A stretch of 64,000 bases of DNA from Candidatus Limnocylindrales bacterium (lineage in GTDB: Bacteria > Chloroflexota > Limnocylindria > Limnocylindrales > CSP1-4). Location of the stretch: assembly GCA_036558545.1 (NCBI GenBank), contig DATBFJ010000101.1, positions 364 through 64,363 of the forward strand, read 5' to 3'. Positions 1 to 64,000 of the stretch are shown one piece after another. Each line of letters starts with the position of its first letter. Position 1 is the first letter of the stretch. The notes beneath the pieces are model-generated. The model worked only from the letters and a program-made list of their open reading frames with translations, made no database searches and had not been told where the DNA came from. Both the position numbers and the translations under genes were made by a program.

Positions 1-264
1 AACCTCGCGATCCGCTGCTTCGTAAACGGCGAGTTGATGCAGGACGGCAACACGGCGGACATGGTCTTCAGCGTCGCCGAACTGATCTCGTTCTGCTCCC
101 AGGCCTTCACGCTCGAGCCCGGCGATGTGATCGCCACGGGCACGCCGGCTGGTGTCGGCTGGTTCCGAGAACCTAAGCGGATGCTCAAGGACGGCGACGA
201 GGTGGTCGTGGAGATCGAGCGCATCGGCCGGCTCGTCAATCGCTGCGTCGAAGAGCGGCCGTGA
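1..264 (+). CDS. fumarylacetoacetate hydrolase (FAH) family protein, C-terminal fragment (5' end outside window)
   Basis: Frame open from nt 1. Translation ...FTLEPGDVIATGTPAGVG...DGDEVVVEIERIGRLVN is a typical FAH-fold C-terminus. Stop TGA 262-264 overlaps the next start (GTGA). Confidence 0.8.
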   Translation, partial: NLAIRCFVNGELMQDGNTADMVFSVAELISFCSQAFTLEPGDVIATGTPAGVGWFREPKRMLKDGDEVVVEIERIGRLVNRCVEERP

Positions 265-962
265 CCGATCGCCCGTCGCTGACCTTGCTCGTTGTCGATG
301 ACGAGCCGGCCTGGGTCGGCGCACTTGGTGCCGTGCTGGGCAAGGCCGGTCATCGAATCGTCGCGGCATATGACGGCGACGAAGCCCTGCGACGATTTCG
401 CAGCGACAAGGTGGACGTCGTGCTCCTCGACCTGGCCATGCCGCGCCTCGACGGAGCCGAGGTGGTCCGCGTGATCCGCGCCGAATCGGACACGCCGATC
501 ATCGTCGTCTCTGGTGAGCGCGACAGGTCTGTGCCGGCGGAGCTGCTCGATCTGGGCGCGGACGACTACGTGCGCAAGGGCGTTCCATCAAGCGAGCTGC
601 TCGCGCGCATTCGCGCAGTCGCCCGGCGTCACTCGGGGAAGGCCTCGGAGCGAGTCGCTGGCGGCTGGGATCTCGATCTCAAACGCCACGAAATTCGCTG
701 GCACGAAACGCTTATCCCGGCGACAGCGATCGAGTTCATGCTGCTCGAGACGCTCATCGAGCGGCTCGGCGAAGTCGTCCCCCACGCCGACCTGCTGGCC
801 GCGGGGTGGCCGGAGGTTCGCGATCCGGAGCCACTGTGGCTCAAGCCTCATCTGGCGCGCCTGCGCGACAAGCTCAACGCCGCAGGCGCCCCCGTGCCTA
901 TGGCGGTCCGTGGCGTCGGCTACCGGCTCGAGGACGATGCTGGAGCGGACAGTCGGGGCTAA
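261..962 (+). CDS. OmpR/PhoB-family response regulator (receiver + winged-helix)
   Basis: LLVVDDEP...VDVVLLDLAMPRLDG receiver motifs. C-terminal ...EFMLLETLIERLGEVV...GVGYRLE winged-helix output domain. No cognate kinase is adjacent. Confidence 0.9.
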   Translation: MTDRPSLTLLVVDDEPAWVGALGAVLGKAGHRIVAAYDGDEALRRFRSDKVDVVLLDLAMPRLDGAEVVRVIRAESDTPIIVVSGERDRSVPAELLDLGADDYVRKGVPSSELLARIRAVARRHSGKASERVAGGWDLDLKRHEIRWHETLIPATAIEFMLLETLIERLGEVVPHADLLAAGWPEVRDPEPLWLKPHLARLRDKLNAAGAPVPMAVRGVGYRLEDDAGADSRG

Positions 963-3016
963 GCGGCTCCCGCGCAGTCGTACAGGTCCGTCGCCGAGCC
1001 ACCATCGATGATCGCTGGGTGGCAGTTGTTGCGTACCCAGCCGCTGATGCCGACCGCTTGACCCTGGCCCAGGCCAAAGCTGCCGAAGGACTGGTTCGCG
1101 GCAAGGACGAAGCGGATCTCGCCCGAATGGATGAATTGCTGGAGCTGCTCCAGCGTCGGGTAGGGATCGGATCCGTTGAAGCCGCCCATGGCCATCACGG
1201 GCTGGCCTGTAGCGAGCTGGATCGGCGCGGCCTCGTTCGAGCCGCTCGCGGCGACCAGCCAGCGCGCGCTGCCACGGTTGGCAAACAGGTATTCCAGGTC
1301 GGCCTGGTTCATGCCTCCCGGCTCGCGACTGACGAAGTTGCCCGCGGGCACGGGCACACCGGTTCCGACCGATGGGGCGAAGCCGCCGTCAGCCTGTGGG
1401 CGTTGCCCGCGCGCTCCGCCGGTCGTCGTGCCCGTGGGTGACAACAGGCCGGCCAAGCCGGTGAACGAGGCGCGCGCATAAGCCGGCCCGGCCGCCGGGT
1501 CGCCGCCGTTGTAGGACGTCGCCATCGTCTGGACTGCGTAAGCAGCCGGGCCCGTAAGCAGCGCGACCATCCCCAGGGCCGCCGCCGCAACGGTCGCGCG
1601 CTGGATTGTTCGAGCCATGGCCCCGTTGCGGTCGTCATCTGCAAAGGCGAGAAGCGCCACAGCCGCCGCGGCGCAGAGCCCGACGACGAGCACGACTTCG
1701 GCAATGCCGGGCAGGAAGTCCGGCGTCCGGTTGAGCAGCTCCCAGCCAAGTGCCGCGGTCGTGGCGATCGCCGCTGCGAGGGCGCTCGCGGCAACTCGCC
1801 GATGAGTGGCACGGGCGCGCCACAGGTCGACCATGCCGGTGCCGACCAGCGCGCCAATCGCTGGAGCCATCACGACCGTGTAGTAGGAATGGATGATGCC
1901 GGTCATGAAGCTGAAGACGAGCGCGTGAGTGGCCAGCCAGATGGTCCACATCAACACCGCCGCGCGAGGCAGGTCCGTCCGTGGCCTGCGCCAGCGCAGG
2001 ATCAGGCTCGAGGCGGCGCCGATGCCTGCGAAGGGCAGCAGCCAGGCTACCTGGCCGGCCAGCACGTTATTGAACAGGCGCAGCAGGCCCGGCTCACCGC
2101 TGAAGCTGGCACTCGAGCCGGGTCCCGGGAAGTTACTGATCCGCGCCGTCGGGGCAATGCCGCCGCTGAGCTGGCCGAATATTCGGCCCAGTCCGTCGTA
2201 GCCGAACAGAAGCTGAAGCGCGGTGCCGTCGGTCGAACCGCCGACATACGGACGCATGTCGGCCGGTGTGAGCTGCACGGCGGCGACCCACCAAAGGCTG
2301 AACACCAGCACTGACGCGGCTGCGACCAAGAGGCCCGCGACGCGACGCCGCAGCGTCACAGGAGCCGCGATCAGGAAGACGATCGCAAAGGCCGGCAACA
2401 CGAGGTACGCCTGCAGAAACTTCGTGTTGAACGCAAGCCCAACCAGCAGCCCGGACAGGATCAACCAGCGGAAGCGGCCGTCCTGGAGGGCGCGCATGAA
2501 CGCCCAGGCTGCGAGCAGCAGTAACAGGGTCAACAGGGCGTCCGGATTGTTGAAGCGGAAGATGAGCACCGCGACCGGCGTCAGTGCCGCCACGAGCGCA
2601 GCCACCGTGGCCGCCACCGGACCTGCCGTGCGCCTGACTATCGCGTACAGAACGGCGATAGCTGCAACACCGCAGATTGCCTCTGGCAGCAGGATCGTCC
2701 ACGGACTCAGGCCGAAGACTCGGACCGAGAGGCCCATGAGCATCGTCGACAACGGCGGCTTGTCGACGGTGATGAAGTTCGACGGGTCGAGCGAGCCCCA
2801 GAACCACGACGACCAGCTTTGTGCTGCGGCCTGGGCGGCCATCGAGTAGAAGGTGTTCGCGTAGCCGCTGACGGTCAGGTTGTAGACGTACAGAAACGCC
2901 GTGAAGCCGAGCACGCCGACGTGCGCCGGGAGCACCCATGACGAGCTTGCGTCGCGGCGTTCGTCGGCCGCCACGATGCTGGGCGCAACGGTCATTGGCG
3001 TATCCATTGCGTCCAT
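959..3016 (-). CDS. GT39/ArnT-like membrane glycosyltransferase (dolichyl/polyprenyl-phosphate-mannose protein mannosyltransferase family)
   Basis: Multi-TM protein with ...FITVDKPPLSTMLMGLSVRVFGLSPW... typical of the GT-C/GT39 loop 1. Start taken at ATG 3016 (MDAMDTPM). The upstream part of the 857-aa track ORF is Arg/Ala-rich read-through. Confidence 0.8.
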   Translation of the reverse strand: MDAMDTPMTVAPSIVAADERRDASSSWVLPAHVGVLGFTAFLYVYNLTVSGYANTFYSMAAQAAAQSWSSWFWGSLDPSNFITVDKPPLSTMLMGLSVRVFGLSPWTILLPEAICGVAAIAVLYAIVRRTAGPVAATVAALVAALTPVAVLIFRFNNPDALLTLLLLLAAWAFMRALQDGRFRWLILSGLLVGLAFNTKFLQAYLVLPAFAIVFLIAAPVTLRRRVAGLLVAAASVLVFSLWWVAAVQLTPADMRPYVGGSTDGTALQLLFGYDGLGRIFGQLSGGIAPTARISNFPGPGSSASFSGEPGLLRLFNNVLAGQVAWLLPFAGIGAASSLILRWRRPRTDLPRAAVLMWTIWLATHALVFSFMTGIIHSYYTVVMAPAIGALVGTGMVDLWRARATHRRVAASALAAAIATTAALGWELLNRTPDFLPGIAEVVLVVGLCAAAAVALLAFADDDRNGAMARTIQRATVAAAALGMVALLTGPAAYAVQTMATSYNGGDPAAGPAYARASFTGLAGLLSPTGTTTGGARGQRPQADGGFAPSVGTGVPVPAGNFVSREPGGMNQADLEYLFANRGSARWLVAASGSNEAAPIQLATGQPVMAMGGFNGSDPYPTLEQLQQFIHSGEIRFVLAANQSFGSFGLGQGQAVGISGWVRNNCHPAIIDGGSATDLYDCAGAA

Positions 3017-3343
3017 ATTGGCGCTTTTTCGTCGCAACTCGTTGTGCGTTGCCTGTGGCAACCCTGCGTGGGTCGGGCGGTCAGCCGGTGTCCGAAGTCG
3101 CCCAATCGCGTCGTCAGGTGGAGCATCAGGAACGGCACGGCAAAGCCGCCAAGCCGGTTGACCAGCGTGCCCAACCACAGGTACCAGAACGACACGGGCA
3201 TCTCCGAACGACCAAAGCGCTGCCTGAGGCTGAGTCGCGACGGCGCCATGGCTCGCGACGTTGGCGTGTCTGCAACCCTCGCGACACCCAACGGACACCC
3301 GCGCGCCGCTGAACGAAGCTGAGCGTCTCCCTAACGTGATCTC

Positions 3344-3607
3344 ATGAGCGATTACTCCGTTGCGCGATTCCCACCGCCGCGCGACGCCGGTGGACCGGTG
3401 ACCTGCGCGGTGTGCGGCTGCCGATTGGTGGCCATGACTGGCGCCCAGGACGGCGCCTACCGTCATTTCCCGTCCTTGATGGCAGGGCAGGATGCACGCG
3501 GCTGCCGTCCTTACTGCGTTGATGCGTTGCACGATGGGGACGGCACTGTCCTCAGGGCGGCCGAGTCGGGGCGCGGCTCGGCGGCCAATGATGCTGCTGC
3601 GGCCTGA
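3344..3607 (+). CDS. hypothetical small Cys-rich protein (87 aa)
   Basis: ORF with CAVCGC...C...C pattern and high-GC third positions, followed 28 nt later by a strong hairpin. I recognise no homology. Confidence 0.4.
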   Translation: MSDYSVARFPPPRDAGGPVTCAVCGCRLVAMTGAQDGAYRHFPSLMAGQDARGCRPYCVDALHDGDGTVLRAAESGRGSAANDAAAA

Positions 3608-3634
3608 TCGCGGCTAGCCTCCCTGTCGCCCGAC

Positions 3635-3662
3635 GAGGCCCCGCGCGAAAGCGCGGGGCCTC
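3635..3662 (+). terminator. GC-rich hairpin, probable intrinsic terminator
   Basis: GAGGCCCCGCGC-GAAA-GCGCGGGGCCTC, a perfect 12-bp stem with a GAAA loop, followed by GCGGTTTCC (short U tract). Confidence 0.5.
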
Positions 3663-3683
3663 GCGGTTTCCCCGAGGAACTCG

Positions 3684-3773
3684 ATGTTTGAACTCGTTGC
3701 TCTCGTATTCGTCATCGGCATGGCCGTGGCGCTGGTCGAGTGGTGGAAAGGTCCCGACATTCCACGCAAGTAG
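3684..3773 (+). CDS. possible 29-aa hydrophobic micro-protein (MFELVALVFVIGMAVALVEWWKGPDIPRK)
   Basis: ATG 3684 is preceded by GAGGA (3674-3678) with 5-nt spacing. It has a single predicted TM helix. It is below the size cut-off of the ORF track. Confidence 0.25.
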   Translation: MFELVALVFVIGMAVALVEWWKGPDIPRK

Positions 3774-3890
3774 CCCCCGAGCTCCTCGGCCGCAGGCCGA
3801 CTAGTGCGTTTGGAGTAGCAATTCCCGTACCAATCGGCGTTGTGAGCAACCACCGGCATGAGAGCGAGCGTCCTCAGAACAGCCCCTGTA

Positions 3891-3906
3891 TGTGACTTAA
3901 GTCACG
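3891..3906. promoter_or_regulatory. CRP/FNR-type binding-site candidate TGTGA-N6-TCACg
   Basis: TGTGACTTAAGTCACG. The inner 14 nt (3892-3905) are a perfect palindrome. Its centre lies about 112 nt upstream of the GTG start at 4011. Confidence 0.5.
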
Positions 3907-4010
3907 TACTACCTGCCCCCCTCGGATTACCGAGCGGCTAGTTCCGCACCCGATTTCGCTCCGCGACAGTCTGGCTCTACCGGAATTGATCCGCATATGG
4001 AGCTCATCAA

Positions 4011-4400
4011 GTGAAGCGATTTCTGTTCATTCTCGCCGCGGGCGCCCTTACGTTCGGCACGGTCTACGGCTTCGCCGCGAGCCTGAATCTGAACACCGAC
4101 AGCCTGGGCGCTGCCCGCACCGTCGTTGCAGCCTGCCAGGCCGGCACGCTCACCGCGACGTACACGACGACCTATTCGGCAACGGCCCCCGGCTACACCG
4201 TCGGAACCGTCACTGTCAACGGTCTTGCGTCGACGTGCTACAGCAAGGCATACAAGATCACACTCGCCAACGGATCCGATGTGTCACTCGGTGAGGCGAC
4301 TGGGACTACGCCTTCGTCGGGCACCAGCTTCTCGGCCACCTTCAGTCCGGCTGTAAGCGCCTCGTCCGCTTCTGCGGTCAGCGTAGTCATCAGCGGCTAG
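4011..4400 (+). CDS. small secreted T/S/G/V-rich protein, SipW-type signal peptide candidate (paralog 1)
   Basis: GTG start with GGAG 8 nt upstream. N-terminus MKRFLFILAAGALTFGTVYGFAASL. Paralogous to 4442-4813. Lies in an operon with an S26B signal peptidase. Confidence 0.75.
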   Translation: MKRFLFILAAGALTFGTVYGFAASLNLNTDSLGAARTVVAACQAGTLTATYTTTYSATAPGYTVGTVTVNGLASTCYSKAYKITLANGSDVSLGEATGTTPSSGTSFSATFSPAVSASSASAVSVVISG

Positions 4401-4441
4401 AGCAAGCCGCCTGTTGCCGGCCGCGGCCGGCGACCTTAACC

Positions 4442-4813
4442 ATGGCCATGCGACGTCTGCTGCTTCCGGTCATCGCTGTCGCGCTTTGCGGCACTGCGAT
4501 CGGGGCAGCGGCGTCGCTTCCTTTTGCCACGGCTGGGCTCGGCGCGGCTCGGGTCGTCATCCCGCGTTGCACGACCGGCTCACTTTCTGTAGCCCAGAAT
4601 CTGTCGGGTAACAACGTGATCAGCGTCACGGTTTCCGGGCTGCCGTCGGCCTGCGCCGGTGCGACCTTGCAGGCGGCGGTGAACAACGGCTCAGTAAGCA
4701 GCTCTGGGTCCGCGACCATCCCCGGCGGCGGTGGCAGTGTGACCGTGATCCTTGCCAGCGCCGTCGCTGCATCGACGACCGAGCAGACAGATCTCGTGGT
4801 CGTCGGACCATGA
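4442..4813 (+). CDS. small secreted T/S/G/V-rich protein, SipW-type signal peptide candidate (paralog 2)
   Basis: N-terminus MAMRRLLLPVIAVALCGTAIGAAASL. Shares the ASL...LGAAR..C and GL(P/A)S(A/T)C motifs with 4011-4400. Its stop overlaps the next start (ATGA). Confidence 0.75.
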   Translation: MAMRRLLLPVIAVALCGTAIGAAASLPFATAGLGAARVVIPRCTTGSLSVAQNLSGNNVISVTVSGLPSACAGATLQAAVNNGSVSSSGSATIPGGGGSVTVILASAVAASTTEQTDLVVVGP

Positions 4814-5535
4814 CCAAGCGTCACGTTTCAATTCTTGCGATTGCGTTTGTCTTGGGAGGCTTCAGCCTGGCCATTTCAATTGCGCCGGGATCGGCAAGCA
4901 GCCTCGCACTGAGCTCACAGCATCTCACTGCCTACCGGACGTGCACCGTGACGGCGACTCCGTCGACCACGACGAGCGTGATCGACGCCACTGTCGAACA
5001 GGCAACGCCGACGTCGAATTTCGGCAGCGCGACAACTCTTGAAGTCGACAGTGCACGCAATGACAACGCGCGTACCTACCTGAAGTTTGATCTGTCCGGC
5101 TGCCACCCAACGATCCCCAGCAGCGCAGCCGTCAAGACCGCGACACTGAACATCTACGCTTCAGCGCTGCCCAACGCCTGCCGCACGTTCGATGTCTTCC
5201 GTGTCACAGCTGCGTGGGCGGAGGCGACCGTGACATGGAACAACCAACCTTCTGATCCGACCGTCAACAAGCCGCCGGCGTCGTCCAGGACGACCTCGTT
5301 CAAGATTGGCGCAAAGAACAATTGCGACAACTCAAGCACCGGCTATGTCTCGGACATCGATGTGTTGGATGACGTGGCGGACTACGTTTCCGGCGCAGCG
5401 ACCAATTACGGCTGGATGATTCGCGACAACAGCGAGAACGCGGGTACCGCACGGACAGCAACGTTTTCGGCCAAGAACCTGGGGACATTGAGCCAGGCGC
5501 CACAGCTGATCGTCACTTACGTGACCTCGCCATGA
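4810..5535 (+). CDS. secreted DNRLRE-domain protein
   Basis: Signal-anchor N-terminus, then ...SNFGSATTLEVDSARNDNARTYLKFDLSGC...ATLNIYA...FDVFRVTAAWAEATVTWNNQP..., as in the DNRLRE/CBM-like domain (family recalled as NF033679). Confidence 0.75.
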   Translation: MTKRHVSILAIAFVLGGFSLAISIAPGSASSLALSSQHLTAYRTCTVTATPSTTTSVIDATVEQATPTSNFGSATTLEVDSARNDNARTYLKFDLSGCHPTIPSSAAVKTATLNIYASALPNACRTFDVFRVTAAWAEATVTWNNQPSDPTVNKPPASSRTTSFKIGAKNNCDNSSTGYVSDIDVLDDVADYVSGAATNYGWMIRDNSENAGTARTATFSAKNLGTLSQAPQLIVTYVTSP

Positions 5536-6089
5536 CAACGCGCCTCCGACCGCACATCAACGCGCGGAATTTGCTGCTCGCGGCTTTGCTTCTCGCCTGG
5601 GCACTGTTTCTGCGCCCGCAAGCGCTGGGAGGCTCAGCCGCCTTCATTCTCGTACGCGGCGATTCGATGCTCCCGACGTTCAATAACGGTGACCTGCTCC
5701 TTGTGTATCCGCAGGCCTCCTACTCGGTCGGCGACATAGTCGCTTACCGACTGCCCGCGTCGGAGGTGGGTGCGGGCCATCTGGTTGTCCATCGCATCTC
5801 CGCCACCAGCCCCGATGGCTTCGAGCTGCAGGGAGACAACAATCCCGTCGCGGATCCGTGGACTGCCAGACCCGCCGACGTCGCAGGCCGCGTATTCCTT
5901 CGCATTCCGGCGGTGGGCATGGTTCTGGCGTTCCTGCTTCAACCGGTTCTGGCTGGTGGACTTGCGAGCGCCGGAGTCGTCATGCTCATCTTGGCGCGCG
6001 CCACGCGGACGACGGCGTCGAGGCCACCTAAGGCGCGACGGGTCCCTGTTGCCGAGCAAGGCGCGCGCGCAACGCGTCTCGGTAGCTGA
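5532..6089 (+). CDS. signal peptidase I, SipW/Sec11 (S26B) type
   Basis: N-terminal TM, VRGDSMLPTF (Ser box), HLVVHRI (His box), LQGDNN box and a C-terminal TM. The ATGA overlap with the upstream gene indicates translational coupling. Confidence 0.85.
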   Translation: MTTRLRPHINARNLLLAALLLAWALFLRPQALGGSAAFILVRGDSMLPTFNNGDLLLVYPQASYSVGDIVAYRLPASEVGAGHLVVHRISATSPDGFELQGDNNPVADPWTARPADVAGRVFLRIPAVGMVLAFLLQPVLAGGLASAGVVMLILARATRTTASRPPKARRVPVAEQGARATRLGS

Positions 6090-7137
6090 GATCCACGACG
6101 GTCGCGAAAACGACCACCGCGTCCCCGCGGTAAGCGGGCAGAATGGTTATCTCGGCAGGAAATTCACTGCCGTCGGAGCGTGTGCCGGTGCAATCACCCT
6201 CGAGCCCGACGGGACCTGCTTCACGGTCCTGTGTGAATCGCGGGAGCACGGCCGACCACGGCGCCCGATTCGGAAGGCCGATCAGCATTGTTGCCGACCT
6301 GCCCACGACCTCGCGCGGCTCGAGACCAAAGACGTGCTTGGTGGCCGGGTTCGCGTAGACAGCCTGGCCGTCCGAGTCGATCGCTATGACGGGGTGCGGT
6401 GAGGCGTCGTACAGGTCGTCGGCCAGCTCACCATCCATGATCAACGAGCGCGACGGCTTCCACCATGGACCTGCCGCAGCTATGAGTCGCTTCGCATCGA
6501 GGATTCGAACACCACCGCGCTGTACCAACACGAGGCCGTCCGCCTGGAACTGTCGGAGCGCACGTCCCACGACCTCGCGCGCAGTGCCCAATGCGATCGC
6601 CAATTCCTGCTGCGTCACCGGCGCGACCATGTCGCCTTCTTCCTGCTGGCCCTCGGCGGTATCGAGCAGATGGGCAGCCAGCCGGTCCTTCAGCGTGCCG
6701 AAGTAGGTCGCTGTGAATGTGCGTAACACGTCTGCCAGGCGTCGTGTCGTCTCGGCGGCAAGAGCGCGACCGGCGGTTGGATTGGAGCGCTGCAGAGCCA
6801 CGACGGCAGCAAAGTCCAGATCTACGATCGTGACCGGCGTCACCGCGTCGTGCGCGACGGGCAGCGGCCCGCTCGTGGTCCCGGGCGCCGATGTGACGAT
6901 GATCGAGCGCTCACGGACGTAGCGCGTGGTCAGCTGGCGGCCATCCGGACCGCTGACATAGGCGCGCGCAATCCCTTCGAGGACGAAGCCGATTCGGCGT
7001 TCAGACAGGTCGGGATAGACGCGCTGCCCTCGCCGAAGGTCGAGAAGGTTGGCGGACGAGAGAAGTTCCTCGCGTGCAGAGTCGTCGATTTCACCGAGAA
7101 ACGAGCCGGCGAGGCCGACGAGAGGCACAGGAAGCAT
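6028..7137 (-). CDS. Crp/Fnr-family transcriptional regulator with C-terminal PAS domain
   Basis: cNMP-binding-like N-domain (RIGFVLEGIARAYVSGPDGRQLT), Crp-type HTH (TQQELAIALGTAREVVGRALRQFQADGLV), then a PAS-like region (HPVIAIDSDGQAVYANPATKHVFGLEPREVVGRS...SDGSEFPAEI). Confidence 0.85.
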   Translation of the reverse strand: MLPVPLVGLAGSFLGEIDDSAREELLSSANLLDLRRGQRVYPDLSERRIGFVLEGIARAYVSGPDGRQLTTRYVRERSIIVTSAPGTTSGPLPVAHDAVTPVTIVDLDFAAVVALQRSNPTAGRALAAETTRRLADVLRTFTATYFGTLKDRLAAHLLDTAEGQQEEGDMVAPVTQQELAIALGTAREVVGRALRQFQADGLVLVQRGGVRILDAKRLIAAAGPWWKPSRSLIMDGELADDLYDASPHPVIAIDSDGQAVYANPATKHVFGLEPREVVGRSATMLIGLPNRAPWSAVLPRFTQDREAGPVGLEGDCTGTRSDGSEFPAEITILPAYRGDAVVVFATVVDLSYRDALRARLARQQGPVAP

Positions 7138-7238
7138 CAGCGGGCAGCCTACGGTGCGTTTGATGTCGTCAGGCTCAAGATAACGCCGCGCGGGCCAGCG
7201 ATTGCGGTCATTCCGCGAGGAATCGAGCCGAGGTCGGA

Positions 7239-8492
7239 TCAGCCCGCGGCCGGTAACTCAAGTACAAACTGGCTGCCGCGCGGCGCTCGATCCTCGACGC
7301 GGAGTTCGCCCCTCATCGATCGAGCGAGATGACGGGCGGCGAAGAGTCCGATGCCCGCGCCGCGCGGCGAGTCATCCAACCGGACGAATGGTTCGAATAT
7401 TCGCTCGCGCCAGTCCGCGGGTATGCCCGGGCCGTCGTCCGTGATGGCCACGAAAGCGCGGTCGGCCTGGCGCCAGCCGTAGATATCGATGGTGCCGTCA
7501 AGAGGCGCGTACTTTGACGCGTTCTCGAGGAGATAGCCGAGCAGCCGGCGCACCTGGTCAGCATTGGCAAAGGCCAGCAACGGTCGACTCAGGAAATCCA
7601 CCGCGAGTTTGTGTCGGCGGAAAATCGGTGCCAGCTCCCTGGCCGTCTCGTCGACCGTCGCCGCGAGGTCCAGGGCAATGGTCGGCCCGGCGTCCGGCGT
7701 AAGGACGCGGAGGCTGGCGAGGATCGAATCAACCGTCTGGTCGAGGCGCTCGACCTGCTCCAGGGCGGACCGTTCCCATTGGGTCGCATCGGACGCCTCG
7801 GGATCCACCGCGTCGCGCCGACGCGCGGCACTACCCAGCAGCTCGACGTACGCACGCACGACGGCCAGCGGAGTTCGCAGGGCATGGGTTACGACCGCCA
7901 CCAGGTTGGCACGTGCCTCGTCGATCGCCCTCAGGCTCTCCACCTGTGCCTCGGCTTCACGCTGCAGTCGGTTGCGCTCGACGATGCCGGCCAGCAGCGC
8001 CGCCAGCGTTTCGAGGAACGAGACATCCCGCCGGGTGAACTCGCGCCGGCGCACGGTCTGAACGTTGAGCACGCCAACGACCGCGTCGTTCCAGATGAGC
8101 GGCACCGAGCACATCGACGTGAAGCGCGGTTCATCTACTCCGCGCACCCAATGGAAGCGACGATCGCGATGAACGTTGAGGCTGGTGGCTGGTTTGCGGG
8201 ACTGGGCAACGGTTCCGGTGATGCCCACACCCAGCGGCAGACGCGCGACGTTGATCTGCTCCGGGTCAAGGCCGTTCGTTGCGGCCAAAGTCACGCCCGT
8301 GCCATCGCGGTCCATCAGGTACAGCGAGCAGACCTCCGCCTGTGCCGCGGCCGTCGCTCGGTCGACGATCGTGCCCATCAGCTCGTCCCAGGTCCGGGCC
8401 GAGCCAGTCAGGCGAGCCACCTCGGCCAGGAACTCGAGCTCCTGGAGTCGTCGGCCGTCAGCTTCAGCCCGGCGGCCGCGCCCCTCGGCCAT
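7239..8492 (-). CDS. cytoplasmic GAF-domain sensor histidine kinase
   Basis: GAF (...CSLYLMDRDG...SVPLIWNDAVVGVLNV), H-box VTHALRTPLAVV, and HATPase N/G boxes (LLENASKYAP, DDGPGIP, GAGIGL). Start ATG 8492 lies 2 nt after the cvpA stop. The 695-aa track ORF is an over-extension. Confidence 0.9.
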   Translation of the reverse strand: MAEGRGRRAEADGRRLQELEFLAEVARLTGSARTWDELMGTIVDRATAAAQAEVCSLYLMDRDGTGVTLAATNGLDPEQINVARLPLGVGITGTVAQSRKPATSLNVHRDRRFHWVRGVDEPRFTSMCSVPLIWNDAVVGVLNVQTVRRREFTRRDVSFLETLAALLAGIVERNRLQREAEAQVESLRAIDEARANLVAVVTHALRTPLAVVRAYVELLGSAARRRDAVDPEASDATQWERSALEQVERLDQTVDSILASLRVLTPDAGPTIALDLAATVDETARELAPIFRRHKLAVDFLSRPLLAFANADQVRRLLGYLLENASKYAPLDGTIDIYGWRQADRAFVAITDDGPGIPADWRERIFEPFVRLDDSPRGAGIGLFAARHLARSMRGELRVEDRAPRGSQFVLELPAAG

Positions 8493-8494
8493 CG

Positions 8495-9127
8495 TCAGGG
8501 CTTGTGCGTCAAGAGCGGACCGCCAACCTGCCCGGGATTCCCGTTCAGGACAGGCCGAATACCCGGCAAGCCAGGCACGCCGCCGGGAATGAGGCCGCTG
8601 ATGTCCTTGGGCAGCAGTGGCCCAAGGATCGCCAGCACGATCGGGACGGTCGTCTGGCGCAGCAGCTGGACCGTGTAGGACTCGTTGAAGGAGCCGACCA
8701 GGCTCGACAGGATGCCCAGGCCGGGGGTCTCGCCGGGCACCTGGCCGTTGGCGAAATAAGTATCGAAGATGACGACGAGGATCGAAAGGATAAGCACGCC
8801 CTCGATAAAGCCGAAGATGGCACCGAGCGCCTTGTCGAATTCGCGCGTGATGCCGGTCATGTGCCTGTCCTTCAGAAAGGGATAGGCAACCACGTGGATG
8901 ACGCCGAGGATGATCGGGAAGGCGAAGGCGTAGCCGAGCAGCTCGGCGTAATCGGCCGGCATGCTCGGGAACAGGCCGTTGATCAGATCGCCAAGCGGCA
9001 CGCGCAGATATGCGCCCGCGACGAACGATATGGCAGCGAAGGCCAAACCGGCCAAGCGGTGCAGAAACCCGGTGCGCCAACCGCCGAAGGTCAGTCCGGC
9101 GACGAACCCCACGAGAATGAGGTCCAT
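8495..9127 (-). CDS. CvpA-family membrane protein
   Basis: MDLILVGFVAGLTFGGWRTGFLHRL... and four TM segments, typical of the colicin V production protein family. Confidence 0.8.
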   Translation of the reverse strand: MDLILVGFVAGLTFGGWRTGFLHRLAGLAFAAISFVAGAYLRVPLGDLINGLFPSMPADYAELLGYAFAFPIILGVIHVVAYPFLKDRHMTGITREFDKALGAIFGFIEGVLILSILVVIFDTYFANGQVPGETPGLGILSSLVGSFNESYTVQLLRQTTVPIVLAILGPLLPKDISGLIPGGVPGLPGIRPVLNGNPGQVGGPLLTHKP

Positions 9128-9255
9128 GTGCCCCTCCAGTCACGGCCGCGGCGAGTCCATAACGGCACGGCCGTTGAGCGGATGATGCCAGAACTGTCCG
9201 TGTTCGCAGCACAGCTTGCGCGCGTATCCTCTGATTGACAGCCGGAGGTTTTGAG

Positions 9256-10440
9256 ATGGCGGATACGCTGATCAAGTCGGACGTTGAGCAGGGCGCAGCG
9301 AACCAGACGGGCGCGCATATCAACAAGAACGCTTATGCCGAGGCCAAGGATTTCCTGCCCATCAAGGGCATCGACTACGTCGAATTCTGGGTCGGCAACG
9401 CCCGCCAGGCATCGGCGTACTACCGCGCTCTGTGGGGCTTCACGCCGGTGGCGTTTTCAGGTCTGGAGACCAAGGTGCGTGATCGCGCCTCGTATCTGAT
9501 GGTCGAGAACGACATCCGGTTTGTCTTCACGGCTCCACTGACACCAAACGGCGAGATCGCCGAGCACGTCCATCAGCACGGCGATGGCGTCAAGGACATT
9601 GCCTTCCTGGTCGACGATGTCGAGAGCGCATGGCGCGAGACGACGACGCGCGGAGCGGTGTCAGTGCTCGAGCCGGTCGAGCTCGACGGAGGCGATGACG
9701 GCATCCTGCGCAAGTCCGCCGTGCGCACGTATGGCGAGGTCATCCACTCCTTCATCGATCGCCGCGATTACCACGGCGTGTTCGCTCCCGGCTATCGCAA
9801 AATCAAGAATCCGGCCGCTGCCGCCACCGGTCTCTCGCTGCTGGAGATCGACCACTGCGTGGGCAACGTGGAGCTCGGCGACATGAATAAGTTCGTCGAG
9901 TACTACCGAGATGTCTTTGGCTTCTCGCAGCTCATCCATTACGACGACAAGGTCATCCACACCGAGTACTCGGCGCTGATGTCCAAGGTCATGACGAATG
10001 GCAACGGACGGATCAAGTTCCCGATCAATGAGCCGGCGTCGGGCAAGAAGAAGAGCCAGATCCAGGAGTTCCTGGACTGGTATCTCGATGCCGGTACGCA
10101 ACACGTTGCCCTGCGGACCGAAGACATCGTCGGCACGGTCCGCCAGCTGCGCGATAACGGCATCGAATTCCTGGGCATGCCGCACGAGTACTACGCGGAG
10201 CTGCCAGCGCGCGTCGGTGATGTGGGCGTGCCGATAGACGTCCTCGAGGAGCTCGGCATCGAGGCTGACCGGGACGAAGAAGGCTACCTGCTCCAGATCT
10301 TCACGCGACCCGTCCAGGACAGGCCAACGTTCTTTTTCGAGATCATCGAGCGCCACGGCTCACGCGGTTTCGGAGTGGGCAACTTCAAGGCTCTGTTCGA
10401 GGCAATCGAGCGCGAGCAAGCGAAGCGCGGCAACCTCTAG
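9256..10440 (+). CDS. hppD: 4-hydroxyphenylpyruvate dioxygenase
   Basis: GIDYVEFWVGNARQASAYY...HVALRTEDI...FFFEIIERHGSRGFGVGNFKALFEAIEREQ. ATG 9256 has GGAGG 8 nt upstream. Confidence 0.93.
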   Translation: MADTLIKSDVEQGAANQTGAHINKNAYAEAKDFLPIKGIDYVEFWVGNARQASAYYRALWGFTPVAFSGLETKVRDRASYLMVENDIRFVFTAPLTPNGEIAEHVHQHGDGVKDIAFLVDDVESAWRETTTRGAVSVLEPVELDGGDDGILRKSAVRTYGEVIHSFIDRRDYHGVFAPGYRKIKNPAAAATGLSLLEIDHCVGNVELGDMNKFVEYYRDVFGFSQLIHYDDKVIHTEYSALMSKVMTNGNGRIKFPINEPASGKKKSQIQEFLDWYLDAGTQHVALRTEDIVGTVRQLRDNGIEFLGMPHEYYAELPARVGDVGVPIDVLEELGIEADRDEEGYLLQIFTRPVQDRPTFFFEIIERHGSRGFGVGNFKALFEAIEREQAKRGNL

Positions 10441-10443
10441 CGA

Positions 10444-10749
10444 ATGGCGTCCGTAGCGGATCTCGTTGACGAGGCGGCGCTACACAAGCTCGCCGGCGAT
10501 TCCGGGACCTGGGAAGGTGGACTGGAACTCGCCGGGACCGGCGCGGTCCGCCTGACATCGTTCGAGCCACTGAGCGTTCTGGCCGAGGTCGACGATGGCG
10601 GAGGAATTGCGGAAGTCGAGCTGACGTCATTGGGCGATGAGCTGTTCTGGACTTGCACGTGTCCCGACGGCGTCGAGGGCCGGCCGTGCCGCCACTTCGT
10701 CGCGGCTGCGCACGTCGCCTGGGAGAAGGCGCCGACTCGGCCCGGCTAG
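10444..10749 (+). CDS. small SWIM zinc-finger protein
   Basis: WTCTCPDGVEGRPCRH fits the CxCxnCxH SWIM signature. It starts 3 nt after the hppD stop. Confidence 0.6.
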   Translation: MASVADLVDEAALHKLAGDSGTWEGGLELAGTGAVRLTSFEPLSVLAEVDDGGGIAEVELTSLGDELFWTCTCPDGVEGRPCRHFVAAAHVAWEKAPTRPG

Positions 10750-10846
10750 GCCACCGCCTGAAGGCCATTTCCCGCTATTTCCACCAATACCACCGTTACG
10801 CGGACGCGCGCGAGGGCTCATCCCGTATTTCGACTGTCCGTGCGAA

Positions 10847-11587
10847 TTAGACAGTCCGGCGCGCTTGCGACGACCGCCGTACGCGCCTTCGTGCCCACGG
10901 ACTCCGCGCACCTGTGCCATTTGTCGAGTTAGCCCAGAAACTCAAGGCTCGAATGGGCCCATTGGGCTGACGGAGCCATCGGCGCATTGCCCGACCATCG
11001 GCCGGAAAGGCGACGCGCAACGCCGTCCGGTGTTGGCCAACGCGTCGCCTGTTCATGTCCGAATCGGCGACAACGATCCAGGCGCTGACCGAGCTTGCGC
11101 TCCAACCTCTTGAGCGTCCAATTTCAAGAGCGTGGCGCATTCGAACGTCCATCGTGCCCAGCAAATCCTCGAGCGACACAAGCTCGGTCTTCAGTTCTAT
11201 GACCAGAAGCGAACGGCTGGGCTCGTGGAACGCCAGGATGTCGATGATTCCGCGTTCGCCGTAGATGGCAAACGAGACCTCCGCAGCATGCCGCCAGCCG
11301 GGCAGCTGTGTGAGCTGTCGAGCCAACGCTTCGTGCAACGCCGCGTGGTCGGCATTCAGGATCCTCTCGAGCTCTCCGTGTGTCAGTCGGAGAGAGAAGC
11401 TCACATACGTTTCGAGCGCTCTCGAGACCTGTCGAATTGACCTGACCGAAACACGTTCGAGCTGGCCGCGTTCGATCAGGGAGACGACCGACGGCGAAAT
11501 GCGCGCTCGCTTCGCCACATCCACCTGGCGCCATCCGTGGCGAATGCGCACGGCCCGCAAGGCGGCGCCGAGCCTTTGATCCTCCAT
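10847..11587 (-). CDS. XRE-type HTH protein fused to a PD-(D/E)xK nuclease-like domain
   Basis: N-terminus LRAVRIRHGWRQVDVAKRARISPSVVSLIERG (HTH_XRE). Centre GIIDILAF...LLVIELKT matches a D...ExK nuclease core. Confidence 0.65.
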   Translation of the reverse strand: MEDQRLGAALRAVRIRHGWRQVDVAKRARISPSVVSLIERGQLERVSVRSIRQVSRALETYVSFSLRLTHGELERILNADHAALHEALARQLTQLPGWRHAAEVSFAIYGERGIIDILAFHEPSRSLLVIELKTELVSLEDLLGTMDVRMRHALEIGRSRGWSASSVSAWIVVADSDMNRRRVGQHRTALRVAFPADGRAMRRWLRQPNGPIRALSFWANSTNGTGARSPWARRRVRRSSQARRTV

Positions 11588-11673
11588 GCGAGCGACGATG
11601 AACCGCCGCGATTACCTGGCACTTATTGCAGGCTTTGCGCAGTTTTTTGCCATTTGAGGCGGCCCGCTGAAGC

Positions 11674-11701
11674 GACCCCGCGAGGCAAGCCTCGCGGGGT
11701 C
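11674..11701 (-). terminator. GC-rich hairpin downstream of the Ddn-family gene
   Basis: GACCCCGCGAGG-CAAG-CCTCGCGGGGTC, a perfect 12-bp stem, 46 nt after the stop at 11747 on the minus strand. There is no clear U tract. Confidence 0.45.
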
Positions 11702-11746
11702 GGGTGGGCAGCTGGCTGATGCGCCTGCGGTCAGGCGCGCGAGGTG

Positions 11747-12169
11747 TCAGGCGGCGACCGAGCTCGCTACGCGCTCGAGCACTACGACGGGGATGATCCG
11801 ATCGGTCTTCTGCTCGTAGTCGTGGAAGCCAGGCATGACGTCCGCGTGCTGGCCGTACAGCCGGTCACGCTCGGCGCCCTGAGGCAGCGGCGTGGCGTGT
11901 GCCACGAAGCGCTCGTCACCGATCTCGACCTCAACGTCGGGGTTGGCGACGACGTTGCGGTACCAGTCGGGATTCGTCGGCGAACCGCCTTTCGACGCAG
12001 CCACAACGATCTTGTCGCCGTCGCGCGTGAAGGCCAGTGGATAAGTTCGCGGTGTGCCGCTCTTGGCACCCTTTACAGTCAGCAGTAGAAGCCTGTCGCC
12101 AAAGTTCGGAATGTTCTTGCCGCCCCTGGCGCGAAACTCGTCAATGATCTTGGTGTTCCAGTCGCTCAT
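11747..12169 (-). CDS. F420H2-dependent nitroreductase/deazaflavin-dependent oxidoreductase (Ddn family)
   Basis: MSDWNTKIIDEFRARGGK...LLLLTVKGAKSGTPRTYPL...GSPTNPDWYRNVVANPDVEVE. Start ATG 12169. The upstream part of the track ORF was discarded. Confidence 0.85.
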   Translation of the reverse strand: MSDWNTKIIDEFRARGGKNIPNFGDRLLLLTVKGAKSGTPRTYPLAFTRDGDKIVVAASKGGSPTNPDWYRNVVANPDVEVEIGDERFVAHATPLPQGAERDRLYGQHADVMPGFHDYEQKTDRIIPVVVLERVASSVAA

Positions 12170-12190
12170 TGCAATACAATACAGCAACGT

Positions 12191-12850
12191 ATGGGAACCC
12201 ACCTGGAACGCGACGAGCAGGACGAGCGCGAAAACCTGAGTCTCAACTGCGCTGCCGTGCGCGGCCGCCGGCGTGACGCCGCGATCGACGCACGAATTCT
12301 GGCCGCCGCGCGGCGCCAGCTTTCTTGTCTTGGGTACGAAGGCATGTCCTTGGCAGCCGTCGCAGAGGAAGCGTGCACCACGCGCCAGGCGCTCTACCGC
12401 CGCTGGCCTGACAAGGCACAGCTCGCCGCGGAGGCGATCGCCGTGACCGTTCCGCTCGACGCGCTGCGAGTGAGCTCCGACCCGAGAGCCGATCTCGAAC
12501 GCGAGCTTGATGACTTCCAACGAGCGATGACCGCGCCGAGCCATGCGTCGCTCGCGGGCACGATGCTCCAGGACGCGACAGATCCGAGATCCCGCGAGCA
12601 GTACCGCCTCCATGTCATCGCGCCGCGTCTCGAGCGAATTCGGGCCATCCTGGAACACGCCCGAGATATGGGGCTGCTGGCCACGGATGCGGACATCGAA
12701 ATCGCCCTGACGCTACCTACCGGCGGCTGGTACGAACGTCAGCTGGCCTGTCTCGACGCTCCGGACGATTGGTCGAGCCGCACCGCCGGCCTGGTTTGGC
12801 GCGCGTTAGGCGGTCAGGCGGCTGGGCACGATCTCCCAGTGCAGCCCTAG
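12191..12850 (+). CDS. TetR-family transcriptional regulator
   Basis: RRRDAAIDARILAAARRQLSCLGYEGMSLAAVAEEACTTRQALYRRWPDK. The start is uncertain: ATG 12191 lies only 21 nt from the divergent gene, and GTG 12257 (MRGRRRD...) is an alternative. Confidence 0.8.
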   Translation: MGTHLERDEQDERENLSLNCAAVRGRRRDAAIDARILAAARRQLSCLGYEGMSLAAVAEEACTTRQALYRRWPDKAQLAAEAIAVTVPLDALRVSSDPRADLERELDDFQRAMTAPSHASLAGTMLQDATDPRSREQYRLHVIAPRLERIRAILEHARDMGLLATDADIEIALTLPTGGWYERQLACLDAPDDWSSRTAGLVWRALGGQAAGHDLPVQP

Positions 12851-13582
12851 CGCTTCGACTGAACGGGGCACGCTTCCCGCTCGCAACACGACCGTCGAGG
12901 ATCGTCGGCCGCGCTGCGGCATGAGTCGAAGAGCTTGATCGCCGACCGACGCGTCGCGCGCCCCACCACCGCTCAGCGACGGCCGAAACTGGATACCAAA
13001 GTCGCGCAGCAGGCGCATCGATGCGCGGGCCACGTCCGGGACACCAAGCTCCACACGAATCAACCGAACGCGACCCAGGCCGGGCGCCTCGGCGGCGGCA
13101 CGAGTGTCGCGGTCCACAGGGCTCCATTCGACAGACGTCGAATCATGTTCGATGACGAACATCAAACCCATGTCCGCGTCGATTTCGGGCGGCCGCGCCG
13201 ATCGCCAGCGCACGACCTCGTCGTCCGGCCTGCGCCTTTCGCCGCTGGTCGGTGCCCCCAGGGATGATCCCGCCGCTTTCAGCCGGACGCTGTCGGAGTC
13301 GAGATCGTCGGCCGCGAAGACGACACCGGCCAGCCCTCCCCCGCGGTTAATCACCGCCTGTATGTGCGCCCCCCACCACGACTCGGCCGCAATAGCGGCA
13401 TCAAAGACGCCCATCAGCTCGACGTAGCTGTCGCCCAGCCAGAACAACCGGTTGTACGTGCCGTGTGCCTCGTGCCGACCGCCGTCGCCGGCGTGCAACC
13501 CGAGCTCGTCGCGCAATGTGTCGGCGGCCGCGTCGGGATCCTTCACCGCGACGATGACGTGGTCGATGCCTGTCAGCACCAC
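12806..13582 (-). CDS. VOC/glyoxalase-like family protein (two-domain)
   Basis: GIDHVIVAVKDPDAAADTL...GTYNRLFWLGDSYVELMGV typical of the glyoxalase-like domain. GTG start. Confidence 0.7.
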   Translation of the reverse strand: MVLTGIDHVIVAVKDPDAAADTLRDELGLHAGDGGRHEAHGTYNRLFWLGDSYVELMGVFDAAIAAESWWGAHIQAVINRGGGLAGVVFAADDLDSDSVRLKAAGSSLGAPTSGERRRPDDEVVRWRSARPPEIDADMGLMFVIEHDSTSVEWSPVDRDTRAAAEAPGLGRVRLIRVELGVPDVARASMRLLRDFGIQFRPSLSGGGARDASVGDQALRLMPQRGRRSSTVVLRAGSVPRSVEALGLHWEIVPSRLTA

Positions 13583-13625
13583 CTCAGGTTAGGCGCCGTG
13601 ACGTGCTCACACTAGACTCGCCTGA

Positions 13626-14645
13626 ATGAAGATCGCCCACGCACGTGAACGCCACGCGCCAGCCGGGGCACCTTTTCGGCTTCACGCCGCGCTCGACACG
13701 GGGGCCGCGCAATGGGTCGACCTCGACACGGCTCGCCGCCGAGCAGCGCGCGCCGATGAGCGCCTGGCGCACAACTCCGTTCTTTTCCGGCAGCCGATTA
13801 CGACGCTCGACGACCATCTGGCCCGCGGACTCCGCGTTGAGGCGCTGGCCGAGCTGATCGAGTCATTCCAGCCAGACGACGCGGACGATGATGCGGTCGC
13901 CGCAGCCACCGACCTGACGTTCGGGCCGCCGATCCTCCGGCCCGCCAGCCTGCGCGACTTCTACGCTTTCGAACAACATGTCGCGACGATGTGGCGCCGA
14001 CGCGACATGCCCGTGCCTGAAGCCTGGTACCGACTGCCGATCTTCTACTTTTCGAACGTTTCCGAGATCCGCGGCCCGAAAGATCCGGTGTGGGCGCCCG
14101 ACTCGTCGCGCGAGCTCGACTACGAGCTCGAGATCGCCGCGCTGATAGATACCCCGGTCAAGGACCTGCCCGCGGAGCGCGGCGAGGAAGCAATCGGCGG
14201 CTATTTCGTGATGAATGACTGGTCGGCCCGTGATCTCCAGCGCGACGAGACGACGGTCAGACTGGGCCCGGCCAAGGGCAAGGACTTTGCGACGACCATC
14301 GGGCCATACCTGGTCACGCCCGACGAGCTCGCTTCGGCTCGCGCGGGCCACGGATACGACCTCGCCGTCACTGCCACGGTCAACGGCCAGGTCATCTCCC
14401 GCGGCAACTGGCGCGAAATCCATTTCGGCTTTGGCGAGATGGTCGCTCGCGCGTCGGCAGACGTGCAGTTGCGCGCGAGCGACGTGCTCGGCTCCGGGAC
14501 AGTTGGCGGATGTTGCCTGCTGGAGGTCAAGGACGATTCGGGGTTCGGTCGGTACCTCGAACCAGGCGACCAGGTCAGCCTGAAAGTCGATCGCCTTGGC
14601 GAGCTGGCCTCGCCCGTTGTCGAGCGTCCTCCGTCAGGTGGTTGA
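13626..14645 (+). CDS. fumarylacetoacetate hydrolase family protein (candidate fumarylacetoacetase of the homogentisate pathway)
   Basis: ...LDYELEIAALI...GGYFVMNDWSARDLQ...LGPAKGKDFATTIGPYLVTPDEL...GSGTVGGCCLLE FAH-fold motifs. Confidence 0.8.
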   Translation: MKIAHARERHAPAGAPFRLHAALDTGAAQWVDLDTARRRAARADERLAHNSVLFRQPITTLDDHLARGLRVEALAELIESFQPDDADDDAVAAATDLTFGPPILRPASLRDFYAFEQHVATMWRRRDMPVPEAWYRLPIFYFSNVSEIRGPKDPVWAPDSSRELDYELEIAALIDTPVKDLPAERGEEAIGGYFVMNDWSARDLQRDETTVRLGPAKGKDFATTIGPYLVTPDELASARAGHGYDLAVTATVNGQVISRGNWREIHFGFGEMVARASADVQLRASDVLGSGTVGGCCLLEVKDDSGFGRYLEPGDQVSLKVDRLGELASPVVERPPSGG

Positions 14646-15216
14646 AGGTGCCCGCCAGCGCATGATCGAAAGCGCGGTGATCCTGCTGGCCAAGCAGGGC
14701 TACCGGGCGACTTCTTTCGACGCAGTCCTGACTGCCTCCGGAGCCTCGCGCGGATCGATCTACCACCACTTCCCGGGTGGTAAGGATGAGCTCATCGCGG
14801 CAGCAATGGATCTGGCCGGCCAGCGGGCGATCCTGGTCCTGGACAAATTCGAGGGCCAGAGCCCGCCCGCGGTGGTCGATGGTTTCATGGCCATGTGGCG
14901 GACCGTTCTCGATCGATCTGCCTTCTCAGCTGGCTGCTCTGTGCTGGCCGTGACGGTCAGTGCCGAAACGCCCGAGCTCCGTGACAGAGCGGGCGAGATA
15001 TTCAGGGCGTGGCGCAGTCGTCTCGCCGAGCTCTTCGTCGCAGGGGGGCTCGCGCCCAATTCGGCTCGCGCGTTCGCCACGACGGTCGTTGCCGCGTCTG
15101 AAGGGGCGGTAGCCCAAAGCCGGGCGGAGCGCCGCTACGAGCCATTCGACGAAGTGAGAGATCAGCTCCATGACTTTGCAGCGGGACTGGTCCGCGCCGC
15201 TGAGGGTGGACTATGA
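14638..15216 (+). CDS. TetR-family transcriptional regulator
   Basis: ARQRMIESAVILLAKQGYRATSFDAVLTASGASRGSIYHHFPGGKDEL. The start is uncertain: GTG 14638 overlaps the FAH stop, and the track lists TTG 14596. Confidence 0.8.
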   Translation: MVEGARQRMIESAVILLAKQGYRATSFDAVLTASGASRGSIYHHFPGGKDELIAAAMDLAGQRAILVLDKFEGQSPPAVVDGFMAMWRTVLDRSAFSAGCSVLAVTVSAETPELRDRAGEIFRAWRSRLAELFVAGGLAPNSARAFATTVVAASEGAVAQSRAERRYEPFDEVRDQLHDFAAGLVRAAEGGL

Positions 15217-15259
15217 TGGTCGTCATAGTCACCACTCGCGACCATCCCAGGAGACTGCC

Positions 15260-15685
15260 ATGCCCATGATCGACGTCTATGCCAAGCAGGGAACCTTTGC
15301 CGACCGCCGCGAGCTCGCTCAGCAGCTCGCTGCCGCGCTGATGACGATCGAACAGGTACCTGATATCCCCATGTTCCGTCAAAACACGGCGGCGTTCGTC
15401 CACGAAATGCCCGGCATTGCAATCTCAAACGTCGACGGCGACGACAACTATGTTCGCGTCCAGGTCCTGACCAATGCCGGTGCTCTTGATCGAGATAAGC
15501 AGCTCGCCACCGTAGCCAGGTTCACGGACATCATTGCGGCGGCGGGTCGGGACGAGTCACTGAGGCAACGTACCTGGGTCTTGCTGACCGAAGCGGTCGA
15601 GGGCGGATGGGGGCTGGAAGGCCACGCCAACACCAACGCCGATCTGATTGCGACAGCGCGAGCCAGGATCGCGGCCGCTGGCTAA
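15260..15685 (+). CDS. tautomerase-family protein (4-OT-like, Pro1)
   Basis: MPMIDVYAKQGTF... has Pro right after the initiator Met. GGAG lies 7 nt upstream of ATG 15260. Confidence 0.7.
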   Translation: MPMIDVYAKQGTFADRRELAQQLAAALMTIEQVPDIPMFRQNTAAFVHEMPGIAISNVDGDDNYVRVQVLTNAGALDRDKQLATVARFTDIIAAAGRDESLRQRTWVLLTEAVEGGWGLEGHANTNADLIATARARIAAAG

Positions 15686-15695
15686 GAGCCCTTGC

Positions 15696-16295
15696 TCAGG
15701 GCACCGACCAGGTCGCCTGATCGGCGCTCACCTGGCCGAGGAATAGCTCGGCACCCCCGACCCTGATGCCGACCTGCTTCAACGACTCGCCGTTGGGCAC
15801 CACAAACGCCTTGCAGTTCGTATACGGCTGGCCCTGGACCGCGTCGATCTCCTCTGGGTTATTGGTGCAGCCCTGGAAATCACCGATGGGGGTCGAGACG
15901 CCGTGGTAGTCCTGATCGGTTGTTAGCAAGCTGCCGTCAGAGCTCGTGGCGTCGAGTATCGACTGCTGTCCCGCAAGATCCGTGTCGTTGTTTACGATGA
16001 TCATCTCCACGCCAACCCAATGCGCGCCTGAAGGTCGCGACGTATTTGCGTCGGTGGGAGTGGCCGGGTCGAAGATCTTGGCGAGAGTCGCGTCGATCTC
16101 GGCGCGATCAAAAGAAGCGAACCTGAGAGTGTCGCCCACGTGGCCCGTGGCTGGCGGCAGTGCCGATCCGGCGGTTGGAAGCCCGGGAATCGCGATCGGC
16201 GGGATGGTTGGCGCGACGGGACTGCCGCTGCAGGCTGCTGTAAACAGGGCAATGGCGACGGCAAGAAAAGCCCTCGAGGGGCGAACGGCGAACAT
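15696..16295 (-). CDS. lipoprotein (DUF4352-like Ig-fold candidate)
   Basis: MFAVRPSRAFLAVAIALFTAACSG has a lipobox (FTAAC). GGAG lies upstream of ATG 16295. The rest of the 431-aa track ORF is antisense read-through of hmgA. Confidence 0.7.
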   Translation of the reverse strand: MFAVRPSRAFLAVAIALFTAACSGSPVAPTIPPIAIPGLPTAGSALPPATGHVGDTLRFASFDRAEIDATLAKIFDPATPTDANTSRPSGAHWVGVEMIIVNNDTDLAGQQSILDATSSDGSLLTTDQDYHGVSTPIGDFQGCTNNPEEIDAVQGQPYTNCKAFVVPNGESLKQVGIRVGGAELFLGQVSADQATWSVP

Positions 16296-16409
16296 CGGAT
16301 CTCCTTGAGGAATCTGGTTCGCCGATCGTCGTCTCGGGCAGTTGCAATCCGGTTGCACGACGCGGTCGACCCACGCAACGTTGGCGCGTCTCGCGCTACG
16401 CTTGCCGGA

Positions 16410-17633
16410 ATGTTCTACGTGAGCCGCGGCAACGTCCCGCACAAGCGCCACACTCAGCATCGCGCGCCGAACGGATCGCTCTATGCCGAGGAGCTGTTCG
16501 GCATGGAGGGCTTCACCGGTCGCTCCTCTTTGCTCTACCACCTGGTACCGCCGACGCGCACGCACAAGATCGAGCCGGTCCGTGACCTGAAGAACGAGGC
16601 GGTTGACGACGGCCTGCACCGTCATCGACTGGTCAAGACAGGCGCCGTGGCCCTCGGCGGCAACGTCATTGACGCGCGCATCCCGCTCTTCTTCAACAAC
16701 GACGTGCTGATGGGTGTCGTGCGCCCGACCGAGGGCCTGCCCGAAAACACCTTCTACAGGAACTCTGAAGGCGACGAGATGCTCTTCGTCCACGAAGGCA
16801 GCGGAGTCTTCGAGAGCAACTTCGGGCCGATGCGCTATGGGCCGGGCGACTACATAGTCATCCCGATCGGTACGACGTGGCGCCTGAACCAGGACGCAGG
16901 GCTGGACCATCGCATCCTGTACGTCGAGTCGCCTTCCGAGATCGTGCCCCCCAAGCGTTACCGCAACGAATGGGGCCAGCTGCTCGAACACTCGCCCTAC
17001 TCAGACCGCGATATTCGAATCCCGGAAGAGGTCCCGCCACACGACGAGGCCGGCGACTTCGTGGTGTGGGTTCGTGCCCGCGGCCGGTTGACGGCCTATC
17101 ACTTCATGCACCACCCGCTGGACGTCGTTGGCTGGGACGGCTACCTGTGGCCGTTCATCTTCAACATCGGCGACTTCGAGCCGATCACCGGGCGGATTCA
17201 CCAGCCGCCGCCGGTGCATCAGACGTTCGCCGGCCGGAATTACGTTGTCTGCTCGTTCGTGCCGCGCAAGTTCGACTATCACCCGCTGGCGATCCCGGCT
17301 CCGTACAACCACTCGAACATCAACTCGGACGAGGTCATCTACTACGTCGCGGGCAACTTCATGAGCCGCCGCGGCGTGGAGATCTCCTCGCTGACGCTTC
17401 ATCCGGCGGGGATCCCGCACGGGCCGCATCCTGGCACGGCCGAGGCTTCGATCGGCAAGGAAGGCACGGAGGAGCTGGCGGTCATGGTCGACACGTTCCA
17501 TCCGCTCAACATCACCACTGCAGCACGCCAGATGGAGGATGAGTCGTATCCGTATTCGTGGCTGCCGCCGGAGAACGCGGACGCCGACGCCCAGGCTCTT
17601 TCCGAGCGTGGGCCAGAGGCATTTCCGGACTGA
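16410..17633 (+). CDS. hmgA: homogentisate 1,2-dioxygenase
   Basis: MFYVSRGNVPHKRHTQHRAPNGSLYAEELFGMEGFTGRSSLLYHLVPPTR... cupin-type HGO N-terminus. Start ATG 16410. Confidence 0.85.
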   Translation: MFYVSRGNVPHKRHTQHRAPNGSLYAEELFGMEGFTGRSSLLYHLVPPTRTHKIEPVRDLKNEAVDDGLHRHRLVKTGAVALGGNVIDARIPLFFNNDVLMGVVRPTEGLPENTFYRNSEGDEMLFVHEGSGVFESNFGPMRYGPGDYIVIPIGTTWRLNQDAGLDHRILYVESPSEIVPPKRYRNEWGQLLEHSPYSDRDIRIPEEVPPHDEAGDFVVWVRARGRLTAYHFMHHPLDVVGWDGYLWPFIFNIGDFEPITGRIHQPPPVHQTFAGRNYVVCSFVPRKFDYHPLAIPAPYNHSNINSDEVIYYVAGNFMSRRGVEISSLTLHPAGIPHGPHPGTAEASIGKEGTEELAVMVDTFHPLNITTAARQMEDESYPYSWLPPENADADAQALSERGPEAFPD

Positions 17634-18127
17634 TGGCTGATATGGCCGCAAACGATGAGCTGATCGCTCGCATTGACGCCGCGGAGCGACGCCTCGCGGT
17701 GCTCGCCGAAGCCGACAGGCCCGGCGGGCTGACAGACCCGGACGAAGGTGGGACGGAGCGCTGGGAGGCGGGCCAGGTGTGGGCCCATATCGGCGAGTTC
17801 GTGCCGTACTGGCACCGCCAGATGCGCGTCGTCATTGACGCCTATCCGGGAACGCCGGCTTCGTTCGGCAGAACGCGAACCGATCCAGGTCGGATCAGTT
17901 CGATCGAGGCGAACCGTGACGTCCCGATCGCACAGCAGATGTCGGGCACCCACGCTGCGATCGTCGACTTCGTAAGTTACGCGAGCTCGTTGACGCCCGA
18001 AGAGTGGTCCGCCGTTGGTTTACACCCCGTGCGCGGCGAGATGACGGCTCATGACATCGCGGAGCGCTTCATCGTCGACCACCTCGAAGAGCACGCAGAC
18101 CAGCTCGACCGTCTTCAGCCCAGTTGA
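17633..18127 (+). CDS. DinB/MDMPI-like four-helix-bundle protein
   Basis: ATG overlaps the hmgA stop (TGATG). ...WEAGQVWAHIGEFVPYWH...DHLEEHADQL His-rich DinB-type motifs. Confidence 0.7.
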   Translation: MADMAANDELIARIDAAERRLAVLAEADRPGGLTDPDEGGTERWEAGQVWAHIGEFVPYWHRQMRVVIDAYPGTPASFGRTRTDPGRISSIEANRDVPIAQQMSGTHAAIVDFVSYASSLTPEEWSAVGLHPVRGEMTAHDIAERFIVDHLEEHADQLDRLQPS

Positions 18128-18783
18128 AGCTGCGCGTCGCGGTCGAGCGCGGCGACAAGAAATTCTTTGCGACTGCGGTCGATTGGCCGGGTTGGTCACG
18201 CAGCGGCAAATCGCGCGAAGAAGCCTTGGCTCGACTGGTTGAGTACTGCGAGCGCTACAAGGCGAGCATCGGCAACTCGGCGGGCAAGCTGACACCGCCG
18301 AGCTCGCCAGACGATCTCGTGGTGGTCGCCACGGCCAGTGGCGATAAGAACATCGACTACGGCGTGCCCCATTCGATCATGACGTTCGACCGCGAGAAGC
18401 TGACCGACCGTGACCTTGGGACCCAGATCAAGCTTCTGGAGGCCGCCTGGGCAGCGTTCGAGGAAGAGTCACTGACTGCCAAGGGCAAGACGCTCATCAG
18501 CGGCCCGCGAGGTGGCGGCAGAAGCGTGGCCAAGATGGTCGAGCACGTTAATGAGGCCGACCGCGCGTACATCGGTGCCCTCGGCGCCAAGACGCCCGCG
18601 GCCTCGCAGAGTCGTGCCGACGTGCACAAGGCGTTCATCGAGGCGCTGCACGCCAAGGTTCGCGGCGAGCTGCCTGAGAAAGGACCTCGCGGCGGCGAGC
18701 GCTGGCCTGCGCGCTATGCCATCCGCCGTTCTGCGTGGCACGCGCTGGATCATGCCTGGGAGATCGAAGACCGCTTGCCCTAG
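18124..18783 (+). CDS. HicB-like N-terminal domain fused to a DinB-like domain, hypothetical
   Basis: TTG start overlaps the previous stop. N-terminus LRVAVERGDKKFFATAVDWPGWSRSGKSREEALARLVEY resembles UPF0150/HicB. C-terminus ...MVEHVNEADRAY...AWHALDHAWEIEDR is DinB-like. Confidence 0.55.
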   Translation: MKLRVAVERGDKKFFATAVDWPGWSRSGKSREEALARLVEYCERYKASIGNSAGKLTPPSSPDDLVVVATASGDKNIDYGVPHSIMTFDREKLTDRDLGTQIKLLEAAWAAFEEESLTAKGKTLISGPRGGGRSVAKMVEHVNEADRAYIGALGAKTPAASQSRADVHKAFIEALHAKVRGELPEKGPRGGERWPARYAIRRSAWHALDHAWEIEDRLP

Positions 18784-18796
18784 GTTCGTGGGCAGG

Positions 18797-19765
18797 TCAT
18801 AGCCAGCGCTTGAAACGCGCGAAAAGAAGGATTCCCGTGGCCAGCACGAACATCGCCACTATGACGATCAGGAAGTTCTGTGGGTCGTCGAAGAAAGACG
18901 GCTTGAAGTTCATTCCCATGACGCCGGCAATGACCACCGCCGGCAGTAGGACGCTCGAGATTACGGTCAGGACGCGCATCACGTCGTTCGTCCGCTCACC
19001 CTGGCGCGAGATGACGATATCGAACGTGCCGACGAGCAGCTCACGGGCATTCTCGACGGCCTCGACAGCCTGGCGGAAACGATCGGCGATCTGCGGCCAG
19101 GCCGCGCTTTCCGAATCTCCGAGCACGAGGCCTGGCCGCTCCAGCGTGTAGAAGACCTCGCGCTGCGGACTCAGCGCGCGCCGCAGGATGGCGACTTCGC
19201 GACGCAAACCGACGAGATCGCCGATCAGGTTGTCGTCGGGCCGGGCCACGAGAGCGCGCGCATCGTATTCGTCGATGCGCCGCTCGATGCCTTCCACGGC
19301 ACGGAAATAGCCAGCCAGAATCGCGTCGAGAAGCACGGCGACGAAAGCCGCCTCATCGAGAGCGCCGAACTGAGTCTCCCCCTTGACCACCTCGAGCGGC
19401 ACGCCCAAGCCCTCGATCTCGCGGTCGTGGACACTGACGACGACGTTCGTCACGGCGAGCAGATCCACCGCCACCGGCCGCGGCGGATCTTGCGCCCCGG
19501 CTGCCAGCCCGATCACGGACAGGCGCACGTAGTCCTTGGCCTGGAGGAGGCGCGGTTGCGGGCGGGGTTCGGCAAGCGGCTCGAGCGCGCCAGTCAAACC
19601 GAGCGCGTTGGCCACGCGTGAAAGCTGTGCCGCGTCGCGGTCCATATCGATCCACAGCAGCTGGCTACCGCTGGGCATCGCCATCCCCGACTCGATGTCG
19701 ACCTCGCGGTCTTGCGCGTTGGAGTCGTAGAGACGGCCGACGAGTGCAACGACTTTGTGCGTCAT
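18797..19765 (-). CDS. corA: CorA-family magnesium/cobalt transporter
   Basis: The C-terminal two TMs carry GVMGMNF (GMN motif). Confidence 0.85.
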   Translation of the reverse strand: MTHKVVALVGRLYDSNAQDREVDIESGMAMPSGSQLLWIDMDRDAAQLSRVANALGLTGALEPLAEPRPQPRLLQAKDYVRLSVIGLAAGAQDPPRPVAVDLLAVTNVVVSVHDREIEGLGVPLEVVKGETQFGALDEAAFVAVLLDAILAGYFRAVEGIERRIDEYDARALVARPDDNLIGDLVGLRREVAILRRALSPQREVFYTLERPGLVLGDSESAAWPQIADRFRQAVEAVENARELLVGTFDIVISRQGERTNDVMRVLTVISSVLLPAVVIAGVMGMNFKPSFFDDPQNFLIVIVAMFVLATGILLFARFKRWL

Positions 19766-19871
19766 CGATGCCAGCGTAGAGACTGCAGCGGCCGAAGTTC
19801 GCGATGAATTCGCGAAGAGGACAGGCTTAAGAGTTACGGATTCGTGTCGAGCCGTGTCGCATCATCGCCAC

Positions 19872-20294
19872 ATGAAGAAGGCCTTCAACCGCGCCACGGA
19901 CGCAATCATCAAGGCCCTGGGCTCGCCGTTGGCACTGCTCGTGGCAGTCTTGGTGATCGCGGTGTGGGCTGTCACAGGTCCGATCTTTGGTTTCTCTGAC
20001 ACCTGGCAGCTCGTGATCAACACGGGCACGACGATCGTGACGTTCCTGATGGTCTTCGTTATTCAGAACAGCCAGAACCGTGATTCAAAGGCCGTCCACA
20101 TCAAGCTCGACGAGCTGATCGAAGCGATGGAGGGCGCGCGCAATCGGATGGCGCTTGCCGAGCAGGAGACTGACGAACAGCAGGAACGCGACCTGAAGCA
20201 GCTGGTGAAGATGGCGACGGCCGAGGAAGAAGCCGGTTCGAAAGCCGCGATAGCTGCCGCTTTGCCAGAGCAAGCGGCCGAAAAGGAGGGCTAG
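19872..20294 (+). CDS. low-affinity iron permease (Fet4-like) family protein
   Basis: ...FGFSDTWQLVINTGTTIVTFLMVFVIQNSQNRDSKAVHIKLDELI. Start ATG 19872. Confidence 0.8.
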   Translation: MKKAFNRATDAIIKALGSPLALLVAVLVIAVWAVTGPIFGFSDTWQLVINTGTTIVTFLMVFVIQNSQNRDSKAVHIKLDELIEAMEGARNRMALAEQETDEQQERDLKQLVKMATAEEEAGSKAAIAAALPEQAAEKEG

Positions 20295-20349
20295 CAACAA
20301 CGGCGAGTCGCTCGTTTTGCGCGCGATCCGGCGCTGGAGAACCCGGTCG

Positions 20350-20892
20350 CTACGCGCCGATTTGCATAACGGACTCGAACAGGATGTGACCGACCAAGAG
20401 GCTGGCAACGCCCAGGCCGATCACCACTACCACGACGTTCGCCGCGCGGAGTCGCACCGAAAGCGATGCCTCCGAGCCACCATCGATGTGCGTGAATCCG
20501 ATTCGAACGAGCGGCAGCGCCGCGAGCAGAGCTGCGAAAGCCGGACCCAGGACCAGCGCGAGGTCCAGGTAGCGCTGTGAGTTGAGCAGGTCATCGACAG
20601 GCGCCACGGTAGTTCGCAACGCAGCAAGCACGACGAGCGTGAGTGTTGGCACAAGCACGATCGCTCCCGCGACGGCCCATGCGGTCGGATGCCGCCAGGC
20701 AGGCGCAAAGATCATCGAGGTACCTCCCTTCAGCGCGACCCGGGCCGCGCGAATGCGTTCTGCGCTTCCGGCGCGGGCTATGTCGGCGGCGACGCGCGGA
20801 CTGACGCCCGTCTCAGAGACCAGGTCACTCAGCTCGTCGCCATACCGATCGCGCCATGCGGCCGGAAAAAAGCGCAGCAGCAGCCGTGTCAC
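20350..20892 (-). CDS. membrane protein co-transcribed with PadR
   Basis: Four hydrophobic segments. Its start overlaps the padR stop by 4 nt. Confidence 0.55.
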   Translation of the reverse strand: MTRLLLRFFPAAWRDRYGDELSDLVSETGVSPRVAADIARAGSAERIRAARVALKGGTSMIFAPAWRHPTAWAVAGAIVLVPTLTLVVLAALRTTVAPVDDLLNSQRYLDLALVLGPAFAALLAALPLVRIGFTHIDGGSEASLSVRLRAANVVVVVIGLGVASLLVGHILFESVMQIGA

Positions 20893-21197
20893 GCGCTCAT
20901 CCGGGCAACGCCCGCCTCCACCGCTCGCTGCAATGAAGCGAGTCGGTCATTGAGGCTTGTACGTCCGGCGGGCGTGAGCCGGTAAGGCCGCCGTCGCCCT
21001 TCAACGGGAAGTGGCTCGACTTTGCCTTCCGCTTCCAGTCGCGATAGCGCTCCGTAGAGCGTGCCGGGGCCGAGTCGAGTGCCGGCGAAGTGTTCGACAT
21101 CGAGCAACATGGCGTGGCCGTGCTTGGGCCCACTGGCCAGACTGATCATCAGCAACAAGCCAGGATCGTTGGGATTCTGGTTCTGGAAATCGGTCAC
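20889..21197 (-). CDS. PadR-family transcriptional regulator
   Basis: GPKHGHAMLLDVEHFAGTRLGPGTLYGALSRLEAEGKVE. GTG start. Confidence 0.85.
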   Translation of the reverse strand: MTDFQNQNPNDPGLLLMISLASGPKHGHAMLLDVEHFAGTRLGPGTLYGALSRLEAEGKVEPLPVEGRRRPYRLTPAGRTSLNDRLASLQRAVEAGVARMSA

Positions 21198-21240
21198 TAC
21201 TACGCGCTCCGTACTACGTGATGCGTAGTATTAGTCGTAG
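21198..21240. promoter_or_regulatory. repeated TACTACG/CGTAGTA motifs, candidate PadR operator
   Basis: TACTACG at 21198-21204 and 21212-21218, inverted CGTAGTA at 21224-21230, and a partial CGTAG at 21236-21240. All lie directly upstream of the padR start. Confidence 0.4.
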
Positions 21241-21252
21241 ATGGCGCGGACG

Positions 21253-22551
21253 TCAAGCAGCTTTTTTGCCGCGTCCCTCGTTCATGACGCTGAACAAGAT
21301 GAAGAACACGTTCTGGGGTCGCTCTGCCAAGCGGCGCATGTAGTACGGGTACCACTCGGTTCCGTACGGAACGTAAACGCGCACCGTCCACCCCAGGGCG
21401 ATGAGTCGCTCGTGGAGATCGCGACGGACGCCGTAGAGCATCTGAAACTCGAACCGGTCAGGTCCAATGTCGTGCTCGCGCGCGAAGGTGATCGCTTGCT
21501 CGATGATTGCCTCGTCGTGGGTCGCCAACGCGGGGTATTTGCCGTCCAGCAGCAAACGCTCCATCAGCTGCCTGTAGCTTTCGTCGACCTCCTGTTTGGT
21601 GGTGAACGCCACCGAGCCGGGCTCGTCGTAGGCCCCCTTGCACAGGCGCACGCGTGTTTGCGTGGCAATGAGCCGGTCGATGTCGTCAGCGGAGCGCCGC
21701 AGGTATGACTGAATCACGACGCCCACCTCGGAGTAGTCGTCGTGTAGTGTGCGGGCGATCTCGAGCGTCTGATCGGTCTTCGAGTGGTCCTCCATGTCGA
21801 CGCGCACGAAGGCGCCGATTTCGCGCGCCCGGCTCACCACGCGACGGACGTTCTCGAGACAGAAGATCGGATCTATCTCCAGTCCCATCTGCGTGAGCTT
21901 GAGTGAGACATTCGCCTCGAGATTTCGCGCAGCGAGGGCATCGAGCGTCGCGATGTAGCGATCGGCCGAGGCGGTTGCAGCCTCCCGCGAGTCGACCGAC
22001 TCACCCAGGACGTCTACCGTCCAGCGCATGCCCTGATCCTTGAGTGCCTCCAGGGCCGTGAGCGCGTCGTCGAGCGAGTCGCCGGCGACGAAGCGGTGAA
22101 CCATCCGACGAGTGAGCGGGATCGCGGTTGCGACGCTGCCCAGCGCGCGGCGGCGCGAGGCCCACAGAAAAAGGGCCTTCGACGTCTTGGCCGGCACCTG
22201 CCCGGGATGGAAGGCGGCAGCCTTGTCGCGGGCCTCCGCCTCGCGCCGCCGCTCCAGCTCCGCAGCGATCACCTCAACCGGGATTACGCCATCGAGAGTT
22301 CCATCGGGCTGCGTGTAGAGCCGGCAGCCAGTGTTGATGGGCAGGCTCGCCGGTGGACGCACGACGTCCATGCCGTCGATACGCAACGTCGGCGAACCAT
22401 GGAAGCCCAGGTCCGCCGCATCCTCGATGTCGCCGATGTAGACGCGCTCGATGTTTGGCGTGTGGCCGTTGTCAGATAGCGCGGCGCGGATGTTCTCTTC
22501 GGTCCGCTCGCTGTGCGGGCAGTCCTCGGTCGTCAGCAGCTCAACGCGCAC
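21253..22551 (-). CDS. proline dehydrogenase with an N-terminal thioredoxin-fold-like domain
   Basis: The C-terminal ~310 aa (RFVAGDSLDDAL...VDVLGESV...SLKLTQMG...VRVDMEDH...RLCKGAY...ATHD...FQMLYGV) form a monofunctional PRODH. The first ~110 aa (TTEDCPHS...GFHGSPTLRIDG...GCRLY) resemble small Trx-like proteins. Confidence 0.85.
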   Translation of the reverse strand: MRVELLTTEDCPHSERTEENIRAALSDNGHTPNIERVYIGDIEDAADLGFHGSPTLRIDGMDVVRPPASLPINTGCRLYTQPDGTLDGVIPVEVIAAELERRREAEARDKAAAFHPGQVPAKTSKALFLWASRRRALGSVATAIPLTRRMVHRFVAGDSLDDALTALEALKDQGMRWTVDVLGESVDSREAATASADRYIATLDALAARNLEANVSLKLTQMGLEIDPIFCLENVRRVVSRAREIGAFVRVDMEDHSKTDQTLEIARTLHDDYSEVGVVIQSYLRRSADDIDRLIATQTRVRLCKGAYDEPGSVAFTTKQEVDESYRQLMERLLLDGKYPALATHDEAIIEQAITFAREHDIGPDRFEFQMLYGVRRDLHERLIALGWTVRVYVPYGTEWYPYYMRRLAERPQNVFFILFSVMNEGRGKKAA

Positions 22552-22569
22552 GGTTGATGAGTATGAAGG

Positions 22570-23409
22570 TCAGTCTGCTGTGTCTGCTTCAAGATTGCGA
22601 CCGAGCTCCTCGGTACGCCGATATGCGGCCCAGACGGCCTCGCTCAAGACGGTACGCAGCCGGCCGGACTCGAGCTCGTGCAGGGCGGCTGCGCTCGTTC
22701 CGCCGGGAGAGGTGACCATGTTCCTGAGCTGAGCCGGGTGCATGCCGCTCGACTTGGCGAAGAGCGTGCTGCCCTCCAGAGTCTCGATGACAAGGTCATG
22801 CGCGATGTGCCGCGGAAAGCCCAGGTGGACGGCGGCATCAATCAGCGCCTCCATGACCAGGAAGACGTACGTGGGGCCGGTGCCTGAAACGGCCGTGGCC
22901 ATGGCCACGAACTTTTCGTCGTCGACCTCGAGCTGTTCGCCCAGCGTGTCCAGCAGCACGCGCGCCTGGTCGCGTTGTCCGCCAGTGACCTCCGGCGTGG
23001 CGTACCAGACGGTCACTCCCTTGCCCAGCTGGGCGGGCGTATTCGGCATGCCGCGCACGATCTGGCGGTGGCCGAGGGCATTGCTCAGAGCGGTCGTGGT
23101 CGCTCCGGCGATGACGCTGATCAGGAGTTGGCCGTCGTTGAGGCGGCCACGGAGCTCACGGCCCACACGGACGAGCATCTGCGGCTTGATCGCGAGGACG
23201 ATGACGTCGGCCTCTGCAACGGCCGCCGCGTTGTCTTCGACCGTGCCTATGCCATAGCTGCTGACGAGCTCATTTCGGCGATCGGCGCGCGGATGGCTGG
23301 CGACGATCTGATCGCGCGTGACCTGCTCACCACGGAGCAGGCCGGCAATCATGGCCTCGGCCATGACGCCCGACCCGACGGTTGCGATCCGTTTGCCGGC
23401 CAACGACAT
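22570..23409 (-). CDS. proC: pyrroline-5-carboxylate reductase
   Basis: IATVGSGVMAEAMIAGLL...GMPNTPAQLGKG...VSGTGPTYVF...VTSPGGTSAAAL. Confidence 0.9.
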   Translation of the reverse strand: MSLAGKRIATVGSGVMAEAMIAGLLRGEQVTRDQIVASHPRADRRNELVSSYGIGTVEDNAAAVAEADVIVLAIKPQMLVRVGRELRGRLNDGQLLISVIAGATTTALSNALGHRQIVRGMPNTPAQLGKGVTVWYATPEVTGGQRDQARVLLDTLGEQLEVDDEKFVAMATAVSGTGPTYVFLVMEALIDAAVHLGFPRHIAHDLVIETLEGSTLFAKSSGMHPAQLRNMVTSPGGTSAAALHELESGRLRTVLSEAVWAAYRRTEELGRNLEADTAD

Positions 23410-23419
23410 GCGCCGGAGT

Positions 23420-24130
23420 CTAAATGGCGGCGGTCGCTCGCCCCATCAGAAAGAAGCGTGGAGTTTGCTCAACGCTGGCCTCTGTGAAGCCGGCAGCAGT
23501 CAAGGCCGTCTCCATCTCCGCGGGCGTCCAGAAGATTTTGGTGATCGTGAACTCCCGGCCGTCGTTGAGGCGGCGCCTGGACAGGTCGTCCGAGGGAGTC
23601 GGGTGGTCTGTGGCGCTCGACTCGGGGTCGAGACGCGAATCGATGAAGGCGAGCGTGCCGCCAGGCTTGAGCCACGCCCTGCAGATGGCCAGAAACTCCC
23701 CGAGTCGAGCGCGCGGCACGTGACTCAGCCAGAAACCCATGAACAGACCGTCAACCGCGCGATCCGGCCATGCCCAAGCGTCCCGGACCTCAACGACGGC
23801 GGTCAGTCCAGCACCGGCGAGTCTGTCCCGTGCGATCGCAAGGGGCGCCGGATTGGCGTCGTAGATCGTCAGCTCGCCGCGTCGAGCGAGCAGTGGCGAC
23901 CACCAGCCCGTGCCCGCGGCGAGCTCGACGATGCTGCCGTGAAGCGGCAGCGACCCAATCCACGCGGCAGCACCTGCAAGCTCGGCAGTCCAGGCCGCGT
24001 CGGCGTCCGGGCCATGCGAGTAACGCCCGCGGCGCAGATACCAGTCGTCGTATTCGTCGGCGCGCGCCGCGTAGTAATCCCGTAGCGCCGTGTCGCTGGA
24101 TGTCGTCTCGTCGGCGCGCTCAGGCGGCAT
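23420..24130 (-). CDS. class I SAM-dependent methyltransferase (paralog A)
   Basis: ALRDYYAARADEYDDWY...VELAAGTGWWSPLLA...LKPGGTLAFID. Clearly paralogous to 25016-25915. Confidence 0.8.
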   Translation of the reverse strand: MPPERADETTSSDTALRDYYAARADEYDDWYLRRGRYSHGPDADAAWTAELAGAAAWIGSLPLHGSIVELAAGTGWWSPLLARRGELTIYDANPAPLAIARDRLAGAGLTAVVEVRDAWAWPDRAVDGLFMGFWLSHVPRARLGEFLAICRAWLKPGGTLAFIDSRLDPESSATDHPTPSDDLSRRRLNDGREFTITKIFWTPAEMETALTAAGFTEASVEQTPRFFLMGRATAAI

Positions 24131-25019
24131 AGCGCGCGAGCACCTCGTCGACGAGCAGCCGATCGGTCAGGTCGTGCGGTCTCGGCACATTGAAGTTTTT
24201 GCTCGTGATCACCGCAACGAGCTCCAGATCCGGAAACACGTGCACACGATTGCCGCCCATGCCGCTCATGTAGTACGAGTCGTGTCCGCCAAACGAGCGG
24301 AGCCACCAGAGATAGCCGTATTGGGTTCGCTCATCAATTCGTGCGTGGGCACGCGTCGACTCGCTGATCCATGAACTGGCAACGGCTCCGCGACCACCTT
24401 CGAGGTAGAGCATGCCGAGGTTCAGCCAGGCGCGGCTGGTAAGCATCAGGCCACCGGCCGCCGAATCTTCGTCGCGCGGTGTCCGCGGCCATCGATAACG
24501 CTCAACGCCCACGACCGGAAAGAGCCTGCGTTCTGCGTACCGCGACAGCCGCTCTCCGATCGTCGCGGCCAGCGCGACTCCAAGGAGCAGCACGCCCGCG
24601 GTGCAATAGCTGAAACCGACTCGATCGCGCACTGGAAGATCGAGCGCAAATTGAGCCCAGTCCCGGGACGGGTACATCAGATCTTCGTTTCCGGGAGACA
24701 TCTCATCCCAGTCGTTGCAATCCAGCGCGGAGCTCATCGTCAGCAACTGTTCGATGGTGATCGGCGCCTTGGCCGGGTCGATGGAGCGATCCGTCAGAAG
24801 GTCGCCCAACGAAACGTCGACACCACCGATCAAACCGTCGGCGATCGCGATGCCGACGAGCATGCCGAGGACGGTCTTGGCACACGACCGGGTGCTGTGC
24901 AGCGTGTCGAGGTCGCCTTCGAGATATTGCTCGTGAACGATCTCGCCGTGTCGACTCACCACGACGCTCGTGATTGCTCCGAATTCATGGAGGTCCATGG
25001 ATGCGCCGTGGCCGGTCAT
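24120..25019 (-). CDS. beta-lactamase-family serine hydrolase
   Basis: The S-x-x-K motif is in HSTRSCAKTVLGMLVGIAI. Its coding sequence overlaps both flanking methyltransferase genes (11 nt and 4 nt). Confidence 0.75.
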   Translation of the reverse strand: MTGHGASMDLHEFGAITSVVVSRHGEIVHEQYLEGDLDTLHSTRSCAKTVLGMLVGIAIADGLIGGVDVSLGDLLTDRSIDPAKAPITIEQLLTMSSALDCNDWDEMSPGNEDLMYPSRDWAQFALDLPVRDRVGFSYCTAGVLLLGVALAATIGERLSRYAERRLFPVVGVERYRWPRTPRDEDSAAGGLMLTSRAWLNLGMLYLEGGRGAVASSWISESTRAHARIDERTQYGYLWWLRSFGGHDSYYMSGMGGNRVHVFPDLELVAVITSKNFNVPRPHDLTDRLLVDEVLARYAA

Positions 25020-25915
25020 GCCGTTGCCCTGCCAAGGACGAAGAACCGCGATGTCGTGGTGACTTCCGCACGTGCGAAGCCCGCGTCCAGCAAAGCGGCC
25101 CGGAGCTCGTCGGGCTCGTAAAAGACCTTGATGATCGAGAACTTGCGCCCATCGTTCAGCTCACGTGGCTGGTGTTCGTCAATCGTCTCGTCGTAGTCGG
25201 GACTACCCGCCTCGTCGACGAACGCAAAGAGGCCACCTGGCTTCAGCCATCGGTGCACGATCGCCAGGAATTCGGGCAGGCGCCGGCGACGGACGTGGCT
25301 CAGCCATGCACCGCAGAACACCGCATCGACTTGGCGATCAGGCTCAGCCCAGGCGTCGCGGATGTGGATGTGGGCGCGCATGCCATGGGCGATCAGCTTC
25401 TTGCGCGCGACGTCGAGGACTTCTTCGGAGACGTCGTAAATCCATAGCTGGCCCTTTGAGGCAAGAAGCGTCGACCACCAGCCCGTACCCGCCGCGAGCT
25501 CGACGATCTCGCCACTGATCGGCAAGGAATCGAGCCACAGCGTGGCAGCGTCCAGATCAGCCTGGAATACGGCCCGCTCGAGCGGGGGCCGCCATTCGGC
25601 GCCGTAGAACTCGTCGTATTCCGGAGCTCGAGCCGCGTAGTAATCGCGCAGTGCCGCGTTCTCTTCTGAGTTGTGCCTGGCTGCCTGCGAGCGAGATTGC
25701 ATCCCGTCTCTCAATCGGTAGCGCAGGAACTCGTTGTCCTGGGCCTTGCCAACGCACGATGAGCACAGCTGAGCCCATCCCTCCAGGTCGTCGGCCGTGC
25801 GCGTGGTGTATGGCCGACCACACCACAGGCAATTGAACGAAGCGTGAAATCCCGACTCCGACGCGGCCGTCAATCGAGGGCGATCAGCCAAACGCCGCCA
25901 CCTTGAAGAATGCAT
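25016..25915 (-). CDS. zinc-ribbon + class I SAM-dependent methyltransferase (paralog B)
   Basis: CLWCGRPY...LCSSCVGK four-Cys ribbon, then ALRDYYAARAPEYDEFY...VELAAGTGWWSTLLA. The start is uncertain: ATG 25915 overlaps the upstream gene by 32 nt, and TTG 25873 is an alternative. Confidence 0.75.
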   Translation of the reverse strand: MHSSRWRRLADRPRLTAASESGFHASFNCLWCGRPYTTRTADDLEGWAQLCSSCVGKAQDNEFLRYRLRDGMQSRSQAARHNSEENAALRDYYAARAPEYDEFYGAEWRPPLERAVFQADLDAATLWLDSLPISGEIVELAAGTGWWSTLLASKGQLWIYDVSEEVLDVARKKLIAHGMRAHIHIRDAWAEPDRQVDAVFCGAWLSHVRRRRLPEFLAIVHRWLKPGGLFAFVDEAGSPDYDETIDEHQPRELNDGRKFSIIKVFYEPDELRAALLDAGFARAEVTTTSRFFVLGRATA

Positions 25916-26825
25916 CCTCCGGGACCTCGTCGGTGAAGGTGCCCGGGTCGAAGATCTCCGCCAGAAGGGCAATGCCGTCGACGACGCGCGGTCCGGGCCG
26001 GCTGAAGTAGGACGATCCGTCAACAGCGTAGATCTCGCCCTCGCTCAGCGCGGCCATTTGGTCAAGCCAGGCAGGACGGTTGGCCGCACCTGAGTGCCAC
26101 TCGTCGACAGTTCGATGGGCGTCAAATCCGCACGGCATCAGGATGAGCACCTCTGGTTCCACATCTCGAACGCTCTGCCAGCTCGTCTCCACGGCCGGCT
26201 CGCCGGGGGTGCCGAGCAGGTCCCATCCACCCGCCCGGCGGACCTGCTCTGGAACCCAATGGCCCGCCGCGAAGGGCGGGTCGAGCCATTCGAGTGATAC
26301 GACCCTTCGCGGCGGCATGCCGGCCAGGCGGCGCTCGAGGACGCGATTCTCGATGCGCGCCAACCGCTCGCGCAGCAGCTCGATCAGGCCGACTGCCTCA
26401 TCCTCTGCCTCAGCGTAAGCACCCACGGTCGAGATCGAGTTGAAAATGCCCTCAATGCTCGTCGGCTCGAGGCTGATGATCTGTGAGTCCGTTCCGGCCA
26501 GCTTCACGGCCTGAGCGACGTCGCGGTACGAGACCGCGCAGACGTCGCATAGTTCCTGGGTCAGGATGAGGTCCGGGTCGGCCTTCGCCAGCGCCTCGAC
26601 ATCGAGTCGGTAGATCGACTCGCCGCCCTGGACTGACGCGGCAACCCTGTCGTTGATCTGGCGGCTCGTAGCCGTGGCGACCGCGCCGACATCCGAGGTC
26701 ATCGCGGGAATATCGGCTGCCTCAGGTGGGTAGTCGCATTCATGGGTTCGGCCAACGATCTCGTCGCCCAGACCCAGTGCGAAGCAGATCTCCGTCGCCG
26801 ACGGCAGAAGGGACACTATGCGCAC
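25884..26825 (-). CDS. BtuF/TroA-like (cobalamin or siderophore binding fold) protein without signal peptide
   Basis: MRIVSLLPSATEICFALGLGDEIVGRTHECDYP starts directly with the conserved motif that normally follows the signal peptide. Confidence 0.75.
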   Translation of the reverse strand: MRIVSLLPSATEICFALGLGDEIVGRTHECDYPPEAADIPAMTSDVGAVATATSRQINDRVAASVQGGESIYRLDVEALAKADPDLILTQELCDVCAVSYRDVAQAVKLAGTDSQIISLEPTSIEGIFNSISTVGAYAEAEDEAVGLIELLRERLARIENRVLERRLAGMPPRRVVSLEWLDPPFAAGHWVPEQVRRAGGWDLLGTPGEPAVETSWQSVRDVEPEVLILMPCGFDAHRTVDEWHSGAANRPAWLDQMAALSEGEIYAVDGSSYFSRPGPRVVDGIALLAEIFDPGTFTDEVPEDAFFKVAAFG

Positions 26826-26885
26826 GACAGGCAGGATAGGCCGTTACGGCCTTGCCTCCTCGCGGATGTTCGATAGGCTCACCTT

Positions 26886-27836
26886 GTGACAACGCAGGCT
26901 GGCGGAACCGGCGGCGGCAAGGCCGTCGTGGTCGATGGGGTGTGGAAGCGCTTCGGCACGACCGACGTGGTGGCCGATCTCTCGTTCGACGTGGGGCCGA
27001 AGGAGATCCTGGGCTTTCTCGGGCCGAACGGTGCCGGCAAGACAACGACGATGCGCATGATCCTTGACATCATCCGGCCCGACTCAGGGACGATCCGGGT
27101 CTTTGACCAGCCGTCAGGAGTGGAGCACCAGGCGCGCATCGGCTACCTTCCTGAAGACCGCGGGCTGTACCGAGATGTGCCGGTTGTCGACACTCTGGCC
27201 TACTTCGGCGCGCTGCGCGGGTTGCCTCTGGCAGAGTCGAAAAAGCGGGCCACGAAGTTGCTGACCGACGTCGGATTGGGCGATTCGCTCACGAAGAAGG
27301 GCGCCGAGCTATCGCGGGGCATGCACCAGAAGGCCCAGCTGGTCGCCACGATCATCAACGAGCCAGACCTCTTGATCGTCGACGAGCCTTTCTCCGGGCT
27401 CGATCCGGTGAATGCCCAGATGCTCAAGGAACTGCTCCTGGCTCAGCGGGACCGTGGTGCTGCCGTGATCATGAGCACGCATGACATGGAGGACGCCCAG
27501 GTCCTGTGCGATCGGATCGTGTTGATCGACAAGGGTCGCAGGTTGCTCTACGGCGCGGTCGGCGACGTCCGGCGCGCGTTCAGTGACGGCGCAGTTGAGG
27601 TCCAAGGCTCGGACTTGCCGCTCGATACGACGGCACTGCCCGCGGCCAGTCACGCGACTGCATACGATGGCTCGGTCCGCTACCTGTTGCGCGACGGTCA
27701 GACTGCCCAGGATCTTTTCCGCGAGCTGGCCGCGACTCCGGCGGTCGTCGAGCGCTTCGCCGTCGAGGCACCCAATCTGGCCGAGATATTCGTCCGCGCG
27801 GTGGCGGGCGACGAGCGCGCGGAGCGCGTGGCATGA
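26886..27836 (+). CDS. ABC transporter ATP-binding protein (ABC-2/NatA-like)
   Basis: Walker A GPNGAGKTTT, signature LSRGMHQK, Walker B LLIVDEPFSGLD. Confidence 0.9.
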   Translation: MTTQAGGTGGGKAVVVDGVWKRFGTTDVVADLSFDVGPKEILGFLGPNGAGKTTTMRMILDIIRPDSGTIRVFDQPSGVEHQARIGYLPEDRGLYRDVPVVDTLAYFGALRGLPLAESKKRATKLLTDVGLGDSLTKKGAELSRGMHQKAQLVATIINEPDLLIVDEPFSGLDPVNAQMLKELLLAQRDRGAAVIMSTHDMEDAQVLCDRIVLIDKGRRLLYGAVGDVRRAFSDGAVEVQGSDLPLDTTALPAASHATAYDGSVRYLLRDGQTAQDLFRELAATPAVVERFAVEAPNLAEIFVRAVAGDERAERVA

Positions 27837-29074
27837 CCTCGGATTTCGCGCGCTTGGTCGCCCTCGTCGCCCGGCGCGACTACCTGCGCACGGTCCGACG
27901 TCGCGGCTTCGTCGCGGGTACCCTGCTGCTCCCCCTGGCGATGGGGTTCATCTTTGCCCTCTCCGCGTTCAACTCGTCGTCATTCACCGGTGGCCAGGCA
28001 GGGCCGGTCATCGTCGTCAACCAGTCGGCAGTGCCAATCAGCCCGGATCCGGCTCTGACTCCCGACGTGGCCGTGGTCGACCTCGCCGCGGCGGATCGTC
28101 GCCTGGCCGCGGGCGAAATCCCGGATTACTTCATCGTTCCTGCCACCTGGCCGAACCGACCAGTGATCACCGTGGTCTCGCCCGCGCAACCCGCAGGAGG
28201 ACGCGCGCAGGTGCAGCTGACCCGTCGGCTGGCGGCACAGTCGGAGATGGACCTGTTGCTGCGAACGTCGCTGGTGCGAGCGTCGGGAGTGCCCGATACG
28301 GTCCTCGCGCAGCTGATCACGCCCGTGCAGTACATCGACGCGGGCGCGAATGGCGGTCAGTCGTCTGACGCGGCCATCCTCAGCTCCTTCCTCGTTCCCT
28401 ATGCGTTCACGCTCATCTTCATGCTCAGCATCTTCATCACGAGCGGGTACCTGCTGCAGTCAGTGACCGAGGAGAAGGAGAACCGCGTCGTCGAGATCCT
28501 GTTGAGCTCGATACCGGCACTGCCGCTGATGGCGGGCAAGGTCCTCGGCCTTGGAGCGGCTGGTCTTACACAGGTTGCGATCTGGGTCGGCACTGCCCTT
28601 GTCGCCCTGCCGCTGCTCAACAACCAGTTCCAGCTGACGATCCAAATCTCGCCACTGACGCTGCTGCTGGCGGTCGTTTTCTTCGCACTCGGCTACATGT
28701 CGTACGGCGCGATCTACGCGGCCGTCGGTGCGCTTGCTCCGGGCGCACGGGAGGCACAGCAGTACGCGAGCGTCTTCGGTGTGATTGCGGTCGTTCCGAT
28801 CGTGCTGTTGCCGGCATTCCTGAGCGATCCGAACGCACCGATGGTGCTGCTGCTGTGCGTGCTGCCGCTGACGGCACCGGCTGCCATGTTGGCAGTGCTC
28901 GCGTCTTCCACCGCCGTTCCGTGGGCGCTGGTCGTGGTGTCACTCGCCGCGCAGATCGTGTTTGTCGCGCTCGCCACAGTGGGCACCAGTCGCATCTTCC
29001 GCGCGACTCTGCTGCTCTACGGAGTGCGGCCCAGCCTGCGTCGAATTGCCGGTGCGATGTTCGCCCGCTCCTAG
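27833..29074 (+). CDS. ABC-2 family permease (NatB-like)
   Basis: N-terminal TM, a large extracytoplasmic loop, then five C-terminal TMs. 4-nt overlap with the ATPase gene. Confidence 0.85.
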   Translation: MTSDFARLVALVARRDYLRTVRRRGFVAGTLLLPLAMGFIFALSAFNSSSFTGGQAGPVIVVNQSAVPISPDPALTPDVAVVDLAAADRRLAAGEIPDYFIVPATWPNRPVITVVSPAQPAGGRAQVQLTRRLAAQSEMDLLLRTSLVRASGVPDTVLAQLITPVQYIDAGANGGQSSDAAILSSFLVPYAFTLIFMLSIFITSGYLLQSVTEEKENRVVEILLSSIPALPLMAGKVLGLGAAGLTQVAIWVGTALVALPLLNNQFQLTIQISPLTLLLAVVFFALGYMSYGAIYAAVGALAPGAREAQQYASVFGVIAVVPIVLLPAFLSDPNAPMVLLLCVLPLTAPAAMLAVLASSTAVPWALVVVSLAAQIVFVALATVGTSRIFRATLLLYGVRPSLRRIAGAMFARS

Positions 29075-29099
29075 CGGGCTGGAATCCAGTGACGGAAGG

Positions 29100-29390
29100 T
29101 CAGCCGGGCGCCTTCCACTCGTCGATTGTCGCCCTCGCAGAGTCTTTGTCCTTGAACCAACGCGCGTTGAGTTCTGTGTATTGGGCCCACTCGGACGGCA
29201 GTGAGTCTTCGGGGTAGATGGCGTTGACCGGGCACTCGGGTTCGCATGCACCACAGTCGATGCACTCGTCAGGATCGATGAACAGCATGCGATCGGTGCC
29301 GGAGTCGAAGTGGATGCAATCCACGGGGCATACCGCGACGCACGATTGATCGATGACGTCGATGCACGGTTCGGCGATCACGTACGTCAT
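29100..29390 (-). CDS. fdxA: ferredoxin (7Fe, FdxA-like)
   Basis: MTYVIAEPCIDVIDQSCVAVCPVDCIH...CIDCGACEPECPVNAI. Confidence 0.88.
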   Translation of the reverse strand: MTYVIAEPCIDVIDQSCVAVCPVDCIHFDSGTDRMLFIDPDECIDCGACEPECPVNAIYPEDSLPSEWAQYTELNARWFKDKDSARATIDEWKAPG

Positions 29391-29448
29391 CTACGGTTCT
29401 CTCCTGGTAATCACGGTTGGTCTAAGCCTAAATGGCCGGAGGGCAATC

Positions 29449-30036
29449 TTAGCGATCTTCCGGCGTGACCAGCACAACGTCTGCTGCCATGCCCTGCTCG
29501 AGGTGGCCGGGCAGGTGGCACAGCATCTGAAGCGTACCCATGTCTGGCACGTGATACAGCACGCTGGTCGATCCACCTGATGCGAGCAGGATGCGCAGGC
29601 CGCCTACGCCCGGGTCGACGGTTGCGGGAGGCGTCGTCGCGAACGGCGCCGGAGGAGTGTTTACCGCGTCCTCCTCTGCCCAGGCGTCCTGGACAGTGGC
29701 ATCTCCGAGCACAAGCTCGTGCTCGACCATGCCGCCGTTGAACACGTTGAGCCGAATGGTCTCACCCGGATACAGGTACAGCGGCGTTGGGTCGAAGTGG
29801 TAGTCGCGCATGATCACGTTGACGTCGCGCGGCGCCGCATCCGTGCCGGGCCGTTGGCTGGCCGGCGGCGTGGGTGTCGGCGTGCCGGCCAGCGCGGCGC
29901 CAAGCAATACAAGGCCCAGCGCGAGCGCCGCGCCGACTATCAGGACAACGACCGGTCCGCGTGAGATGCGTCGCGCGCTGTTGTCTGTCCGACTGTCGGT
30001 CGAAGCGCGCGGCTCTTGTGGCGACGTGTCAGGCAC
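29449..30036 (-). CDS. membrane-anchored cupredoxin-domain (plastocyanin/azurin-like) protein
   Basis: N-terminal TM. The copper ligand pattern is ...VEHELV...CHLPGHLEQGM (H...C..H...M). GTG start. Confidence 0.75.
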   Translation of the reverse strand: MPDTSPQEPRASTDSRTDNSARRISRGPVVVLIVGAALALGLVLLGAALAGTPTPTPPASQRPGTDAAPRDVNVIMRDYHFDPTPLYLYPGETIRLNVFNGGMVEHELVLGDATVQDAWAEEDAVNTPPAPFATTPPATVDPGVGGLRILLASGGSTSVLYHVPDMGTLQMLCHLPGHLEQGMAADVVLVTPEDR

Positions 30037-30050
30037 CCCGCCAATCTAGG

Positions 30051-30221
30051 TCATGTCCAGCGAAACGGGTTTGGTTCACCAACCTGGATTGACGTCGCGA
30101 CGGCGTCCTGGGCGCCGAATGCGCACAGGGCGATCAAGGCGATCAGCAACAGCAGGCCGGTGCCGCCCATGAGGACGACGGACAGGCTTGGCAGGAAGCG
30201 GGGCAACGATGCGGCGCGCAT
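30051..30221 (-). CDS. possible 56-aa single-TM micro-protein upstream of the cupredoxin gene
   Basis: ATG 30221 is preceded by GGAGAG. Translation MRAASLPRFLPSLSVVLMGGTGLLLLIALIALCAFGAQD.... The stop lies 15 nt before the cupredoxin start. Below the track size cut-off. Confidence 0.3.
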   Translation of the reverse strand: MRAASLPRFLPSLSVVLMGGTGLLLLIALIALCAFGAQDAVATSIQVGEPNPFRWT

Positions 30222-30372
30222 GGCTCTCCATTCACTTCACCTACTCGACGGGAGCCGATCGAACGGCGGCAGCCGGGATCGGTGCGCGAGAGGTTAGAAA
30301 CGGACAGTTATCGCGCGCTTAGCGCTGGCTTATCGCTCGCTTATTTCTTTCGTGGAAAATGCCCGCGTCGTC

Positions 30373-30807
30373 CTAGCGGCGGCTCTCGAAGCAGTCGCTG
30401 CAGTAGACGGGCTTTGAGCCCGACGGCCGGAAGGGCACGCTCGCGGTCTTGCCGCAGTTGGCGCACGTCGCCTCGAACATCTCGCGCGGCCGTCGCTCCG
30501 AATAGCCGGATGAATAGCCACCAGCCGAGTAACCGCCGCTTGACGAGTAGCCAGACGTGGCGTACGAGCTCGAGTAGTCACCCGAGCCGTAGCTGCCGCC
30601 GCCGTAGCCACCATTGCCGTAGCTGTCGCCGCGCGGTGCGCCATCGGCGGAACCGCGGTTGCGCTGGGCCTTGCGAATCTGTCGGCAAGATGAGCAGCGC
30701 TTTGGTGACTCCGTGAAGCCGCGCTGCGCGTAAAACTCTTGCTCGCCTGCCGTGAAATTGAACTCCTGGCCGCAATCGACGCAGGTAATGGACCGATCCG
30801 TATACAC
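30373..30807 (-). CDS. double zinc-ribbon protein with G/S/Y-rich low-complexity linker
   Basis: N-terminal CVDCGQEF...FTESPKRCSSCR (zf-trcl-like), C-terminal CANCGKTASVPFRPSGSKPVYCSDCF (CxxC-x17-CxxC type), and between them GDSYGNGGYGGGSYGSGDYSSSYATSGYSSSGGYSAGGYSSGYS. Confidence 0.8.
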   Translation of the reverse strand: MYTDRSITCVDCGQEFNFTAGEQEFYAQRGFTESPKRCSSCRQIRKAQRNRGSADGAPRGDSYGNGGYGGGSYGSGDYSSSYATSGYSSSGGYSAGGYSSGYSERRPREMFEATCANCGKTASVPFRPSGSKPVYCSDCFESRR

Positions 30808-30953
30808 CTGGAACAGAAACCTCCCTCTCCCTCGGAAAACCGCGGCGAATATATCTACGCTGCGGCCAGAGTCAATCTCCCTGTGAAAATCATGCGAAAT
30901 CTGGCTCGAATGGATTGGCGCGCGGAGCGCGGCTGCGTAACCTTGAGGGCGAG

Positions 30954-31571
30954 ATGGCCGAACCTCCAGTCACGCGCGGTTTCGTTGGCCGCCGCCGCAC
31001 GCCCGACCAGGGCAAACGCGTTCCTCCTGGCCAATACGTCACTACTGATTTCCCGGTCCTCTCCGCCGGGCCGACTCCTCATACGCCGCTCGATCGCTGG
31101 ACGTTGACCGTCGAAGGACTCGTCGCGGCCCCGAAGTCGTGGTCGTGGCAGGAGTTCCAGGCGCTGCCGTCGCGTGACTTCGTCGTCGACATCAGCTGTG
31201 TCACCAAGTGGACACGCCTCGACATGCGCTGGCACGGCGTGAGCGTGGACACGCTTCTCGAGTCCGTCGATCTCGACAAATCAGCCGCGTTCGTGATCGC
31301 TTACTCGGACGGTGGCTACACGACGAATTTACCGCTGGCCGACGTGGTCAACGACCAGGCCTTTGTGGCCTATGGCTACGACGGCGCACCTATGACGCCC
31401 GAGCACGGCGGACCCGCCCGACTCGTCGTGCCGCATCTTTATTTCTGGAAGAGCGCCAAATGGATCCGCGGCCTGCGCATCGTCGACCGCGACCAGCCTG
31501 GATTCTGGGAGTCCTTCGGTTATCACAATCGCGGCGATCCCTGGCTCGAAGAACGCTACTCGGGCGACTGA
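30954..31571 (+). CDS. sulfite oxidase-like molybdopterin oxidoreductase
   Basis: PPGQYVTTDFPVLSAGPTP...GGPARLVVPHLYFWKSAKWIRGL...PGFWESFGYHNRGDPWLEERY. ATG 30954 is preceded by GAGGG. Confidence 0.85.
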   Translation: MAEPPVTRGFVGRRRTPDQGKRVPPGQYVTTDFPVLSAGPTPHTPLDRWTLTVEGLVAAPKSWSWQEFQALPSRDFVVDISCVTKWTRLDMRWHGVSVDTLLESVDLDKSAAFVIAYSDGGYTTNLPLADVVNDQAFVAYGYDGAPMTPEHGGPARLVVPHLYFWKSAKWIRGLRIVDRDQPGFWESFGYHNRGDPWLEERYSGD

Positions 31572-31573
31572 GA

Positions 31574-32311
31574 GTGGCCGCCATCAGCTGGCTCGTGGCG
31601 ACGGTCGCGGCAATCCGCGCCGAGACTCCGCGAGTCAAGACAATCTCGCTCAACGTGCCCGGCTGGACGTCGCACAGGGCTGGGCAGCACGTCGACGTTC
31701 GATTGACCGCCGCGGACGGCTATCAGGCTGAGCGCAGCTATTCGATTGCCTCGGCACCCACGGGACAACCGCTCATCGACCTGACAGTCGAGCGCGTTCC
31801 GGACGGGGAGGTTTCGCCCTTCCTGATCGACGAATTGAGGCTGGGTGATCGTTTCGAGGTTCGCGGACCAATCGGCGGCTACTTCGTCCGCGATCCAGCC
31901 GCCGTGGATCCATTGCTGCTGATTGCCGGCGGATCGGGCATCGTGCCGCTGATGGCGATGATCCGGGATCGGAGCAAGGTCATGTCACGGGTCCCGTGCA
32001 CCCTTCTGTACAGCTCGCGCACTCCGGACGACGTGATCTACGCGACGGAGCTGCACCAGCTCGCGCAATCTGGCGACGGCCTGCGCATCATCGATACGTT
32101 CACCCGCGTGCAGCCGCCCGGCTGGACCGGCTATGCGCGGCGAATAGACATGGCAATGATCAGCGAGGTGCTCGAGACGACCGGCCGCAAAGCGCAGGCG
32201 TTCGTCTGCGGCCCGACTCCGCTGGTCGAATCCGCGGCCGAAGCGCTTGTCGGCCTCGGTCTGTCTCCGGGCCAGATCAAGACCGAGCGTTTCGGACCGA
32301 GCGGAGGCTGA
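31574..32311 (+). CDS. FNR-like FAD/NAD(P)-binding ferredoxin reductase
   Basis: GTG 31574 lies 2 nt after the previous stop. RSYSIAS (FAD RxYS motif) and LLIAGGSGIVPLMAM (NAD motif). Confidence 0.85.
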   Translation: MAAISWLVATVAAIRAETPRVKTISLNVPGWTSHRAGQHVDVRLTAADGYQAERSYSIASAPTGQPLIDLTVERVPDGEVSPFLIDELRLGDRFEVRGPIGGYFVRDPAAVDPLLLIAGGSGIVPLMAMIRDRSKVMSRVPCTLLYSSRTPDDVIYATELHQLAQSGDGLRIIDTFTRVQPPGWTGYARRIDMAMISEVLETTGRKAQAFVCGPTPLVESAAEALVGLGLSPGQIKTERFGPSGG

Positions 32312-32316
32312 CGAAG

Positions 32317-32580
32317 GTGGATGATCAATACACGCTCGACGCCAATGCCGTTGGCGGAATGCTCATGGAGATCTTCGGATCGGACATGACCTCGGTTCCG
32401 AGTCAGTGCACGCACTGCGGCAATGTCGCGCAGGTGGGCAGCCTGCGCGCTTACGGCCTGAACGGTCCTGGCGTCGTTTTGCGCTGTTCGATCTGCACGG
32501 AAATCGTGATCCGTCTCGTGCGCCGCGCGGACGGCGGCTTCCTGGTCGACGCGCGCGGCGCCTCGTATCTACGCCTCTGA
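32317..32580 (+). CDS. DUF6510-like small Cys protein
   Basis: VDDQYTLDANAVGGMLMEIFGSDMT...CTHCG...LRCSICTE. GTG 32317. This is the usual third member of the sulfite-oxidase-like/FNR-like triad (recalled synteny). Confidence 0.65.
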   Translation: MDDQYTLDANAVGGMLMEIFGSDMTSVPSQCTHCGNVAQVGSLRAYGLNGPGVVLRCSICTEIVIRLVRRADGGFLVDARGASYLRL

Positions 32581-32760
32581 GTCGTCGGGCATCTCGGCAG
32601 GCGTGTAGCTCGAGTCCAGGAACTGCTGCGGGTCGTCCTTGAAGTCGAGCATGCAGCCCTTCGAGCAGAAGTAGTACGTCTTGCCGTCGTGCTCTGCCGT
32701 CCATTGCGCGCCCTGGGTCTCGACTTCCATGCCACAGACCGGGTCCATCGCCATTGCCAT
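32569..32760 (-). CDS. YHS-domain protein
   Basis: DPVCGMEVE...HDGKTYYFCSKGC TRASH/YHS motif. Confidence 0.8.
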   Translation of the reverse strand: MAMAMDPVCGMEVETQGAQWTAEHDGKTYYFCSKGCMLDFKDDPQQFLDSSYTPAEMPDDSEA

Positions 32761-32822
32761 GAGATGTTCCTCCGCGCTGTAAGGCCATCGTTCGTGGACC
32801 TGCGCACACTATCCTCGCGCCG

Positions 32823-33626
32823 ATGATTCAAGAGCGCCGACCAAAGACCAAGCCGACCGAAGACCGCAAGCTCCTCCAGGCGGCGCCCTACGCCGACACG
32901 AGCTTCCTGGACAGCGACGCATGGCGCGCATTGCGCATCGAAGGTGAGTTCGTCGAGGGCTTCGATTCGCTCGCCCGACTCGGCCGCGCGGTGACGATCT
33001 TTGGCTCGGCACGCACGCTGGCCAGCGACCCGACCTACAGGGCAGCTGAGCAGCTCGCGGCGCGATTCGCTCGCGAGGGCATCACGGTCATCACTGGCGG
33101 CGGTCCGGGCATCATGGAGGCGGCGAACAAGGGCGCTGCCGAGGCCGGCGGTGTCTCAGTCGGCCTGGGCATCGAGCTGCCTCACGAGCAGGACATCAAC
33201 AAGTACTGCACTCTCGCCCTCAACTTCCGCTACTTCTTCGTGCGCAAGACGATGTTCGTCAAGTACGCGCAGGCATTTGTGATCTTTCCAGGCGGCTTCG
33301 GCACATTCGACGAGCTCTTCGAGTCACTCGTCCTGGTGCAGACCGGCAAGATCGACCATTTCCCGGTGATCCTGTTTGGCTCCTCGTACTGGAAGCCGCT
33401 CATCGACTGGCTGTCCACGGCTGTTCTTGAGCACGGGATGATCGCCCCGATCGACCTGGAGCTTTTCCGCGTCACGGACGATCCCGAAGACATCGTGGCG
33501 TGGGTCCAGAAGTCGTTCGTCGACGCACGCGCCGCGCACAAGGCGGCCGAGGCGAGCTCACACGACTGGGATCACGCCGAGGCCAAACAGGAGCGCCGCG
33601 ACCAGGTCCATCCTCGACCCGAGTAG
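32823..33626 (+). CDS. LOG-family (TIGR00730) cytokinin riboside 5'-monophosphate phosphoribohydrolase-like protein
   Basis: VTIFGSAR...ITGGGPGIMEAANKGA...FPGGFGTFDELFE. Confidence 0.9.
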   Translation: MIQERRPKTKPTEDRKLLQAAPYADTSFLDSDAWRALRIEGEFVEGFDSLARLGRAVTIFGSARTLASDPTYRAAEQLAARFAREGITVITGGGPGIMEAANKGAAEAGGVSVGLGIELPHEQDINKYCTLALNFRYFFVRKTMFVKYAQAFVIFPGGFGTFDELFESLVLVQTGKIDHFPVILFGSSYWKPLIDWLSTAVLEHGMIAPIDLELFRVTDDPEDIVAWVQKSFVDARAAHKAAEASSHDWDHAEAKQERRDQVHPRPE

Positions 33627-33645
33627 ATCGCCGGGACTCCGAGGC

Positions 33646-34767
33646 TCAACGGTTTGGAGTCAGCTCCTCGCGCATTTGCAGCTGACGCATCACGTCTCCG
33701 CGCGTGAGCATGCCGACCAGCTTGCCGCTGTCCAGGACTGGCAGCTGCTCGAGGTCGTGCTCCGCGAGAAGCTCGACCGCATCGAGGGCGCGGCTATCCG
33801 CCGTGACTGTGTAGAGGTGCTCGAAGCCACTCATGATCTCGGCGACGGCAGTGCCCGGACGCTTGTCCAGTGGCACACGCATCACGTCGCTGACCGTGAC
33901 GATGCCGACAAGCCTGGTGTTGTCCGTGACCGGAACGGCACGCAGGTTGCGCGGCAGCATGTGGGTCTCGACCAGCTCTTCGACGCTGATTCCGGGCGGC
34001 ACGGTAACGTCGACCGGTCGCGCGACATCGCGCACCTGGACCTTGCCGAGCCGCGTCTCGAGGACCATCTGCTGAACGCTCTGCGACGCGGCGCTGTGCA
34101 GAAAGTAGGCGATGGCGCCGAGCCAAACGCCATTGACGATGTCGCCCTGGACGACCAGAAGGATGCCGACCGCGAACATCAGCCAGGCCACGACCTTGCT
34201 CACGTTGGCCGCCCAGTCGGTTGCGCGTCGAATGCTCCGCGTCGTGCCCCACAGGATCGAGCGCAGCACGCGACCACCGTCCAGTGGGAAGCCCGGGATC
34301 AGGTTGAAGATGCCCAGGCTGGCGTTGATGATGAACAGGTAGCTCGCCACGGCCGCTACGCGTTCCTCCTCGACGACGGTGGCAATGCCAAACGAGATCG
34401 CCGCGAGAATGAAGCTCGTGATCGGACCAACGACCGCGACGAGGAACTCCGTGGAGGGCGACTTTGGCTCACCGGTCAGATTCGAGACGCCGCCAAAGAT
34501 GAACAACGTGATCGATCGAGCGTCAAGGCCACGTGCCCTGGCGACGAACGAGTGAGCGAGCTCGTGGATCAGGACTGACGCGAACAGCAGCAACGTCGTA
34601 ACCACGCCGAGGATCCAGTACTCGACCTGCGGCCGCCGACCCAGCTCGGCCGGGAACTGGTAGACGCTCAGCGACCATGTCAGCAGCGCGAAGATGATCA
34701 GCCAGCTGTAGTGGACGCCGACCTCGATGCCACGGATCGTGAACAGCTTGATTGAGTTGCCGAGCAC
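33646..34767 (-). CDS. M50 site-2 protease family metalloprotease with CBS pair
   Basis: HELAHSFVA zinc motif, multi-TM, and a C-terminal tandem CBS (...RLVGIVTVSDVM...KLVGMLTRGDVM). Start set at GTG 34767 (uncertain). The upstream part of the track ORF is antisense to rpiB. Confidence 0.8.
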   Translation of the reverse strand: MLGNSIKLFTIRGIEVGVHYSWLIIFALLTWSLSVYQFPAELGRRPQVEYWILGVVTTLLLFASVLIHELAHSFVARARGLDARSITLFIFGGVSNLTGEPKSPSTEFLVAVVGPITSFILAAISFGIATVVEEERVAAVASYLFIINASLGIFNLIPGFPLDGGRVLRSILWGTTRSIRRATDWAANVSKVVAWLMFAVGILLVVQGDIVNGVWLGAIAYFLHSAASQSVQQMVLETRLGKVQVRDVARPVDVTVPPGISVEELVETHMLPRNLRAVPVTDNTRLVGIVTVSDVMRVPLDKRPGTAVAEIMSGFEHLYTVTADSRALDAVELLAEHDLEQLPVLDSGKLVGMLTRGDVMRQLQMREELTPNR

Positions 34768-34800
34768 TCCGCCGACGATAGCCGATGCTACGGTTTGGCC

Positions 34801-35250
34801 ATGCGCGTCGCCCTTGCCACCGACCACGCGGGCTTTCCGCTCAAGGCACCGATTGCCGACTGGCTGGCCATGAATGGCCACGAAGTGGTCGACTTTGGGG
34901 TCGATACCGACGCAGTTCCGGTCGACTATCCCGACTACATCGCGCCGGCCGCGCGAGCGGTCGCCGCAGGTGAGTGCGAGCGCGGCATAGTGCTCGGCGG
35001 CAGCGGCACGGGCGAAGCCATAGTGGCGAACAAGATCCACGGCATCCGCTGCGTCGAGGCGGCCGATCCGGTGACAGCGCGACTCGGCCGCGAGCACAAC
35101 GACGCGAACGTGCTGGCGATGGGCGCCAGGATCATCGGCCGCGAGGTATGCCTTGGCTGTCTCGACGCGTTCATGAACGGCGAGTTCCAGGGTGGCCGCC
35201 ACATTCCGCGGATCGCCAAGGTCATGGCGCTCGAGGAGTCACGGAGCTGA
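34801..35250 (+). CDS. rpiB: ribose-5-phosphate isomerase B
   Basis: MRVALATDHAGFPLK...GIVLGGSGTGEAIVANK...GARIIG. Confidence 0.9.
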   Translation: MRVALATDHAGFPLKAPIADWLAMNGHEVVDFGVDTDAVPVDYPDYIAPAARAVAAGECERGIVLGGSGTGEAIVANKIHGIRCVEAADPVTARLGREHNDANVLAMGARIIGREVCLGCLDAFMNGEFQGGRHIPRIAKVMALEESRS

Positions 35251-36109
35251 CGTAGAGGTCGTGCAGCGCCAGGGCCTGCGCGACGGTCGAGGCGGCGCCC
35301 CAGTGCCGGGTCAGTCGACGAGTCTCCTCTTCGGACGGCATCCCCGCGCCGTACAGCCGGCCGACTGCCTTCCTGACCCCGAGGTCACCCGCAACGACGC
35401 GCGGTCGGCCGAGCGTCCGCGACAGGAACCACTCGGCACTCCAGCGGCCGATACCGGGCAACCGTGTCAGGTGACTGATCAGCGTCTCGTCTTCCATCCG
35501 TTCCAGGTCGTCGATCCGGAGCTCGCGGGCAGTCGCGGCGCGCGCGGTCGCGATGACCGCGCGCGCCTTGGCGTTGGTCAGCTGCAGCGCGCGCAGGTCC
35601 TCGACGCGCGCTGACGCCAGCGCCTCCGGATCGAGGACGTCGACGAACTGGCGGCCAATCTCCAGGCGGTGCCCGTAATGCAGCGCGAGGCGCTGACGAA
35701 TTCGGCTGGCGAACGCCAGGTTGATCTGCTGCGCGCTGATCGACCTGACAAGTGCGTGGAAGGGATCCGGGATCAGAACCGGTACGAGACCGGGGTACAG
35801 CGTCACGAGTCGTTCGATGGCGCCATCGTGCTGCGCAAGCTCCGCCAGCGGCAGCGTCTCCGTCACGAATGTCGCCGCTATCAATTCGCCGACCGCCGCC
35901 GGCGTACCGGCGGCAAGTCGGGCATCCAGTCGCATGGTCGGTGCGGGCGGGATCTCGATCGAGTAAGGCAGCAGCGGTTGGTCGGCCGTCAGCCTGATCG
36001 TCCGGACCAACGTCCGTCCGTCGAAACGGTCGAGCTGGTCGTCCCCCCAGCGGCCCAGCGGCGCGACGCTGGCGCGGGCATCGATGGGCCGCGAAAGCAC
36101 GATCTCCAC
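35222..36109 (-). CDS. DNA-3-methyladenine glycosylase II (AlkA/HhH-GPD family)
   Basis: HhH-GPD: LTRLPGIGRWSAEWFLSRTLGRPRVVAGDLGVRKAV. Confidence 0.8.
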   Translation of the reverse strand: MEIVLSRPIDARASVAPLGRWGDDQLDRFDGRTLVRTIRLTADQPLLPYSIEIPPAPTMRLDARLAAGTPAAVGELIAATFVTETLPLAELAQHDGAIERLVTLYPGLVPVLIPDPFHALVRSISAQQINLAFASRIRQRLALHYGHRLEIGRQFVDVLDPEALASARVEDLRALQLTNAKARAVIATARAATARELRIDDLERMEDETLISHLTRLPGIGRWSAEWFLSRTLGRPRVVAGDLGVRKAVGRLYGAGMPSEEETRRLTRHWGAASTVAQALALHDLYVSSVTPRAP

Positions 36110-36163
36110 GACATAAGAATGAGCCGGGCTTCTCGCCCGGCCGGATTTCTGCGCTGAGTTCGT

Positions 36164-36400
36164 CTAGTAGCCGTTGCCCGGCTGGTTATTGGCGGGCGGC
36201 TGCTGTTGCTGGATTTGAGTCTGGTTCGTGTCGGTGCCGTTGTTCGGCGTGCCGTTGTTTCCGCTGTTCATTCCACCGAGGAAGAAGAACCAGATGATGG
36301 CGAGCACGACAACGATCGCCAGGATGATGCCCAGGATCGTACCGACGCCGGTTCCCTCCCGTTCGACGATGACATCGTCGTGGTTTTCTTCGTACGTCAT
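36164..36400 (-). CDS. small single-TM protein with N/Q-rich tail
   Basis: GTILGIILAIVVVLAIIWFFFLGG TM followed by NSGNNGTPNNGTDTNQTQIQQQQPPANNQPGNGY. Confidence 0.5.
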   Translation of the reverse strand: MTYEENHDDVIVEREGTGVGTILGIILAIVVVLAIIWFFFLGGMNSGNNGTPNNGTDTNQTQIQQQQPPANNQPGNGY

Positions 36401-36471
36401 TCAAGGTCCTCCGTATTCGTTACACGGCTCACGGAATCGGTGGCTAGTCTCCGAAGAATGGGGTTTCACCC

Positions 36472-38145
36472 GTGACAGAAACGGCAAGCGGACCCACTCA
36501 CAAAGTCGTTTCAGCGAACGCATCGGTGGTGCGCGAGACGTGGTGGCAGTCTGGCGCGCTCTACCAGGTCTACCCACGCTCTTTCCAGGACAGCAACCGG
36601 GACGGGGTGGGAGACCTTCAGGGCATTCGCAGCCGCATCGACTATCTCAGCTGGCTGGGCGTTGACGCGGTCTGGCTGTCGCCCATCTTTCGGTCGCCGA
36701 TGGCGGACTTTGGCTATGACGTTGCCGATTACCGAGATATCGATCCAATCTTCGGCACGTTGGCGGACCTCGACCAGCTCATCGCCGCGCTCCACGCCCG
36801 GGGCATGAAGCTGATCATGGACCTCGTTCCCAACCACACCTCGAGCGAGCACGCGTGGTTCCTCGATTCGCGCTCGTCGAGGGCCGCGGAGCATCGCGAT
36901 TGGTACATCTGGCGCGACGCCCGGCCGGACGGCTCGCCGCCCAACGCCTGGATTGCCGCATTCGGCGGAAGCGCGTGGGAGTGGGACGAGCACACCGGCC
37001 AGTACTACTTCCATTCGTTCCTCAGGGAGCAGCCCGACCTCAATTGGGCCAACCCGGAAGTGAGTGCCGAGATGCATGACGTCATGCGCTTCTGGTTCGG
37101 CCGCGGGGTCGACGGCTTCCGCATCGATGTCGTCAACCTGCTCTCGAAGCGCTTCGAGCTAATTCGACTGCCTGACACGATTCCAATCGATCAATCGTTG
37201 TTCGAAGGCTCGGATCGGGCGCACGGATTCCTGACCAGACAACGCTGGGCGGCGACTTCGCGCATCTACTCGATCGTCCGCCAGCTTCGTGCCGTGGCCG
37301 ACGAGTTTGACGAGCGAGTGCTCATCGGCGAGCTGTGGATGCCGATTCCCAGGCTGGTCAAGTTCTACGGCCGGAGTCTCGACGGCCTGCAGCTGCCGTT
37401 CAACTTCCAGCTCATCACGATCCCCTGGCGTCCGGCCGCGGTGCATCGCGCGATCGCCGAATACGAAAAGCGGCTGGCGCCCGGCGCGTGGCCGAACTGG
37501 GTGTTGGGCAACCACGACAAGCCGCGCATCGCGACGCGCATCGGCCGGGAACAGGCAAGGGTCGCGGCTCTTCTCCTGCTGACGCTGCGTGGAACGCCGA
37601 CCCTCTACTACGGCGACGAGCTCGGAATGATCGACGTCCAGGTCCCGCCTGATGCGCAGCGCGATCCGCAGGGACTGCGCGGTGGCGAGAGCCGCGATCC
37701 TGAGCGAACTCCCATGCGCTGGGACAACAGTGGTCACGCAGGATTCAGCGAGGTTGGGCCGTGGCTGCCGATAGGCGATGACGTTGCTCTAGTCAACGTC
37801 AGCTCCGAACATGAAGATCCAGCTTCAACCCTGTGTCTCTACGAGCGCCTGCTGGCGCTGCGCAGCGCGGAGCCTGCCCTGCGCACTGGCGCGTGGCGCG
37901 ACCTTGGCCACACCAAGGAGGCAATCGCGTACCTGCGTTCGGACGGCAAGAAGCGATTCCTGATCGTCGCCAATCTGACTTCGTCGCCGGCGGCAAGTCC
38001 TCTTGAGGCCAGCGAGTACAGGGGTCGCGTCGTCATATCGACCACTGACTCGGTCGCCGGGACGCAATTCGACCCCGATGCTGGTCTCGAACCTAACCAA
38101 GCGCTGGTGGTCGTTTGCACCAAAGGTCCCCGGATGCGAACCTAG
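36472..38145 (+). CDS. GH13 alpha-glucosidase / oligo-1,6-glucosidase-like enzyme
   Basis: WWQSGALYQVYPRSFQDSNRDGVGDLQGI...DLVPNHTSSEHAWF...GFRIDVVN. GTG start. Confidence 0.9.
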   Translation: MTETASGPTHKVVSANASVVRETWWQSGALYQVYPRSFQDSNRDGVGDLQGIRSRIDYLSWLGVDAVWLSPIFRSPMADFGYDVADYRDIDPIFGTLADLDQLIAALHARGMKLIMDLVPNHTSSEHAWFLDSRSSRAAEHRDWYIWRDARPDGSPPNAWIAAFGGSAWEWDEHTGQYYFHSFLREQPDLNWANPEVSAEMHDVMRFWFGRGVDGFRIDVVNLLSKRFELIRLPDTIPIDQSLFEGSDRAHGFLTRQRWAATSRIYSIVRQLRAVADEFDERVLIGELWMPIPRLVKFYGRSLDGLQLPFNFQLITIPWRPAAVHRAIAEYEKRLAPGAWPNWVLGNHDKPRIATRIGREQARVAALLLLTLRGTPTLYYGDELGMIDVQVPPDAQRDPQGLRGGESRDPERTPMRWDNSGHAGFSEVGPWLPIGDDVALVNVSSEHEDPASTLCLYERLLALRSAEPALRTGAWRDLGHTKEAIAYLRSDGKKRFLIVANLTSSPAASPLEASEYRGRVVISTTDSVAGTQFDPDAGLEPNQALVVVCTKGPRMRT

Positions 38146-38155
38146 CAGCTCTCGA

Positions 38156-38231
38156 GCGGGAGTAACTCAGTTGGCAGAGTGACGGCCTTCCAAGCCGTAT
38201 GTCGCGGGTTCGAACCCCGTCTCCCGCTCCA
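38156..38231 (+). tRNA. tRNA-Gly (anticodon UCC), CCA encoded
   Basis: Manual cloverleaf: acceptor GCGGGAG/CTCCCGC, D stem ACTC/GAGT, anticodon stem ACGGC/GCCGT with loop CTTCCAA, T arm GCGGG-TTCGAAC-CCCGT, discriminator T, then CCA. Confidence 0.85.
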
Positions 38232-38406
38232 TTTCGCCCGGATCGCTGTGCCGCGTGGGAGACGCGCTGCAACGCAGTCGCAAGAACCCAGGTCGCCGCT
38301 GGGGTGGGTTACCCCTCATTGTGGTGTCAGATTCGAAAAGTCGAGTCGAGCCGACCTCAGGCAGGTCTGACCGGCCCCTTGGGGGGACGGTTCGGCTCGG
38401 CGTCTG

Positions 38407-39276
38407 TCACGAGCTGCTGCCGAGCGCCTGGTCGATGAGCGATTTCGCCGCGTTGATCGGAATGGCGAAGCCGATGCCCTCTGCGCTGCGCGTTACGGCC
38501 GTGTTCATGCCCACGACATTTCCGGCCAGGTCGATCAGTGGCCCACCACTGTTGCCGGGATTGATCGCCGCGTCGGTCTGGATGAGGCCGCTGAGGTTCT
38601 TCTGTCCGCGGCCAGACTCGTCCGAGACGGTGATGCTTCGGTCAAGCGCGGAGACGATGCCACGCGTCACCGTTTCGGTGAATTCACCCAATGGGCTGCC
38701 GATCGCAAGCACCGACTGGCCAACCTGGATCTGGCTCGAGTCCGCCAGGACGGCGCTCGCCAGGTCGCTCCCGGATGCGCGAATGAGCGCGATGTCACTG
38801 CGCTGATCGGTATTGACGACCGTCGCAGGCAGCTCGACGCCGTCTGCCGTGGTCACGGTCAGTGATTGGGCACCCTCGACCACGTGGTTGTTGGTGAGGA
38901 TCAGGTCATTCGCACCCACGACGATGCCCGACCCAACTCCGGTCGCAGGAATGTTGAACGGGTTGAAGCCGCTGTCCGAGATGCCCTGGGCCGTGATCGT
39001 GACCACGGACTCCTTCGCTTTGGCGACGACACTGGCGATATCCCCGGCCCTGGTGCTGACCGCCGGCGCCGCCGGTCCATTCGCATTGCTGATCGGTCGA
39101 TCGCCCTGCTGCGACCCCATTCCCAGGCCCACGATCAATCCAAAGGTGACGACCGACGCCAGGACTGCCGAGAGCACAGCGACGCCGAGCATCGACCTCA
39201 TTGATGGACGAGCTGGCGTGGGAACAACAGGTGTGCTCGCCACGGGCTGCGTGTAAGGCGCAAATGGGTCGTGCAT
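38407..39276 (-). CDS. membrane-anchored S1C (HtrA/DegP-like) trypsin-type serine protease without PDZ domain
   Basis: His LTNNHVV, Asp SDIALI, Ser GNSGGPL. A single N-terminal TM. Start ATG 39276. The protein ends right after the protease domain. Confidence 0.85.
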   Translation of the reverse strand: MHDPFAPYTQPVASTPVVPTPARPSMRSMLGVAVLSAVLASVVTFGLIVGLGMGSQQGDRPISNANGPAAPAVSTRAGDIASVVAKAKESVVTITAQGISDSGFNPFNIPATGVGSGIVVGANDLILTNNHVVEGAQSLTVTTADGVELPATVVNTDQRSDIALIRASGSDLASAVLADSSQIQVGQSVLAIGSPLGEFTETVTRGIVSALDRSITVSDESGRGQKNLSGLIQTDAAINPGNSGGPLIDLAGNVVGMNTAVTRSAEGIGFAIPINAAKSLIDQALGSSS

Positions 39277-39290
39277 CTGCCTGTAGCGGG

Positions 39291-40631
39291 TCAGGGCACC
39301 AGCTGATCGGGCGGGATCAGCCAGCCATTGATTGTCGACTTGACGTCGGTTCCCTCGTCGTTGGCATCCTCCTCGTCCTCGGTGAAGATCACGAGACCCC
39401 CTGGGCCAAGCGCCGAGGCGCCGTACTGGTTGAAGGAACCCCCGAAATCGCCGAGTGACCGCCATGAATTGCCGTCTGCGGAGAGCCAAAGCCGACCGGT
39501 CTGATAGGTCATGTCGTCCTGGTCCGTCGTCGAGCCAACCGCGACGTACGCGCTGTCATTCGAGTGGACCTCGTTCATAAGAGCGTTCTCGAATGAACCG
39601 TCCGCGGCGCTCGTTTGAGCCCACGACGTTCCATCCGACGAAAACATCGTCAGCGCGACGGAGGGCGACGTGTCGCCTTCTGCATAGCCGACCCCGACAA
39701 CGCCGCCTGGGCCGGATGAGACGCTCGCCACCAGGGCGCCGGTGACCGACGGCGCGGTTGCGTTCGAGTAATGAATTCCGTCGGTCGAGGACGCAGCCAC
39801 GAGCTGTGTGTCCTCGATGCTGTCGACGAACTGCGAGCCGAAGGCGACAAGTCCGGGACCGCCGGCGCCCATCGAATCGACGGGATCAAGCTGGCCGATC
39901 CCCGTTGACGGTGTCCATGTCAAGCCGTCCGAGCTCGTCCAGACAGTCGTGGTGCCGTTGTCGTCGGCCGCGGCTCCCCACGCTACGAGCGTAGTGCCCC
40001 AAGCAGTCACCCCGTCGAACTCAGCCTGGAGAATGCTCGAAGGTTGCGCGAGCTGCTGCCACGCGCCGCCGTTAGTCGACTTGAAGATGACCAGGCCGGC
40101 ATTCGGATCTTGGGTGCACTCGTCGTCCAGAATGTCCGAGCACGTTTCGAACTGGCCGAACATGTAGACGTCGCTACCAACGGCGACGACGTAGCTCGGC
40201 GAAACATCGAGGAACGCAGGATCCACCTGTTGCTGCCAGGTCGAGCCGTCAGATGACGTCCACGTGATCCCCTGGTGCAGTCCGAAATAGCCCTGGTCCG
40301 TTCCGGCGAAGCCGATGGCCATGTAGCCACTCGGTGTGACTGCTACCCCGGTGACTTCGTATGCCGAGCCCTGGGGAAAGCTCGCCATCGGCGTCGCGAT
40401 TCCTGCCGGCTGCGGCGTGCCCGGTGCGCCCGCTACTTGGGTGGCCTCGGCGCCTGGCGGGCTCTCCTGCGGCTGGTTGGTTCCCCCGGGCCGCTGCGCA
40501 GGGGGCGGCAGAGTCGGGTGAATGGCATTCGCGCTGGGACCGCAGCCAAGGATTGCGAGACTGAGCACGGCGCCCAGGAACACGCGCAGACGCAGAGACA
40601 CGGCTATCACCCGCCTATGGTCGCCGAACAT
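39291..40631 (-). CDS. lipoprotein with six BNR/Asp-box repeats (beta-propeller candidate)
   Basis: Lipobox LAILGC. Repeats are SSDGSTW, STNGGAW, SSDGLTW, STDGIHY, SSDGTSW and SADGNSW. Confidence 0.75.
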   Translation of the reverse strand: MFGDHRRVIAVSLRLRVFLGAVLSLAILGCGPSANAIHPTLPPPAQRPGGTNQPQESPPGAEATQVAGAPGTPQPAGIATPMASFPQGSAYEVTGVAVTPSGYMAIGFAGTDQGYFGLHQGITWTSSDGSTWQQQVDPAFLDVSPSYVVAVGSDVYMFGQFETCSDILDDECTQDPNAGLVIFKSTNGGAWQQLAQPSSILQAEFDGVTAWGTTLVAWGAAADDNGTTTVWTSSDGLTWTPSTGIGQLDPVDSMGAGGPGLVAFGSQFVDSIEDTQLVAASSTDGIHYSNATAPSVTGALVASVSSGPGGVVGVGYAEGDTSPSVALTMFSSDGTSWAQTSAADGSFENALMNEVHSNDSAYVAVGSTTDQDDMTYQTGRLWLSADGNSWRSLGDFGGSFNQYGASALGPGGLVIFTEDEEDANDEGTDVKSTINGWLIPPDQLVP

Positions 40632-40642
40632 CGACTCTGGCG

Positions 40643-41803
40643 TCAGCGCAGTCGCTGGATCTCTTGCGCGGCACCGATCAGGTCGTCCTCGTCGGGACCG
40701 CGCAGGACGTACGCGTGATCACCCATGGCTGCCGCAAACATGCGGTCCATGCGCGCCTCGAGAATGACGAGGTCACCGAAGCGGTCCATCACTTCGTGGT
40801 GACTCAGCGTGTAGGGCCGGTCATCGCGACGCATGACGTAGAGGCACGCGAACGGCCGTGTTATGACCGCCTCGAACTGGCCACGCACGACCACGTTGGC
40901 CCACTCCTGGTAGAAGTCGAAGTCGTTGGCGAAATTCATCATGTCGACCGACAGGCCTCCCGCTGGCCGCATGTTTATCTCGAGCGCAACCAGGCGGCCG
41001 TCGTTCAGCCGGAACATCTCGAAATGGAACGGCCTCTCGCGCACGTCGAAAGCACGCGCCATGGCGCGGCCCACGGTCCGCACGTCGTCCGCGATCTCAC
41101 GCGGGATCCAGTAGTACAGGTCGACCTGGTCGTTGACCGACTCCATGACTCCGGCCGAGTAGATGAACGACGAGTCGAAGACGATCTCGCCTTGCCGGCC
41201 GGCGAGGCCGTCGTAGGTCACGATCTGGCCCTCGACGAACTCCTCGACGATGTAGTCGACATCCGGCTTGTCGTGCACGTAGCGCGGGATATCGGCATCG
41301 CTCCGGAGCTTGTACGTCTGGGCGGCACCGACTCCCACGTCGGGCTTGGCCACCACCGGGTAGCCAACCTCGTCGATCCACTGGCGCAATGACTTCTCGG
41401 TGCGGCACACGCGGCCGCGCGCAACAGGGATGCCGGCCGCCAGGAATCGTCGCTTCATCAGCGACTTGCGCTTGACCGCGGCAATCGTTCGATCGTCGAG
41501 GCCCCGGATGTTGAAGTCCGTGCGTAGCCGAGCCTCTGTCTCGAGCCAGTGCTCATTGAGCGAGTCGATCCGATCAATCAGGCCGCGCCTGCTGATGAAG
41601 TAGCCCATCGCCCGAACAAGCTGATCGTGATTGCCAAGATCATCGACCTGGTAGAAGTCGTCGAGCGCGTCACGCAGATCCGGCCGCAGCGTCTCTCTGG
41701 GTTGGTCGCAGATGCCCATCGTCGTCGCGCCCGCGTTGCGCAGGCCGACGACAAAGCGGAACCAGTTGGGCGGAAAGTGGGGCGACAGGAAGACGACGTT
41801 CAT
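40643..41803 (-). CDS. ATP-grasp domain protein
   Basis: GYPVVAKPDVGVGA, IVEEFVEG, HFEMFRL...LVALEINMRPAG. Confidence 0.85.
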   Translation of the reverse strand: MNVVFLSPHFPPNWFRFVVGLRNAGATTMGICDQPRETLRPDLRDALDDFYQVDDLGNHDQLVRAMGYFISRRGLIDRIDSLNEHWLETEARLRTDFNIRGLDDRTIAAVKRKSLMKRRFLAAGIPVARGRVCRTEKSLRQWIDEVGYPVVAKPDVGVGAAQTYKLRSDADIPRYVHDKPDVDYIVEEFVEGQIVTYDGLAGRQGEIVFDSSFIYSAGVMESVNDQVDLYYWIPREIADDVRTVGRAMARAFDVRERPFHFEMFRLNDGRLVALEINMRPAGGLSVDMMNFANDFDFYQEWANVVVRGQFEAVITRPFACLYVMRRDDRPYTLSHHEVMDRFGDLVILEARMDRMFAAAMGDHAYVLRGPDEDDLIGAAQEIQRLR

Positions 41804-42786
41804 GTCCGTCCGGGCAGCATCAGCAAATCAGTCTCGATGGCACGACCGTCGGCGGCGAGCAGCCGCGCTGCCCATGCCGGTTGGAACCTGAGCCGGTTCG
41901 TGAGCGCGCACCAGCCCAGGTCGACCATTACCTCGTAGCTATCCGCGAGCAGGTCGGCGAGCTCGTCGAGGTGCGCGCGATCGCCCATCGCGCTGGCGTA
42001 CTCGATGACGAGGGGCACCCCGGCGGCAAGCAGCAATCGCGCGCCCTGCAGTACCTCGAGCTCGTGGCCCTGAACATCGATCCAGGCAAGGCCCAGATCG
42101 TCCAGCGGAATGTGCCCGCCGGCGACCTCGCCATCGAACGTCAGAGCCGGAACCTCGACACAGTCACCGTTTCCCGTCCGGTCGTCGACGATCCTGTTGT
42201 CGCCTGCGTTGTTGCTGCCCAGTTGAAGCGTGAGCGTGCCTGGTGAAGATGACAGAGCCGCGTTGATGGCATTGACCTTGTCGCCCAGGCCGTTGCGCTC
42301 GATGTTGCGCTGCAGGAGCTCGAAGCTGGTCGGGTCGGGCTCGTAGCCGATTGCGCTGCCGAAGCCGTGCTCGGAAACGGCCGGCAGCGAGTAGACGCCG
42401 AAGTTCGAGCCGATCTCGAGGAACGTCCTGCCGCGGTACGGCTGGCCATAGGCCTCGAGCGCGTCGTACACGACTCCGACCATCAGCGGATCCCAATCGC
42501 CCGAGGAGTACACAGACCTCGCGATCGTTCCGTCCGAGGTAGAGACGAGAACGCGCAAGCCGGCCATGTCGACTTCGACCGTCGGCTGTCTGGCGCGCAG
42601 GTCGAAGAACGCGGCCGTCTTGAGGCCGTAGCCGACGAGTGGACGGCGATGCCGGAACGACCGCTGGTTGCGCAGCCACGCGTACGCGATGCGCGCGCCT
42701 GCCTCGGCCATTGGGTGAAGCCGAACGCGTGACCGCTGCTGGTCGTAGGCAATGCTCACGCGACGGGCGCTGGTTTTGTCACTCAA
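41800..42786 (-). CDS. FkbM-family methyltransferase
   Basis: FLEIGSNFGVYSL...IGYEPDP...IDVQGHELEVLQG pattern. 4-nt overlap with the ATP-grasp gene. Confidence 0.8.
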   Translation of the reverse strand: MSDKTSARRVSIAYDQQRSRVRLHPMAEAGARIAYAWLRNQRSFRHRRPLVGYGLKTAAFFDLRARQPTVEVDMAGLRVLVSTSDGTIARSVYSSGDWDPLMVGVVYDALEAYGQPYRGRTFLEIGSNFGVYSLPAVSEHGFGSAIGYEPDPTSFELLQRNIERNGLGDKVNAINAALSSSPGTLTLQLGSNNAGDNRIVDDRTGNGDCVEVPALTFDGEVAGGHIPLDDLGLAWIDVQGHELEVLQGARLLLAAGVPLVIEYASAMGDRAHLDELADLLADSYEVMVDLGWCALTNRLRFQPAWAARLLAADGRAIETDLLMLPGRT

Positions 42787-42843
42787 GGCGCGGCCGAGTC
42801 TACCCGGGCAATCTCAGCGTCCTGTGCTAATCAATAGGGAGAC

Positions 42844-43890
42844 ATGAGGATCGCACTCGTTGCCCCGCCGCTGCTGCCCGTGCCGCCCGTTCGCTATGGC
42901 GGTGTCGAGCGGATTGTCGGCGTGCTCGCCCAGGGTCTGGTCGAGCGTGGTCACGACGTCACCTTATTCGCACCGGGCGACTCGGGCTTCAACGGCAAGC
43001 TCGTCGCAACGGTTCCTCAAGGCCTGTGGAACGACGGCTTCAAGCCAGATCCCGGCGAGCAATTCCTGCACTCCGCCGACGTCGTCCTCGCACGCGCGGA
43101 CGCCTTCGATGTGATCCACAACCACATGGATTACTACGGATTCGAGATGGCCGAGAAATCGCCGGTGCCCGTCATCAGCACGCTTCATGGGCGGACTGAT
43201 GACGATCCGCTCGGTGGCGAGATCCGAGCCCATCCGAAGGTCGCCCTGATCGCGATCTCCGACTCTCAGCGCTCGTTCGTGCCGGAGGGAAACTGGATCG
43301 CGACGATCCATCACGGCCTCGATTTCACGGGGGTCGAACCAGGTACAGGCGGCGGCGACTACCTCGCGTGGGTCGGCCGCCTCTCGCCGGACAAGGGCAT
43401 CGCCGAGACGGTCGATCTCGCGCGCCGCGCACGAATCAGGCTGCGCGTCGCGGCCAAGGTCCTCGATCCGCGAGAGCAGAGCATGTATGACAACGTCGTC
43501 GCCCCGGCAGCCGCCGAAGGCATTGTCGAGTTTCTCGGCGAGCTCGACGAGAAGGAACGCGACGCGCTGATGGGCGGCGCCCTGGCGACCGTCATGCTGA
43601 GCAATTGGCCGGAGCCATTCGGCCTGGTCGCCATCGAGTCGCTGGCGCTGGGTACGCCCCTTATCGCGCGTCGATCGGGCGCCTTGCCGGAGATCGTCAC
43701 GAATGGCATCGACGGTTTCGTCGTCGACGACGCGGCGCAGGGGGCTGAAGCTGTGGCTCACATCGCCGGGCTTGATCGGGCGCAAATCCGGCAGCGCGCG
43801 CTCGATCGGTTCTCAGCTGCGCGCATGCTCGACGACTACGAGGCCGTCTATCGACGCGCGGCGGAGTTCGCCGTTCACAGCGATCCCTAA
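42844..43890 (+). CDS. GT4-family (GT-B) glycosyltransferase
   Basis: MRIALVAPPLLPVPPVRYGGVERIVGVLAQGLVERGHDVTLFAPGDS...EPFGLVAIESLALGTP. Confidence 0.85.
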   Translation: MRIALVAPPLLPVPPVRYGGVERIVGVLAQGLVERGHDVTLFAPGDSGFNGKLVATVPQGLWNDGFKPDPGEQFLHSADVVLARADAFDVIHNHMDYYGFEMAEKSPVPVISTLHGRTDDDPLGGEIRAHPKVALIAISDSQRSFVPEGNWIATIHHGLDFTGVEPGTGGGDYLAWVGRLSPDKGIAETVDLARRARIRLRVAAKVLDPREQSMYDNVVAPAAAEGIVEFLGELDEKERDALMGGALATVMLSNWPEPFGLVAIESLALGTPLIARRSGALPEIVTNGIDGFVVDDAAQGAEAVAHIAGLDRAQIRQRALDRFSAARMLDDYEAVYRRAAEFAVHSDP

Positions 43891-43957
43891 GACTGCAGAT
43901 GTAAGTTAGATATCACTCGTGCGCCGTGGGCGCACAGCTGGAGGCTTTGTAAGTCCG

Positions 43958-44770
43958 GTGGGTTTCCTGCCCTACGTTCTCCTCGTGATGGTCCCTGGCC
44001 TCGTGCTGTCGGTCTGGGCCGCGCACCGCGTCAAGACGACATTTGCGAAGTGGGACAAGGTCGATTCGGGCATCTCGATGAACGCGTTCGACTTTGCGCG
44101 CTACCTGCTCAACGGGCAGGGACTCAACCAGGTGACCGTCGAGCCGACGCCGGGAAGCCTGACCGACCACTACGACCCTCGCACGCGCACGCTTCGCATC
44201 TCGACCGGCGTGGCACACACGGCTGGTCGCCAATCGAGCCCCCTCGGCGGGCCGCTGGGCGGCGGCATGGGCCGCGGGATGGGCATGCCAATGGGCCGCG
44301 GCTATGCCTACGGCGTGTCGACCACAGCTGGCGACCAACCGCTCAACGGCCGCTTGTCCGTCGCCCAGGTCGCGGTCATCGCTCACGAGGTGGGTCACGC
44401 TCAGCAGCACGCAACGCATGACCCGCTCATGTCCTTGCGCCAGCTTGTAGTCCCTGTCGCGCAGATCGGCTCCACGCTCGCGCCGTGGCTGGTGATCATC
44501 GGTGTCTTCATGCGCATCACCAACCTGGCCGTCCTGGGCCTCGTCTTCTTCGCGGCCGCGGTCGCGTTTACGTTCATCACACTGCCCGTCGAATTCGGTG
44601 CGAGCAGGCGCGCGTTGGCGTTCGTTGGGCCGCTTGGGCTGACCGGCGAGCGTGGCGATGGCGCACGTGCCGTACTCAGTGCCGCGGGCTGGACATATGT
44701 CGCAGCCGCCCTCACGGCACTGCTGACGTTCCTGTACTACCTGACCCTCGTCACGGGCTCTCGCCGCTAG
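43958..44770 (+). CDS. putative neutral zinc metallopeptidase (PF04298/YugP-like) with Gly/Met-rich insertion
   Basis: LTDHYDP...AHEVGHAQQH...ITLPVEFGASRRA. Start set at GTG 43958 (GGAGG upstream); the track lists 43919. Confidence 0.8.
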   Translation: MGFLPYVLLVMVPGLVLSVWAAHRVKTTFAKWDKVDSGISMNAFDFARYLLNGQGLNQVTVEPTPGSLTDHYDPRTRTLRISTGVAHTAGRQSSPLGGPLGGGMGRGMGMPMGRGYAYGVSTTAGDQPLNGRLSVAQVAVIAHEVGHAQQHATHDPLMSLRQLVVPVAQIGSTLAPWLVIIGVFMRITNLAVLGLVFFAAAVAFTFITLPVEFGASRRALAFVGPLGLTGERGDGARAVLSAAGWTYVAAALTALLTFLYYLTLVTGSRR

Positions 44771-44778
44771 ATCACAAA

Positions 44779-44812
44779 GGGGCCGGGCCGCCCAGTCGGG
44801 CGGCCCGGCCCC
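44779..44812. terminator. perfect 15-bp GC hairpin between convergent genes (bidirectional terminator candidate)
   Basis: GGGGCCGGGCCGCCC-AGTC-GGGCGGCCCGGCCCC. Confidence 0.6.
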
Positions 44813-44831
44813 AGTACTTCCGGAGACTGAA

Positions 44832-45035
44832 CTAGCGGTCGCGGTTCCAGTCGTCGGCAGCCTTGTCCACGCCTTCGCGAACGTCACCGACGCCCTCGCG
44901 AACCTGGCCTTTGGCCTGATCGATCTGGCCCTCGCGCTGCATGCGGTCGTTGCCGATCGCGTCGCCGATGTTCTCCTTGAGCGAGCCCTCGGCCTGCTCG
45001 AGCTTGCCCTGGTTCTGCTGCTCGTTGCCCATCAT
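44832..45035 (-). CDS. CsbD-family stress protein
   Basis: GKLEQAEGSLKENIGDAIGNDRMQREGQIDQAKGQVREGVGDV. GGAGGA RBS. Confidence 0.85.
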   Translation of the reverse strand: MMGNEQQNQGKLEQAEGSLKENIGDAIGNDRMQREGQIDQAKGQVREGVGDVREGVDKAADDWNRDR

Positions 45036-45239
45036 TTCCTCCCAAATCGCAGCGTTTCAGCCAGTCTTTCGGTGACTGTTACGCCAAATAACTCGGCGAT
45101 AGTGGGGCCACCTCCGACACATTCGCGCGTATCGCGTCCCGGGCAGTTGCTTGCAGTCGTCTCGCCAATCGGCTCACGCTGGGATTCGGCTGTGCGCGAG
45201 TAGAATCGCGGTTGACTCACTTCGTTACCTGAGAGGGAC

Positions 45240-45767
45240 GTGGACTCCTACGACCTGCAGGGCGGCGCCCGAACCAAGAGCGCTTCAGACACCACCGCGG
45301 CTATCGGCCGCCTCGATCTGCGGACGCAGAAAGCGCGTGCTCTGGCCCGGCCTGACCCGGCAACCGTTACGCCGCAAACAAGCCTGGGTGAGGCGCTTGC
45401 ACAAATGCGCGCCCACGGTGGCGACGCCATCCTGATCAAGGACAAGGGTCGTCTGGCGGGCATCTTGACGGAGCGCGACGTGCTGACACGAGTACTCGGT
45501 TCTGGCGTCGACGAAACTCAGCCTGTCTCCGCGGTGATGACGGCGAATCCTCGCACCCTATCGGCTGATTCGTCCTTGTTTGAAGCGTTGCAGGCGATGG
45601 AGAGCGGCCATTACCGCAACGTGCCACTGACGGAGCCGGACGGTACGGTCGTTGGCCTGCTCCGGCAGCAGGATCTGATCGAGTTCATAGCGGAAGCCTT
45701 TCCGCAGGAAATCCTTAACCTACCGCCACGGCCGCATCAGTTGATGGAACAACCGGAAGGGGCTTGA
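45240..45767 (+). CDS. CBS-pair domain protein
   Basis: Two CBS motifs (...GRLAGILTERDVL..., ...GTVVGLLRQQDLI). GTG start. Confidence 0.8.
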   Translation: MDSYDLQGGARTKSASDTTAAIGRLDLRTQKARALARPDPATVTPQTSLGEALAQMRAHGGDAILIKDKGRLAGILTERDVLTRVLGSGVDETQPVSAVMTANPRTLSADSSLFEALQAMESGHYRNVPLTEPDGTVVGLLRQQDLIEFIAEAFPQEILNLPPRPHQLMEQPEGA

Positions 45768-45774
45768 CCGCCAC

Positions 45775-47634
45775 GTGACCACACAGATCGCAGCACAGAA
45801 GGAAGTCAGCGAGAGGGAGCTCGAGCGGGTAACGATCCGCTTCGCCGGAGACTCCGGCGACGGCATGCAGCTGACGGGTACCCAGTTCACGCGCACGGCA
45901 GCCGTGTTCGGCAACGACGTCTCGACTTTGCCGGACTACCCGGCAGAGATTCGTGCGCCTGCCGGCTCACTGCCGGGCGTGAGTGGCTTCCAGATCAGCT
46001 TCTCGTCGGCAGATATCTACACACCCGGCGATGCGCCTGACGTTCTTGTCGCGATGAACCCGGCGGCGCTCAAGACAAATATCGGCGACCTCCCGGCGGG
46101 CGGAGCATTGATCGTCAACAGCGACGCGTTCGTCGCCAACAACCTCAAGAAGGCAGGCTTCGAGAACAACCCGCTGTCAGACGGGTCGCTCAAGCAGTAC
46201 ACGGTCTTCGAGGTACCGATCAGCACGCTCAACACGCGCGCACTCGAAGGCCTGGACATGACCAGCAAGCAGGTCGACCTGACGAAGAACTTCTTCGCCC
46301 TCGGACTCATGTTCTGGCTTTACGAGCGCAGCATGGAGCCGACACTGCGCTGGATCGAATCGCGCTTCGGTGCGAAGCCGATCATCGCGGAGGCGAACAC
46401 CCGGGCGCTCAAGGCGGGCTACGCCTTCGGCGAAACGACCGAGATGTTCCACACGACGTACAGGGTGGCACCGGCCAAGCTTCAGCCCGGGACGTACCGC
46501 AACATCACCGGTAACGAGGCGACCGCCCTTGGTTTCGTGACGGCCGCCGCGCTGGCAAAGCGCGAACTCGTATATGGCTCCTACCCGATCACACCGGCCA
46601 GCGACATCCTTCACCAGCTTGCCAGCTACAAGAACTTCGGCGTCAAGACGTTCCAGGCAGAGGACGAGATCGCCGCGATCGGCTCCGCCATCGGCGCCTC
46701 CTACGGCGGTGCACTCGGCCTGACGGCCAGCTCCGGCCCCGGGATCGCGCTCAAGAGCGAGGCAATGAACCTGGCCGTCATGGTCGAGCTGCCGCTCGTG
46801 GTCATCGACGTTCAGCGTGCTGGGCCGTCGACCGGCATGCCGACCAAGACGGAGCAGACGGACCTGCTGATGGGCATGTTCGGCCGCAACGGTGAGTCTG
46901 CCGTGCCAATCGTCGCGCCGGCCACGCCGGCCGAGTGCTTCGACTACGCGATCGAAGCGGTCCGTCTTGCGCTCAAGTACATGACGCCCGTCCTGTATCT
47001 GTCGGACGGCTTCCTGGCCAACGGGGCGGAGCCCTGGAAGATCCCGGACCTGGCTGACATGCCTGACATCGCGATCGCCAACCACACCGACCGCGCGACT
47101 TTCCAGCCCTATACGCGCGACCCCGAGACGCTGTCGCGTCCGTGGGCCGTCCCGGGCACGCCGGGTCTCGAGCACCGCATTGGTGGTCTCGAGAAGGCCG
47201 ACATCACGGGCAACGTCAGCTATGACCCGGAGAACCACCATCGCATGACCGTCCTGCGGCGCCAGAAGATCGAAGGCATTGCCGACGACATTCCGCCACT
47301 CGAGGTCCAGGGCCCAACCAACGGCGATCTGCTGATCCTTGGCTGGGGCTCGACATATGGTGCGATTCGGAGCGCCGTAGAGCGCCTGCAGGCCGAAGGC
47401 TGGAGCGTTGCGCACGCGCACCTGCGACATATGAACCCATTTCCGTTGAACACTGAGACGGTGCTGCGCAGTTACAAGCACGTCCTCGTCCCGGAGGTAA
47501 ACCTGGGTCAGCTGTCGATGTTGCTGCGTGCCAAATTCCTGATCGATGTCGTCGGACTCAACCGGGTCCGGGGCAAGCCATTCCGAATCATCGAGATCAA
47601 GCAGGCGGCCGAAGAGCTGCTCGGCGAGAAGTAA
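45775..47634 (+). CDS. korA: 2-oxoacid:ferredoxin oxidoreductase subunit alpha (KorA-like)
   Basis: FAGDSGDGMQLTG...YPITPASDILH...DVQRAGPSTGMPTKTEQ. Confidence 0.9.
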   Translation: MTTQIAAQKEVSERELERVTIRFAGDSGDGMQLTGTQFTRTAAVFGNDVSTLPDYPAEIRAPAGSLPGVSGFQISFSSADIYTPGDAPDVLVAMNPAALKTNIGDLPAGGALIVNSDAFVANNLKKAGFENNPLSDGSLKQYTVFEVPISTLNTRALEGLDMTSKQVDLTKNFFALGLMFWLYERSMEPTLRWIESRFGAKPIIAEANTRALKAGYAFGETTEMFHTTYRVAPAKLQPGTYRNITGNEATALGFVTAAALAKRELVYGSYPITPASDILHQLASYKNFGVKTFQAEDEIAAIGSAIGASYGGALGLTASSGPGIALKSEAMNLAVMVELPLVVIDVQRAGPSTGMPTKTEQTDLLMGMFGRNGESAVPIVAPATPAECFDYAIEAVRLALKYMTPVLYLSDGFLANGAEPWKIPDLADMPDIAIANHTDRATFQPYTRDPETLSRPWAVPGTPGLEHRIGGLEKADITGNVSYDPENHHRMTVLRRQKIEGIADDIPPLEVQGPTNGDLLILGWGSTYGAIRSAVERLQAEGWSVAHAHLRHMNPFPLNTETVLRSYKHVLVPEVNLGQLSMLLRAKFLIDVVGLNRVRGKPFRIIEIKQAAEELLGEK

Positions 47635-47639
47635 AGGCG

Positions 47640-48710
47640 ATGGAAGAGCACACGACGACCACGACTAACGGCCACGGCCTCAGCCAGCAGAACCTGCAGA
47701 TGCTGGAGCTGACGCGCAAGGACTTCGTCAGCGACCAGGAAGTGCGTTGGTGCCCCGGCTGCGGCGACTACTCGATCCTCGCCCAGACGCAGAAGACGAT
47801 GCCCGACTTTGGCGTGCCCAAGGAGAACATCGTGTTCGTCTCGGGCATCGGCTGCTCGGGCCGGTTGCCGTACTACATGAACACCTATGGCTTCCACTCC
47901 ATCCATGGTCGAGCCCCAACCCTGGCAACCGGCCTCAAGCTGGCCAACCCCGGCCTGATGGTGTGGGTCATCACCGGCGACGGTGACGCTCTGTCAATTG
48001 GCGGCAACCACATCCTTCACTCGATGCGGCGCAACGTCGACATCAAGGTCGTGATGTTCAACAACCGAATTTACGGGTTGACCAAGGGGCAGGCGTCGCC
48101 GACTTCGGAGCTCGGAAAGAAGACCAAGTCCTCTCCGCTGGGAACGGTCGACTATCCGGTTCAGCCGCTCTCGATTGCGCTCGCCGCGGAGGCAAGCTTT
48201 GTTGCTCGTTCGGTCGACACGCACACTGAGCATCTGCAGGAGACGCTCAACCGGGCCGGCTACCACCATGGCTCGGTGTTTGTCGAGGTGCTCCAGAACT
48301 GCAACATCTTCAACGACGGCGCATACCGCGACTTCACCGAGCGCGACGTGCGAGACGATCGAATGCTCGTCCTCGAGCACGGCAAGCCAATGATCTTCGG
48401 CAAAGATCGCGACAAGGGCATTCGGCTCAATGGCATGCGCCCTGAAATCGTCACCGTGGGCGAGAACGGCGTGACCGAGGCCGACCTGCTCGTACACGAC
48501 GAGACCGCCCAGGACCCGTATCTCGCCTACATGCTCTCGCGCATGTGGTGGCCGGATTTCCCGGTGCCTGTCGGCGTGCTGCGTCGCGTCGAGCGGCCGA
48601 CACACGACCAGCTCGTCGTCGGCCAGATCGAAGATGCCACCACCCGCCAGGGAGCGGGCGACCTGAACAAGCTGCTGCGCAGCGGAGAGACCTGGACCGT
48701 CCAGGGTTAG
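47640..48710 (+). CDS. korB: 2-oxoacid:ferredoxin oxidoreductase subunit beta (KorB-like)
   Basis: WCPGCGDYSIL...GIGCSGR...TGDGDALSIGGNH TPP-binding motifs. Confidence 0.9.
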   Translation: MEEHTTTTTNGHGLSQQNLQMLELTRKDFVSDQEVRWCPGCGDYSILAQTQKTMPDFGVPKENIVFVSGIGCSGRLPYYMNTYGFHSIHGRAPTLATGLKLANPGLMVWVITGDGDALSIGGNHILHSMRRNVDIKVVMFNNRIYGLTKGQASPTSELGKKTKSSPLGTVDYPVQPLSIALAAEASFVARSVDTHTEHLQETLNRAGYHHGSVFVEVLQNCNIFNDGAYRDFTERDVRDDRMLVLEHGKPMIFGKDRDKGIRLNGMRPEIVTVGENGVTEADLLVHDETAQDPYLAYMLSRMWWPDFPVPVGVLRRVERPTHDQLVVGQIEDATTRQGAGDLNKLLRSGETWTVQG

Positions 48711-48723
48711 AAGAGGCAAGGCC

Positions 48724-49224
48724 GTGATCTGTCCGCAGTGCGGCTTCGAGAACATCCAGGGCGTCGACGAGTGTGAGAACTGCGGCTTCGACCTGATGTC
48801 GGTCGACATTCCCGCCCCGAGCAGCGAGTTCGAGGCGGAAATGGTCGTCATCCCACTCGCCGATCTGCGCCATCACAAGCCACTGACGATTGCGCCCGGC
48901 GCGTCTGCGGCTGAGGCGGTCGCTCAGATGCAGCAGGCGGGCGCGGGCTGCCTGATCGTCGAGGAAGGGGGACTGGTGCGCGGCATCCTGTCCGAGCGCG
49001 ACCTGGTCATGAAGCTGGATCACGCGACGCTTGACGGACTGACCGTGGCTGATCTCATGACCGCGGATCCGGTCGTCCTCAGGCCCGACGACAGCATCGC
49101 GGTCGCGATCAACAAGATGGCGGTGGGTGGTTTCCGCCACATCCCGCTGGTCGTCGACGGGCGGGCCACCGGCATCGTGTCAGCACGCGACGTCTTCAGG
49201 CACGTCCTCGCCCAGGTGCGCTAG
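48724..49224 (+). CDS. zinc-ribbon + CBS-pair protein
   Basis: MICPQCGFEN...CENCGF followed by a tandem CBS (...GLVRGILSERDLV..., ...ATGIVSARDVF). GTG start. Confidence 0.8.
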   Translation: MICPQCGFENIQGVDECENCGFDLMSVDIPAPSSEFEAEMVVIPLADLRHHKPLTIAPGASAAEAVAQMQQAGAGCLIVEEGGLVRGILSERDLVMKLDHATLDGLTVADLMTADPVVLRPDDSIAVAINKMAVGGFRHIPLVVDGRATGIVSARDVFRHVLAQVR

Positions 49225-49490
49225 GCCTGCTGGTTCCGCCGCTCCTCGGCGCGCAACGAAAGACCCGAAGGAACCTCGGACTTCGGCTGAGCGGGGCGAA
49301 AGGACGAGCCTCTCGCCGTCCGCAAGAAGACGAGCTCCTTGCGTGGTCCCTGGAACAAGTTCCTGGAACCTCCGGCTCTGCCGGACCGATCCCTACCGGT
49401 GAAGCAAGCTCCTCCGATCGAGTTCGGTTTTCCGTGGCCCCTTCGGGCTGAGACGAAGATTAGGGACGGTTCGGGACACGCACAACAGAG
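49225..49490. other. unassigned hairpin-rich non-coding region (possible structured RNA or long UTR)
   Basis: No convincing ORF. Several short GC stems (listed in findings). No match by eye to RNase P, tmRNA, SRP or common riboswitch cores. Confidence 0.3.
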
Positions 49491-49566
49491 TCATCCACGA
49501 GTTTTCGAAAAGTTCTCGCGGCTTATCCACGAAGCGTGATGTGGCTGGGGATAAGCCTGTGGACGA
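49491..49566. promoter_or_regulatory. cluster of DnaA-box-like 9-mers and an 8-bp inverted repeat
   Basis: TCATCCACG 49491-49499 (7/9), TTATCCACG 49523-49531 (8/9), TGGGGATAA 49546-49554 (8/9, reverse) and TGTGGACGA 49558-49566 (7/9, reverse), scored against TTATCCACA. GCTTATCC/GGATAAGC form an inverted repeat. Confidence 0.3.
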
Positions 49567-49592
49567 GATTTGTTTTCGTAACATGCGCGGCA

Positions 49593-50138
49593 ATGACTGA
49601 GCGGGCCGAGGCGCTTGTGAGCGTGGATATCGAAGCGTCTGGGCCCAGCCCGTCGACAGGCAGCCTGTTGTCAATCGGGGCTTGCCTGATCGAAGACCCC
49701 AGCGTCGACTTCTACGTCGAGCTCAAGCCCAGTCTCGATGCCGATTGGGATGCGCAGGCTGAAAGCGTCCACGGACTCGCTCGCGAGCGCCTCCTGCGCG
49801 AAGGGCGAGAGCCGGCCGACGCGATGCGTCGGTTCGCCGACTGGACCGCCGAAGCCTGCGCCGGACGGGAGCCGGTGTTCGTGGGTTTCAACGCGCCCTT
49901 CGACTGGATGTTCGTGGCCGATTACCTGTGGCGATTCGTCGGACGTAATCCATACGGGATCTCTGCGCTGGATCTCAAGTCGTATTACATGGCACGCGAA
50001 AAGGTCGCGACTTGGGAGCGCACCCGACGCACTTACGTCGACCAGGTCCTGGGCATTGATCCCGATCACAACCACCACGCACTCGACGACGCCAAGGGTC
50101 AGGCGCGCCTGGCAAAGGTCCTGCTGATCGGCCGCTGA
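49593..50138 (+). CDS. DEDDh 3'-5' exonuclease (DnaQ/RNase T-like)
   Basis: VSVDIEASG (DxE), FNAPFDWMF, HHALDDA (H-x4-D). Start ATG 49593. Confidence 0.8.
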   Translation: MTERAEALVSVDIEASGPSPSTGSLLSIGACLIEDPSVDFYVELKPSLDADWDAQAESVHGLARERLLREGREPADAMRRFADWTAEACAGREPVFVGFNAPFDWMFVADYLWRFVGRNPYGISALDLKSYYMAREKVATWERTRRTYVDQVLGIDPDHNHHALDDAKGQARLAKVLLIGR

Positions 50139-50214
50139 CGTGGCCCAAACCTCTCAGCCGCGTTGCGGAAGGGAGATGCTACATTGCAGGAACATTGCTC
50201 CCTGGGGGGTCTCA

Positions 50215-52269
50215 ATGCGTTCTCGATGGTCAAGATTCAGTAGCCGGGTCAGGGCGTATCCGCGCGCCGCGGTCCTGATCGTCGTGGTCATCGGGATCAC
50301 CCTCGTCGGTAGTGCCGCGTACCTGGCGACGCGGTCGGACCAGCCATCCGCGGGCAACCTTCCAACCCAGACCTCGGCCGGACGGTGGAGCCTCGTGACG
50401 CTTGCCCAGCAAATCGATGCGGGCAATGTGACGGCCGTCACTCTCGGCACTAACGGGGCCGGCGGGCAGGTCCTCCTGGCACAGACGCCCGCGGGTGAAT
50501 ACGTCGCCATTTCCGCTCCGGCGTCAGTCGCGGACGGCGCACAAGCGCTGATCAGCATGGGTTACGGCGACCTGCTGTCGCCCAATGTTCGCGAACTCGC
50601 GGACTCCACCTCCGTCGCGGCAAGCAGCGATCCGGTCAAGTCATTCATCAACATCGGTCTACTCCTGGTCCTGGGTGTCACGTTGGCGTTCTTCCTGTGG
50701 CGGATGCGCGATCGACTGCCGATTGGCGCGCGCGGCGCTGGACGCTTCTCGACGATCATGCCGGTGCCCACCCCGACTGGCGGCGGCACGACCGCGCCCG
50801 CACCGGTCAAAACCGCGCCGCCCGTCGGCTCCTCCGGTCTTGTACATCTCGACGATGTCGCCGGCTGCGAAGAAGCCAAGCTGGAGCTCGCCGAGCCGAT
50901 CGAGTTCCTGCGTCATCCCGACCGATTCCGCAGCCTGGGCGCGCGCGTGCCGCGCGGCATTCTCCTGTACGGGCCGCCGGGGACCGGCAAAACCATGCTC
51001 GCGCGCGCCGTCGCCACCGAAGCGGGCGTGCCGTTCCACCATGCCTCTGGGTCAGACTTTGTCGAAAAATATGTGGGCGTGGGCGCTCGACGTGTGCGTG
51101 ATCTCTTCGCCCAGTCGCGCAAGCTGGGCAAGGGCGTCATCTTCATTGACGAGTTCGACGCGTTGGGCAAGGCCCGTGGTGGCGCAAACAGCCACGAGGA
51201 GCGGGAGCAGACGCTCAATCAGCTGCTCGTCGAGATGGACGGCTTCACGACATCCACGGAGATCGTCGTGATCGCCGCCACGAATCGACTCGACGTGCTG
51301 GACGAAGCGCTGCTACGGCCGGGCAGGTTCAACCGAAAGGTCCACGTCGGCCTGCCGGACGTGGCCGGCCGGCGCGCGATCCTCGACGTCCATGCCCGCA
51401 ACAAGCCGCTTTCACCTGACGTCGACCTCGACCAGATCGCGCGCAAGACGTACGGCTTCTCCGGCGCGCAGCTCGCCGACCTGCTCAACGAGGCGGCAAT
51501 CATCGCCGCACGTCACGAGCATTCGACGATCAGCAATGAGGACATGCACGCCGGCTGGCTGAAAGTCGCCGTGGGCACGGGTCGCCGCCGCTCCATGAAC
51601 GAGCGCGATCGGGCCATCATTGCCGCCCACGAGGTTGGTCACGCGATCTGCGGCAAGGTCCACGGCGACACGCGCCGCGTAGAGGAGATCTCGCTCTTCG
51701 CCCATGGCGAAGCGCTGGGTGTCACGGTCAGTTCCCAGGAGGACAACGACCTGCCGTCAGAATCGGATCTGCGCGCGCGACTGATCGCGCTCATGGGCGG
51801 CCGGGCCGCCGAAGAGCTGCTGTTCCAGGAGGTGACGCCCGGCGCAGCGAACGACTTCGAAAAAGCCACTCAGATTGCGACGAGCATGGTCAACAGGTGG
51901 GGCATGGGCCGCGATCCGCGCGAAAGCGAGTCGCAGGGCAGAGGATCGCTCTCCTTCTTTGCCGCGAAGGCCGGCGCCACGTTGCCCTCGGAGCTGCAGG
52001 CCGCGGCGACGCGGGCGGTCGCCGCGATCCTGGATCAGGCTTATCGCGACGCGCGCGAGACGCTCATCGAGAATCTGGCGACGTTGCGCCGCATCGGCGT
52101 CTACCTCGTGCAGCAGGAACGCATCGACGGCGACACGTTTGATGCCCTGTTCGATGGTCGCCTCGAGGTTCCCGATGCGGACTCCGAGTGGCGCCCAGCG
52201 GCCGCACGGCCGCGAGACTGGTCGTCGATTGGCGCGCTGGCCACGAGTCTGGAAACGCCGCCTCAGTAG
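50215..52269 (+). CDS. ftsH: FtsH-family ATP-dependent zinc metalloprotease
   Basis: Two TMs, GPPGTGKT Walker A, IIFIDEFDA Walker B, SRH region and HEVGHAI zinc site. Start ATG 50215 after a G-rich RBS. Confidence 0.88.
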   Translation: MRSRWSRFSSRVRAYPRAAVLIVVVIGITLVGSAAYLATRSDQPSAGNLPTQTSAGRWSLVTLAQQIDAGNVTAVTLGTNGAGGQVLLAQTPAGEYVAISAPASVADGAQALISMGYGDLLSPNVRELADSTSVAASSDPVKSFINIGLLLVLGVTLAFFLWRMRDRLPIGARGAGRFSTIMPVPTPTGGGTTAPAPVKTAPPVGSSGLVHLDDVAGCEEAKLELAEPIEFLRHPDRFRSLGARVPRGILLYGPPGTGKTMLARAVATEAGVPFHHASGSDFVEKYVGVGARRVRDLFAQSRKLGKGVIFIDEFDALGKARGGANSHEEREQTLNQLLVEMDGFTTSTEIVVIAATNRLDVLDEALLRPGRFNRKVHVGLPDVAGRRAILDVHARNKPLSPDVDLDQIARKTYGFSGAQLADLLNEAAIIAARHEHSTISNEDMHAGWLKVAVGTGRRRSMNERDRAIIAAHEVGHAICGKVHGDTRRVEEISLFAHGEALGVTVSSQEDNDLPSESDLRARLIALMGGRAAEELLFQEVTPGAANDFEKATQIATSMVNRWGMGRDPRESESQGRGSLSFFAAKAGATLPSELQAAATRAVAAILDQAYRDARETLIENLATLRRIGVYLVQQERIDGDTFDALFDGRLEVPDADSEWRPAAARPRDWSSIGALATSLETPPQ

Positions 52270-52733
52270 ACGTACGGCACGAAGCGGCGCGTGTGAGCCG
52301 CATACACGACGTAGTCCGGATACTGGGACTTGAGCCACGCCTCCTCGCGGCGCGACTTCAGGTCGAGGAAAACCGTGAAGATCACGGCCACGAGCAACGC
52401 CGGCAGTGAGTCCATTGCGCACGCCCAGCCAAAGCTGACGAGGATCAAGCCCAGGTAGATCGGGTGCCGGACATAGGCATAGACACCGTCAGTGATCAGA
52501 TAGCCGTCTTCATTTGGTTTGGGATACGGACTGACGGACGTGCGCAAGCCACGGATGCCAGCGAAGACGAGTGCCGCGCCGATCGCGATCAGGATCGTGC
52601 CGACGGTGACGGCCAACAGGAGCATCGCGCCGTCGACGTCACCGCGGCCGCGCATGCCCGCGACGAGCAGAGCGCCGATCAGCAGCAGCTGGATCCCGAC
52701 CCAGCCTCCCCCACGCCGCCCGAGCGCAGGCAT
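52263..52733 (-). CDS. isoprenylcysteine carboxyl methyltransferase (ICMT/PEMT-like) family membrane protein
   Basis: LITDGVYAYVRHPIYLGLIL...EEAWL. Start ATG 52733. Confidence 0.8.
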   Translation of the reverse strand: MPALGRRGGGWVGIQLLLIGALLVAGMRGRGDVDGAMLLLAVTVGTILIAIGAALVFAGIRGLRTSVSPYPKPNEDGYLITDGVYAYVRHPIYLGLILVSFGWACAMDSLPALLVAVIFTVFLDLKSRREEAWLKSQYPDYVVYAAHTRRFVPYVY

Positions 52734-52764
52734 GTTCGATGACGTTGGCTGCTCCACCACGCTT

Positions 52765-53580
52765 CTATGCCTCGCCCGTGGGCACTCCGAGGACGTTGAA
52801 GCCCGCGTCGACGTACAGCGTTTCGCCGGTGACGCCGGCAGAAAGGTCACTGGCCAGGAACACGGCCGTGGCACCCACGTCGTCGATGGTGACGTTGCGG
52901 CGCATCGGCGCGACGTCACGGAACTTGCCGTACATCGTTTTGAACCCGGACACGCCACTCGCGGCGAGGGTGCGAATAGGTCCGGCGCTTATGGCGTTGA
53001 CGCGAATACCGTCTGGCCCAAGATCAGCTGCCATGTAGCGCACGCTCGCTTCGAGCGCGGCCTTCGCGACACCCATGACGTTGTAGTTGGCGACTACCTT
53101 CTCCGCGCCGTAGTAGCTGAGGGTCATGATGCTGCCGCCGCCGGTCATCAACGGCGCGGCGGCGCGACCGAGCGCGACCAGCGAATACGCGCTCACATCG
53201 AGTGCGAGCGCGAAGCCGCCGCGCGACGTGTCGACAAATCGTCCGTCCAACTCCTCGCGCCTGGCGAAAGCGAGGGCATGAACCAGGATGTCCAGTCGGC
53301 CCTGCTCCCTCTGCCAGCGGGCGAACACTCGCTCGATATCGGAGTCGCTCTGAACATCGCACGGCTCGACGAATTTCGAGCTTATCGAATCCGCGAGCGG
53401 CTGAACCCGTTTCTCGATAAGCGCCTCGATCGAGCTGAAGCCGACATCGGCCCCGGCGGCGTCGAGCGCCCTCGCGATGCCCCACGCGATCGAGTGGTCA
53501 TTGGCCACTCCAAAGATCAGCGCCTTGCGCCCCGTCAGCAGGCCGGCCGGAATGGCCGGAGCGTTTTCCGTCTCGTTCAC
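52765..53580 (-). CDS. fabI: enoyl-[acyl-carrier-protein] reductase (NADH)
   Basis: [23 protein letters not shown]...[17 protein letters not shown]...[16 protein letters not shown] 53580. Confidence 0.9.
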
Positions 53581-53605
53581 GGAGCGATCGTAGACGGCGG
53601 CGCAA

Positions 53606-55039
53606 TCACCGGGCAGAGATCTCGATCGCGCGCCGATACATCGCGACGTAGTCGCGCGCTGGGCCGCGCCAGGAAAAGTCGACGGCCATGCCCAGCCGCT
53701 GGATGGCGCGGCGGCGCGGTCCATCACCCAGCGCGGCCATGGCGCGTCGCGCCGCGTCCAGCAGCGCGACCGGCTCGGCGGGGCCAAAGACGAAGCCCGT
53801 GCCATTTTCCGGGTCCGCGTCTGCATCTATGACGGTGTCGGCCAAGCCGCCGGTCGCGCGCACGACCGGCAAGGTTCCGTAGCGCAACGCGATCATCTGG
53901 CCCTGGCCGCACGGCTCAAAACGGGAGGGCATCAGGAACGCGTCCGCCCCGGCATACATGCGTCGCGCCAGGGCACGGTCAAATCGCGCCGCGACCACCA
54001 GTCTGCCGCGACCCGCCGAGGATTCGGCCAGGTCCTCGAGGTCTTCGATGAGCCGTTGATCGCCCGTGCCGAGGACGCAGATCCGAGCGCCGTCGGCGAG
54101 AAGGTCGCCCGCCGTCTCGGCGAGCAGGTCGAAGCCCTTCTGCGGATCGAGCCTGCCGATCATTGCAAACAGCGGCCCGCCCGGATCGAGCTCAAGCTCG
54201 GCGCACAGCGACGCGCGGCAGGCATCCTTGCCGGCCAGGTCGGTGGCTGAATATCGGGCGATGACCCCGGGGTCCGTGGCAGGGTTCCAGAGCTCCGTGT
54301 CGATGCCGTTGATGATCCCGATGTACCTGTCACCCAGGGACCGCAACGCGTCGTCCACGCCCGCGCCAAACTCGGGCGTCAGCGACTCGCGCGCAAAACC
54401 GGGCGAGACGGTGTTGACCATGTCGGCCGCAACGATGCCCTCGCGCAGCAGATCGACGCCGTCAGCCTTGCCCACGCTCTCGGGCAGGTCCAGCTGACCG
54501 GCGACCTCCGTGCGCGTCACCCAGCCGTGGTATGCGAGGTTGTGGCAGCTCATGACCGTTGCCGCGCGCGACACGATCGGATCGTCCGCGTACACGAAGC
54601 GGCGCAACAGAATGGCCGGAGCGCCTTCCCAGTCGTGGACGTGGATGACGTCGTAGGGCTTTGCCTCAGCGCGCATCGCCTCGAGCGCGGCGCGGCCAAG
54701 CAACGAGAAGCGAAAGCCGTTGTCGGCAAAGTCCGCTCCGCCGCTGACGTAGTACTCCGGACGGTCGAAGCTCGGTGGATGGTCGACCAGTCGCAGCGTG
54801 TAGCCGCGGCCGGGCGCGGACCACAAGGTAACGCCCACATCGCCATGTGAGCCAAAGGGCACAGCCAGGTCAAGACGCTCGACGGGCTCCGACGGATCCA
54901 GTCCCCGGTAGCGCGGGAGATACACGTCGACTTCGTGGCCGGCCTGACCCAGCGCACGCGACAGGGCATCCACGACATCAGCGAGGCCACCGGTCTTGGC
55001 GTACGGCTCGCATTCCGAGGCAATCATGGCGACGCGCAT
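53606..55039 (-). CDS. glgA: glycogen synthase (GT5, ADP-glucose type)
   Basis: [23 protein letters not shown]...HDWEGA...[12 protein letters not shown]. Start ATG 55039. Confidence 0.9.
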
Positions 55040-55105
55040 GGGCGACGATCTTAGTCCGCGACCAGGCCGCCAAGCGGACCACGCCGGGCGCCCGCCGCAA
55101 ATCGG

Positions 55106-55121
55106 CAGCAAACGTTTGCTG
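55106..55121. promoter_or_regulatory. perfect 16-bp palindrome CAGCAAACGTTTGCTG in the glgA/glgP divergent region (LacI/GalR-type operator candidate)
   Basis: Perfect dyad with a central AAACGTTT, located 67 nt from the glgA start and 46 nt from the glgP start. Confidence 0.45.
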
Positions 55122-55166
55122 TCCGCACGTTGAACTGGGCTACGGTCGATTCGGGGAGGCTGTAGC

Positions 55167-57365
55167 ATGCCCCTCATCGTGCCTCGAAGGATCGAAATAC
55201 CGACCCTGCCGGCTGCAGGTCTGCGCCTTCCTCCGCAGCTCGAAGGGCTGCAGCGACTCGCCTACAACCATTACTGGATGTGGCATCCGCGTGTGCGCGT
55301 CCTCTTCCGTCGGATCGACGTGCAGGCATGGCTGCGTTACCGCAACCCGGTGCCCGTGCTCCATCAGCAGCGGGACTGGTCGCCGGTCCTCGACGACGTC
55401 GACCTGATGGCCGAATACCAGACGCTGCTAAGCGACTTCGACAGGTACATGGAGAACGGCGCGGGCCATTGGTTTGAGCGACAGCACGGCCGCGACTTCT
55501 CCCGTCCGATTGCCTATTTCTGCGCCGAGTACGGCCTCAACGAGTCGCTCGGGATCTACTCGGGCGGCTTGGGCGTGCTCGCCGGAGATCACTTGAAGGC
55601 AGCCTCCGATATGGCCATCCCGCTGGTCGGGGTGGGACTCTTTTATCGCCACGGCTACTTCCGCCAGACGATCGACGCAGATGGCCACCAGGAACATGCC
55701 TACCCGGATTACGACCCGCTCCGCCTGCCCCTGTCGCGCGTGGCCGCAACCGACGGCGGTCCGCTGACGATCGGCGTCGAGATGCCCGGTCGAACCGTCT
55801 TCTGCGCGGTGTGGCTGGGCCAGGTGGGCCGCGTGCCCTTGCTGCTGCTCGACACGGACATCCCCGACAACGACACCGCGGATCGGCCGATCACCCACAT
55901 CCTGTACGTCCGCGGCCGCGAGATGCGCCTGCACCAGGAGATGGTCCTTGGCGTGGGCGGCGTCCGGGCACTGCGCGCCTTGAACATCGACCCGCAGGCG
56001 TGGCATCTGAACGAGGGCCACTCGGCGTTCATGCTCGTCGAACGAATGCGCGAGCTCACGCTCAATGGCGTGTCGATGGACGAGGCGCTCGAGCGGGTGA
56101 AGCAGAACGCGGTCTTTACGATCCACACGCCGGTCAGTGCCGGCAACGAGCGATTTGACGCGAGCCTGGTCCGCAAGCTCGCGGCGCCGCTGGCGGCAGA
56201 CAGCGGCCTCGAGCTTGAGCGCGTCATCGAGCTCGCGCGCGGCACGGACAACGACCCTGAGCAGTTCGACATGACAGCCTTCTCGCTGCGCGAGACGAAC
56301 GGCGCCAATGCCGTCTCGCAGCTGCACGCGCAAACCGCGAACGCGACGTGGAACGATGTCACCGCCAAGCCCATCCTGGGCATCACCAACGGCGTTCATC
56401 CGCCGAGCTGGGTCGGCGGTCCGTTCAGGCAGCTCTACGAGTCGGTCGGTGGCGATCTCGACAACCTCGATCCACATCCGAAAACGTTCCTGGCCAAGGT
56501 CGCCAAGATGCCCGACGAGGAGATCTGGGAGGCGCATCGACGGCAGAAGCTTGAGCTGGCCTATTTCTCGCGGCGCAGACTCCAACAGCAGTTCGCTCGC
56601 CACGGCGAGGCGCCGCTCGTCCTGGAAGAGCTGGCGGATGCGCTCGATCACGAAGTGCTGACAATCGGTTTTGCCCGGCGCTTCGCTACCTACAAGCGGG
56701 CCAACCTCATCTTCAGTGACGAGGAGCGCCTCGCGCGCATACTGCTCGACGACGAACGCCCGGTACAGATCGTGTTCGCGGGCAAAGCCCACCCTGCCGA
56801 TCGGCCGGGCCAACGCGTCATCCAGGACATCTTCGCGCGCAGCCGGTCGCCAAAATTCGCCCAGCGCGTCTTCGTCGTCGAGGACTACGACATCCGCGTC
56901 GCCCGCTACCTGGTGCAGGGTGTCGATATCTGGCTGAACAACCCACGCCGGCCGCTCGAGGCCTCGGGCACAAGCGGCATGAAGGCCGCCATGAACGGAA
57001 TCATCAACTGCTCCGTACTCGACGGCTGGTGGGACGAGGGCTACAACGGCTCCAACGGCTGGGCCATCGGCGGACGCGAGAACAATGCCGACGAGGGTGC
57101 CCAGGACTGGGCGGACGCACAGGATCTGTATCGGCTGCTCGAGAACGAGATCGTGCCGATGTACTACGAGCGCGACCGCAAGGGCTTGCCTCAGCGCTGG
57201 CTGGACATGATGCGCAATTCCATGTCGAGCACGATCTGGCAGTTTTCGACGAGTCGGATGCTCCAGGAATACGTGGAGCAGCTCTACGTTCCGGCCGCGC
57301 AAAATGACGCGGCGCGTCCTGCCCCGGAAGCGCGCCCTCGAGCCAGGGCTTCAACTGCGGCCTGA
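55167..57365 (+). CDS. glgP: alpha-glucan phosphorylase (GT35, TIGR02094-like)
   Basis: GGLGVLAGDHLKAASDMAIPLVGVGLFYRHGYFRQ...EASGTSGMKAAMNG. Confidence 0.9.
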   Translation: MPLIVPRRIEIPTLPAAGLRLPPQLEGLQRLAYNHYWMWHPRVRVLFRRIDVQAWLRYRNPVPVLHQQRDWSPVLDDVDLMAEYQTLLSDFDRYMENGAGHWFERQHGRDFSRPIAYFCAEYGLNESLGIYSGGLGVLAGDHLKAASDMAIPLVGVGLFYRHGYFRQTIDADGHQEHAYPDYDPLRLPLSRVAATDGGPLTIGVEMPGRTVFCAVWLGQVGRVPLLLLDTDIPDNDTADRPITHILYVRGREMRLHQEMVLGVGGVRALRALNIDPQAWHLNEGHSAFMLVERMRELTLNGVSMDEALERVKQNAVFTIHTPVSAGNERFDASLVRKLAAPLAADSGLELERVIELARGTDNDPEQFDMTAFSLRETNGANAVSQLHAQTANATWNDVTAKPILGITNGVHPPSWVGGPFRQLYESVGGDLDNLDPHPKTFLAKVAKMPDEEIWEAHRRQKLELAYFSRRRLQQQFARHGEAPLVLEELADALDHEVLTIGFARRFATYKRANLIFSDEERLARILLDDERPVQIVFAGKAHPADRPGQRVIQDIFARSRSPKFAQRVFVVEDYDIRVARYLVQGVDIWLNNPRRPLEASGTSGMKAAMNGIINCSVLDGWWDEGYNGSNGWAIGGRENNADEGAQDWADAQDLYRLLENEIVPMYYERDRKGLPQRWLDMMRNSMSSTIWQFSTSRMLQEYVEQLYVPAAQNDAARPAPEARPRARASTAA

Positions 57366-59411
57366 TTGACCAGATCGATCTCGCTCGCGCTGGTCATCCA
57401 TAACCACCAGCCCGTCGGCAACTTTGGCTGGATCATCGAGGACGTCTACAAGAACGCATACGAGCCGATGATCGGCGCCCTCGAGGCCCATCCCGCTGTG
57501 CACGTGGCGCTCCACTACACGGGCCCGTTGCTCCAGTGGATGGCGGCCGAGCGGCCTGATTCGATCGAGCGTTTGCGAACGCTCGTCGCGCGCGACCAGA
57601 TCGAGATCCTGGGTGGCGGCATGTTCGAGCCGATACTGGTCTCGCTGCCCGAGCGCGACCGGACCGGCCAGCTCGAGCGGATGCGCGACGAAGTCACTGC
57701 GATGTTTGGCAGGGCCCCGCGCGGCGCGTGGCTCGCCGAGCGAGTCTGGGAGCCAGCGCTACCGAACGACCTGGCCTCCGCGGGCTACGAATACACGGTC
57801 CTTGACGACAACCACCTGCGCGGGGCTTTCGTTCCAGAGAACGAGATGTGGAACACGTTCACGACCGACGACCAGGGCAGGCTCCTGACGATCTTCGGAA
57901 CTGAGCGCGGGCTGCGCTATCGAATTCCGTGGCAGCCGGTCGGCGACCTGATCGATTACATGCGCGCCAACGCCACTGATGATGGCGAACGTGTCGGGAT
58001 CATGGGGGACGACGGCGAGAAGTTCGGCGGCTGGCCTGGAACCCACGAGCTGTGCTGGACCAACGAGCGCTGGATCGAACGGTGCTTCACGGCACTCGAG
58101 GAGAACGACTCGTGGCTCTCGACAGTCACTCCAACCCGGTGGATGGAGGAGCACGCGCCCGTGGGCCGGGTCTACATCCCCACGGCCTCGTACGGCGAGA
58201 TGGACGGCTGGGCACTGCCCGTCGACGACCAGCCCGTGTTCAACCGGCTGATGGATCACGCGACTTCACGCAACCTGCCCGAGATGCGCTTCCTGCGCGG
58301 TGCGCTGTGGCGCAACTTCCAGGCGCGCTATCGCGAGATCAACGATCTGCACAAGCAGATGCTGCGCGTCTCCGGCGTCGTCGAGCAGATGCCCGCGGGC
58401 GAGCTCCGTGATCGTGCTCGGGATCACCTGTTCCGTGGCCAGTCGAACGATTGCTACTGGCACGGCTGGTTTGGCGGCGTGTACATCGTCCATATGCGCA
58501 TGGCGACGCTGGCCGAGCTGATTGGCGCGGAGGATCTCGCGTTGGGGACATCGAAGCCGCTCGCGGGCGTCGCCGACTACGACCTTGACGGTATCGACGA
58601 AGTCGCGCTCGGGACGCCGGGCCAGACTGTCGTCGTCGATGTGGCCGAAGGCGCAGGCATCGGATCGTGGGACCTCCGACCGACGCGGCTTGCCCTGTCG
58701 TCAGTGCTCCGTCGCAGGCCGGAGCCGTACCACGACACGATTCGTGGCGCGCAGCACGCAACGGAGATCGTGGCCAAGCACGACGCCCTCGCGGCTTCGA
58801 TCGAGTACGACGATCACGAAAGGCGCAGCGGCCTGGTGCGCGCGTTGGATGACAGCGGTGTGGAGGTCGATGACTTCGATCGCAAGCCTTGGGAGATCGG
58901 CGAAGCCACCGAATCACAGCTGACGGTCATTCGCGATGCGGATGGCCTGCGATTGCGCAAGACCATCACCGTCGGCGGCGATCGAGTCGCCGGTTCCTTG
59001 ACGCTTCGCGTCGACGTCACAGCCGGGCGCGAGTTCAATGGCGCGCTCGAGGTCGAGTGGAACGTCAACCTGCTCGGCGGCGGCGCGAATCCAGCCGCGT
59101 ACTACCGCTCAGGTGCTGAGGAGTGGCGGCACGATTCCGAAGGAGCGGTCGTGGCCGGCGCCGATTTGAGCTTCGGCAACTCGTACGAAGGCGTGGACAT
59201 TCGTCTTGGTACGAACCCGCCGGCGCCGGCAGAGTGGTTCGCTGTCGAGACGGTGTCCAACTCCGACTCAGGTTACGAACGCGTCTATCAGGGTTCGTGC
59301 CTGATCCAGCGCTGGCCCTTGGCGCTCGCCGCCGGCGCCTCCGAGACGTTCACGACGATCTTGAGTTTCACGCAGTCGCGAGACCGCACCGCCGAGGAAG
59401 CTTCCGCCTAA
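57366..59411 (+). CDS. GH57-family alpha-amylase / 4-alpha-glucanotransferase-like protein
   Basis: ISLALVIHNHQPVGNF...HYTGPLLQW...EILGGGMFEPIL...WLAERVWEP. The TTG start abuts the glgP stop. Confidence 0.85.
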   Translation: MTRSISLALVIHNHQPVGNFGWIIEDVYKNAYEPMIGALEAHPAVHVALHYTGPLLQWMAAERPDSIERLRTLVARDQIEILGGGMFEPILVSLPERDRTGQLERMRDEVTAMFGRAPRGAWLAERVWEPALPNDLASAGYEYTVLDDNHLRGAFVPENEMWNTFTTDDQGRLLTIFGTERGLRYRIPWQPVGDLIDYMRANATDDGERVGIMGDDGEKFGGWPGTHELCWTNERWIERCFTALEENDSWLSTVTPTRWMEEHAPVGRVYIPTASYGEMDGWALPVDDQPVFNRLMDHATSRNLPEMRFLRGALWRNFQARYREINDLHKQMLRVSGVVEQMPAGELRDRARDHLFRGQSNDCYWHGWFGGVYIVHMRMATLAELIGAEDLALGTSKPLAGVADYDLDGIDEVALGTPGQTVVVDVAEGAGIGSWDLRPTRLALSSVLRRRPEPYHDTIRGAQHATEIVAKHDALAASIEYDDHERRSGLVRALDDSGVEVDDFDRKPWEIGEATESQLTVIRDADGLRLRKTITVGGDRVAGSLTLRVDVTAGREFNGALEVEWNVNLLGGGANPAAYYRSGAEEWRHDSEGAVVAGADLSFGNSYEGVDIRLGTNPPAPAEWFAVETVSNSDSGYERVYQGSCLIQRWPLALAAGASETFTTILSFTQSRDRTAEEASA

Positions 59412-59647
59412 GCGGCGAGCGCGTCAGCCACCGGGACTTCGGCGATGCGCAGATGAACGTGGCCCGGCGCGGTTACGACATTCCACATTCGGTGCAGTCG
59501 GTTCTCGTGTGGCTCGGCCGTAACGGCACACTCCAGCCACATGGCGCCGTCGCGATAGGTGGTGACAGTTTCTCGACCGCATTCGCAGTACGGACGATCC
59601 GCATAAGCACGTTCGACCAAGTCGACCAGCCGCAGCTCGTCGAGCAT
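59408..59647 (-). CDS. hypothetical 79-aa protein
   Basis: ATG 59647. MLDELRLVDLVERAYADRPYCECGRE...WLEC. Divergent from the TetR gene. No family recognised. Confidence 0.4.
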   Translation of the reverse strand: MLDELRLVDLVERAYADRPYCECGRETVTTYRDGAMWLECAVTAEPHENRLHRMWNVVTAPGHVHLRIAEVPVADALAA

Positions 59648-59668
59648 TTTACGTATGCTCCTTTCTTT

Positions 59669-59685
59669 CGATACGCTCCGTATCG
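59669..59685. promoter_or_regulatory. 7-3-7 palindrome CGATACG-CTC-CGTATCG, candidate TetR operator
   Basis: Lies in the divergent region between 59647 (minus-strand gene) and the TetR reading frame. Confidence 0.35.
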
Positions 59686-59730
59686 TATCATATTGCGACG
59701 AACGAACTACGCCACACCCCAGGGAAGCGG

Positions 59731-60351
59731 TTTGGAAGAGGTCGTCCACGCAGCACGGCGGCTGATCGGGCGATCCTTGAGGCGTTTCGCCTTGAGCTGA
59801 GCGAGAGCGGCTACGCCGACCTGCGCCTCGAGCGGGTCGCGGCACGTGCGGGCGTGGGCAAATCCACGCTCTACAGGCGCTGGCCATCGAAGGAGGCGCT
59901 CTCAGAAGAGCTGCTTGAGAGGCTCGCGGGTCCGCACATAGCCATCGCCGATGTCGGCAACACCCGTGACGAACTTCTTGCCGCAGTCGTCCAGCCGATG
60001 CGCGCGGTCACTCACACACCATTCGGCGCGGTTATCCGCGCTCTGCTGTCGCAGATCGCGGTCAATCCCAAGATCGGAGACCCATTTCGGAAGGGCGTGG
60101 TGGAGGCGCGACGGACTGAAATCTCCCGTGCCGTGGAGCGCGGGATCGTCCGTGGGGACCTGAAGTCCACCGCCGACCCAGGGCTGGCCATCGATCTGTT
60201 GGTGGGGCCGGTTTACTTTCGCGTCATGTTCGGCGGCGAGCTCGATCTCGAGTTCGCCAGCCGCGTGGTCGACGCCTACCTGGTCGCGTTCGGTACTGCG
60301 TCGGTGGCCAGTCGAGCAGCCCGTTCTGGCTCGGCAATTGCCACCTGGTAG
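59731..60351 (+). CDS. TetR-family regulator; true start unresolved (no canonical start codon upstream of its HTH)
   Basis: In-frame translation from about 59731 reads FGRGRPRSTAADRAILEAFRLELSESGYADLRLERVAARAGVGKSTLYRRWPSKEAL. The track ORF begins only at GTG 59854, inside the HTH. 59731 is the extent of homology, not a start codon. Confidence 0.6.
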   Translation, partial: FGRGRPRSTAADRAILEAFRLELSESGYADLRLERVAARAGVGKSTLYRRWPSKEALSEELLERLAGPHIAIADVGNTRDELLAAVVQPMRAVTHTPFGAVIRALLSQIAVNPKIGDPFRKGVVEARRTEISRAVERGIVRGDLKSTADPGLAIDLLVGPVYFRVMFGGELDLEFASRVVDAYLVAFGTASVASRAARSGSAIATW

Positions 60352-63300
60352 CGATCAACGAGCGAATCTGCGCCGACTTTTGTGAAGAAGTCTCGTGCCG
60401 CGCTGAGTGCCTGCTCCGCTTCCGGCATGTGGCCCGCACCGCGTGTCCCGACAGCCAGCTGAATCAGCGCCAGCGTCAAGCTGTAGTGCGCTGCCGTGAA
60501 ACCGCGTTCGGCAACGGCGTAGGACGCTCGAGCGTCGGGCCATCGTTCCTCGAGCATGGCCAGCACTGACTCCAGCGCGGCGCGCATGGCGACCTGCTGG
60601 GTGCCACGACGTTCGAACTCTGCGAATTTCTCGAGTTCGGTGCGAACCCAATTCGCGTTGCCGGCCGCACTGGCGCCAGCGGCCACGACGGCGGTGACGA
60701 AGTCAAATCCGTCCGCGATCACCCACGCACGCTCGGCAAAATCGAACATGGTCGGCCAGTCCTGTGAAGCAAACGCGAGGACAGCCTCCGTCGCATCCAT
60801 GCCAGTCGCCGCTTGAGTGCTTTCCACTCCGACCTGCAGGCGCGCCTCGGCCAATTCGGCACGAGCCCGCTCGAGATCACCGCGATAGGCGTCACGAACT
60901 GCGTTCTGGGAATTCCGCCATCCGCCATAGAAACCGGGTGCGTCAAGCTCTTCAACGATTGCCGTCCAACTGTCGAAATCACCAAGTTCGAGAGAGGACT
61001 CCCTGGCAACGTGGGCAAACTGGTACGCCCACGTCAAGAAGCCGTGCGCCCTCGCCATCGCGTAGCCATCCTTCATGAGCTGTAGCGCCAGCGCCGCGTC
61101 GTTGCCTGACGCGTTTCCAAGCATGTTGTTGCGTGCCCGGAGCGCTAACCACAGTTCACCGTTGCGTTCAGCGACTTCCATCGCCCCCAAAAGAAGGATT
61201 TCGCCTTCGGTCGCGTGGTCACGAGAGTTCGCCATCGCGGTGCCCTTGGTGATGAGCACGTCGGTAACCAGGTAATCGCTGATCAGTTTTGAAGAGGCCA
61301 AAGCTCGATCGCTTACCTCGATAGACCTGTCGTAATCCCCGGCCATCATCAGCGCGCGGGCCATTTCGGCCTGCGCCTCGACGATTTCGATGGAAGGCGG
61401 CAGATCGGCAACGTCCTGGAGAGCGGGCTCGAGCAGCGCGAGCGCCGCCCGCTCGTTGTGGAAGGAATGCTCGACCCAGGTGCGACGCGTTATGGCGTGC
61501 AGCAGCGCCAGGCGATCGCCCGTGGCGCGCGCAAGCGTTTCGAGCGCCTTGGCATGGTCGTTGGCTACCTCGTAAAGGCCGGCCTCCGCGGCCGCGGGCA
61601 CGGCTCGCTCATGCAATGCCGCTTGCTCGGCCGGGTCTGGTGTAACGGAAAGTCCCTGGTCGAGGTAGCTCAAGGCCTGCCGGTACGAGTGCAAAGCGAT
61701 CGCTCGATCAGCGGCAGCGCGCAGTGAGACGCGGGCCTGGGCGGCCAGCGCATCTGCTTCGGGACCTGTCGGCGTCGCCTTGTACGCCTCCACGTAATGA
61801 CTCGCCTGGACACCAGCCAGCTCGTCGTCACCGAGTGCCTCGTAATACCGCGCAGCCGCGAGATGCAGCGAGCGGCGGTCGGCACGCGACAGGGATGATT
61901 CGGCGACCTCGCGGACAACGGCCTGCACGAACTGGTATTGGCCGCGTTCGGGCGAGCGCGGGTCCACGTCCACGGCGAGCATCTGGCGACGCACGAGGCT
62001 GCCGAGCAGCTCGGAAAGCGATTCGGCGGACTCGCCCGAGATCGCCGCAAGCGACTCGACGGTGAAGCTCTTGCCCATGATGGCGGCTGATTGGACCAGC
62101 CTGCGCTCGCGCTCACCGAGCGCATCGAGGCGAGCGGCGATCAGCGCCTGTAGCGAATTCGGTACGGACAGATCGTCGAGCGAGCCCGTCACCTCGTAAG
62201 CACCGTTCGCCGAGCGTTGCAGGGAGCCGCGATCGAGCAGCATGCGGATCGTTTCCACGGCATAGAGCGGGATCCCTTCCGCCCGATCGACGATCGAATC
62301 CACCGCCCCGGCCGCGATGCCCGGCACGGTGCCAGTGACGAGTTCCTCCATCTTCGCCTTCTCGAGCGGCTCGAGCGTCATCGTCGTCAAGCTGCGCAGG
62401 TTCGAGCCCCAGCCTGGCCTTCGGTCATACAGTTCCGGTCGAGTCAGCGCGACGACGAAGACCGGCAGGTTGCGAGAGCGATCGAGCAGCTCCGTGACGA
62501 AGTCGAGCATGCCCTCGTCGGCCCACTGGATGTCCTCGAAGACGAGGATCACGGGACCGCGTGTCGCGATTCGCTCGAAGAAGGTGCGCCACGCGGCGAA
62601 GAGCTCGTCGCGCGTGCCCGGCGGCATCGCGTCCAGGGCAAGCAGACCGGCCAATCGCGGCTCAACCCAGTCGCGCTCCTGTTCGTCGGGCAGCCACTCC
62701 ACGACGGCCTCGTGGAGGCGAGCCCGCGCGACTGTCGGCTCGTCAGTCTCGGCGATACCCGCACGCCCGCGGACCATCTCGGCCAGCGCCCAGTAGCTGA
62801 TGCCGTCGCCGTAGGCGGGCGAGCGGCCGTGGTGCCAGTACACGAGCCCGACCACACCATCGATGTACTTCTCGAACTCCCACGCCACGCGGCTCTTGCC
62901 GATGCCACCCTGGCCGACCACGGACACGAGGCGCGCCTTCTGCTCGCGTTCGGTGGCATGGAACATGTCCTTGAGCAGGCGCAGCTCTTCGTCACGGCCG
63001 GTGAACGGTGGCTCGAGCGTCTCGTTGCGGCCCGTGCCGCCGCGCAACCCGATGACGGCCGAGGCGCGCCATGCTGGAACCGGCGCGGACTTGCCTTTCA
63101 GAAGCTGTTCGCCGGCTTCCTCGAAACGGATTGCGCCCTGTGCGGCATGGAACGTCGCTTCGCCGACGAGGACGGCTCCCGGAGGGGCGACCGACTGCAA
63201 ACGGCTCGCGGTGTTGACCAGGTCGCCTGCGACCATCCCCTGCCCGCTCGCGCCAATGGTCACGGCGGCGTGACCGGTGAGCACGCCTGCACGTGCCTGC

Positions 63301-63800
63301 GCACTGCGCGTATCGGATATGCCGGGCACGCCGTCGACGAGTTCGAGAGCGGCACGCACGGCGCGCTCCGCGTCGTCCTCGTGGGTAGTCGGCGTGCCCC
63401 ACACCGCCATCACGGCGTCACCGATGAACTTCTCGATCGTGCCGCCGTAGCGATCGACGATCGTCCGAGCCATGTCGAAGTAATGCGTCAGGAACTCGCG
63501 CGTGTCCTCGGGATCCTCGTCCTGGGACATCGTGGTGAAGCCGACCAGGTCGGCGAACAGCACGCTCACCAGGCGCCGTTCGGATGTTGGAGCCTGCGAA
63601 AGCTCTCCGCCCGGACTCGCCGGAGCCACTGCCACAGCGTTGTTGCCGGAGGCCAGGTTTGTGCCGCACTCACCGCAGAACTTGGCGGTCGGGGGATTCT
63701 GCGCGCCGCAGCTGGGACAGCCGGCATTGAGCCGGGTGCCGCACTCCAGGCAGAACTTACGGCCGGCCTCGTTAACCGTGCTGCAGCTTGGACAGATCAT
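60276..63800 (-). CDS. double zinc-ribbon + class III adenylate/guanylate cyclase + AAA/STAND ATPase + TPR-like repeat protein
   Basis: CPSCS...CLECG...CPSCG...CGECG. Cyclase motifs are VLFADLVGFT, KFIGDAVMAVWG and VNTASRLQ. P-loop VVGQGGIGKSRV. A long helical repeat C-terminus follows. Start ATG 63800. Confidence 0.9.
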   Translation of the reverse strand: MICPSCSTVNEAGRKFCLECGTRLNAGCPSCGAQNPPTAKFCGECGTNLASGNNAVAVAPASPGGELSQAPTSERRLVSVLFADLVGFTTMSQDEDPEDTREFLTHYFDMARTIVDRYGGTIEKFIGDAVMAVWGTPTTHEDDAERAVRAALELVDGVPGISDTRSAQARAGVLTGHAAVTIGASGQGMVAGDLVNTASRLQSVAPPGAVLVGEATFHAAQGAIRFEEAGEQLLKGKSAPVPAWRASAVIGLRGGTGRNETLEPPFTGRDEELRLLKDMFHATEREQKARLVSVVGQGGIGKSRVAWEFEKYIDGVVGLVYWHHGRSPAYGDGISYWALAEMVRGRAGIAETDEPTVARARLHEAVVEWLPDEQERDWVEPRLAGLLALDAMPPGTRDELFAAWRTFFERIATRGPVILVFEDIQWADEGMLDFVTELLDRSRNLPVFVVALTRPELYDRRPGWGSNLRSLTTMTLEPLEKAKMEELVTGTVPGIAAGAVDSIVDRAEGIPLYAVETIRMLLDRGSLQRSANGAYEVTGSLDDLSVPNSLQALIAARLDALGERERRLVQSAAIMGKSFTVESLAAISGESAESLSELLGSLVRRQMLAVDVDPRSPERGQYQFVQAVVREVAESSLSRADRRSLHLAAARYYEALGDDELAGVQASHYVEAYKATPTGPEADALAAQARVSLRAAADRAIALHSYRQALSYLDQGLSVTPDPAEQAALHERAVPAAAEAGLYEVANDHAKALETLARATGDRLALLHAITRRTWVEHSFHNERAALALLEPALQDVADLPPSIEIVEAQAEMARALMMAGDYDRSIEVSDRALASSKLISDYLVTDVLITKGTAMANSRDHATEGEILLLGAMEVAERNGELWLALRARNNMLGNASGNDAALALQLMKDGYAMARAHGFLTWAYQFAHVARESSLELGDFDSWTAIVEELDAPGFYGGWRNSQNAVRDAYRGDLERARAELAEARLQVGVESTQAATGMDATEAVLAFASQDWPTMFDFAERAWVIADGFDFVTAVVAAGASAAGNANWVRTELEKFAEFERRGTQQVAMRAALESVLAMLEERWPDARASYAVAERGFTAAHYSLTLALIQLAVGTRGAGHMPEAEQALSAARDFFTKVGADSLVDRYQVAIAEPERAARLATDAVPNATR

Positions 63801-63840
63801 CTGGCGCGAAACGTTACCAGCCGATGTCGCGCGGACGCGG

Positions 63841-63999
63841 TCAGGCTGGCGCGACCCAGCGTGTCCAGCCGAAGGTTGGCTGGTAGCCAAGCGACCGATA
63901 CATCTCGACGGCCGGAGTGTTCGCCTCAATCACGGACAGCCAGACGAGCTTATGCCCGGTGGCGAGGCCGGCGCGGGTTGCGATCGCGGTGAGCATCCG
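63841..63999 (-). CDS. GNAT-family acetyltransferase, C-terminal fragment (5' end outside window)
   Basis: Minus-strand frame reads ...RMLTAIATRAGLATGHKLVWLSVIEANTPAVEMYRSLGYQPTFGWTRWVAPA*. It is absent from the track because its start lies beyond nt 64000. Confidence 0.6.
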   Translation of the reverse strand, partial: RMLTAIATRAGLATGHKLVWLSVIEANTPAVEMYRSLGYQPTFGWTRWVAPA

Positions 64000-64000
64000 T

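Follow-up and report, generated by a model that had tools for sequence, protein, structure and literature searches.

A four-gene cassette with an S26B signal peptidase and a candidate surface fibre in uncultured soil Chloroflexota and other single-membrane lineages

Four adjacent genes of an uncultured soil Chloroflexota bacterium encode two small secreted proteins, a secreted DNRLRE/CBM96 protein and a signal peptidase of the S26B class, and the evidence supports reading them as an operon in which a dedicated S26B peptidase is accompanied by the three secreted proteins cognate to it. We propose, with a probability of roughly 0.4, that the small proteins are new, TasA-unrelated beta-sandwich subunits of approximately 100 residues that build a surface fibre by strand donation, and that the fibre is matured by the S26B enzyme and capped or anchored by the CBM96 protein. 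The odds are about even that the cassette specifies a donor-strand fibre that assembles without a chaperone and has the CBM96 protein as its anchor or tip, by analogy with tapA-sipW-tasA of Bacillus subtilis.

Gene order, composition and regulation of the cassette

The window (the whole stretch of DNA that was analysed) is 64 kb long, and the features of the cassette are collected in Table 1. The first-pass annotation called four co-directional genes at 4011-6089 and ATGA stop/start overlaps at 4810-4813 (ORF2/ORF3) and 5532-5535 (ORF3/ORF4), all of which were confirmed. The Shine-Dalgarno-like GGAG is also common at the equivalent position in the aligned upstream regions of related loci.

Table 1. 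Features of the cassette and its surroundings (positions in the window)
Feature	Position	Strand	Description
Crp/Fnr-type palindrome TGTGACTTAAGTCACG	3891-3906	.	3' end 104 bp 5' of the ORF1 start
Shine-Dalgarno-like GGAG	3999-4002	+	8 nt 5' of the ORF1 GTG start; read from the sequence
ORF1	4011-4400	+	129 aa, GTG start; type-1 small secreted protein, candidate major subunit
GC-rich hairpin, ORF1-ORF2 spacer	4413-4434	+	9-bp stem, CGCG loop; RNAfold
ORF2	4442-4813	+	123 aa; type-2 small secreted protein, candidate minor/adaptor subunit
ORF3	4810-5535	+	241 aa; secreted DNRLRE/CBM96 protein, candidate polysaccharide-binding anchor, tip or nucleator
ORF4	5532-6089	+	185 aa; S26B (Sec11/archaeal/SipW-class) signal peptidase I
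Crp-family regulator	6028-7137	-	369 aa, C-terminal PAS; convergent, 3' end overlaps ORF4 by 62 bp

The cassette was compared among 63 loci reached via an alignment of the CBM96 protein; they come from GTDB species genomes, every one of which is a metagenome-assembled genome (MAG). The order is constant in these 63 loci: type-1 small genes, of which there are one to three, are followed by one type-2 gene, the CBM96 gene and the peptidase gene. The peptidase gene lies directly 3' of the CBM96 gene in 63/63 loci, and two to five genes of the small family lie upstream in each of the 57 loci whose upstream DNA is long enough to show them. A type-1 gene is always upstream of type 2 and type 1 alone is multiplied; immediately 5' of the CBM96 gene there is one type-2 gene in 60/60 classified loci (locus L066 carries a second). 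When loci were reached from the small proteins instead, CBM96 and peptidase genes were found downstream in 9/9. The recurrence of the same gene order in 63/63 loci shows that the arrangement of the operon is not due to chance, and a check of neighbourhood conservation found the synteny kept in every relative examined. By their record titles, the 63 loci come from Chloroflexota (Limnocylindria), Dormibacterota and Actinomycetota, and one of them comes from Binatia. Chloroflexota, Dormibacterota and Actinomycetota are single-membrane lineages, to which the chaperone-usher route is unavailable.

The genes that flank the cassette vary among the loci examined. A functional tie to the PMT_2/YkcB glycosyltransferase encoded upstream (959-3532, minus strand) was rejected, as its homolog is absent from the flanks of 78/78 related loci. 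PADLOC gave no matches, and an anti-phage defence system was likewise rejected. A search of the rest of the 64-kb window found no further paralogs of the small proteins.

A foreign origin had been suggested on the basis of hand counts of G+C in single lines of sequence (36, 33 and 31 in ORF3 and 41 in another gene). The counts are all exact, but the suggestion is unsupported, as the GC3 of the four genes (0.72-0.78) falls within the range of the window (0.62-0.84; median 0.785). The G+C of ORF3 is 0.59, with 0.49 and 0.56 at codon positions 1 and 2 and a GC3 of 0.72; it is low because the first two codon positions reflect the amino-acid make-up of the protein. The 2-kb G+C of 0.627 is the window minimum and is not below the window range. 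The first-pass reading of a dedicated S26B operon is kept as to the operon, the cognate secreted proteins, their separateness from TasA and the synteny, and given up as to the foreign origin.

The spacer between ORF1 and ORF2 gives a weak hairpin signal in the window itself (z of -0.65, RNAfold versus shuffles). The equivalent spacer in 56 loci has a median minimum free energy of -42 kcal/mol, with z below -2 versus shuffles in 32 of them. The hairpin is possibly a partial terminator or a stabiliser of mRNA behind the major-subunit gene, and structured spacers after the type-1 gene in most loci are consistent with more of the major subunit being made.

A scan of positions 3500-7400 for sigma-70 promoters found nothing. 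Upstream of ORF1 is the palindrome TGTGACTTAAGTCACG, which has one mismatch to TGTGA-N6-TCACA and is one of two such sites in the window; the other, at 50427, is inside an FtsH-like coding region and was set aside as probably due to chance. GTGAC and TCAC are invariant in 16 aligned upstream regions, the remainder of which is 47% identical. The convergent gene that overlaps ORF4 encodes a Crp-family regulator (HTH_Crp_2, 57 bits) with a PAS domain (PAS_9, 42 bits; TIGR00229 PAS box). The site and the adjacent Crp homolog occur together in 14 loci and one without the other in none; both are absent in 49 loci, 10 of which are too short upstream to scan. A Crp-family HTH regulator and an upstream candidate operator of the TGTGA-N6-TCACA type, the two components of a Crp/Fnr regulon, are thus both recognizable in the sequence. 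The palindrome is likely the operator of the adjacent Crp-PAS regulator, and this protein likely regulates the cassette in the sub-clade of the present locus, where it would control transcription via the TGTGAC-N4-GTCACG site. The pairing of regulator and operator makes up a testable regulatory circuit.

The secreted proteins and their signal peptidase

ORF1 and ORF2 are paralogous, as the first-pass annotation had claimed (33% identity, E of 1e-12). The description of both as rich in T, S, G and V agrees with their composition: T, S, A and G make up 61% of mature ORF1 and 55% of mature ORF2. ORF1 consists of a signal helix, the motif A22-A-S-L-N-L-N-T-D-S-L-G-A34 and a domain with Cys42 and Cys76. 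ORF2 shares this N-terminal motif and carries two conserved cysteines and a C-terminal VVVGP. None of the 458 close homologs of ORF1 is annotated, and the family as a whole (approximately 1,350 clusters at 50% identity) gave no matches in sequence searches of Pfam, NCBIfam and PDB. P0241, the only apparent fusion among the homologs, results from a frameshift artefact. ORF1 is the best conserved protein of the cassette, with a median identity of 66% versus 49-52% for the other three. AlphaFold2 (AF2) models of the ORF1 precursor and the mature protein (pLDDT of about 79) predict a seven-strand beta-sandwich of approximately 95 residues, with pLDDT of 83-93 in the sandwich. Foldseek searches of PDB with the two models returned no match at E<=0.001 (best E, 0.011-0.068).

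The assignment of ORF3 as a DNRLRE protein was borne out by two models, DNRLRE NF033679 (105.1 bits, cut-off 34, residues 59-236) and CBM96 PF24517 (77.8 bits, cut-off 26). The weak matches of ORF3 to PDB sequences, 7vbo and 8wab, are a CBM96 and a DNRLRE structure. Its alignment has four invariant cysteines, and its N-terminal motif is S30-S-L-A-L-S-S-Q-H-L-T-A-Y-R-T-C45. Polysaccharide binding has been proven for CBM96 only in the founding alginate-lyase module (PMC9971899); by its sequence, ORF3 may also bind sugar.

ORF4 had been described as a Sec11/SipW-class peptidase. Its score against TIGR02228 (68.8 bits, cut-off 51.85) makes it a member of the S26B class, and it falls under the cut-off of the bacterial-type model TIGR02227 (25.6 bits versus 47). 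The class assignment thus holds but the protein is not an ortholog of Bacillus SipW, as it reaches 22.9 bits against the SipW equivalog NF046067, where the cut-off is 190. The catalytic boxes were found as first reported, with GDSMLP from residue 43 (Ser45), VVHRI from residue 85 (His87) and GDNN from residue 101 (Asp102), and they align with the SGSMEP, HRV and GDNN of human SEC11A (7p2p, E of 7e-6). S26A enzymes have a lysine where S26B enzymes have the histidine. SEC11A and SEC11C are the best relatives of ORF4 among PDB sequences, and the peptidases of six related loci have the same boxes. ORF4 has an N-terminal hydrophobic segment (residues ~13-27) and a C-terminal one (residues ~125-153). 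It is presumably this enzyme, and not the housekeeping peptidase, that cuts the neighbouring pre-proteins.

All three classes of secreted protein share the near-invariant motif A-A-S-L-x-[LV]-x-S-x-x-L directly behind the signal helix. The motif is followed by a cysteine at fixed spacing in 116/133 small ORFs and 58/68 CBM96 ORFs of the related loci, and it is the best-conserved portion of the small-protein family. It is also the only portion that AF2 leaves unplaced (pLDDT <50 for precursor residues 27-35 and mature residues 1-12), and it is without secondary structure in both monomer models of ORF1. The small proteins thus have a conserved terminal extension outside the subunit's own fold, as do the filaments of the donor-strand-complemented class. 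TapA shares the donor-strand sequence of TasA (PMC9674648), and the motif common to the three classes may be its parallel. Export by the Tat system was considered and rejected: type-1 proteins begin K-R and lack the Tat consensus, and in type-2 proteins RR is frequent but a Tat-like pattern occurs in just 5/115.

A candidate fibre and the alternatives

In the proposed mechanism, the three pre-proteins would be exported via Sec and cleaved by the membrane-bound ORF4 at the invariant G-x-A-A-S-L, probably after Ala22 or Ser24 in ORF1. Cleavage would bare a common mature N-terminus, (A)-S-L-x-L-x-S-x-x-L-G-A, in which hydrophobic residues alternate and which is tethered to the body of the domain by the first conserved cysteine of a probable disulfide. 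This segment would be the donor strand that enters the beta-sandwich of the next subunit, as in TasA, AbpA, AbpX and Tafi, so that the small proteins would polymerise by donor-strand exchange. ORF1 is the candidate for the repeating major subunit (type 1) because its gene is first, best conserved, multipliable and often trailed by a hairpin, and ORF2 (type 2) would act as the adaptor. The CBM96 protein, which bears the same strand, would occupy one end of the polymer, where it may nucleate the fibre like TapA or anchor it to polysaccharide of the wall or matrix. Dedicated S26B enzymes accompany the filament genes of TasA, AbpX and Tafi (PMC9674648; PMC12337348; bioRxiv 10.64898/2026.01.04.697558). 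A function of the cassette in a fibre or matrix, as suggested by the first-pass annotation, gains strength from the shared motif, from the constant succession of type-1, type-2 and CBM96 genes and from how well ORF1 is conserved.

Against a fibre stand the lack of any sequence or fold match between the small proteins and known donor-strand subunits and the size of the mature subunits, which at approximately 105 residues are half as large as the known subunits of the TasA superfamily. The conserved motif could also merely be the recognition site of the peptidase. This is the core of the alternative that survives best, although we consider it less likely than the fibre: the products would be secreted, non-polymeric surface or matrix proteins with a specialised signal peptide, and A-A-S-L would serve only in recognition and cleavage. 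They would act as monomers or small complexes, either soluble or attached to the wall; for example, a CBM96 lectin and two Ig-like accessory proteins might bind an exopolysaccharide or modify it. A dedicated peptidase and a motif by the cleavage site are explained in this way without polymerisation. The AF2 monomer already has seven strands and looks like a complete sandwich, which counts against a fibre and for a non-polymeric protein, and the weak Foldseek neighbours of the small proteins are mostly CBM or other sugar-binding sandwiches; the polysaccharide binding proven for CBM96 in another protein (PMC9971899) points the same way. However, the motif runs approximately 12 residues beyond a plausible -3/-1 site, and type I peptidases normally read less than this. 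Non-polymeric proteins also leave unexplained the constant order of type-1, type-2 and CBM96 genes, the multiplication of type 1 only and the unusually high conservation of ORF1.

It is improbable that the module belongs to the TasA superfamily as a very diverged member, with a small sandwich that is a jelly-roll minimised past the detection range of the methods used. The logic of the operon and the class of the peptidase are alike (bioRxiv 10.64898/2026.01.04.697558), and the link between AbpA and TasA required the most sensitive profile methods and manual comparison (PMC9245690). Searches with PF12389 nevertheless gave no match for ORF1 or ORF2 at E up to 1 and none among 130 family members at E up to 0.1, and hhalign of the family profile to B. 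subtilis TasA (TasA sequence entered by hand) gave a probability of 0.6%. According to the literature, PDB contains TasA monomers (5OF1, 5OF2) and cryo-EM filaments of TasA, AbpA and Tafi; no TasA-superfamily protein or pilin is among the best 50 matches of the two Foldseek runs against PDB, in which monomer models and not the fibre state were compared. The mature size of about half also argues against such a kinship. The view of the first-pass annotation that the small proteins are not TasA or camelysin but a separate small beta-rich family agrees with these searches and with the predicted beta-sandwich, for which a link to TasA was undetectable by sequence or by predicted fold.

There is little to commend the idea that the N-terminal helices are uncleaved signal anchors of a membrane-bound surface complex that displays beta-sandwich and CBM96 domains, with ORF4 working on another substrate or non-catalytically: AF2 does give ORF1 residues 2-30 as a single long helix (pLDDT of 83-89 in the first 20 residues), but ORF4 retains intact Ser, His and Asp boxes, which are conserved among the aligned peptidases, the small invariant G-x-A-A-S at the end of the helix obeys the -3/-1 rule, and the strict co-inheritance with the peptidase would be left unexplained.

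If the strand-donation fibre is real, it is an undescribed structure that is widespread in abundant uncultured soil Limnocylindria (Chloroflexota), Dormibacterota and Actinomycetota, and it represents a second independent origin of the combination of a dedicated signal peptidase and a donor-strand fibre in single-membrane bacteria. The donor-strand class would gain a new subunit fold, and adhesion and surface structures in Limnocylindria and Dormibacterota, soil lineages known from metagenomes only, would become accessible for the first time. As a compact, chaperone-free system of four genes, the cassette would be testable by heterologous expression.

Comparison with known systems

The families TIGR04087-TIGR04090 resemble the cassette in that they are exported proteins with a distinctive signal region and an adjoining S26B peptidase gene. 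The HMM search called for by the first-pass annotation shows that the small proteins are not members: these models match neither ORF1-3 (E up to 1) nor any of 130 family members (E up to 0.1), and no protein of the window belongs to them.

The subunits of chaperone-usher pili (FimA/FimH) are likewise small and Ig-like, and hydrophobic residues alternate along their N-terminal extension. The operons of these pili run from the major subunit to an adaptor and then to a lectin-bearing terminal subunit, as the cassette may, and some have a stem-loop behind the major-subunit gene (PMC6615685 and established knowledge). In contrast to these systems, the cassette has no chaperone, usher or outer membrane, possesses its own signal peptidase and shows no similarity to pilins in sequence or among the best 50 Foldseek matches.

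The loci of the TasA superfamily (AbpX, AbpA, Tafi TafA/E with TafD and the Sulfolobus thread) likewise have a dedicated signal peptidase I. They encode a major pilin, one or more minor pilins, a tip protein or adhesin, the signal peptidase and often a transcription factor; their filaments assemble by strand donation without a chaperone, and the signal peptidase of the Pyrococcus abyssi AbpX locus is, like ORF4, a TIGR02228 protein (bioRxiv 10.64898/2026.01.04.697558; PMC12337348; PMC9245690). The subunit family of the cassette is different, unannotated and about half the size. The cassette also differs from these loci in that it is without a DUF5305 accessory protein and an SLH or LPXTG anchor, its peptidase has two hydrophobic segments and not ten transmembrane helices, and its hosts are uncultured Chloroflexota, Dormibacterota and Actinomycetota.

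The closest parallel drawn by the first-pass annotation was tapA-sipW-tasA of B. subtilis. In both systems a dedicated S26B peptidase is co-operonic with its secreted substrates (putative ones in the cassette), the major subunit, a candidate in the cassette, has an N-terminal segment in common with an accessory protein, and the host has a single membrane (PMC9674648). The cassette departs from tapA-sipW-tasA in its subunits, which are sandwiches of approximately 105 residues without PF12389 or any similarity to TasA in sequence or fold, in its accessory protein, which is a CBM96/DNRLRE protein and not TapA, and in its peptidase gene, which comes last and does not encode a SipW ortholog. The pairing of an S26B peptidase with a donor-strand matrix fibre (TasA, ABP, AbpX and Tafi) is a recently recognised theme of biofilms in single-membrane bacteria and archaea, and the cassette would follow the same logic but with a different and much smaller subunit family that lies outside all curated databases.

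Gene content and protein families

The four co-directional ORFs described in the first-pass annotation match the ORF calls in coordinates, and the two ATGA stop/start overlaps are present at 4810-4813 and 5532-5535. A GGAG lies 8 nt 5' of the ORF1 start. Both small proteins, ORF1 and ORF2, are high in Thr, Ser, Ala and Gly, in keeping with the composition first noted, and their proposed paralogy holds (33% identity, E 1e-12). The ORF4 gene and the Crp-PAS gene, which encodes a Crp-family regulator with a C-terminal PAS domain, have convergent 3' ends that overlap by 62 bp (6028-6089); this convergent layout recurs at the related loci L004 and L005.

Features of the cassette region and other sites in the window
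Feature	Coordinates	Strand	Details
PMT_2/YkcB-type glycosyltransferase	959-3532	-	857 aa
Crp-like palindrome	3891-3906		TGTGACTTAAGTCACG
ORF1 (type 1 small secreted protein)	4011-4400	+	129 aa, GTG start
Spacer hairpin	4413-4434		GC-rich
ORF2 (type 2 small secreted protein)	4442-4813	+	123 aa
ORF3 (CBM96/DNRLRE protein)	4810-5535	+	241 aa
ORF4 (S26B signal peptidase)	5532-6089	+	185 aa
Crp-PAS gene	6028-7137	-	369 aa
GAF-HisKA-HATPase kinase	7239-9326	-	695 aa
CvpA (colicin V production) ORF	8495-9127	-	
FtsH-like AAA protease	50140-52269		
Second Crp-like site	50427-50442		TGTGACGGCCGTCACT

No likeness to TasA or camelysin had been seen in the small proteins, and the HMM searches suggested at that stage agree: neither ORF1 nor ORF2 matches any NCBIfam or Pfam family at E up to 1, TIGR04087-TIGR04090 and PF12389 included. 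PADLOC gives no match either. At E up to 0.001, ORF1 has 458 homologues and ORF2 has 207, none with a functional annotation; those that are named are nearly all 'hypothetical protein', plus two generic JGI labels, and their few named sources are MAGs of Candidatus Limnocylindria (a class within Chloroflexota) or other Chloroflexota. With a joint profile, 1,350 clusters (formed at 50% identity) were recovered from 1.84 billion representatives at a threshold of E 0.001, 264 of them at E 1e-10 or better. Members are usually 120-140 aa long, with exactly two Cys in 114 and a C-terminal Gly-Pro in 66 of 128, and a more remote branch comes from Actinomycetota MAGs. The relevant NCBIfam and Pfam families match none of 130 diverse members, the family profile finds no match among PDB sequences, and hhalign against Bacillus subtilis TasA (manually entered sequence) gives a probability of 0.6%. 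One library homologue, P0241, is a 275-aa 'fusion' of a type 1 N-terminus with a complete type 2 protein, the two being joined by an out-of-frame, Arg-rich stretch; it is a frameshift or gene-calling artefact and not a natural tandem subunit.

ORF4 had been assigned to a Sec11/SipW class, of which the S26B part stands and Bacillus SipW orthology does not. The TIGR02228 model for archaeal/eukaryotic-type signal peptidase I recognizes the protein at 68.8 bits (cut-off 51.85), but the Bacillus SipW equivalog gives only 22.9 bits, far under its cut-off of 190. Its closest relatives of solved structure are human SEC11A and SEC11C, and Ser45 (GDSMLP), His87 (VVHRI) and Asp102 (GDNN) align with the corresponding SEC11A stretches. 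Thus, judged by sequence, ORF4 is a true S26B enzyme and not a SipW ortholog. The DNRLRE domain reported in ORF3 was recovered (NF033679, 105 bits) along with CBM96 (PF24517, 77.8 bits). Alginate is the ligand of the module that founded CBM96 (PMC9971899). ORF3 may bind a sugar as well.

Conservation, origin and neighbouring genes

On nine contigs reached via small-protein homologues, CBM96 and S24/S26 peptidase genes lie immediately 3' in all nine (the peptidase gene is fragmented in one); flanking genes vary between contigs. A second search, in which one genome per GTDB species was scanned with aligned CBM96 proteins from the cassettes, yielded 63 cassette-type loci, every one from MAGs. By record title, 44 belong to Chloroflexota (Limnocylindria/-ales and unclassified), 14 to Actinomycetota (Acidimicrobiia and Actinomycetes included), four to Dormibacterota and one to 'Binatia'. 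The neighbourhood conservation that the first-pass annotation had proposed to check in relatives holds in the HMM census, with a same-strand peptidase gene directly 3' of CBM96 at 63/63 loci. Two to five small-family genes precede CBM96 at all 57 loci with sufficient upstream DNA. These genes are of two orthologous types in the invariable order type 1 (one to three copies), type 2, CBM96; type 2 is single everywhere but at L066, which has a second partial cassette, a tandem partial duplication. Of the cassette proteins, ORF1 (type 1) is the best conserved: relative to the window copies, median identity is 66% for ORF1, compared with 51% for ORF2, 52% for ORF3 and 49% for ORF4. Some MAGs carry two cassettes on separate contigs (L045/L050, L032/L043, L071/L072). 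Fragmented CBM96 or peptidase genes at several loci (L001, L067, L072) may represent pseudogenes or reflect indel errors in long reads.

The foreign origin hinted at earlier is not borne out. The hand counts of G+C behind it (36, 33 and 31 in ORF3 lines, 41 in a kinase line) were exact, but the low G+C of ORF3 (0.59) is due to codon positions 1 and 2 (0.49 and 0.56), and GC3 of the four genes (0.72-0.78) lies within the window range of 0.62-0.84. Since the 2-kb G+C of the cassette (0.627) also equals the lowest value among the window's other 2-kb bins, there is no compositional sign of recent foreign origin. The spread over several phyla and the varying flanks at the loci examined are compatible with old inheritance and past transfer alike.

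A large, protein O-mannosyltransferase-like glycosyltransferase gene lies just 5' of this Thr/Ser-rich secreted-protein cassette. None of 78 related loci has a PMT_2/YkcB homologue near the cassette, which suggests that the two are neighbours by chance. The glycosyltransferase ORF is probably too long at its N-terminus because the Pfam domain begins at residue 257. On the other side, the kinase ORF is domain-free before residue 311 and its N-terminal third overlaps the same-strand CvpA ORF; the true kinase start is probably near 8400.

Regulation

The first base of the region as first delimited, 3891, is also base 1 of a palindrome with one mismatch to the Crp/Fnr consensus. Among 53 related loci, 14 (L010, L011, L013, L020, L023, L024, L026, L027, L031, L034, L036, L039, L042 and L067) have TGTGAC-N4-GTCAC ~110-185 bp 5' of their first small gene, as does L004. 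The core of this site is invariant among 16 aligned upstream regions, which share 47% identity elsewhere. All 14 site-bearing loci have an adjacent Crp-PAS homologue, compared with 0 of the 49 remaining loci (10 of which have too little upstream DNA for the site scan). The adjacent Crp or Crp-PAS gene is either downstream and convergent or upstream. This co-occurrence and the conserved core make it very probable that, in the palindrome-bearing sub-clade, the Crp-PAS protein has the cassette in its regulon. When at most one mismatch is allowed, the window has just one further site, which lies within the FtsH-like protease gene and is probably due to chance.

The spacer 3' of the type 1 gene forms a strong hairpin in most loci (z below -2 in 32/56; median MFE -42 kcal/mol), and the window hairpin is weaker (z -0.65). 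Because a T-run is missing, it is no canonical intrinsic terminator. Such a hairpin is consistent with, but does not prove, a raised output of the first gene.

Shared N-terminal motif and proposed function

In the AlphaFold2 model of the ORF1 precursor (75-sequence alignment), residues 2-30 form a confidently predicted N-terminal helix, residues 27-35 are a stretch with pLDDT <50, and the remainder folds as a seven-strand beta-sandwich (mean pLDDT 79). When mature ORF1 (Ala23-Gly129) was folded with 103 sequences, the sandwich was unchanged (pLDDT 83-93, pTM 0.71), with disorder over the first 12 residues, ASLNLNTDSLGA (mean pLDDT ~35). For neither model did Foldseek return a PDB match at E up to 0.001; the weak neighbours belong to generic sandwich types (Ig-like or CBM-like), and TasA-superfamily subunits and pilins are absent from the top 50 matches.

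All three secreted classes share one sequence directly after the hydrophobic helix. In the small proteins it reads G-x-A-A-S-L-x-[LV]-[TS]-S-x-[ST]-L-G-A, followed after seven residues by the first invariant Cys (116/133 ORFs), and in the CBM96 proteins A-A-S-L-x-[LV]-x-S-Q-x-[LF]-T-P, followed after three residues by an invariant Cys (58/68 ORFs). The motif is the most conserved segment of the family, yet AlphaFold does not place it in the monomer. Within it G20, A22, A23 and S24 are small and invariant, compatible with the -3/-1 rule, and we infer from these residues that cleavage falls after Ala22 or Ser24.

The main alternative is that the motif is a mere peptidase recognition signal and that the products do not polymerize, which we consider rather unlikely. 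A donor-strand fibre, proposed here by analogy, has in our estimate about an even chance (roughly 0.5) of being correct as a whole. ORF4 would expose the common (A)SLxLxSxxLGA N-terminus, which would serve as the donor strand joining small sandwich subunits; type 1 would be the major subunit, type 2 an adaptor, and the CBM96 protein a terminal nucleator or polysaccharide anchor.

A full-text literature search found no paper connecting CBM96/DNRLRE with a dedicated signal peptidase, and no description of the cassette for Limnocylindria, Dormibacterota or Actinomycetota. The closest known logic is that of tapA-sipW-tasA, in which TasA, matured by a dedicated S26B peptidase, completes the following subunit's sandwich with its N-terminal strand; TapA, whose N-terminal sequence resembles that of TasA, is the proposed source of the first strand (PMC9674648). 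The ABP, AbpX and Tafi systems, archaeal and bacterial relatives, pair a dedicated SPase I with major and minor pilins and a tip protein, frequently together with a regulator (PMC9245690; bioRxiv 10.64898/2026.01.04.697558; PMC12337348). As a kind of system, the operon of a dedicated S26B peptidase with cognate exported subunits is already known; no precedent is known for this subunit family, the CBM96 partner or such a host range.
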